Positions 1-32,000 of a DNA stretch of 32,000 bases are shown here, piece by piece. Position numbers and translations under genes: made by a program. The stretch lies in contig JAFGBS010000026.1 of the NCBI GenBank assembly GCA_016933055.1, positions 14,211-46,210 of the forward strand, given 5' to 3'. This stretch comes from Promethearchaeota archaeon (GTDB lineage: Archaea; Asgardarchaeota; Lokiarchaeia; Sigyniarchaeales; Promethearchaeaceae). The notes beneath the pieces are model-generated. The model saw nothing but the letters and a program-made list of their open reading frames with translations. It made no database searches and had not been told where the DNA came from. Positions within the stretch are counted from its first letter, which is position 1. Every line of letters starts with the position of its first letter.

Positions 1-630
1 AATGAATAATCGGATACTAAATTGAAAGCCTATTTCTATAATGTAGCATAATATGAGCGTAAATAAGGGAGTTATTGAAAACAGTTTATAGAGAAGTGGA
101 AAAATTAAAATAGTGAGAAACAGCATTGGAATAAACCAATTACCGGGCCCCCATATGGGAAGCATAAGAAATATTTTAAGTATGGGTTCGTGTAATTCGG
201 GAACTGGAAAGTTGAATGGATGATAGTAAATAATACTTAAGAAATCACTGCCAATAAATACATTCGCTAATATAAGGTAAATCAACGATAGTCCGTATAT
301 AATTGCAAAAGGCACCACAAATCGTTGGATTTTTGGTTTGAAATATCTTTCCCAGGAGTATAATGACTTTAATGACTGATCCTCCAATCTTTTCATGGAT
401 TTAGTCCAGTTGAAACCCAAAACCACCATGAATACGGGGATTGCTATTCTTTCCCATGCAAGGGCATGAAATAATCGCATGATGATGTGAGGTATAGAAT
501 GGTCAAGAATCACTAAGGCCATCATCCATACTTTTAGAAAATCAATTTGCCAAAAATTATTCGGATTTGGTCCTAGTTTATCAATTTCTTCAAATACATT
601 CTTTTTAGGTTGAATTTCTATGTGTTCCAT
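1..630 (-). CDS. Acyltransferase_3 (OafA-like) family membrane acyltransferase, 3' end runs off the window
   Basis: Manual translation from ATG at 630: MEHIEIQPKK...QIDFLKVWMMALVILDHSIPH...RIAIPVFMVVLGF...WGPGNWFIPMLFLTILIFPLLY. The D-x-L-K / LVILDH / VPxF / WF pattern and many hydrophobic segments fit this family. Open to position 1, so absent from the ORF track. Confidence 0.75.
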   Translation of the reverse strand, partial: MEHIEIQPKKNVFEEIDKLGPNPNNFWQIDFLKVWMMALVILDHSIPHIIMRLFHALAWERIAIPVFMVVLGFNWTKSMKRLEDQSLKSLYSWERYFKPKIQRFVVPFAIIYGLSLIYLILANVFIGSDFLSIIYYHPFNFPVPELHEPILKIFLMLPIWGPGNWFIPMLFLTILIFPLLYKLFSITPLFTLILCYIIEIGFQFSIRLFI

Positions 631-711
631 AGTGATGACTTCAATTTACATTTTGTAGTAGTATAAATACATTAGTAAAACTCAACAATTTTTATAATTT
701 ACCAAAATCTA

Positions 712-1704
712 CTAGAAAACTATTTCTTTGATTCTAATGCTTCCGGTACCTGTTTGAAATGTAAAAAAGAAGTTCTGTTCTGCTGGAAAAAATTCATTCT
801 GATAGGGTGTAAAAGGTCCGGGAATTTCAAGGTCACTAGAAATGTCACCAGTGGAAGTAATCGCACTGATCTGTATCCCTGATTCCATAGGGAAATCATA
901 TCTCATGGATATTCTTCCCGTATCTGTTTCTATATTAAAAGTGGCATTTCGAGAACAGATAATCTCAGATTGATCAAAATGAAAATCAATAATTCCACTG
1001 CGACTAGTCATGTTCCACATCTCTATTGTCGAGAATAATTCAACATTATCGAAAATTATATCCAATTTCCCCGCAATGGTATGAGTATCTAATGTTGATG
1101 AATCTAATGCAGTGTTATCCCCAAAATTTAAAGTCATATCCCCTGAACTTGAAAATACATTTAATTTGGCAATTATTGTCTGAGTTAAGACAGAATCGAA
1201 TACCAAATAGATATCTCCAGATTCAGTAGTTATATTGTACATAACGATCATGTCTGCGCGAATTGTGATATGTAAGTTATTATAAAAGGAACGATCATCA
1301 TTAGAGTCATATAATTTAGGTGCATTATAGGTAATCTGTAGAAATTCTCCTTCTTCATTTGCAGTAAAATTGGATGCATCCTCAACAATAGCAGCTCTTT
1401 TGCCGAAAAATCGATTTTCTGCTTCAAAAATGTTCTCTAATTCTTCTTTATAACTGATAAATATACTTCCTTCCGCATTCATAATGGTCAGGTTCAGAGT
1501 GGAGACATTTTCTGAATCATAGACGAAATCAATGCGATCCAGTAGAGTGTATCCAATTCTTGCTTCAGATTGAGTTAAAATAATCGCAGTTAAAGTTCCT
1601 GCGGTTATGACGATAGCAGTGATGATTGAAATTAGAATTATTTGTTCTTTTTTGATTTTCGACATTATCCGAGCACTCTTGTTGTAATTAGTGAAATACT
1701 TCAT
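712..1704 (-). CDS. Membrane-anchored beta-strand-repeat protein (DUF4097/adhesin-like)
   Basis: N-terminal TM (IILISIITAIVITAGTLTAIIL) followed by repeated xTxSGxI-type beta units (TTESGDI, FSSSGDM, HTIAGKL, TSRSGII, ETDTGRI, ITSTGDI, QTGTGSI). Alternative start at 1665. Confidence 0.6.
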   Translation of the reverse strand: MKYFTNYNKSARIMSKIKKEQIILISIITAIVITAGTLTAIILTQSEARIGYTLLDRIDFVYDSENVSTLNLTIMNAEGSIFISYKEELENIFEAENRFFGKRAAIVEDASNFTANEEGEFLQITYNAPKLYDSNDDRSFYNNLHITIRADMIVMYNITTESGDIYLVFDSVLTQTIIAKLNVFSSSGDMTLNFGDNTALDSSTLDTHTIAGKLDIIFDNVELFSTIEMWNMTSRSGIIDFHFDQSEIICSRNATFNIETDTGRISMRYDFPMESGIQISAITSTGDISSDLEIPGPFTPYQNEFFPAEQNFFFTFQTGTGSIRIKEIVF

Positions 1705-1751
1705 TGTTTTAATTTTTGTTTTTTTTTTTTATTTCTGATCGATAAAATCTG

Positions 1752-2243
1752 AGCCTAGCATCTTGCGTTCCACGAAACAGGCTAAAAGCTTATTCACCTA
1801 CACTAAAAGATAGGTGAAAAAATTGATTTAACGCAATAGGGATTATGACCCTAAGGTCCATCCGAAGAACTATGTGGCAATAAAAGTCTACTATGTTGAA
1901 ATTATGTACACGTAATGTTTAACATATAAACAACCTAAAATTCTAGAGGGCGGATATAACGGGATAGGTATTGACTAATCAACATCTATTCCGACCTTTC
2001 GGATACGTAGATAATCCCAAACACTTAAAACTATCGTAATACTCCACCGAACGTATAAAGTTGAATCCCTATCCAATTTGTTCTATGTGTTCAACCTATC
2101 CTATTGGATAGGTGGGTTTAAGGTGCACCTATGCTAAAAGAACCTATTCGATTACTCTTCACGAATAGGCTTTTTAGCATAGTTCTGAGAATAAGGTTCT
2201 ATCTATCCGAGCATAGCGATGGATAGGTAGGATAGGATAGCAT
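1752..2243. repeat. Intergenic array of inverted repeats sharing CCTAT/ATAGG stems (possible structured ncRNA or non-autonomous element)
   Basis: Stems read directly: 1793-1818, 1837-1853, 1892-1926, 1984-2012, 2094-2113, 2129-2182 (about 20 bp), 2197-2232. GATAGGT or its complement at 1809, 1963, 2094, 2107, 2222. Confidence 0.6.
1975..2059. repeat. Dispersed bipartite motif, copy A (CTAATCAACATCTATTC-N31-ACTTAAAACTATC)
   Basis: 17/17 and 13/13 identical blocks with the same 31-nt spacing as copy B at 31914-31998; the next 24 nt match at 15 positions without gaps. Confidence 0.75.
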
Positions 2244-2282
2244 GGAAATTGATTAAACAAAAATCAAAATCAGAAAAGAAGA

Positions 2283-2939
2283 TTAAAGATGTCCATTCCT
2301 TGAAAAGAACGATAGATCATGCCATCCAATGAGATATACTGTGATTAAAATAGTTGTTAAGAGGAAAACTATTGGATGAAATAACCAAGTAATTGCGGGG
2401 ATAAGGAAATATAATCCTCGAATACCACTTGTCCAGTAATTTTGCGCAGCAGCGAATGATTTTTGCATTAATTTATAGGTTTCTTCGAAAAGTTCTTCTC
2501 TTTTTTTTGTATTTGCAGTGATTAAGAATTGACTTCTATAAAGCATCCTTATGGAAAATACAAAATTGAAAAGGGAAAAAATTGAAATCATTCCAATCAG
2601 CACAATTTGAACAATTCCCACAGAAATCGTTATGCTTCCGAGAAAATCTGCATCTATATCTCCTAAAATTTCATATTGAAACAATCCAATAATTAAACTT
2701 AAAAACAACAATAACCCAGAAATAAAAATAGAATTAGACATTATTGAGTTACGAATTGCCTGGATGGTAACTAAATGAGATAATTCATCGATCCGAGCAT
2801 CTACCCAATTTTTATAGGTACGTTCTATTGAAGCACGGTTGTAAAGTTTACCTGTTCTTTTGCAAATTACCATCATCATAACATAAATGATGAGACAAAG
2901 AAGAAATGTGAAAAAAGCTGCTTCATCCCAACTAAACAT
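2283..2939 (-). CDS. DUF599 family membrane protein
   Basis: TIQAIRNSIMSNSIFISG resembles the DUF599 VQTLRNxIM motif; several TM helices; C-terminal GIRGLYF..W.FHP. ATG at 2939 preferred over the TTG at 2957. Confidence 0.7.
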   Translation of the reverse strand: MFSWDEAAFFTFLLCLIIYVMMMVICKRTGKLYNRASIERTYKNWVDARIDELSHLVTIQAIRNSIMSNSIFISGLLLFLSLIIGLFQYEILGDIDADFLGSITISVGIVQIVLIGMISIFSLFNFVFSIRMLYRSQFLITANTKKREELFEETYKLMQKSFAAAQNYWTSGIRGLYFLIPAITWLFHPIVFLLTTILITVYLIGWHDLSFFSRNGHL

Positions 2940-3234
2940 AGCTCTCAACAAAAACAAGTAACTCTTGGTTAATAAAGATCACATTGTTTTATTTTTCAAA
3001 AAGTTAACTGGTTTTTACTGCATTGGACGCCAATAATATTAAAATATAAACTACGTGTTCATATTTAAACAGCCTTATGTGTGAGATACGTAGTTGCATA
3101 GTCCAATTATTATAAAAATTGAGTTTCATAGTAGTGAGATTTTTAGAAAGATCAATGATCTTCTTATTTCCTAAAGATTTATATGAACTTGTTAATCAAA
3201 CGATAGGTAGAAAATTTCATCATCAAAGTATCGA

Positions 3235-3522
3235 TTATTCAATAGGTTTGATTATATCATCCATTTTCAGAGCCTGTTTTTTGCAGTCACATTTTGCTAT
3301 AATCCGCCAGCATTGAGGGCATTCTTCATTCACACATCCATAATGATGGTAATGTTGAGGAGCAATAAGAATCCCACATTCCTTACAACGATTTCCAAGA
3401 GTCTCTCCACCATATGATATCAATTTCCGACTATACCACTTATCATTTATCTTAATTTGGTTGAATTTACAAGAATCGGTCGTCTCATCCATTTCTTGAT
3501 TACAATAAGAACATTTTGTCAT
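3235..3522 (-). CDS. Small Cys/His-rich putative zinc-binding protein
   Basis: CSYC, C, CKEC, HHYGC, CPQC and CDC motifs in about 95 aa; GAGAGGG upstream of ATG 3522 (the track starts at 3537). Confidence 0.65.
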   Translation of the reverse strand: MTKCSYCNQEMDETTDSCKFNQIKINDKWYSRKLISYGGETLGNRCKECGILIAPQHYHHYGCVNEECPQCWRIIAKCDCKKQALKMDDIIKPIE

Positions 3523-3733
3523 AAATTTCCCTCTCATTGATATTGGATTTTTTCCATATAAAACATTTCACTCTCGCATAACTGACACAGATTTATCTCA
3601 TAGATATTATTCAATTATTTTTTTATATACATTGGTATCCTTTATCTCTAATTGTGCGAATAAACTTCGTGAAACATCAGTTTGACGGTAATGGATCAAC
3701 ATCTATGAGATAGGTAGATGTCTTCTGGATATT

Positions 3734-6202
3734 ATGATTGCAAACACCAAAAATTTATATCGGTTTCCTATAAATGCAAGCTTAATGACCAATGACTCTC
3801 CTTTGTATGAGAAAATCGAAGTACCGATTAAGAGTTTATTTCCTCTTGACAGAAACTATGCATTTTTAGCCGGTGCTGGAATTTCGATGGATTCACCCTC
3901 CGATATGCCCTCAGCAAAACAGATGGTGATCCAATTGCTGAAATTGGTAGCACCAGAGGAGGAAGTGCATAATATTCTCCAATTGGATTCTTTACGCTTC
4001 GTAACGGTCGTGGAACTTATCCAAAATATTATTGATATGGATTTGAGGTTTTTAGATTATATGGAGCTAATAACCACTCCTAATCTTATCCATTTCTTCT
4101 TATCCCGATTAATTGTAAAAGGACATTCAATTGTAACTACAAATTTTGACTATTTGCTTGAATATGCCCTCAAACAAATCCTCCCTGCCCCAAAATACAA
4201 AAATATTCGGATTTTTGCCACAAAACAAAATTATATCGATGGGTCATTAAAACCCGAAATACTGCAAAATGCTTACAATCTCGTTAAAATTCATGGTTCA
4301 AAACGAAATGTTATCACTATTACTGCCATACAGGATTCTATTGTCACCACAACCAGTGCTTTGGGTAGTGATCGGTCAGAGGAGGATACTTTTCTAATTA
4401 ACTCTAACAAAAAAGATGTTATATATTCTCTAATGAAAGATCGCACATTAGTAGTCGTAGGATATTCTGGAAATGATGATTTTGGCATTTCGTCCCTAGT
4501 TAATGAGCTTCCGTTTCTCTCCCGTGTCATATGGATTGAACACTCAAACCAAGATAAATTTGAGATTCTCCGTTTCAGAAAACTACCTGTAAATGAAGAT
4601 GAGGAGAACTATGTAGAAAATCAAAATAAGTCTCATCCCCCATTAGATCTCCTATTATCCAATCTACACATGAAACATGGATATGAGACGTTATTAATAC
4701 GAGGTAATACAAAGATCTTAATTCAACATCATTTATGGTCTATTTTTCACCCCGACGTTCCTGCAGAAATTCATCCCCCAAGTTCTGGTCAACTCAACAC
4801 AAGTTTTAATGATTTTGTTTTAAAACAATATAGAACAATAACTGGAACACAAAAATATCTCTTTGGTACGCAATTATTTTTCAAACTCAAACAAATTCCC
4901 GCAGCAGTTCGTTGTGCACGTAGAGGTTTAGCATCTGCATCAATTACTGATGCACTAGCGGCTAAGTCAACGTTTTTGACCCTTCTCGGTTTATCTTATC
5001 AACTTCAAGAAGAGCACAAAAAAGCCTTAGATTTTTATAGTCGCGCTTTGCTTGTGAATAAAGAACTGGGAAACATTCCGGCTCAAGCTTCTCTCTTGAA
5101 TAATATTGGTTCTGTATATAGGGAACTGAGAATATATGAAAAAGCCATTTCACATCATGAATTAGCTTTGAGAATCTGTGAAGAATTAGGAGATGTATCG
5201 GGGAAAATAACAGCTTTAGACAACTTGGGGCGCGTCCACGAGAAACACGGACAATATCAAAAAGCCAAGGATTATTATATCACAGCATTAGATTTCGCAG
5301 ACAAGACTGGTGACCTCGAACGGAAAGTAATACTCCACAATAATATCGGGAAAATAATTAGCTCAGAGGATCCTAATACAGCAATCTTACACTATAAAAA
5401 CGCATTGAAAGTTACGGAACTGTTAGGGGATTTACAAGGACAGAATATTTTATATAACAATATAGGCGCAGTTCTTCAGGAAAAAGGAGATTTGGAGACT
5501 GCTATTTCTATGTTTAAAAAAACCGCCTTATTAGCCGAAAAGCTGGGGAGTATGTCGAAAAAAGCAGAGGCGTTAAGCAATCTTGGTTCAGTGTATCTCA
5601 TTCGAAGTGATCTTGAAAAATCTGTGGAATATTTCAAGGAAGCAAGTATATTAGAAGAAAATCTTGGTAATCCAAAGTTAGCGGGTTTATATTACAACAA
5701 GATTGGAATCATAATGCAAAAAACCGGAAAACTTGAGAAAGCAATTGAATTCTATAAAAAAGCTCTGTTGAAGTTCGAATCCATTGCAGATATGCATAAT
5801 ATCGCAATTATTTTAAGTAAATTAGGGGATTGCACTATTACCAAGAAGCAATACACAGAAGCGATTAGATATTTTCAGTGGGCGAGGAAATTATATGCTT
5901 CCCCCGAATTGGATGATTTGGAAAATTATGCAGCAATTACAAATAACCTCGCAAAATGTTATGAAAATATTGGTAAACATACAGAAGCCTTAAGATATTA
6001 TGAGGAAACTTTGGAAATACATGAAGAACTAGGAGATATTAAGCAAATCGCTGTGGATTTTTTTAATATCGGCAAAATTCAGCAACTCCAAGAGCATCTT
6101 CCAATTGCGGTGGATAATCTACGAAAAGCTCTAGACTTGTTTTCCCAACTGGGGATGGAAGACCAAGTAAAATCAATTCAACATCTACTCAATACATTAT
6201 AA
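3734..6202 (+). CDS. SIR2-like (SIR2_2) domain plus about 11 TPR repeats
   Basis: FLAGAGIS, IVTTNFD, VKIHGS and VVVGYSGND sirtuin motifs; the C-terminal half is made of ~40-aa TPR units (LNNIGxVY...A...Y..AL....ELGD). Start may be ATG 3785. Confidence 0.85.
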   Translation: MIANTKNLYRFPINASLMTNDSPLYEKIEVPIKSLFPLDRNYAFLAGAGISMDSPSDMPSAKQMVIQLLKLVAPEEEVHNILQLDSLRFVTVVELIQNIIDMDLRFLDYMELITTPNLIHFFLSRLIVKGHSIVTTNFDYLLEYALKQILPAPKYKNIRIFATKQNYIDGSLKPEILQNAYNLVKIHGSKRNVITITAIQDSIVTTTSALGSDRSEEDTFLINSNKKDVIYSLMKDRTLVVVGYSGNDDFGISSLVNELPFLSRVIWIEHSNQDKFEILRFRKLPVNEDEENYVENQNKSHPPLDLLLSNLHMKHGYETLLIRGNTKILIQHHLWSIFHPDVPAEIHPPSSGQLNTSFNDFVLKQYRTITGTQKYLFGTQLFFKLKQIPAAVRCARRGLASASITDALAAKSTFLTLLGLSYQLQEEHKKALDFYSRALLVNKELGNIPAQASLLNNIGSVYRELRIYEKAISHHELALRICEELGDVSGKITALDNLGRVHEKHGQYQKAKDYYITALDFADKTGDLERKVILHNNIGKIISSEDPNTAILHYKNALKVTELLGDLQGQNILYNNIGAVLQEKGDLETAISMFKKTALLAEKLGSMSKKAEALSNLGSVYLIRSDLEKSVEYFKEASILEENLGNPKLAGLYYNKIGIIMQKTGKLEKAIEFYKKALLKFESIADMHNIAIILSKLGDCTITKKQYTEAIRYFQWARKLYASPELDDLENYAAITNNLAKCYENIGKHTEALRYYEETLEIHEELGDIKQIAVDFFNIGKIQQLQEHLPIAVDNLRKALDLFSQLGMEDQVKSIQHLLNTL

Positions 6203-6221
6203 ACATCTAGGAATACGGAAT

Positions 6222-7136
6222 ATGATCTGGAATTATCTAATTGCTATCTTTATGGGAATTTGGAATAGTGTACTAATGAATCTAGCACAAGCGATGGAAC
6301 GACATGGTATCGTAATCTTTGACAAAAAAACAAAGTCCCATGCTTCAGAATATCAATCTGAAGAGAAAAAAGGAAAAAAACCCTTAATTTATACCATTGG
6401 GGTTATTTTAAATCAAACCCCCCCATTATGGATAATGATCTCTAATATATTTGCTCCCTTTACATATTTCACCTCCATGTACGGAATTGGATTGATAGTG
6501 TTGTTGATCTATTCCGCAAAAATACTTAATGAGAAACTAACTACACGTAAAATTGTGGGAGCTGCAATTTTGATTTTAGGGACAATTACATTAGGAATTG
6601 ATGGAATTTTGCAACCCGAGCTGGATATGTCTGAGATCAATATTATTTCATCGTCCATATTTGTAGGAGGACTTGCTGTATTAGCAATAATTCTCATACC
6701 TACATCATTGCACACGAAAAAACCGAAAATAATTGGAATTTGCTTTGGATTTATTTGTGGAAGTTTTCAGAGCTTGGATCCCGTCATAAAAGGGATCGGC
6801 CAATCATTTGGTGCGGAGAACACGGGATTTTTTCCCTCCACTCCTATTGGGTGGATAATTTTTTCAGCTAGTTTTCTTGCAGCTACCATTTCTTTTCTTT
6901 TGGCGCAAGTAGGATTCAGTAAAAAGACCGATGCATCGGTACAAGTACCAGTAGCCAATTCATCATTCATCATAATACCGATTCTGATTCAAGCAATAGC
7001 TTTACCGGGTTATTATATTAAAATTCTTACAATAATTGGCGTTACGGTTGTAATTTCTGGAATCCTTTTAATGCAAGTACATCCATTTGTTGCTTCTTCT
7101 CTTCCTTCGTCATCTATATCGAAGGATTCCCTTTAA
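6222..7136 (+). CDS. DMT-superfamily (NIPA/EamA-like) membrane transporter
   Basis: About 9 TM segments; AKILNEKLTTRKIVGAAILILG is an EamA/NIPA-like motif; second half ..AQVGFSKKTDASVQVPVANSS. Confidence 0.6.
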   Translation: MIWNYLIAIFMGIWNSVLMNLAQAMERHGIVIFDKKTKSHASEYQSEEKKGKKPLIYTIGVILNQTPPLWIMISNIFAPFTYFTSMYGIGLIVLLIYSAKILNEKLTTRKIVGAAILILGTITLGIDGILQPELDMSEINIISSSIFVGGLAVLAIILIPTSLHTKKPKIIGICFGFICGSFQSLDPVIKGIGQSFGAENTGFFPSTPIGWIIFSASFLAATISFLLAQVGFSKKTDASVQVPVANSSFIIIPILIQAIALPGYYIKILTIIGVTVVISGILLMQVHPFVASSLPSSSISKDSL

Positions 7137-7594
7137 TCCTCGAAATTTAGCTCATCTCGGTGAAACATGCTCTCAGCGTAATTTAGAAACCAAATTTTCT
7201 TAGGAGTGAATTCAAGAATCACTCGTTTATGCCTTGGAATTCTGTTAAACACCGGAAATTTCTTCTCCATGATATCAAAATTATCATTAAATCCCTCACC
7301 CCCATATGTCAAGATATTAGGAGTTGCAGAAACTTGTAATGCTTGTAGATTTTGCACATTTTCTAATGTTATCTCAATGTCTTCATGAATTTCATAAAAC
7401 ACGTGTGGATTTTCCTTGATATTTTGGACTTTTTTCGAATTAGGTCTAACAGCCACAATAACAATAAATCCGTCATTCGCATACTCTAAAGCAGTTGCAT
7501 CTGGTGTTCCATTTGAACTTGCAGTTGCCATTGTCAAAATTCGATGAGTATTGAGATAATGAAGAACTTTTTGCTTCAATTTATCTTGTTCCAT
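7133..7594 (-). CDS. Pyridoxamine 5'-phosphate oxidase-like FMN-binding split-barrel protein
   Basis: LTMATASSNGTPDA and SKKVQNIKENPHVFYEI motifs. Its stop overlaps the convergent stop of the transporter on the TTAA at 7133-7136. Confidence 0.85.
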   Translation of the reverse strand: MEQDKLKQKVLHYLNTHRILTMATASSNGTPDATALEYANDGFIVIVAVRPNSKKVQNIKENPHVFYEIHEDIEITLENVQNLQALQVSATPNILTYGGEGFNDNFDIMEKKFPVFNRIPRHKRVILEFTPKKIWFLNYAESMFHRDELNFED

Positions 7595-7754
7595 TCTTCT
7601 TCACAAATAATAAGGATTTTTGCGGCTTTAAACTGGATTTCATTGATGGGACGTAATATTATCGAATTCACTTGAAATAATATTCGCATATGGACAGATT
7701 TTTGAACACCAATAGATTTATAGTGAGATATCACCAATCTACAGATGATGAATC

Positions 7755-7934
7755 ATGGGAAAGGAAAATGAAGACGATTATGTCCCAAAATATATTAATT
7801 TAGAAGCTATATTGAAAATGCTCTTGGAAAAACTTAATCTAGAAATTGATAGTAATGCTAAGAATCTGGTAGCAATTTATTTTGATAAAGCGATTGAGAA
7901 AGCAGCTGCAGAATTATCGACAAAATTTCGGTAA
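7755..7934 (+). CDS. 59-aa small protein, possibly a truncated histone-fold (alpha1-L1-alpha2) protein
   Basis: Manual translation MGKENEDDYVPKYINLEAILKMLLEKLNLEIDSNAKNLVAIYFDKAIEKAAAELSTKFR*. It is apparently below the track's size cutoff and ends 12 nt before the sulfatase ATG. The fold call is pattern-based only. Confidence 0.5.
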   Translation: MGKENEDDYVPKYINLEAILKMLLEKLNLEIDSNAKNLVAIYFDKAIEKAAAELSTKFR

Positions 7935-7946
7935 GATGGTAATAAA

Positions 7947-9497
7947 ATGACATCTTCTAATCAAAAACCTAACGTATTATTCATAATCTGCGATGCATTA
8001 CGTGCTGATTACTTGGGATGTTACGGTAATCCCGACATACAAACTCCGAATATTGATAGATTAGCGAAGCAAGGCATGCGGTTTGTGAATTATTACGCTG
8101 CAAATCCGATCTGCATGCCTAATAGAGCCTCTTTATTGACTGGGCAATATCCTAACACTCATGGAGTACGCTCAAACGGGATGATTATGGATGAAATGAT
8201 TCCAACACTAGTGAAAACACTAGCTAAACGGGGGTGGCATACCGCTGCAATAGGGAAAATCCATCATCAATTCTGGATGGGATCGACTAGTCGAAAATAT
8301 AAATCTGCGGAAGACATTGCCTCATGGGTGATGAAACCCGAACAACAAAAACTATATCCCGTAGCTGAGAACTTTCCCTTACCATATTATGGATATGAGG
8401 AAGTAGAAGTGGTGAGTGGAAACGGATGTATTTGTTCAGGTCATTATACTAAATGGCTTGAAAAGAAGAATTCAGAAGTTTCTCAAGAAATAATAACCCG
8501 TTGCTATGATTTTCGTCAACTTTTTGATTTATTCTGTGCACCGATTGCGGAGGAATATAATAGTTCCACTTATATTACTGAACGAACTATAGCATTTCTT
8601 GACCGAGTAGCAAATAAGAAATATGGAGACAAACCATTTTACCTTCATTGTTCATTTAATGATCCTCACTACCCAATTTATCCTCCTGATCGACTACAAG
8701 AGAGATATAAAACCAAAGATATGCATTTACCTGAGAATTTTAACGATAAGAACAATCTCAAGAGCCACAAATATTTGAGTAATTTTCTATATACCAATCC
8801 AGATGCGTTTTTCAAAAAAGCGTTTCTAAAAGAAACCCATGAAGAAGAATTAAAGAAATTAAAAGCACTTACCCTAGCGAGTATTGCCTATGTTGATGAA
8901 TGTGTCGGAAAAATACTAAAGCATCTTGAAGATGTTGGACAAGCTGATAATACAATCGTCATTTTTACGAGTGATCACGGAGATTTAATGGGTGATCACG
9001 GGTTATTGTTCAAGGGTCCATGTCCCTATGATGGAATTATGAAAATTCCACTAATATGGAGGAATCCCGATATGATTAACTCAGGTATTGTATGTGATTC
9101 CTTTATCAGCTCGGTCGATTATACTCCTACCCTTCTCACCCTCTTAGGGGTAAAACCGAAATTCCATCCTCCTAATATGCAAGGATTTGATATGACTCCC
9201 TTATTTCAAAATCCGAATAAGGAAATCCGAGAGCACTGTTATATTGAAGCAGATGAGGAAATGAATCCAATGGTCTCTCGTTTGCGTCATTTAATAACAA
9301 AACAATTCAAATTAACCGTTTATGAAGAAATGCCAGGTTTTGGTGATTTATATGACCGACTTAATGATCCTCTCGAATTAACTAATCTATGGGAGCATCC
9401 CAATTATCAGAAAATCAGGGTAGAATTGGTGGAAAAATTATTGTTTGAGGTTTTAAAAAATCAATCAAGATTTCCAAGAAGAATTGCAGGCTCTTGA
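7947..9497 (+). CDS. Sulfatase (Cys-type, choline-sulfatase/arylsulfatase-like)
   Basis: PNVLFIICDALRAD, signature CMPNRASLLTG (CxPxR), GKIH, FNDPH, FTSDHG. Confidence 0.92.
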   Translation: MTSSNQKPNVLFIICDALRADYLGCYGNPDIQTPNIDRLAKQGMRFVNYYAANPICMPNRASLLTGQYPNTHGVRSNGMIMDEMIPTLVKTLAKRGWHTAAIGKIHHQFWMGSTSRKYKSAEDIASWVMKPEQQKLYPVAENFPLPYYGYEEVEVVSGNGCICSGHYTKWLEKKNSEVSQEIITRCYDFRQLFDLFCAPIAEEYNSSTYITERTIAFLDRVANKKYGDKPFYLHCSFNDPHYPIYPPDRLQERYKTKDMHLPENFNDKNNLKSHKYLSNFLYTNPDAFFKKAFLKETHEEELKKLKALTLASIAYVDECVGKILKHLEDVGQADNTIVIFTSDHGDLMGDHGLLFKGPCPYDGIMKIPLIWRNPDMINSGIVCDSFISSVDYTPTLLTLLGVKPKFHPPNMQGFDMTPLFQNPNKEIREHCYIEADEEMNPMVSRLRHLITKQFKLTVYEEMPGFGDLYDRLNDPLELTNLWEHPNYQKIRVELVEKLLFEVLKNQSRFPRRIAGS

Positions 9498-9518
9498 ATA
9501 AAAAAAAAGATGAGAATT

Positions 9519-10403
9519 TTATGATATGACTCCATTCATCATCTCGAACACTTTGTAAAGACCGTGTGTTCCTAGGTTTTCCAATCCAACTGCCATCGCG
9601 GCTTTATAGAATTGATACACTAAAGCAAGCCCTGGTAATGATAAATTCATTAAATCTGCTTCCCGAAGTGCAATTTTCATATCCTTTACAAAATGCTTGA
9701 TAAAAAATCCGGGGTCAAAATTACCTTTCACGATTCGAGGACCTAGGTTATTGATTGACCAGCATCCTGCAGCACCACTCCCAATCACATTTATTACTTC
9801 CTGTAAGTCATTTCCTGCTTTATAGGCATATAATAAGGATTCCACTACCCCAATCATCGTTCCTGCAATGAGAATTTGATTGCTCATCTTGGTGTGCTGA
9901 CCTGCGCCTGCTTTCCCCATATAGGCGATATTCTTCCCCATATTCTTAAATAAAGGGAGAACTTTATCGTATGTTTCTTTATCTCCCCCTATCATGATTG
10001 CTAAAGTACCGTTTTTTGCTCCAACATCTCCCCCCGAAACGGGTGCATCTAACGAGGAAACACCTTTTTTCTTTGCATGTTCGTAAATTGTTTGAGCTAG
10101 TGTCGGTTCCGAAGTCGTCATATCCACAACGATTTTTCCTTTGGACGCACCCGCCAGTACACCATCCTTTTCCATGTAAACTTGTTCAACGTCTTTCGGA
10201 AAACCCACTATGGTGAATATAATATCTGCTTTCTCTGCTACTTCTTTCGAGTTATCGCACCATATTGCACCCAGTTTTAATATCTCCGTTGCTGTGCTTT
10301 TTGTTCGAGTATACACATGCATTTCGTGGCCATCTTTCATAAGATTTGCACACATGCTCTGCCCCATAACACCTAATCCAATAAATCCTAGTTTCTGTTT
10401 CAT
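9519..10403 (-). CDS. NAD(P)-dependent beta-hydroxyacid dehydrogenase (3-hydroxyisobutyrate / 2-hydroxy-3-oxopropionate reductase family)
   Basis: GFIGLGVMG Rossmann motif, DAPVSGGDVGA and catalytic GQHTKMSNQ. Confidence 0.92.
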   Translation of the reverse strand: MKQKLGFIGLGVMGQSMCANLMKDGHEMHVYTRTKSTATEILKLGAIWCDNSKEVAEKADIIFTIVGFPKDVEQVYMEKDGVLAGASKGKIVVDMTTSEPTLAQTIYEHAKKKGVSSLDAPVSGGDVGAKNGTLAIMIGGDKETYDKVLPLFKNMGKNIAYMGKAGAGQHTKMSNQILIAGTMIGVVESLLYAYKAGNDLQEVINVIGSGAAGCWSINNLGPRIVKGNFDPGFFIKHFVKDMKIALREADLMNLSLPGLALVYQFYKAAMAVGLENLGTHGLYKVFEMMNGVIS

Positions 10404-10483
10404 GAGTTAGCTATCGCTAAATGGATTAAAAATTCTCGTAATTTTAATATGTATGTGTATGTGTATATATTATTGGATATCTC

Positions 10484-10699
10484 ATGACAACGAAAACTAT
10501 CTCCATAAAAAAAGAAGTTTATGATATTTTGATTAGTATGAAGAGAATGAATGAGAGTTTTAGTGATTTATTCCTTCGGTTAGCAGAAAAAGAAAAACCG
10601 ATGACTATTATTAAAGATATTATCGGAACGATGGATTTAGGAGATACTGATACCCTTATTCAAGAAATCCATAATCGTTGTGAGGATTGGCGAGGATGA
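10484..10699 (+). CDS. vapB: VapB-type antitoxin (DUF217-like)
   Basis: TKTISIKKEVYDILISMKRMNESFSDLFLRL matches archaeal VapB antitoxins; its stop overlaps the PIN gene start (ATGA at 10696-10699). Confidence 0.85.
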   Translation: MTTKTISIKKEVYDILISMKRMNESFSDLFLRLAEKEKPMTIIKDIIGTMDLGDTDTLIQEIHNRCEDWRG

Positions 10700-11088
10700 T
10701 TGTATTGGATACCGACGTGATAATCAAACTTATTGACAAGAAACACACCCCTTTCCAATCAGTTCTCATAAATAAACTCGAGGAAATTCAAGATGAAGAT
10801 ATTGTAACTACAGCATTAAATTTGGAGGAACTACTTTATGGGTTGTGTAAACGGAACAAGATTATTGATTTTTCCCATCCCATTTTCCGATTGGAGGTTC
10901 TTCCCTTTAATGCGGAAACTGCTATGAGGGCAGCACAATTAGAACATTATCTCCAAAAAAAGGGCAAGAAGAAAACTCGAGGAGATATTTTAATAGCATC
11001 CATCGTATTGGAACAAAATGCAACTTTATTTACTTTACATACAAAAAAGTTCGAAGACTTTGAAGATTTATCTCTTGTGAAATTCTAA
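10696..11088 (+). CDS. vapC: VapC PIN-domain ribonuclease toxin
   Basis: MIVLDTDVII, NLEELLYG, GDILIAS acidic PIN residues; translational coupling to vapB supports the start at 10696. Confidence 0.88.
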   Translation: MIVLDTDVIIKLIDKKHTPFQSVLINKLEEIQDEDIVTTALNLEELLYGLCKRNKIIDFSHPIFRLEVLPFNAETAMRAAQLEHYLQKKGKKKTRGDILIASIVLEQNATLFTLHTKKFEDFEDLSLVKF

Positions 11089-11154
11089 AAGACCTAAATT
11101 CTCACCTAACAACTATATTATATGCCAAATGAACATATAATAATGTGAAAAATA

Positions 11155-12891
11155 ATGAGTGAAATCGAATCCGAACAGACAGTTTCTGAAGAACTTCAAT
11201 TCGTATACAGGAAGGAATTATGGTTTGCGAATCTTATTATTAATTCTACTCAAATTGACATGAAGACTATAGTGCACAAACTTAAAGAATTCCTCGTAAC
11301 TAAGTTGAAAAATCTCACTAAACAAGATATTCCCAATTGTGCTTGGAGCAATGATCTCCAAAAGAAAGTATTGGAGATTGCAAAACACTTAACTCTCACT
11401 ATTTCATGGAATCCCGTACTTCTGAACTTCCCCTTTCAAGTAGAAAAATTGACCTATAATCAAGCGGGTTTTCTGGAATTTGATGTGGAATATTTTAAGG
11501 GAAATTTAGAACGGAAAAGGCAATTAAAACCATGGATTTTACATGAAGTCCCGATATTCATCTTGACTCAGCTGAAGGAATATTTTACTCAAATTGATTA
11601 TGTCATAGTCGATAAGGATCCTATGTACATGGTTGCGATTGCAGATCGGACCGAAGAAAGGGGGTTGCGAGTAGAAGTACCTTGGACGAATATTGAAATG
11701 GAAAGACAAAAAAAATGCATTTTCCAATGGATTTCATTATATTCAGGACGATGGGATGATTTTCGAGATTCTTATTTGGAAAATACTGTGGAGGGGAATT
11801 TGGCTTATCGAAAATCGGAACTTCATTATATTCGAGATGAATCTGCATTTTTTTATATCGCCGAGTCAGATTTCAATGAATTTTTCGAATCTTACTATAA
11901 ATCCCGCATAATTAGAACGATTGGGGAAATCAGAGCGTTTCAAAATGCGATAATTGCCGTAAATAAATCTATCGATGAGTTAAAAACCAATATCAATACT
12001 GCCGCTTACTTTAAATTGGAAAACGTGACTTTAACACTTTCAAAATTGGAGTATCTCGTGGGTGTGGTGGACAGCAGAATCAGTGAAATAAAAAATGACT
12101 TAGAATCGAACAGATATCGGTATTATAAAAAGGTGCTATTACATCTAGTTGAAATTATGGATATTGAACAGTTATCCGAACAATTACAGAGCAAAATTAG
12201 CCAAATCTCCGAATCCTTACAAAATCGCTATCGTAAAATACAACAAGTAAGTCAAGAACAACTGGAAAAATCTACTTTCTTCCTAAATATTCTTTTCGGC
12301 CTCGGATTGTTCACTGATATAGTTGCACTAGGAGTAACCTTTGTATTCGCTTTATTCGGTGATCCTGGACTTGAAAATACGATTATATTACTTTTATCGG
12401 GTATTTTTGGATCAATTTGTTTGATACTCATCTTTTATATTACCCATCGCATCATACGATTGCGAAAAAAGGATTCAGGGAAAAATCCGATGCGGACTGT
12501 GGATGCAGTTATTATTGATGATAACAATAGAATTTTATTAATAAAAAGAAGATGGGAACCATTTAAAGGAGCTTATGCTCTTCCCGGAGGATTTATTGAG
12601 CTTGCAGAAGAGCATATCGACGCCTTAGTGCGAGAAACTCGAGAAGAAACGGGTGTGGAATTACAATATGGAGAAATGCAATTCATCAAAGTATTTGATG
12701 ACAAGAATCGCGATCCTCGTGGTCCAGTGCATTCATACGCTTATCTTTGTCGAGTGGATGATATTGAAGAACGGACACGTAATTATCATGATAAAGGTCG
12801 TTTACTAATCATTCATATTAACGATTTAAAAGATTTTAAACTCGCATTTGACCATAGATATATAATCAAAGCGGCATTGAAGCGAGTTTAG
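11155..12891 (+). CDS. CorA-like cytoplasmic domain + 2 TM helices + C-terminal Nudix hydrolase (ADP-ribose-type)
   Basis: Nudix box GFIELAE-x7-RETREETGV plus RDPRG and LAFDH from about 12490; two hydrophobic helices at about 12277-12450, preceded by long amphipathic helices as in CorA funnels. No GMN motif. Confidence 0.7.
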   Translation: MSEIESEQTVSEELQFVYRKELWFANLIINSTQIDMKTIVHKLKEFLVTKLKNLTKQDIPNCAWSNDLQKKVLEIAKHLTLTISWNPVLLNFPFQVEKLTYNQAGFLEFDVEYFKGNLERKRQLKPWILHEVPIFILTQLKEYFTQIDYVIVDKDPMYMVAIADRTEERGLRVEVPWTNIEMERQKKCIFQWISLYSGRWDDFRDSYLENTVEGNLAYRKSELHYIRDESAFFYIAESDFNEFFESYYKSRIIRTIGEIRAFQNAIIAVNKSIDELKTNINTAAYFKLENVTLTLSKLEYLVGVVDSRISEIKNDLESNRYRYYKKVLLHLVEIMDIEQLSEQLQSKISQISESLQNRYRKIQQVSQEQLEKSTFFLNILFGLGLFTDIVALGVTFVFALFGDPGLENTIILLLSGIFGSICLILIFYITHRIIRLRKKDSGKNPMRTVDAVIIDDNNRILLIKRRWEPFKGAYALPGGFIELAEEHIDALVRETREETGVELQYGEMQFIKVFDDKNRDPRGPVHSYAYLCRVDDIEERTRNYHDKGRLLIIHINDLKDFKLAFDHRYIIKAALKRV

Positions 12892-12955
12892 CACCTGTAA
12901 ATATATTTCGCTTATTTTACTTTTTTTCACTTTATCTGAGTTATATTGATGCTTT

Positions 12956-14956
12956 TTAATCCACTTTAAGTAATTTTGCGTTAATTGCAACGATAATTGT
13001 GCTTAATGACATAAGTATAGCTCCAATTGCAGGAGAAATGACAAAATTCAATGAAGCTAAGACTCCAGCTGCAAGTGGGATCGCAATAACATTATATCCT
13101 GTTGCCCAGATTAAATTTTGCACCATTTTACCATAGGTTGCCTTGCCAAATTTTATTAGAGAGGTCACATCTTTTGGATTACTATTTACTAAAATTATAT
13201 CCGCAGTTTCTGCTGCTACATCGGTTCCAGATCCAATTGCTATCCCAACGTCAGCTTGTGCTAAAGCTGGAGCATCATTAACTCCATCCCCTGTCATTGC
13301 AATAAATTGGTTTTCTCTTTGTAAATTTTTAATCGTTTCTTGTTTTTCATGAGGTAATACTTCTGCAAAATAACCATCTAATCCAAGTTTATCAGAAACA
13401 TTCTTAGCTATCTTTTCATTATCTCCGGTTAACATCCAACATTCAATACCTTCTTTCTGTAAATCCGATATCGCTTCAAATGACTCCTCCCTTATTTTAT
13501 CAGATAAATTGATAACTCCCACTAAATCTTCATTAATAAGAACAAAGACACTAGTTCCGATATCCTCGTTCATTTCGTAATTCGGAATAGTGATTTTATT
13601 TTCTTTCAGATATCCGGGACTTACTACCTTCATTTTTCGATCATTTATAGTCCCTGTAATGCCTTTACCTTTTAACGCCTTAAAATCATCTACAGTGTTC
13701 AATTTAAGATCAAGTTCTCTCGCTTTTTTTAGGATTCCCGTAGCTATTGGATGTTCAGAATTTTTTTCCAGAGACGCTGCATATGATATGAGGTCTTCTT
13801 TAGAATACTGTTTATTAAAGACAATAATTTCATTTACTGAAAATACTCCCTCCGTTAATGTACCTGTTTTATCAAAAATCACTTTGGTAATTTTTCTGGA
13901 ATTTTCAAATGCAGTTCGATTTCGGATTAATAAACCATTCTTAGCCGATAGAGAGGTAGAAACTGCCACAACTAATGGAATTGCCAACCCAAGTGCATGG
14001 GGACAGGTAATCACCATCACTGTTGCCATCCTTTCAATAGAATAAGCAATAGTTTCTCCCAAAATCAACCAAACAGTTAGTGTAACAATACCTATAGAAA
14101 TGGATATGATAGTTAACACCAATGCTGCTTTGTCAGCAAGATTCTGTGTTTTAGATTTTGTTGCTTGCGCTTCTTCTACTAGTGTAATGACTTGTGAAAT
14201 ATACGAATCCTTTCCAGTTTTTTCAACTCTCACATGTAATGATCCCTCCCCGTTAATAGATCCTCCTATTATCTCATCACTTTCTATTTTATTTACAGGG
14301 TTCGACTCACCGGTTAACATTGCTTCATTTATCGCGCTTTCTCCTTTGATAATTACACCATCAGATGGGATTTTTTCTCCTGGTTTGATCAATAATATAT
14401 CCCCTTTTTGGATCTTTTCAAGGGGGATATCTTCAGTTTCACCATTTTCCTTTATTTTATGGGCTTCTGAAGGCAATAATTTGACTAATTCTTCTAATGC
14501 TTGGGATGCTCCTAAAATAGATCTCATTTCTAACCAATGACCTAATAACATAATATCAATTAGAGTTACTAATTCCCAGAAAAAGAAAGTCCCTGAAAGA
14601 CCGATTACTACCGCCACACTATATACATATGCTACTGTTATTGCCAGAGCAATTAGCGTCATCATTCCTGGTGCTTTTTTCTTGATTTCCTTGACAAGCC
14701 CCTTAAAAAATGGCCAACCTCCAAAAATGAAAATAATGGACGCCAATCCGAGTAACACATAATTCTTATACAGAAAAGTAATTTCGTAATTTAACCACTC
14801 TTGTATTGTGGGTGATAAAAAAATAACTGGGATTGTCAAGACCAAAGAAATGAAAAATCGTAATCTAAAATCTTTTATCATCTTTTTATGGTGTTTGGAC
14901 TTGCTTGTATTGTGTTTTTTTTTAGAATTACTTTCATTTTTTTTATCGTTTGTCAT
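12956..14956 (-). CDS. copB: Copper-exporting P1B-type ATPase (CPH subtype)
   Basis: TGES, CPH in the TM helix, DKTGT phosphorylation site, SEHP, GDGVNDAP, GYN and MSLS motifs; short His/Lys-rich N-terminus with no HMA domain. Confidence 0.92.
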   Translation of the reverse strand: MTNDKKNESNSKKKHNTSKSKHHKKMIKDFRLRFFISLVLTIPVIFLSPTIQEWLNYEITFLYKNYVLLGLASIIFIFGGWPFFKGLVKEIKKKAPGMMTLIALAITVAYVYSVAVVIGLSGTFFFWELVTLIDIMLLGHWLEMRSILGASQALEELVKLLPSEAHKIKENGETEDIPLEKIQKGDILLIKPGEKIPSDGVIIKGESAINEAMLTGESNPVNKIESDEIIGGSINGEGSLHVRVEKTGKDSYISQVITLVEEAQATKSKTQNLADKAALVLTIISISIGIVTLTVWLILGETIAYSIERMATVMVITCPHALGLAIPLVVAVSTSLSAKNGLLIRNRTAFENSRKITKVIFDKTGTLTEGVFSVNEIIVFNKQYSKEDLISYAASLEKNSEHPIATGILKKARELDLKLNTVDDFKALKGKGITGTINDRKMKVVSPGYLKENKITIPNYEMNEDIGTSVFVLINEDLVGVINLSDKIREESFEAISDLQKEGIECWMLTGDNEKIAKNVSDKLGLDGYFAEVLPHEKQETIKNLQRENQFIAMTGDGVNDAPALAQADVGIAIGSGTDVAAETADIILVNSNPKDVTSLIKFGKATYGKMVQNLIWATGYNVIAIPLAAGVLASLNFVISPAIGAILMSLSTIIVAINAKLLKVD

Positions 14957-15128
14957 CTCGTTTAAACTAGCTAAATTTTCTTTTTTAACCTACCTTTTAT
15001 AATTATTATAATGTATTTTACTGAACTCTGAGCATAATTATGTAGATTATAACTAAGATATATAAGATTGGAATCTAAAGGTTATTCAATTTGGCGAGAG
15101 ATAGAAAAAAAAAAAGATTCTGTGAAAT

Positions 15129-16091
15129 TTAATCAATACTAGCGTTGTAAAGATGATCTAACTGCGTTATAGCGATTTCTTGATTGATTTGCTTTCTTTC
15201 CATCTTATCCATGACAATATTGACAAGATATTTAGGTATAAATCGTTTCAACTTTACGTCCGTGAAAATTACATAATGTGGTTCGGGTTTAGTCTCAATT
15301 TTTCGAAGATATCGGTTGCTTAATAATTTATTGACTATCTCCTCTTCTGCAAATTCTAAAATTTGTTCCATTGTGAGAGGTTTTTTCCGTAATTCATAGA
15401 ATAGCTTCTGATATTTAAAATCTGAAAGAATACTCATTCCCATCTGCATTTCACGTAGTAAAAATCCTGGATCATCAGTTACACGAGTTTTATAGATTGT
15501 CAAAAATTGTTTTACACTCTTTTTATATTCACTATGGTATTGGAGGAATTTTTCATTTGTTGATAAATATTTATCCGTTAGTTTCGAGGGGATTCTAAAA
15601 ACAATGAAATCTCCCACTAGATAATAAACCTCATGAAAAGTGTTTTTCAGAAAATTGAATTGAATTAAACCAGCTCTGATCAGTGGAATAAGGAGAAGAT
15701 TGAACTCAGCTTGAGAAAAATCTTGCATCTCACTCATTATTTTGAAAAGTTCGTCATCCTTTAGTGGACCGTTCCGTAAATTCTTGTAGATTTCATATCT
15801 TAACGGGTCGTTATAAATTGCATTCAATGCTTCCAGTTCAGTCATACGGTTTAACACTTGGATTTCCCGATTTTTCTCCCTTGCAATTTTCACATCACTA
15901 TATGATCTGGCATCCCTTACATTAAGGTGATAATCAAGGAATAACATTAGGGCATGCTGAGGATCTCCATGAACATCAACATAGCCAAAAGGGTATGACT
16001 CCCGATCCTCGGCTAAATCTGCTGGAACAATCACCTCAACTTGTTTATCGCAAATATTACAGAACGCGCTAATTGATTTTGTTTTTGTCAT
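15129..16091 (-). CDS. Hypothetical protein with N-terminal CxxC/His module and helical C-terminal domains
   Basis: FCNIC...YPFGYVDVHGDPQHALMLFLD N-terminus; GGAGG Shine-Dalgarno adjacent to the stop of the upstream large gene (11-nt gap), suggesting an operon. Confidence 0.7.
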   Translation of the reverse strand: MTKTKSISAFCNICDKQVEVIVPADLAEDRESYPFGYVDVHGDPQHALMLFLDYHLNVRDARSYSDVKIAREKNREIQVLNRMTELEALNAIYNDPLRYEIYKNLRNGPLKDDELFKIMSEMQDFSQAEFNLLLIPLIRAGLIQFNFLKNTFHEVYYLVGDFIVFRIPSKLTDKYLSTNEKFLQYHSEYKKSVKQFLTIYKTRVTDDPGFLLREMQMGMSILSDFKYQKLFYELRKKPLTMEQILEFAEEEIVNKLLSNRYLRKIETKPEPHYVIFTDVKLKRFIPKYLVNIVMDKMERKQINQEIAITQLDHLYNASID

Positions 16092-16102
16092 TTGATGTCC
16101 TC

Positions 16103-19100
16103 CTATAGTAATTGATCAATCTCCTTGTTGATTATATCTGAAACGAGTGCATCTCTTGTGAATTCTGTGCGGTTTTTTATTTTTGGCAAATTCAGCAAGT
16201 TTTTCTTGATAAAACTTACGTTTCGTTGAAACTTAGATAATTTAATATAGCGATTGTAAATGAGCAGACTCATCACTCCAAGTAGTGCCGTACCTGCAAC
16301 AGAACCTGCTATCCACCAATATAGATTCCAATTTTGGGGAACAACTACCGTAATTAGGAAAGATTCATCCTCTCCATTTGGATTCGTAATTCCGATATGT
16401 AAACTATATGGATTGATCCCAGGATTCAAACCGAATTGATCCAAGTTAATTGAATAGGTTCCATTTTCCAATGAGATTATGTTTCCCGCAATACCATCAA
16501 TGTACGAACTTATGTTAGCATCAGTTACATACACTCCATGACTCGAATCATAAACTGTGATATAGACCATATTGGAACCCCCCTCAGATAGAATTATGCT
16601 ACTTGACGATAGCGTGACCTCAAAAACAACAGGTTGAATTTGGATGTACAAATTATATATTTGCGTTTGTACACCAGGTGCCTGAGCAAAGATTTGACTG
16701 AAATATATTTTTGGTTGTAAATCGGAAGTATCAAAATCCATAGTGTAAGCAGTTCCATTCCACATCAAAGTACCTTCGATATCTCCGATTAAGGTAATTG
16801 TTCCACCACTGAAACTTAAACCGTTAACACGATAATCCACACTGATTGTTACTTGATCACCCACGAAGAATTCTACCGGTTCATCATTTAATAAAAATAA
16901 TTCTGATGATACAGGTTCGATTAAAACCGTAACGAACAGACTTCGGGTTTCAAAACCTAATCTACTGATTTGAATTATAACAGTATATTGACCTAAATCA
17001 AGACCGGTGGTATCAAAGTCTATAAAGAATTCGTCATTTAGTTCTGTTATATTTGAATTTTTTAACCATGTAACGATGCAGCTTGCACCACTGATTAGAG
17101 TACCTGTATCGAAATAGGTGTAGTTTACTTTTATTGAAAATATTTCACCTTGTTCAATTGTGATTAAATTTACATTTCCCTCGATAACAGTGGATATGGG
17201 ATCTACCAATACTGTAATAAATACATTCTTTGTTTCAAAACCCGTTTTATTTAATTGAATTGTTGCAGTATATTGATCTAACGTAAGATCCGTTGTATTG
17301 AACAGTATTTCGAAGCCATCTGTTACGGGAGTGATTTCATAGTATTTCACCCATGTCACTGAACACGTTGCACCTGAAATTATTGCTCCCCCGTAATATT
17401 CAGTATAATTGACTTTAATTGAAAATTGATTCCCTTGAGATACTCGAATGAAGGTTCTATTAGCTGCGATTGCAGTCTGAACCGGATTAATCAATACTGA
17501 GATGATTATGCTTTTAGTTTCATATCCTGATTTATTTAGGTTTATAAAGGAAGTGTATTGATCCAAGGCTAACCCAGTTGTATCATAATCAATAATGAAC
17601 TCATCCCCGATAACAGTAATATTTGTATCCAATGTCCATGTTACAGAGCAAGAGGCGTTTACTATAAGAGTTCCTAAACCAGTATCGGTATAATTTACTT
17701 TAACACTGAATGGTGTGCCTTGAGAAATCTCAATAAATGTCGCATTTGCTTTAATTATTGATTGAATCGGATTTACTTGTAACAGAACAATATCAGATGC
17801 TACACTGTAATTTGTTTTATTAGCTTCAATATTAATTATAAAAGTTTCCGGAAATGAACCAGAGGTGACTCCATACGTTGATACGTTCAATTGATAAGAA
17901 CCATTATTGTAATTGGTTATTTCATAGGGTGCCATCCAGTCAGTTGAAATATTTGCTGGATGTAAATACGCTTCGGAAATATCTCCTGTTAAATTAAATT
18001 CAAATAGTCCATATGAATTCGCAGATACAATGTTAACTTGTCTGGGAACTTCCAAAATCATTCCTTCCCTTTCAATATTAAGCTGTACCATATTGGACGC
18101 GGTTTGATTTATATAATATGATTTTGAAGCATTAAATGACAGGTAATAATCTGTATAGTCCAGTAGACTTGTATCCAAATCTAGAAAATAATAACCTGAG
18201 CCTATGTATTGTAAATAACCCGTTTGTTCAAATGTGGAGTTGTATTCCACCGTAGCAAGATCGATGCCTTGCCCGGTATCTGTATCTTCATACTTTACAA
18301 TAATCAGTAAGGGTTCACCTGGAACAGTTTCAATTATAGAATCTTGAGCTGTTAATTGGGTATGGTGTATTACGCTGAAATCAAACGTTCTGTAACCTAC
18401 TTTATCTACATACGAAGCGGATAAATTATTAGTCCACGCAACTTCTGCAGTATACATCCCAATCGACATATTAAAGGTTCCGATTGTGAAGTTTCCGTAA
18501 TATATTTCAGTGGATGATGGTTCAAAAGATTCTTCATAAAATATTGTCCCATTAGGATGGTATAAAGTAAAATTGATAAGTGTGTTCGTGAATATAACCG
18601 TGTTGTTTATGTTAACTCTGATATGAAACTCTTCATTCACGTAGAAATCCGATTTCTCCTCAAAAGAAACTCCATTCCAAAATTCCAGTTTCACTTCATC
18701 AAACCAACTTTTACTACGTGCTTGAATCTGCCAGTCTCCATTAGAATAAACGCTGGTGGGAATAGTAAAATCTGTTGTTCCATATCCAATATCTGTGCAA
18801 ATTGATGTTCTATTTGTCAAAAAAGGATCTACTGCACTTATTATCTGCCAATCTTCTGGTTTTTCTATTTCGATCCATCGATACAAGTAAGTCACAGGGA
18901 TGAGGGGAGAGACATCAAATTCCCATAAAATATCATTTGAATTTGTAAAAATTCCATCTTGAAATGTAGAAAAGGATGAATTAATACTTTGTGTTAAATT
19001 AGCTGATATCGTTAGCTTATCAATTAAGATCGTATCATAAATACTATCACTGATAGTAAAACTAACATCTTGAGTTACTGGATAATTTTTTTGCACATTT

Positions 19101-20041
19101 ATGGTAAAATTACCCATACCAGGAGTAGAATTTTGATAATAATATACTGTACTATCATCAATATCTCTAGCAGTTAAAATATTCGGTTCATCTACAAGGG
19201 TCCAGATATTGTATTCAATATAGTCGAAATGTACATCGTTTGGTGATCCTCTATAAGATGCATCACCATTGATATAGACTCCTAATCGGAATTCAACGTC
19301 ATTTGGTAGAGTTTGATTCCCTATCGGGTTGTTCGATAAGTAATATTGGATTGAATTGCTATAGAAATAATCATAATTTAATGTACCAAATCCATAGGTT
19401 TGGTTATATTCTACTCCTCCAATGATTATTGCCGCATATAAATAAGCCGTATTATAAGCTCCATTATTATCACGAATTCGATAATCAAATGTAAACTCAA
19501 CTATTCGATCTCCAACATCTTCCTCATCCACTGTCACAGATTGATTATAATATGCATAATCCCCCGCAGTTAATGCTTCATCTCCAACATCTAAAGACAA
19601 TATATCTGCACGATAATCTGGATTTAAAGAATCTGATCCACTATCTAACTCATTATAATCCCAATACGTATAAGGAGTTCCGTAATCTCCCCCAGAATTA
19701 ACACGCCCATCGATCACTAAATTTCGATATCTTGTTACATTTTCACACTCAATTAGTAGGTTGTTTGCTGTCCAACCACTAGATAATGTAAAGGATGCTG
19801 ATGTTGTAGGATTTACCTCGTAGGTAGATGAAATCGCAGTTGCATGTTGTGTAACTTGAAAACGTCTAGCAGAACCCTCAAATATTGAACTATTAGGAGT
19901 TTCTTGTTCGTTGTAATAAAATGAAGGCTTAACAAATTTATCAGTGGTTTGAGTTGAAAAAATAGTGCATATAACAAGTAAGATTGATGTTAAAAAGATT
20001 ATTTTCCTAGTAATACGTTTTATTTCATTCAATCTGATCAA
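16103..20041 (-). CDS. Large single-pass surface protein with Ig-like beta-sandwich repeats
   Basis: N-terminal hydrophobic signal, N-x-S/T-rich ectodomain, three 95-aa repeats, C-terminal TM (WWIAGSVAGTALLGVMSLLIY) and a short basic tail. Confidence 0.8.
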   Translation of the reverse strand: MIRLNEIKRITRKIIFLTSILLVICTIFSTQTTDKFVKPSFYYNEQETPNSSIFEGSARRFQVTQHATAISSTYEVNPTTSASFTLSSGWTANNLLIECENVTRYRNLVIDGRVNSGGDYGTPYTYWDYNELDSGSDSLNPDYRADILSLDVGDEALTAGDYAYYNQSVTVDEEDVGDRIVEFTFDYRIRDNNGAYNTAYLYAAIIIGGVEYNQTYGFGTLNYDYFYSNSIQYYLSNNPIGNQTLPNDVEFRLGVYINGDASYRGSPNDVHFDYIEYNIWTLVDEPNILTARDIDDSTVYYYQNSTPGMGNFTINVQKNYPVTQDVSFTISDSIYDTILIDKLTISANLTQSINSSFSTFQDGIFTNSNDILWEFDVSPLIPVTYLYRWIEIEKPEDWQIISAVDPFLTNRTSICTDIGYGTTDFTIPTSVYSNGDWQIQARSKSWFDEVKLEFWNGVSFEEKSDFYVNEEFHIRVNINNTVIFTNTLINFTLYHPNGTIFYEESFEPSSTEIYYGNFTIGTFNMSIGMYTAEVAWTNNLSASYVDKVGYRTFDFSVIHHTQLTAQDSIIETVPGEPLLIIVKYEDTDTGQGIDLATVEYNSTFEQTGYLQYIGSGYYFLDLDTSLLDYTDYYLSFNASKSYYINQTASNMVQLNIEREGMILEVPRQVNIVSANSYGLFEFNLTGDISEAYLHPANISTDWMAPYEITNYNNGSYQLNVSTYGVTSGSFPETFIINIEANKTNYSVASDIVLLQVNPIQSIIKANATFIEISQGTPFSVKVNYTDTGLGTLIVNASCSVTWTLDTNITVIGDEFIIDYDTTGLALDQYTSFINLNKSGYETKSIIISVLINPVQTAIAANRTFIRVSQGNQFSIKVNYTEYYGGAIISGATCSVTWVKYYEITPVTDGFEILFNTTDLTLDQYTATIQLNKTGFETKNVFITVLVDPISTVIEGNVNLITIEQGEIFSIKVNYTYFDTGTLISGASCIVTWLKNSNITELNDEFFIDFDTTGLDLGQYTVIIQISRLGFETRSLFVTVLIEPVSSELFLLNDEPVEFFVGDQVTISVDYRVNGLSFSGGTITLIGDIEGTLMWNGTAYTMDFDTSDLQPKIYFSQIFAQAPGVQTQIYNLYIQIQPVVFEVTLSSSSIILSEGGSNMVYITVYDSSHGVYVTDANISSYIDGIAGNIISLENGTYSINLDQFGLNPGINPYSLHIGITNPNGEDESFLITVVVPQNWNLYWWIAGSVAGTALLGVMSLLIYNRYIKLSKFQRNVSFIKKNLLNLPKIKNRTEFTRDALVSDIINKEIDQLL
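16919..17773 (-). repeat. Three tandem 285-bp (95-aa) intragenic repeats
   Basis: Units start at 17773 (NPIQS), 17488 (NPVQT) and 17203 (DPIST); shared QG..FS.KVNYT, A.C.VTW, TT.L.L.QYT and G(F/Y)ET. Confidence 0.9.
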
Positions 20042-20258
20042 AACCTTACAATTTTTAGATTTAATTTTTTGGATATAGTATTCCTTTACCTAAACCTTTT
20101 CTCTTCAAAAATAATACTTAAGCTAAATTGGAACTTATAACACTAAAGAACCTCATGGATTCTTATCAATTATCACAAATCAATTATTGTAGTTCAATCA
20201 ATCTCATATTATTCTAAAGAGAAACTGTTATAATCTTTATTTCCATTCATGATGCAAG

Positions 20259-20771
20259 ATGAAGGATAAATTCGCTATGGTAGGCACAACAATCAATGAA
20301 TTTGCTCTTCCTCGCTATTCAGATGATTCCACCAGAACACCCATAAATATTCGGAGCTTCAAAGGGTTAAAAAATGTTATGGTAGTATTACTTCGAGACA
20401 TTAAATGACCATATTGCCGAGCTCATATACGCAGTTTGGCTAAAGATTACAGTAAGTTTATTGAGTTGCACACAGAAATTTACCCCATCTTGGTAGATAC
20501 GATGTCACATGCAAAATCTATGTATAAAGCTTATGCAAACAGAACATTTCCAATCTATTATGATACAAACGATGAGAAAATTACAAAAAACGTATTAAAT
20601 CAAGAATTTAAAATATTCCGTTTGGGTAGAATGCCTGCGTTACTTATTGTAGATAAAGAGCAAATTATCCAATATGCCTACTACGGGGATAATATGAAAG
20701 ATATACCAGAAAATGATGAAATTCTATCATTCCTCAAAGATTTGAATAAAAATATCACTGAATTGGGTTGA
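20259..20771 (+). CDS. Selenocysteine-containing peroxiredoxin-like (AhpC/TSA, thioredoxin-fold) protein, UxxC, 170 aa
   Basis: ATG 20259 is in frame with track ORF 20436; the only interrupting stop is TGA at 20406-20408 (codon 50) in MVVLLRDIK-U-PYCRAH, the position of the first redox residue. The upstream part VGTTINEFALP...NIRSFKG.KNV is a normal AhpC/TSA N-terminus, and GRMPALLIVDKEQIIQYAY is the usual C-terminal strand pair. Confidence 0.85.
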
Positions 20772-20782
20772 TATTGACAGAA

Positions 20783-20831
20783 AATTAGCATGAAGTTTTT
20801 ATCAAAAGATCTAGCCATGATCCTCCTAATT
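20783..20831 (+). promoter_or_regulatory. Candidate eukaryote-like SECIS element in the 3' UTR
   Basis: AATTAG/CTAATT helix I; AUGAA (20790-20794) / UGAU (20818-20821) core; apical AAAA loop (20804-20807). Helix II is short and imperfect (6 of 9 positions pair). Confidence 0.6.
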
Positions 20832-20843
20832 CAACTTTACCCC

Positions 20844-20856
20844 TTTTTCTTTTTTT
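20844..20856 (+). terminator. Oligo-T tract after the SECIS candidate
   Basis: TTTTTCTTTTTTT directly after the hairpin; oligo-U tracts are the known archaeal termination signal. Confidence 0.4.
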
Positions 20857-20994
20857 AATATATTATCATTCAATACATAAAATTAGATAAACCAGATTGC
20901 TTTCTACAATCATTTTCGTACGAAAAAAAAGTACGTGAAAAAAAAGATTTCAGTTAAAATTTGCTCAGATTGATACTTAGTGGATAGAATGTTC

Positions 20995-21252
20995 TTAGTA
21001 GTAGCTTACCCATCCTCTAGATTCTCGTTGGAAGGGTGCTTTTTCAGTAACAACAACGTTACGTGCTTCTAAACCTTTAGCGGTTTCTTCAACTTCATAT
21101 TCTACTTTATCATTTTCATTCAAAGAAGCAAATTCGCCCTCTTCTACTTGAATAGCGCTGTAGTGGACGAACACATCCTTTTCTCCCTCATCAGGGGTGA
21201 TAAAACCATAGCCTTTCCGACTATTAAACCATTTAACAATACCAGTTGCCAT
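20995..21252 (-). CDS. cspA: Cold-shock domain protein (CspA family), copy 1
   Basis: [15 protein letters not shown] (RNP1) and DVFVHYSAI (RNP2). ATG at 21252 preferred over GTG 21261. Confidence 0.92.
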
Positions 21253-21370
21253 ATATTTCACAATTTATTATTTTAATTACAGTAGATATAAATGAAAAAT
21301 AGAATCGAAAAACCACAATTGTCATGAAGGATGCTTAGCATCCAATATCGTACAAAAAATGTGACTGCTT

Positions 21371-21402
21371 AACTCTATTTTATTTATGTGTAGAAGAATT
21401 TT
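21371..21402 (-). promoter_or_regulatory. Conserved upstream (promoter-like) block of csp copy 1
   Basis: 26/32 identical to 21922-21953; contains TAAATAAA on the minus strand. Confidence 0.5.
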
Positions 21403-21477
21403 GCATAGTTAAAAAATGTTATTCCTATAACGATGCAGAAACTCCTCCAAACGTGTCTATTTGGATTTTTTTCTACC

Positions 21478-21792
21478 TTAGTAGAATGTATCCCATCGCT
21501 TGATCACAAATGGGGCTTCTTTGGTAATTACTACATTTCTGGCTTCTAAACCCCTATCAGTTTCTGCGATTTCAAACTTTACTTCGTCCTTTTCATTCAG
21601 CGTTCGAAATTCGCCTTCATCAGCAACAATGTTACTGTAATGGACAAAAATGTCCTTTCCATTTTCTGATGATCCATCGGGAGTGATAAATCCATATCCC
21701 TTACGGGTGTTAAACCACTTAACCGTTCCATTCTGAATCTCTTGTGGCGATTCAGTTGTTTCTGTTGACTCTGTTTCTGGTTCTATTGACAT
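21478..21792 (-). CDS. cspA: Cold-shock domain protein (CspA family), copy 2, acidic N-terminal extension
   Basis: [15 protein letters not shown] and [12 protein letters not shown] at 21792 preferred over GTG 21801. Confidence 0.92.
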
Positions 21793-21921
21793 ATATTTCA
21801 CAATTTGTTTACTTAATATTTTAATTAATTTTTTAGGTATAAATAAAATCTAGATAAAAATCATAACTGCTTTTTTGTCGGTTTTATCTAACCAACAAAT
21901 GTTTAAAACAAAATTATGTTG

Positions 21922-21953
21922 AACTCTAATTTATTTACATGTAAGACAATTTT
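21922..21953 (-). promoter_or_regulatory. Conserved upstream (promoter-like) block of csp copy 2
   Basis: 26/32 identical to 21371-21402, at a similar distance from the start codon (130 vs 119 nt). Confidence 0.5.
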
Positions 21954-22021
21954 AGGCACTTAATAAAGGTTTACCCTATTATATAACCGAAAAACACCTA
22001 CAGGGGATTTTTTTCACTTTG

Positions 22022-22600
22022 TTAAATAGAAGAGTTAGCTATCTTACTTTTAAACTCTAACATATCTTTAGCCATACTGGTAATAACCTCATTTACCATT
22101 GTGCCTGTTTTTGAGGATGTAAGATAATGTTTTGAGATCTCCAGTTTAGTTTTGAGATCTTGAATATTTGAATCTAGAATTGGCTTGAAATGTTCATTTA
22201 GTGTATCATGTTTTGCTCCAATTAGGTATAGAGGTGTATTTTTATGGGTATTCTGTTTCCAAATGCTAACCCATTCTGATAAATTATCAATAGTGCGAAT
22301 TCGGGATAAATCAAATAAGAGCAAAGCCCCATCCGCACCAGTAATATAATGTGGTAATATAAAACGAAATTGGCTCTCTCCACCCAGATCCCATACTGCG
22401 ACATCTACTTTAATAGGTTCCTCCTTATCGTCATCTAAAACCAAGTGTATTAACTGAAAATCAATCCCGATAGTCATCTTAGTGGCATTATTGAATCTAC
22501 CAGTAGCTAACCGTTCAACAAATGTACTTTTACCAACTCCCCCATCTCCGAGCATGCATAGTTTAAGAATATATTTTCGGGATTTGGGGGATTTTATCAT
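22022..22600 (-). CDS. Ras-superfamily small GTPase (Rab/Roc-like)
   Basis: G1 GDGGVGKS, G2 MTIG, G3 WDLGGE, G4 GAKHD, G5 TSSKTG; no C-terminal prenylation cysteines. Confidence 0.92.
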   Translation of the reverse strand: MIKSPKSRKYILKLCMLGDGGVGKSTFVERLATGRFNNATKMTIGIDFQLIHLVLDDDKEEPIKVDVAVWDLGGESQFRFILPHYITGADGALLLFDLSRIRTIDNLSEWVSIWKQNTHKNTPLYLIGAKHDTLNEHFKPILDSNIQDLKTKLEISKHYLTSSKTGTMVNEVITSMAKDMLEFKSKIANSSI

Positions 22601-22838
22601 ATTTGATGCGTCCTTTGGTTATCTAACGGCTTAATATGGGATGAGGGTATTATTAGTAGTATAAAAGATAGTTTGCTTACGAGAAAATTAAAAAAGAAGA
22701 AAGAAAAAATTATCGAATTTTTATAGTTGTCTGCTTCGATAGATGAAAAAATTCAAAGATCAAATTTTCCCCAAAAACTGTTAATAATTCTTTTGATATG
22801 AATAATAAAAAGCAAAAAAAATAAAGATAAGAATATCT

Positions 22839-24302
22839 TTATCGAATTTTAACATACAAATCCTTATACGGAGCCCGTTCACCTGCATTATAACGTTCAT
22901 GAGGGTCTGTAATAAAGAACAAGAGTGCCATACCAATAAGGAAGAAGACGAACAGTTGACCGAGGGCAAATCGATAGGCATGATGGATCCCGACACCGGG
23001 AATTTCTGCAGTAAAGAACATAATCAACGAGAAAAATATGGGAGATACGATTGCGCTCACCCTACCAGCAATTTTCTGGAATCCGCCGTATTGAGCTAGC
23101 TTATCAGGTGGTGCAAGTACTACAATAAATTGGCGTCCAATAATCCAAATTCCTCCAAAACCAACGCCAATGAATATCGCACCTAAGAACATGAGCCATT
23201 TAGGTATATCAGGTAACGTAGGACTGATGGTGGATAAGTTCCATCCAGAAAATATTACTATCAAAATTCCAACTGCCCAACAAAGCGCATTGATAATAAA
23301 TGATTTCTTCGGACCAGACTTTTTCATAAAGAGCCCAGTTAAGAATGCGAACAAGAAACTACCACCGATTGCTGCAAAGATTACATAATCAGTAATAGCT
23401 TTATCGTAACCTACAGCACCTTGAATAATTATACTCATGTATAGAATCGCTGTATTCGCTGAATCAGTTATAAAGAACCATGCAAGGAAGAAAAGGACAG
23501 AATTTCTGTCTCGAATCACTTCTAATCCTGTTGATCGAAAAACTTTTCGAGATTGAGCCCAATTATCTCTCAAAGAAATAGATTGCGGATTTTGAACCTC
23601 CTTATGAAATAGATAAGGGAACGCCATGATGAAGATAATTATCGCACCAATTACGAATAAATACCGAAGACCCCCAAAATCTATGGTATCATAAGTTTCT
23701 TGGCTTGCATCCCACACTGCTGAAGACACATGTGTCCATGCTCCTAATATCCTTCCGACAAACATAGATGTTAAGACTGCTAATACGGATCCAATAAAAG
23801 AAAGGGATCCACCAATCGCTTGAGTCACACTGCGCTGCTCTGGTTGGGCTATAAATGGAATTTGTGCATCATAGAACATCCTTCCACATTGATAGCAGAA
23901 GTTCGCAATCAAGAACAATATCGATGCAACCCAAAAAGTTAGATTACTATCGGTGGGAAAAATGCTGATTGCAGCTGATGTGGCAATCATGATGCCTCCA
24001 ACCATAATTACCGCCCCCTTCCTTTTTCCCGCAATATCCGACATAGAACCCAACATGGGACCGAATATTGCAACAAGTAAATTGGAGATAGCCATGAAGA
24101 TACTCATAACCACGAAGGCAACAGTGTAACTTCCAAAGAGTTGGATTCCCAGAAGTAATGCGAAAGGGGTGTATGCCAAACTTATGACTAATTGAGAAAA
24201 ATAGGTATCTGCAGCATCATACGTAAACCAAGCAGCCGCATTCCAAAATCCCGTTTTTTCTGTCATTTCTTTAATGAATCGAATCTCTGTTTTTTCACTC
24301 AT
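22839..24302 (-). CDS. MFS transporter (Atg22/UMF1-like)
   Basis: AWFTYDAADTYF, FGPMLGSMSDIAGKRK (motif A), FYDAQIP; about 12 TM. ATG 24302 preferred over GTG 24314. Confidence 0.85.
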   Translation of the reverse strand: MSEKTEIRFIKEMTEKTGFWNAAAWFTYDAADTYFSQLVISLAYTPFALLLGIQLFGSYTVAFVVMSIFMAISNLLVAIFGPMLGSMSDIAGKRKGAVIMVGGIMIATSAAISIFPTDSNLTFWVASILFLIANFCYQCGRMFYDAQIPFIAQPEQRSVTQAIGGSLSFIGSVLAVLTSMFVGRILGAWTHVSSAVWDASQETYDTIDFGGLRYLFVIGAIIIFIMAFPYLFHKEVQNPQSISLRDNWAQSRKVFRSTGLEVIRDRNSVLFFLAWFFITDSANTAILYMSIIIQGAVGYDKAITDYVIFAAIGGSFLFAFLTGLFMKKSGPKKSFIINALCWAVGILIVIFSGWNLSTISPTLPDIPKWLMFLGAIFIGVGFGGIWIIGRQFIVVLAPPDKLAQYGGFQKIAGRVSAIVSPIFFSLIMFFTAEIPGVGIHHAYRFALGQLFVFFLIGMALLFFITDPHERYNAGERAPYKDLYVKIR

Positions 24303-24626
24303 CTTAAGTTTCACAATTTTGTATAAGTATTTATCTAGTCTTTTAACACTGTTTAGATGTTAAAAATCTTTCGTTTAAGTAGACATCCTATGTATGAATT
24401 TGATTCATCAATTTCATCCATAAGATTTAGCCATATCAAAATTTCTACATACCAGCCATTACTGAAAAAGAAAAAACCAATAATTAAGAATAAGCAATCT
24501 AGAAAGTTTATTTTCCCAATTTATTGCTTTCATATTCAAAATTCTTGATTGGGGGATCAATTACCGACTATGCATGTGATAAATTTTAAATCGAATAGGT
24601 GAACCATTCAATCATAGAATAAACCG

Positions 24627-26030
24627 ATGGAACACCCAAACTACATTCCAGATTGGGCCAAGAACGGGATTATTTATCATATATATCCCTTAGGATTCTT
24701 CGATGCCCCTTATAATTCTCAGGATGAGTCGGAAGTTGTCAACCGATTGGAACGACTTCGTAAATATTATGATTATTTACAAGAACTTGGCATAACCATT
24801 ATCCAGTTTGGTCCGATTTTTGAATCAGTTAGCCATGGATATGATACTACCGATTACCTAAAAATTGACAGACGATTAGGGACCAATGAGCTATTTAAGG
24901 AAATTGTGGAAGAACTTCATCAATTGGGGATGAAAATAATCGTGGATGGAGTGTTCAATCATGTAGGACGTGATTTTTTTAGTTTTCGGGATGTTAAAGA
25001 TCATAAACAGAATTCATCCAAGCAAGGGTGGCACTTCATCGATTTTACCCAATCTCATCTGAATCCGTATTTAGATGGGTTTGATTATAAAAATTGGGAA
25101 GGGCATCACTCTCTTGTAAAATTAAATTTGAAAAATCAAGAAGTGCGTGAATTTCTCTTCAATGTTGCACGATATTGGCTGAGAGATATCGGAATTGATG
25201 GTTGGAGATTGGATGTAGCATATTTAATAGACAATGATTTTTTGCGGGAGTTTAAGAAAGTATGCAAATCTGTTAAGTCGGATAGTGTATTGGTAGGAGA
25301 ATTGATACACAATCCTTATTCTAAATGGATTGGTCCTGATCTACTTGATGCGGGAACGGGATATCAAGTATATAAGTCAATTTACAATTCGATCAATGAA
25401 AACAATTTCTGGGAACTCAAATCTGTGTTAGAACAATCTTTTCATCCACAATGGGGCCAAAATAGAAAAATACTCTTGATGAACTTTTTAGGAAATCATG
25501 ATGTAACCCGAATCCGCTCCAATCTTAAGGATGAACGCCATGTGATCCCCGCGTTTCTCATATTATTCACACTGTATGGTATACCAAAGATTTACTATGG
25601 AGATGAATTCGGTATGAAAGGAATTGTAATTCCTTTTAAGTCGGATCGTGGAGTCCGTGGACCAATGTCTCCACTATCAACCAAATGGGACCCTTTAGGA
25701 AAAGCAATACATGAAAATATCAAAAGGTTTATCCAACTCCGCAAGAAACAGCATGCTCTCATTCATGGAAATATCATACCAGTCTGGGCTGATAATACTA
25801 AATCAAATATGATAGCATATCTGCGCAAATCATCGAAACAAACTATCTTAGTCGTAGTTTCTACAAGCTACGAAGTGAAGAAAGTAAAAATACCCTTATG
25901 GAACCTTCATTTGGAGGGAGCTGTATTTCGGGATCTTCTTAATGATTTTGAGGAGTATAATGTGCGGAACAACTATTTAGAATTAGATACAGAGGGGTGT
26001 TGGGGTAAAGTTTTAGAAAGAATTATTTGA
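24627..26030 (+). CDS. GH13 alpha-amylase family (cyclomaltodextrinase/neopullulanase-like) with C-terminal beta domain
   Basis: HGYDTTDY, DGVFNH, catalytic GWRLDVA, VGELIH, GNHDVTR, IYYGDE. Confidence 0.9.
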   Translation: MEHPNYIPDWAKNGIIYHIYPLGFFDAPYNSQDESEVVNRLERLRKYYDYLQELGITIIQFGPIFESVSHGYDTTDYLKIDRRLGTNELFKEIVEELHQLGMKIIVDGVFNHVGRDFFSFRDVKDHKQNSSKQGWHFIDFTQSHLNPYLDGFDYKNWEGHHSLVKLNLKNQEVREFLFNVARYWLRDIGIDGWRLDVAYLIDNDFLREFKKVCKSVKSDSVLVGELIHNPYSKWIGPDLLDAGTGYQVYKSIYNSINENNFWELKSVLEQSFHPQWGQNRKILLMNFLGNHDVTRIRSNLKDERHVIPAFLILFTLYGIPKIYYGDEFGMKGIVIPFKSDRGVRGPMSPLSTKWDPLGKAIHENIKRFIQLRKKQHALIHGNIIPVWADNTKSNMIAYLRKSSKQTILVVVSTSYEVKKVKIPLWNLHLEGAVFRDLLNDFEEYNVRNNYLELDTEGCWGKVLERII

Positions 26031-26186
26031 GCTTTTATTTCACCTTTTCGAGTACCATCTTCTTTAAATCCATAATAATATAATAACAAGTTCATCAAAT
26101 AACTCTCGTAGAACACTAATTTTATATCACTTATAGTAAACAAAATAGAAAAAATCTGAAATACTGCCAATTTGGACAGATTAGGA

Positions 26187-27617
26187 ATGACTAAGCAACT
26201 GCAAGAAAAATTAGAAAGAAGGGTTTCCGTGTATTCTATTATTCTGGTTGTTCTTGTTTCGATTATAAAAACTGTAATGATTTTTTTCACAAATAGTGTA
26301 TCCTATAGGGGAGAATTCATAGATTCGATAATAGATATTGCAATTGTTGGATTGACTTTCACCTCATTAAAATTCAGTCGCAAACCCGCAGATGCAGATC
26401 ACATGTATGGTCATTATAAAATTAATAGTTTCATGGGTATTATCGAATCTTTGTTGACTATGGGTCTTTATGGATATATATTTTATTCCGCAATTAGTGC
26501 AATACTCAAATTTGATGAATATACAGTTGAAAACCCATTATGGAGTATCTACTCGTTAATAGGTATAATAATAATAAATATTAGCCTTTCATCTCAAATT
26601 GTCAAGATTGGAAAAAAATTAGACAATGCTGTTATAAAATCCCAAGGAGTAAATTTCAGGGGGGATCTATTTCGGAATATAGCTGTTGTCGGTGCTCTAA
26701 TCGGTGCGTATTTTAACGTACACATAATGGATCCCATTTTGGCAATCTTAGCCGTCATATATGCATTTTATGAGTCAATTAAGATCATCAAAGTCTCTTT
26801 TAACGAATTAATTGATTATAATGCACTGGACCCCGATAGAATTGAGAAGACCAAGAATTTCATTATTTCTATTCCCGAAATCGCATCACTGCAACAATTC
26901 GCAATAAGAACAGTAGCAAAGAAACTCGAACTAGTCGTTAAACTTGTTCTGAAAACCCAAGATGCAATTAAAACGAATCAAATTATTTCTATAATTAAGA
27001 GATATGTAGAAGAACAGTTTAGAAGTTATGACATCAACTCCTTCATCGAGGTAAAACAAATCGAAGATGAAGAATCTTCTCCAATGAATGCCCTCATATT
27101 TGAGAAAATTAAAAAAATGAGGATGAATCACCATCTTCTACAAGATATTCATAATATTTCTATAGATCGCCTTCAGCAGATGGTATTAATCCAATTTCAT
27201 GTAAAGGTAAATAAGAATAAATCCCTGACTCAAATTCATTCAGTTGTTACACGCTTAGAGGAACAAATAAAAAATTCACTCATGGAAGAATTCCCCAATA
27301 TCCCTATTGAAATTCTTTCACATATCGAACCGACAGAAGACATGAATTCAATAACTCCATTCTCAGGCTCAGAAAAACTTGAGGATATTGATAAAAATAT
27401 AAGAGAAATTGTCAAAAGAATACCAAAAATAGCTGCCTTCAAAACTATGAATCTCCTTGAAGAAGCCAAAGGATATTTTCTTTCCATAATAATTTATGTT
27501 GATGGAGAAATGACCATATTTGATGCTCATTTGATTGCGGAGATGCTCGAACTCAGCTTAAGACAATCTATTCCTGAATTACATGATTGTATTATTCATA
27601 CTGAACCCCTACAATAA
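26187..27617 (+). CDS. Cation diffusion facilitator (CDF) with three C-terminal ZT_dimer-like domains
   Basis: KPADADHMYGHYK, MDPILAI; repeated C-terminal domains ending FIEV, ILSHIEP and IIHTEP. The track starts at TTG 26172. Confidence 0.85.
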   Translation: MTKQLQEKLERRVSVYSIILVVLVSIIKTVMIFFTNSVSYRGEFIDSIIDIAIVGLTFTSLKFSRKPADADHMYGHYKINSFMGIIESLLTMGLYGYIFYSAISAILKFDEYTVENPLWSIYSLIGIIIINISLSSQIVKIGKKLDNAVIKSQGVNFRGDLFRNIAVVGALIGAYFNVHIMDPILAILAVIYAFYESIKIIKVSFNELIDYNALDPDRIEKTKNFIISIPEIASLQQFAIRTVAKKLELVVKLVLKTQDAIKTNQIISIIKRYVEEQFRSYDINSFIEVKQIEDEESSPMNALIFEKIKKMRMNHHLLQDIHNISIDRLQQMVLIQFHVKVNKNKSLTQIHSVVTRLEEQIKNSLMEEFPNIPIEILSHIEPTEDMNSITPFSGSEKLEDIDKNIREIVKRIPKIAAFKTMNLLEEAKGYFLSIIIYVDGEMTIFDAHLIAEMLELSLRQSIPELHDCIIHTEPLQ

Positions 27618-27644
27618 AAATAAAAAAAATGTACTGTTAATTTC

Positions 27645-29891
27645 CTATTTTTTCTGGAAAAAAATTCCCTTATCGATTAATTTCAAAATTGACTCACCAT
27701 ATTCCATTTGAAATCCTTTCTTTTCTGAAAATAACTGAGATACGTAGAAATAATCAGTTTTATTCTGTTTCATAATCGATTTAACTCGTTGCACAATAGT
27801 TTTTTGGGTAGGAGTTAACCGTGTTTTTCGGGTCAGATTTAATTTTAAAGGATAAATCAAGCCGGTATTTAGATGTTTAGAGATAAAATAGTTCAAATTT
27901 TTGAATGCCGTAGTTTTTCCCATGAAATTCTCAAGATGGGCGTGATATTTCTCCTCAATTTCTTCAGATAAATTTTTTACCGCATCAACGAAGTCTTGGG
28001 AGGGAGCATCTTTCATAATCAGCGTGGTTCTGAGATTTTTAAATTCCGCCATAATAATTTTCGAATTTTGATACTCCAATTTAATAGTTTGAGATTCCCG
28101 ATCACTATTTGTGAGTTCTATTCCAAATGATCTAATTGCTTGTAAAAATCCAGTTATTAAAGATGCGGATATTCCTTTGCCACTAATACTTTCATCATAA
28201 ATATCTAATCCCGTCCTTTTGTCTGCAATAATTATGTGTTCTAAATTCAACACATCTTGATATTTATTATAAATTTTTTGTCTTACGGCTTCCTTCTTTC
28301 TTCTTGAGCTCTTGATACTTTGAACGGTAAGAACACCGACAATAGGGAGCGATATCGATCCAGTAACTATTAGTACTAGTTCCGTTTTTGTAAAGGAGAA
28401 CGGAATTATTATATTATATTCCTGTACAACTAATCCCGCATCTGTATGGTTATTCCAATAAATCAAAGCGTAATATCTTCCCTCTATAGGGTTATTGGAG
28501 ATTTCATAATTGAATAGATTTTGGATTGCAGTAACTCTTGTTTCATTATAAAATAGGAAACCTGACGAATCTATAAATATAAATGTCAAATTTCCGGATT
28601 GGTGAGGTGCATTAACCGAGAATCCAATTAGCTGCCCGGGTTCGTACGTCGATTGTTGGATGGTTATTCCAAATTGTAAGTTGGGAGAATTAGCACTTAT
28701 TTGCCATGAGGATCCGGAAAGAATAGTCTCATTATAGATTTTAATAATATTATTGATCTCATCAATATTAACTTCTGTACTGATATCTTGGTTATTACGT
28801 AATATCTCTAAATTTGTCCAACTATCTGGATAACGAAATTCTATTGAATAATTGTAATGCTCAGATGTGCGTTGAAGATTTGGAAACATATTCCACTGAA
28901 TAGTTGTTCCTTGTTGAATTACAATTTGAGCCGGTGAAAAGAAATTATTTATCAGATTAATTCTATAACCTAATTCGAATTCCATTTCTACTGAGATATT
29001 GTTTTCAACTGGAATTTCCAAAGTAGTATTAGTTAGATTTAAATTCAAATCTGGTATGTTTAGAACACCGGTCCCTGCAACTGAACCGTTAGAAATTGTA
29101 TATTTTGTTGCATTAATTACAGCGGTCATGTTAATATCTTCCGGGTTGTATGATCGATTTACTTTTTGAATCAATTTATACCGATAGGGACTGCCTATTG
29201 TTCCAGTTGACCATGAGGTATCAAAATGAGATGTATGCAGATCGGGATATAGGGGGTCATCGTCATTATAAGTCCATATATGAATTGATTTATCTTGAGG
29301 TAGTATGCCGGATCCATTAAACACTAAATAATATTGACCCGGAGACAAAGCAATAGCGGAGGGAAACATCTGAGTGTACCATGTGAATGACTTTGACATA
29401 TTAAGGGGGGTTTCCGCTAAAATGGTCCCATTTGGTGTATCCGGTCCTAAATTATATCCCTGTATTTGTATATAAAGCGGATTTATGGGGACACCCTCTT
29501 GAAGTGCTCCATGAATTTCTACACCAAATAATTCAGTCGGTTCATTAATTTCAATCTCTGCACCAAGAGCGTAAAGTCCTTTTTTGATTTCATCCCAGCC
29601 ATTTCCACCATCTTCAATAATTTTAATTTCCCTTTCTAATTTTATTTCACTAAAGTTCATCTCGATTCCCGTAACTGTCCATCGATCGGAACCAATTGGA
29701 ATATTGATAGTCTGGTTCACATGGATGTTATCGATATTGTCTGAATATTCAGTAAACTCATAAAAATCATTAATTTGGAATTGTCGACTGTAGTTTTGTG
29801 CTGTGACATTAAATACACCTAATACGAAAAAAATTAAGATGATATTTAAGGCAATTACCGAAATTTTGAGTTTTTTCTGAATGATACTCAT
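27645..29891 (-). CDS. Single-pass membrane protein: beta-rich ectodomain, TM, cytoplasmic longin-like domain
   Basis: Signal/TM at the N-terminus, TM at LVLIVTGSISLPIVGVLTV, then LEHIIIADKRTGLDIY...LITGFLQAIRSFGIEL...IKLEY, a longin-like beta-beta-alpha-beta pattern. Confidence 0.7.
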   Translation of the reverse strand: MSIIQKKLKISVIALNIILIFFVLGVFNVTAQNYSRQFQINDFYEFTEYSDNIDNIHVNQTINIPIGSDRWTVTGIEMNFSEIKLEREIKIIEDGGNGWDEIKKGLYALGAEIEINEPTELFGVEIHGALQEGVPINPLYIQIQGYNLGPDTPNGTILAETPLNMSKSFTWYTQMFPSAIALSPGQYYLVFNGSGILPQDKSIHIWTYNDDDPLYPDLHTSHFDTSWSTGTIGSPYRYKLIQKVNRSYNPEDINMTAVINATKYTISNGSVAGTGVLNIPDLNLNLTNTTLEIPVENNISVEMEFELGYRINLINNFFSPAQIVIQQGTTIQWNMFPNLQRTSEHYNYSIEFRYPDSWTNLEILRNNQDISTEVNIDEINNIIKIYNETILSGSSWQISANSPNLQFGITIQQSTYEPGQLIGFSVNAPHQSGNLTFIFIDSSGFLFYNETRVTAIQNLFNYEISNNPIEGRYYALIYWNNHTDAGLVVQEYNIIIPFSFTKTELVLIVTGSISLPIVGVLTVQSIKSSRRKKEAVRQKIYNKYQDVLNLEHIIIADKRTGLDIYDESISGKGISASLITGFLQAIRSFGIELTNSDRESQTIKLEYQNSKIIMAEFKNLRTTLIMKDAPSQDFVDAVKNLSEEIEEKYHAHLENFMGKTTAFKNLNYFISKHLNTGLIYPLKLNLTRKTRLTPTQKTIVQRVKSIMKQNKTDYFYVSQLFSEKKGFQMEYGESILKLIDKGIFFQKK

Positions 29892-30021
29892 CCCTCCTGT
29901 TATTATGGAAATGATAAGGATATCAATTCCTTAATGAATTACATAATATTTTAAAAAAAACTCCCCTATAATCCGATTCTTTGAGAAAAAATCTTAGAAA
30001 AATTCGATAAAAAAAAAGTGA

Positions 30022-31095
30022 TTAATCCATAGGATGTAGCACAAATGCAGTTACCAAATCACAAGCTGCTACTAAGTCCATTCGATCAATAATAGTACAT
30101 GGACTGTGGATGTACCGTCCAGGGACGCTAACTACTCCTGATGGTACTCCATGTTTGGTAATATGAATTACACCAGCATCCGTTCCCCCACCGGAAGGAG
30201 TTTTAATCTGATATGGAATTTTTTCACTTTCTGCGATTTTTATTAAGCGCTCTCTGACTTTTTTAGATGCAATCATGGAATTGTCCATAAGAGTAATTGC
30301 AGCACCTTTTCCCATTAAAGAGGGAGACATGTAAGGTGCAACTCCTGGAACACCTGCTGCTGTAGTGTTTTCACAAGCTAATGCCATGATAATGTTAAAT
30401 TTTTCCATGACTGTGAATGCGGATGTGCGTGCACCACGAGCTCCCACTTCCTCTTGAGTTGACCATGTAAAACAAACCGTATGGGAGCGCTTTTTGTTGG
30501 CTATGTTTATTGCTGTTTGAATGAGTACATTGCAACCGCTTCTGTCATCAAATGCTTTTCCTTTCAATTTTCCATTTACTAACTCTTGAAATCCCGAGTA
30601 CGCTGTGGCAACACTCCCAACAATAATTCCCTCTTCATTTGCTTCTTTTTTAGATATAAATCCAAAATCTATGAACATTTGCTCTATGGGTACTGGTTTA
30701 GTACGCTCTTCCACTTTTGTTATGTGGGGGGGTAATGCTCCAATCACTCCATGGATGCGTTTTCCTATCGGTTCCGCAATAACACTTTGTCCTAATAAAG
30801 TACGAGGGTCCCACCCGCCCAAAGATGTAAACCGGCAGAATCCTTTCTCGTCAACATGAGTTATCATAAATCCAATTTCATCTGTATGTGCGTCTAATAA
30901 AACACCATCTTCTGATTCCCCTTTCATAATACCGATGAGATTTCCATTCACATCCACCCACAATTCATTCATTATATCCTTTACTTCATTTTGGATGAAT
31001 TCTACGACTTTTTCTTCATGTCCCGATACCCCTAATATTTCCGAGAGTTGTTTTTGACGTTCAACAATTTTCGAAATATATTCTTCTCTTTCCAT
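30022..31095 (-). CDS. M42 family metallo-aminopeptidase (TET/FrvX-like)
   Basis: GVSGHE, LLDAHTDEIG, GKAFDDRSG, QEEVGARGA, GGGTDAG, RYIHSP. ATG 31095 preferred over GTG 31104. Confidence 0.92.
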   Translation of the reverse strand: MEREEYISKIVERQKQLSEILGVSGHEEKVVEFIQNEVKDIMNELWVDVNGNLIGIMKGESEDGVLLDAHTDEIGFMITHVDEKGFCRFTSLGGWDPRTLLGQSVIAEPIGKRIHGVIGALPPHITKVEERTKPVPIEQMFIDFGFISKKEANEEGIIVGSVATAYSGFQELVNGKLKGKAFDDRSGCNVLIQTAINIANKKRSHTVCFTWSTQEEVGARGARTSAFTVMEKFNIIMALACENTTAAGVPGVAPYMSPSLMGKGAAITLMDNSMIASKKVRERLIKIAESEKIPYQIKTPSGGGTDAGVIHITKHGVPSGVVSVPGRYIHSPCTIIDRMDLVAACDLVTAFVLHPMD

Positions 31096-31208
31096 ATTCT
31101 TCACGTACTTGCCTATGATATCTTTTTTTTTGAGACTTTTAATGATGTGGATTTCATTTTTGAGATTTGTTTTAGTTATGGAAAAAATTCACAGAAATAA
31201 GGAGGAGT

Positions 31209-31913
31209 TTATTTTGGAGATGGTATGGATGTATATAATGCATTAATAGCAGGAGTAGAAATATCTGATTTCTTAACAAGGCGTTGGAATTCTTCTGCAA
31301 TTTGACGCATTTCATCAATAGCATGATCAGCATGCCCTTTCATAGCTATATCGAACCATTTCCAAGTATATATCTCTCTTATTTTCTTTTTCAGTAATTT
31401 TGGTGCATATCTCACTAATCGTAACTTTTTCGGTAATATCGGGTAATGTAACTTTCTCAGAACTATGATTCCCTCAATTATTGCATTTGCTACGAGATCA
31501 AATATTTCCGTTGCTTCAAGTAAGGACTTATTTTGAGATTTTAGCATATAATGGGCATTGGCTAACGGACTTATCAACGCAATGTGCGATTTTAACCACG
31601 CATCAACATTTTTGCTTACAATAACGGGAATCCCCGCTTCTTCGAAGAAATTTTTTATCTTATATAATCGTGCCGTGAATTTTCCAGAGGGTCCCCCAAT
31701 AGTAATGTGGGATTTTTCAGGATCGAAGACTACTCGCATAACGTGCTTATCACGCTTACCCGCTGCTCCAGGAAAACCCAAAAGTATTCGCTCTGGGTTT
31801 ATATATTTTTCATATTCTTCTATCCCTGTTCCATTATTTCCTAAAAAAACCACAGTTGCATTTGTGGAATGCTTTGCCAAATCTGGCAAGATGTCAGCCA
31901 CTTGATTTTTTTG
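31209..31913 (-). pseudogene. panE: Ketopantoate reductase (PanE/ApbA) family gene lacking its N-terminal part
   Basis: The frame reads QKNQVADILPDLA...FLGNN...RILLGFPGAAG...WLKSHIALI. The family normally has roughly 70-80 more N-terminal residues including the GxGxxG Rossmann motif. In-frame TAG at 31916-31914, and none of the three upstream minus-strand frames resembles the missing part. Confidence 0.75.
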
Positions 31914-31998
31914 CTAATCAACATCTATTCTACCCAATAGATCGTAAAAATCAATTTTTCAACTTAAAACTATCATAAAACAGCGTGAAACGTAAAAA
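31914..31998. repeat. Dispersed bipartite motif, copy B
   Basis: Same blocks and spacing as 1975-2059; internal hairpin ATCTATT/AATAGAT at 31923-31942. May continue past the window edge. Confidence 0.75.
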
Positions 31999-32000
31999 CA

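Follow-up and report, generated by a model that had tools for sequence, protein, structure and literature searches.

The question raised by this locus was what occupies a hairpin-rich gap without coding capacity. The gap (positions 1705-2282, 578 bp) is flanked by the minus-strand ORFs 712-1704 and 2283-2957 and belongs to a stretch of 32,000 nucleotides from an Asgard archaeon, which is called the window here. In the initial annotation it was described as an array of seven inverted repeats sharing a CCTAT/ATAGG stem motif, and a multi-hairpin non-coding RNA (ncRNA) or protein sponge, a REP/BIME-like or MITE-like element and an iteron-type binding platform were considered. All seven inverted repeats were recovered where they had been placed in the gap, and the palindrome AGGTGCACCT and the GGATAGG run were confirmed at their coordinates. 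No ORF of 40 aa or longer is present in the gap, and no tRNA or tmRNA gene in the window. The analysis leads to an element of a biologically ordinary kind; it is not a new RNA gene or a binding platform.

The seven hairpins do not belong together. Folding energies were compared with those of dinucleotide shuffles (n = 200) on both strands. The segment 1976-2255, which includes hairpins 4-7, folds at -82.8 kcal/mol vs. -57.4 +/- 5.0 kcal/mol for shuffled sequences (z -5.1), and none of the 200 shuffles was as good; its minus strand gave z -4.5. The segment 1740-1975 with hairpins 1-3 reached only z -1.6 and -0.6 on the two strands, and 13 and 49 of the 200 shuffles folded as well. Significant relatives of this left part were found nowhere in the genome. 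Because 1976-2255 folds beyond chance while 1740-1975 does not and is without significant genomic relatives, the array is not one unit: it consists of a single structured repeat element and, next to it, DNA that is decayed or folds at chance level, and three of the seven hairpins, at 1793-1926, are outside the element. Folding better than shuffled controls thus holds for 1976-2255 and fails for 1740-1975.

The assembly to which the window belongs (G000, 3.76 Mb) was searched by BLAST and iterated nhmmer. Other genomic copies, which the initial annotation had suggested looking for with genome-wide BLASTN, were found: about 100 copies are dispersed over the genome. The segment 1976-2255 aligns along its full length with several of them, such as C16:253923-254175 and C4:3106-3330. 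It is very probably a short-form copy of a modular, genus-specific family of non-autonomous cut-and-paste DNA transposons (MITEs). The features of the locus are as follows.

712-1704, minus strand: neighbouring gene (330 aa, no match in Pfam) that starts 271 bp from the element.
1770-1830, no strand assigned: possible decayed B-like remnant, then an uncertain right-end-like AAATTGATT motif (weak nhmmer match, 6.9 bits).
1959-1977, plus strand: probable relic of an older long-form right end (15 of 19 positions equal to the long-form right-end consensus, counted on letters).
1976-2255 (G000:C35:16186-16465), plus strand: intact short-form copy of the putative MITE family, 280 bp, with TA at both ends (end-to-end alignment with short forms).
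1976-1991, plus strand: left terminal inverted repeat, starting TAATCAACATCTAT (its 14-mer recurs at both ends of full-length copies).
1976-2060, plus strand: left-end module A, including the stem 1984-2012 (69 genomic copies by iterated nhmmer).
2094-2113, no strand assigned: optional mini-palindrome cassette CCTATCC-N4-GGATAGG, located between A and B (few short-form copies carry one).
About 2114-2196, plus strand: module B, with the long hairpin 2129-2182 inside (50 copies).
2197-2232, no strand assigned: tail hairpin CTATCCGAG ... GATGGATAGG, a module common to the long form (the block is also in long-form copies and in C11:158030-158286).
2240-2255, minus strand: right terminal inverted repeat, ending TTGATTA (aligned with right ends of other short forms).
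2256-2282, minus strand: 27-nt spacer, rich in A (in T on the gene strand), from the DUF599 stop to the element, as read from the sequence.
2283-2957, minus strand: flanking gene of the DUF599 family (Pfam PF04654, E 5e-25).

The left and right ends of the element are complementary at about 13 of 18 positions (counted on letters). The 5' boundary of module A is sharp at TAATCAAC among 54 aligned copies. Two optional CCTATCC/GGATAGG mini-palindromes are carried by 1976-2255, at 2094-2113 and 2197-2232. In the family, the position of the mini-palindrome (~18-35 nt) varies by copy: it is found between A and B, within the B loop, as in C17:704150-704253, or in the tail, and is absent from some copies. 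The mini-palindrome thus behaves like an optional cassette. The closest full-length relative of 1976-2255 shows only 72% identity, which suggests that this copy is old and probably immobile.

The family has several of the properties expected of a MITE: the copies are smaller than ~600 bp and non-coding, have terminal inverted repeats, are numerous, dispersed and intergenic, and occur at filled and empty sites. Module A was found in 69 copies, module B in 50 and the long-form body in 43; B often follows A after 10-40 nt. Full-length copies are 225-428 bp. The same 14-mer stands inverted at their two ends, and TA is both their first and their last dinucleotide. Two size forms were recognized. 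The long form (~290-430 bp) consists of module A and a conserved body. Inner blocks of the long form are strongly conserved, and a 21-mer among them is found in 17 copies (<=2 mismatches). The short form (~225-285 bp) consists of A, B, the tail and the right repeat. A variant left end is known on C6:400690 and C2:282698. The raw genomic count of the terminal 14-mer, 201 with <=2 mismatches, is inflated (a reversed-pattern control gives 91) and was not used as a copy number. At least 27.8 kb, or ~6% of the intergenic DNA, belongs to the family. The genome is 88% coding, and only 4 of the 69 A copies and 1 of the 50 B copies overlap an ORF; ~95% of the copies are intergenic. Their orientation relative to flanking genes is unbiased.

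The shared CCTAT/ATAGG stem motif proved to be a real signature of the family. The density of GGATAGG is 2.09 per kb within the family vs. 0.12 in the remaining intergenic DNA, an ~18-fold difference, and 0.09 in coding DNA; 58 of its 395 genomic copies are concentrated in the 0.74% of the genome that is family DNA. The six matches in the 32-kb window are all within 1962-2236, and those in 1976-2255 track the modules of the element. An iteron-type or origin-like binding array specific to this locus, which six GGATAGG within 275 bp and none elsewhere in the window could suggest, is extremely improbable, since the motif belongs to the whole dispersed family of about 100 copies and follows the element modules here.

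The GGATAGG at 1962 is outside the intact element and is explained by the probable long-form relic at 1959-1977. The nhmmer match of this relic is weak (5.9 bits, positions 266-302 of the long-form body model). The TA at 1976-1977 is common to the relic and the intact element. Farther left, the short direct repeats D4 and D5 connect 1770-1830 to 2126-2141 and 2246-2258. A second gap of this kind is located ~3 kb left of the window start: G000:C35:11237-11971 contains another short-form copy, an isolated right end (11958-11971) and, in reverse orientation, a B-like hairpin, a mosaic like the gap at 1705-2282.

Mobility of the family is shown by filled and empty sites, which were seen for other copies of the family than that of the window. 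At a paralogous pair, C4:3106-3330 is filled and the 83%-identical C13 paralogue is uninterrupted. The alignment gap is 223 nt vs. the 225-nt element, leaving 2 nt at the empty site, which read TT. This empty site comes from an 856-bp duplication with 85% identity (G000:C4:3322-4175 and G000:C13:17423-18276), which is among the very few long repeats in the assembly. At an orthologous pair, the sister species G001 is filled (L010 1385-1621, C89) and G000:C5:78388-78402 is empty; the flanks align at 70-76% on both sides, and the duplication is unreadable inside an A-run. Around another copy, C17:281482-281903, synteny between G000 and G001 is broken upstream. Three abutting pairs of copies, at C27:107597/8, C19:54543/4 and C17:540039/40, each share a single TA, and the relic 1959-1977 with the intact element is a probable fourth shared-TA junction. 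From the one paralogue, with TT instead of TA, and the shared-TA junctions, the TA is probably duplicated on insertion, as a 2-bp target site duplication.

For the copy in the window itself, four public runs were examined over window positions 1300-2900. The left junction of the element is bridged by a DNA contig from a second metagenome study, and no joint skipping the element was found among the contigs of the four runs. No empty allele was seen, the contigs of the second metagenome being filled as well. Among the 30 relatives searched, none has a close orthologue of the DUF599 neighbour, and an empty site was therefore not findable for this copy. Two RNA runs gave only stray pieces of 18-24 nt over the same positions.

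The target site is longer than TA. Of 40 verified ends, 35 have T at positions -4 and -5 of the outward flank and 28 have it at -6 and -7, compared with an intergenic T content of 35%; position -2 is mostly A. The consensus of the insertion site is the palindromic TTTT-N3-TA-N3-AAAA. Both empty sites already have the T or A run, which therefore belongs to the target and not to the element. In the flanks the consensus reads TTGAN-TA, similar to the end of the element itself, TTGAT-TA. This likeness may explain why copies land next to each other, head-to-tail and head-to-head, sharing one TA.

The nearest gene boundary is a stop codon for 16 of the 20 full copies, and in nine of these it is 27-42 nt away. 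Oligo-T tracts are typical behind archaeal genes, where they serve as terminators, and the placement suggests insertion of the family into such tracts. The spacer 2256-2282 is likely to represent the original oligo-T terminator of the DUF599 gene together with the target context. The position of the element 27 nt behind the DUF599 stop, and the clustering of the family behind stop codons, could also be read as a sign that the MITE copy is now used by the host as a terminator, an RNA-stability element or a binding platform for the DUF599 gene or the 330-aa gene. Bacterial MITEs such as Correia elements affect neighbouring transcripts, which offers an analogy, and the hairpin shape is retained despite sequence change. 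However, the placement behind stop codons is explained by the preference for TTTT-N3-TA, whose run pre-existed in the empty sites, and the native T-run sits between the DUF599 stop and the element. Adoption of this copy by the host is thus unlikely, and an ordinary MITE insertion accounts for its position.

The retained shape is best seen in module B. Its structure was assessed by folding each copy. The outer 11-bp stem of the B hairpin is conserved, and for the inner stem the 46 copies show more than 25 different sequences. Of these hairpins, 42 fold better than their own shuffles, with means of -8.2 vs. -3.9 kcal/mol. Such retention of shape under sequence change is not predicted by pure selfish decay. 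It could reflect the needs of transposase binding, template-switch repair of the palindrome, or, in read-through transcripts, a function for the host. Combined with a palindromic target resembling the element end (TTGAN-TA), it is the ground for a broader alternative: an unfamiliar, Asgard-specific transposition system whose enzyme reads hairpins or reiterated CTATYC sites, or cassettes adopted by the host as terminators or for RNA processing. This alternative is regarded as quite unlikely.

The maintenance of the B hairpin with variable inner stems would also suit an ncRNA gene or protein sponge transcribed from the gap, for which the initial annotation had pointed to the TATA-like site at 2024-2030. 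The strong fold of 1976-2255 agrees with such a gene, and so does the conservation of the block around 2024-2040 among the copies. This block is part of left-end module A. The minus strand, however, folds equally well. The G-U pairs in the stems had been taken to suit a single-stranded fold, yet G·T pairs number 73 on one strand vs. 72 on the other in the 46 B hairpins (mean energies -17.8 and -17.4 kcal/mol), so they carry no strand signal. The copies have no orientation bias relative to genes, and the family is confined to one genus plus stray copies. Rfam gave only noise on the gap (best 20.8 bits vs. a gathering score of 60) and no match at E <=1 on a long-form copy. The terminal repeats, the empty sites and the shared-TA junctions characterize a mobile DNA unit. 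An ncRNA or sponge is therefore very unlikely here, and the MITE reading drops one candidate "novel ncRNA" while explaining the hairpin-rich intergenic gaps of this genome.

Numerous intergenic, hairpin-rich copies, with GTAG/CTAC closing the B stem, are also what might be expected of a REP/BIME-like or IS200/IS605-derived (PATE) element that a Y1 enzyme (RAYT or TnpA) mobilizes as single-stranded DNA by recognizing the hairpins. REP/BIME sequences associated with RAYT are intergenic palindromes in mosaics, made of 20-40-nt units without terminal inverted repeats, and are linked to Y1 transposases (PMC2817692). The abundance of intergenic palindromes and their mosaic arrangement are shared with the Asgard family. 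In contrast, the Asgard units measure 225-428 bp, have terminal inverted repeats and are flanked by TA, instead of being short palindromes with a 5' GTAG or having asymmetric ends with subterminal hairpins. The suggested check for a Y1 transposase gave no match to PF01797 in the genome, although control genomes were positive, and TnpB was not found either. The elements thus lack the architecture of REP, no Y1 enzyme was found in the genome, and this origin is highly improbable. A remnant of an IS200/IS605-derived PATE or an omega-RNA is likewise not supported, given the presence of terminal repeats and the lack of matches to PF01797 and PF07282 in the genome.

The preferred reading thus remains a MITE, and the "MITE-like element" among the options of the initial annotation was borne out by the terminal inverted repeats, the TA ends and the empty sites. 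The element is a non-coding unit with imperfect terminal inverted repeats of 14-16 bp, located at a TA. The copy at 1976-2255 would have landed 27 bp behind the DUF599 stop, on the TA that ends an older, decayed copy. Its hairpins are palindromic cassettes within the element, namely the stems of module A, of B (the long one) and of the tail, and the mini-palindrome. The CCTAT/ATAGG core repeats the inner half of the terminal repeat (CTATTC), and the cassettes may be reiterated binding sites of the transposase. The transposase would act in trans and be encoded outside the assembly.

The search for this enzyme has to be read within the limits of the assembly, a 91%-complete MAG in which repeats are often unassembled. 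Within that limit, no match was found in it to the transposase families PF01797 (Y1), PF07282 (TnpB), PF13358 (DDE_3, IS630) and PF13359 (PIF-type DDE). PF01359 (mariner) also gave no match in G000; this blank is uninformative, as the control genomes were blank too. The sole match to PF01609 (DDE_Tnp_1, IS4/IS5-type), at G000:C8:3190-3495 (L033), is a fragment with four in-frame stops, and no terminal repeats of the family are beside it. PF13358 was not found in the congener G001 either, and the IS630 loci of related genera are without the terminal repeats of the family. The ORFs between distant pairs of terminal repeats are housekeeping genes, with no transposase among them. Repeats longer than 400 bp are almost absent from G000, and those in multiple copies are all gene paralogues. 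A cognate autonomous element with the same terminal repeats was thus not found in the 91%-complete MAG. The best guess for the partner enzyme, made from the TA target alone, is a DDE transposase of the IS630/Tc1-mariner type.

One place where the assembly lost repeats is the end of the window itself. The contigs C35 (window 31914-32000) and C18 (G000:C18:2927-3013) end with 87 identical bases, which are copies of the left-end module. No contig continues these ends, and another assembly of the same sample (Logan) stops at the same point. The two ends probably represent young long-form copies, nearly identical to each other, at which the assembly broke.

By its neighbouring proteins, G000 falls among Promethearchaeota, the Loki-type Asgard archaea. 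The family is represented by many copies there and also occurs, with identical terminal repeats, in the congener G001. A short-form search of 29 further relatives revealed no member. With the long-form core pattern and a long-form copy as queries, 119 further genomes of the order yielded nothing except G030, which belongs to another family of the order and contains one long-form copy (L048, G030:C32:20945-23965; nhmmer E about 1e-31). A scan of metagenomes revealed no autonomous element and only one further copy, on the JGI metagenome contig Ga0307433_1000666 (L135), where it is in the same intergenic gap, syntenic with the copy of G030. Either a stray horizontal transfer or an old remnant may account for the copy in this gap. 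In viral contigs, the two core patterns had no matches, and the 33 matches of the terminal-repeat pattern did not fit the family models.

In architecture and behaviour, by analogy, the closest systems are the orphan TA-ended bacterial MITEs such as Correia and the MITEs derived from IS630/Tc1. Correia/NEMIS of Neisseria, as well as RUP and ERIC/IRU, are orphan bacterial MITEs with TA ends, and no cognate transposase is known for them. By description, Correia/NEMIS elements resemble the Asgard family in being small and non-coding, with terminal inverted repeats, TA flanks and dozens to hundreds of intergenic copies next to genes; both are hairpin-forming and have size variants with or without an internal segment. 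The comparison is one of description, and no sequence relation between the two is known. Unlike Correia/NEMIS, the family resides in an Asgard archaeon, is more modular, with swapped left ends or bodies and optional mini-palindromes, and has the longer palindromic target context TTTT-N3-TA-N3-AAAA. MITEs derived from IS630/Tc1-mariner include Stowaway-like elements and Sulfolobus SM1 with ISC1048. A TA target, a probable 2-bp duplication, short terminal inverted repeats and cut-and-paste transposition are shared with them. However, neither G000 nor its congener has a DDE_3 gene, and the terminal repeats of IS630 from related genera differ, which leaves descent from IS630 unproven.

Archaea, Asgard archaea among them, contain IS630 (PMC13343696). 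In a survey with MITE-Tracker, MITEs were found in ~20% of archaeal genomes, and they are mostly intergenic and taxon-specific, as is the family described here; the text of that survey has no mention of Asgard archaea (PMC11602168). In the literature searched, no publication naming MITEs in Asgard archaea was found, and these elements are barely described there. The present family is well delimited; its terminal repeats, target motif and two size forms are described along with empty sites, and it can serve as an annotation resource. It also offers a starting point for identifying the missing transposase in complete genomes, and its insertion polymorphism could be used to track strains.

Elsewhere in the window, the plus-strand ORF at 3734-6202 encodes an 822-aa protein with an N-terminal SIR2_2 domain followed by many TPR repeats. 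This architecture is reminiscent of NAD-depleting defence or STAND-like proteins.

Follow-up and report, generated by a model that had tools for sequence, protein, structure and literature searches.

A UGA-containing peroxiredoxin-like gene of a Lokiarchaeial genome and the probable SECIS at its 3' end

Does the in-frame TGA of prxL, a peroxiredoxin-like (Prx-like) gene in a Lokiarchaeial (Asgard) genome, specify selenocysteine (Sec), and which signal would direct its insertion? The gene lies in the window, by which we mean the whole 32-kb stretch of DNA that was analysed. An earlier note on this DNA had described a hidden selenoprotein, in which a 111-aa ORF extends in frame through a single TGA to an upstream ATG and gives a UxxC Prx-like protein. 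Using a combination of comparative, structural, and RNA-based searches, we found that TGA conservation, the predicted fold, and the Sec machinery of the genome all support a UGA-encoded Sec in such a protein, and we hold with high confidence that prxL is a genuine selenoprotein gene. By inference, codon 50, a UGA, is almost certainly translated as Sec. The features of the locus are collected in Table 1.

Table 1. Features of the prxL locus and its surroundings, in window coordinates.
Feature	Position	Strand	Basis
prxL, Prx-like thiol/selenol oxidoreductase with U50-P-Y-C53 redox box	20259..20771	+	Frame, Pfam, AF2, Foldseek, identical published sequence
In-frame UGA (U50), first position of the UxxC box	20406..20408	+	TGA column conservation
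Cys53 codon, sole Cys of the protein, presumed resolving residue	20415..20417	+	Alignments
Terminating UGA of prxL, within the P2 5' strand as UUGA	20769..20771	+	Sequence, fold, covariance model
Three-way-junction RNA, probable SECIS	20758..20834	+	Model R1, fold, covariation
P1	20759-20767 with 20825-20833	+	Minimum-energy fold and R1 alignment
P2, apical loop 20779-20794	20768-20778 with 20795-20805	+	Minimum-energy fold and R1 alignment
P3, loop UAGCCAU	20808-20811 with 20819-20822	+	Minimum-energy fold and R1 alignment
T-rich tract T5-C-T7 just 3' of the RNA element, putative archaeal transcription terminator	20844..20856	+	Sequence only
Cold-shock-domain (CSD) gene, downstream of prxL	20995-21261	-	Domain match
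Second CSD gene	21478-21801	-	Domain match
Ras/Roc-family small GTPase gene	22022-22600	-	Domain match
1312-aa ORF, upstream	16103-20041	-	No Pfam match at E<=0.001
320-aa ORF, upstream	15129-16091	-	No Pfam match at E<=0.001

Reading frame and conservation of the in-frame UGA

The frame proved to be exactly the one that had been proposed. A single frame of 170 sense codons runs on the forward strand from the ATG at 20259 to the TGA at 20769-20771, with a translation that starts MKDKF, and its sole internal TGA (20406-20408) stands in the context LLRDIK-TGA-PYCR. Calling with table 11 splits the gene into two ORFs, one of 49 aa (20259-20408) and one of 111 aa from a TTG (20436-20771), as the earlier note had expected of standard gene callers. 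These two ORFs, like the absence of a canonical AUGA/GA SECIS core (discussed below), would suit a TGA that is a real stop, either in a broken gene or with only the 111-aa ORF from TTG 20436 expressed. We consider this highly improbable. The 111-aa ORF would miss the first strands of the fold and the entire redox box, and the 49 codons 5' of the TGA are conserved like those 3' of it. Mean identity to the window protein among 30 homologues was 50% on the 5' side and 52% on the 3' side, which indicates the same constraint on both parts.

We searched for prxL in six frames in 60 related genomes and in the window's own genome. The gene was present in 38 of the 60 (39 of 61 when its own genome is counted), and the TGA was found in all matches that span residue 50 in these 38 other genomes. 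This excludes a sequencing error, and a nonsense mutation would not persist at one column in so many genomes. An alignment with homologues, which had been proposed as a check, gave the same result, with a TGA in the same column in all 30 homologous genes extracted from related-genome loci. Moreover, the Pfam domains AhpC-TSA (PF00578, E 3e-14) and Redoxin (3e-9) align through the TGA, over residues 8-139. The continuity of the AhpC-TSA domain and the 30 conserved TGA codons together show that the continuity of the frame is not due to chance. Two distant orthologues (G016:C198:26449-26931 and G018:C391:20755-21234) contain two TGAs within the match; the second could belong to a UxxU box or be a terminal stop included by read-through.

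The neighbours of prxL do not suggest an operon, and the gene appears to be monocistronic. Besides the two CSD genes and the small GTPase gene listed in Table 1, a gene for an MFS transporter lies downstream on the opposite strand, and a P-type ATPase gene lies upstream in addition to the two ORFs listed there. An A/T-rich, TATA-like stretch can be read from the DNA letters alone ~20-30 nt 5' of the prxL ATG.

The selenocysteine pathway and the genetic code of the genome

The earlier note had made its proposal depend on the presence of Sec machinery in the genome. We searched the assembly (3.76 Mb in 36 contigs, 91% complete) and recovered this machinery, namely a tRNA-Sec (66 bits in Rfam, and called by ARAGORN as tRNA-SeC with anticodon TCA, that is UCA), SepSecS (343 bits), SelD with one in-frame TGA of its own, a KTI12/PSTK-like kinase, and a SelB/EFSec-like GTPase. 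The kinase scored 133 bits against TIGR03574, which is below the equivalog cut-off, and matched Pfam KTI12 at 6e-34. The GTPase is an EF-Tu-type protein of 495 aa whose 229-bit match to the selB model is well above its paralogues and below the NCBIfam equivalog cut-off of that model, which is bacterial. A vhuD gene with a TGA is also present in the genome, as is likewise a [NiFe(Se)] hydrogenase large-subunit gene (frhA).

A second way to explain the in-frame UGA is that it is read as Trp or Cys, through near-cognate read-through or a variant code. This would agree with database entries in which Trp occupies the TGA column, as it does in full-length relatives from a large metagenome protein database (P0002-P0026). 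The sole entry checked, P0002, was called 'with_TGA=W', so its Trp comes from gene calling with code 4. Such calling on short contigs creates false 'WPYC' proteins in which Trp is placed wrongly at the Sec position. In the genome itself, TGA is the stop of 327 of the 1654 ORFs of >=300 codons (~20%), prxL among them, and thus there is no genome-wide reassignment of TGA. Given these stops, the complete Sec pathway of the genome, and its further selenoprotein genes with a TGA (selD, vhuD), a Trp or Cys reading is scarcely credible, and we retain Sec as the residue at codon 50.

A three-way-junction RNA at the 3' end of prxL

We built a covariance model, R1, from 25 homologue 3' elements with the window left out. 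When run against the 32-kb window, R1 gave a single match (20758-20834 on the forward strand, 45 bits, E 3e-8), and the minimum-energy fold of this element consists of the same three helices as the model. R1 also recognizes the element that follows L063, an unrelated homologue from a metagenome (44.8 bits). The structure common to the homologues begins ~0-55 nt after the stop, where found. Its P1 is typically GAUUUGG paired with CCAAAUC, P2 has 9-10 bp and an A-rich loop of 11-16 nt, and P3 is short with the loop UAGCCA(C/U). In an alignment of 28 sequences, 95% of the cells were paired and compensatory changes were seen in 17 of the 22 pairs, values that are to be read in the light of the alignment having been fitted to the model. 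None of 500 shuffles matched the pairing and covariation values of the element, and slid registers reached at most 54% paired. Four homologues (L029, L044, L048, and L050) responded weakly to R1, with 18-20 bits or with the element unmatched; by eye, their elements have the same three helices and different sequences.

The coding region of prxL in the window is ~10 codons longer than that of most relatives and enters the RNA element. P1 begins within the last prxL codons, and a UUGA that includes the UGA stop stands at the foot of P2. The fold of 20769-20960 alone was unconvincing (z -1.25), and the element emerges only when the last coding bases are included. Rfam gave no match at the gathering threshold across the whole window and only noise at E<=10 over 20200-21100. 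A manual reading in which P1 was AAUUAG/CUAAUU and P2 was lost was overturned by the covariance-model alignment.

A bacterial-type SECIS was sought in the coding sequences of 30 genes, and the 60 nt that follow the UGA held no consistent hairpin (mean z +0.2). We thus take the three-way junction as the SECIS of prxL, and we call it probable, rather than more than that, because the strict AUGA/GA core is missing. As defined by Mariotti et al. (2016; PMC4989117), the strict lokiSECIS has AUGA immediately 5' of a stem of 9 bp, an A-rich loop of 11 nt that ends in G, and then GA or AA directly on the 3' side. Our scan for this AUGA-stem-loop-GA/AA pattern was negative in the window and in 25 of the 30 homologue 3' regions, and the five matches among these regions were weak, A/U-rich alternatives. 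At the positions of the strict core, the window has UUGA for AUGA and, in the conserved register, UC on the 3' side. At its foot, P2 has two Watson-Crick pairs that covary in the homologues.

A looser, eSECIS-like type I model for Asgard archaea calls for GA_[G/A]A, a 7-15-bp stem with at most 2 mismatches, and an 8-20-nt loop (PMC11227280). The only fit of the window to this model consists of (UU)GA, a stem of 12 bp with 2 mismatches, a loop of 12 nt, and GA, and 19 of 50 shuffles of the same stretch likewise produce a hit. The register of this fit borrows bases 1 and 2 of P3 and so competes with this helix. Every attempt to place a kink-turn by hand, at J1/2, at J2/3, and outside P1, failed.

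A separate hairpin farther downstream, CGTAC-GAAAAAAAA-GTACG (20928-20946), occupies the space between prxL and the CSD gene, which are convergent. Read as RNA (CGUAC-GAAAAAAAA-GUACG at ~20928-20946, with AUCA on its 5' side), it was considered as a SECIS candidate and rejected, as it lacks the core G, lies beyond the T-tract, and falls between convergent genes. This hairpin probably serves the CSD gene as its terminator region, since the A-runs that flank it on the forward strand read as T-runs on the reverse strand.

The SECIS elements that follow vhuD and frhA in the same genome are of the standard kind and have an AUGA, an arm of 8-9 bp, a GA, a small GC-rich hairpin, and a closing helix. 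In these vhuD and hydrogenase elements (L057:1310-1440 and L062:1150-1290, both on the reverse strand), the closing helix encloses the SECIS hairpin and the small hairpin together, which makes a three-way junction and not a simple lower stem. The prxL element has the same P1-P2-P3 layout as those of vhuD and frhA, with a closing helix, an arm whose apical loop holds a run of A, and a small side hairpin, all placed at the stop. It further resembles lokiSECIS and Asgard type I elements in its position directly after the stop, which it overlaps here, and in its arm of ~9-11 bp, whose apical loop holds an A run and has AG at its end. In contrast to the vhuD and frhA elements, it has UUGA at the position of their AUGA. 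It also differs from lokiSECIS in this UUGA core, in the base of its arm, which is Watson-Crick paired and covarying in the homologues, and in a side-arm loop that is the almost invariant UAGCCA and not a short GC-rich hairpin.

These differences could mean that the junction is not a SECIS at all and serves as a terminator, a stability element, or a protein-binding element, with Sec insertion directed otherwise; the missing AUGA/GA quartet and the near-invariant P3 loop UAGCCA, which has no known role, both speak for this view. We nonetheless regard this as unlikely. The junction is the sole conserved structure found adjoining prxL, it keeps its place ~0-55 nt after the stop wherever it was detected among the homologues, its layout is shared with the vhuD and frhA SECIS, and the coding sequence offers no consistent post-UGA hairpin in its stead.

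If the junction is indeed the SECIS, one could go further and suppose that the XPYC subfamily of PrxL uses a variant that lacks the kink-turn (AUGA/GA) core altogether, with recoding through a three-way junction armed with UAGCCA. This proposal is tentative and, in our judgement, doubtful. In the literature we found no description of a three-way-junction SECIS with a UAGCCA side arm and without AUGA/GA, and a full-text search returned no paper on a three-way-junction form of SECIS in Asgard archaea. We know of no SBP2 in Asgard archaea.

Fold, published relatives, and proposed mechanism

An AlphaFold (AF2) model computed from the alignment has a peroxiredoxin fold (mean pLDDT 92.6, pTM 0.89), and the best Foldseek matches are peroxiredoxins with a TM of ~0.8. 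In the model, U50 is placed immediately N-terminal of the active-site helix (51-62). The first redox residue of thioredoxin-fold enzymes usually lies right before a helix. The nearest solved structures by sequence are the archaeal Prx/BCP proteins 2ywn and 2cx3, with weak similarity (E 8e-4); in these alignments U50 takes the place of the Thr in TxxC, and C53 falls on the peroxidatic Cys. The window protein therefore shares its fold and the position of C53 with the BCP/PrxQ peroxiredoxins but lacks the Pro and Thr of their PxxxTxxC signature and has Sec at the Thr position. In the test for a typical peroxiredoxin, this signature was absent, the corresponding residues being R-D-I-K-U-P-Y-C.

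Positions 50 (U) and 53 (C) are the only redox positions of the protein, which has no Cys outside the box. Among the extracted homologues, the residue three after the TGA is Cys in 21 of 30, Ala in 7, and Ser in 2. One of those without Cys at this position, L051, has no Cys anywhere when read through, and Sec would thus be its sole redox residue. From the replacement of C53 in 9 of 30 homologues and from L051, we infer that Sec50 would be the catalytic nucleophile and C53 a dispensable resolving residue.

The orthologues with a U-P-Y-A/S-K box form a subgroup (L034, L038, L040:295-768, L042, L043, L049, and L051-L053). We found no published discussion of UxxA or UxxS variants, although such sequences are present in the PMC11227280 data set. 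Tandem prxL paralogues occur at L040:295-768 and L040:1501-1977, one with UxxA and one with UxxC, and a separate three-way junction accompanies each of them (91.5 and 89.3 bits).

The earlier note had stated that Sec-containing Prx-like proteins were reported in Lokiarchaeota, and the literature bears this out. Mariotti et al. (2016; PMC4989117) described Prx-like (PrxL) selenoproteins from Lokiarchaeota, and a later study reported Prx-like selenoproteins in 43% of the Asgard genomes that use Sec (PMC11227280; ISME J, 2024). The protein was not hidden, however. An entry in the supplement of the latter study, Lokiarchaeia_GCA_016933055_U, has the same sequence as the window protein throughout its 170 residues, where X marks position 50, so prxL has already been published as a selenoprotein, apparently from the same assembly, and there is no difference at the protein level between the two. 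The label of this entry and the NCBI names given to truncated homologues (Lokiarchaeota, Promethearchaeota) assign the genome to Lokiarchaeia. The closest homologue, of the L025 type with the motif XPFCRRH, is in the same data file, and the supplement contains 43 XPYCR, 8 XPFCR, 4 XPYAK, and 3 XPYSK motifs. Like the Asgard PrxL proteins, the window protein combines an AhpC/TSA fold with U-x-x-C in place of T-x-x-C, a TGA in its orthologues, no Cys outside the box, and a host Sec pathway, of which PSTK and SelB score below equivalog cut-offs.

PrxL.1 and PrxL.2 of Lokiarchaeum GC14_75 have a Prx fold without Thr-x-x-Cys, Sec as the first residue of a CxxC-type box, no Cys outside this box, and an insertion signal at the 3' end (PMC4989117). 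The window protein shares all of these features, namely fold, Sec-first box, lack of other Cys, and a probable 3'-end signal. The PrxL.1 and PrxL.2 genes were reported with a precise hairpin of AUGA, 9-bp stem, 11-nt loop, and GA (PMC4989117), whereas prxL of the window has no such precise AUGA...GA hairpin. Judged by motif, a different subfamily of the 2024 data set, with W-U-S-H-C-K or W-U-H-Y-U-K, seems to correspond to PrxL.1/PrxL.2.

We propose the following mechanism for prxL expression. The UGA at codon 50 would be decoded by Sec-tRNA(Sec), which would be made by the archaeal/eukaryotic route through SerRS, PSTK, and SepSecS, with selenophosphate from SelD, and the SelB/EFSec-type factor would deliver it. 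The three-way junction ~350 nt downstream, a structured element in the 3' part of the mRNA, would direct the decoding, and its P2 arm, with an A-containing apical loop ending in AG, may be the counterpart of the upper stem in Lokiarchaeal SECIS elements. Translation would end at the second UGA, the stop, which lies inside the junction. The predicted product is a protein of 170 residues with a peroxiredoxin fold, in which U50-x-x-C53 stands at the N-terminal end of the active-site helix. Sec50 would act as the nucleophile and Cys53 would resolve it via a selenenylsulfide, and the chemistry would presumably be that of a thiol/selenol oxidoreductase or peroxidase.

As both the family and the exact protein are published and therefore already known, the gene itself adds nothing scientifically new. 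For genome annotation, it is a further case of a selenoprotein truncated by standard gene calling. The part with residual value is the RNA at the 3' end of prxL, which bears on how Asgard archaea recognize SECIS elements: the probable insertion signal of this PrxL subfamily is a three-way junction supported by covariation and without the textbook AUGA/GA core.
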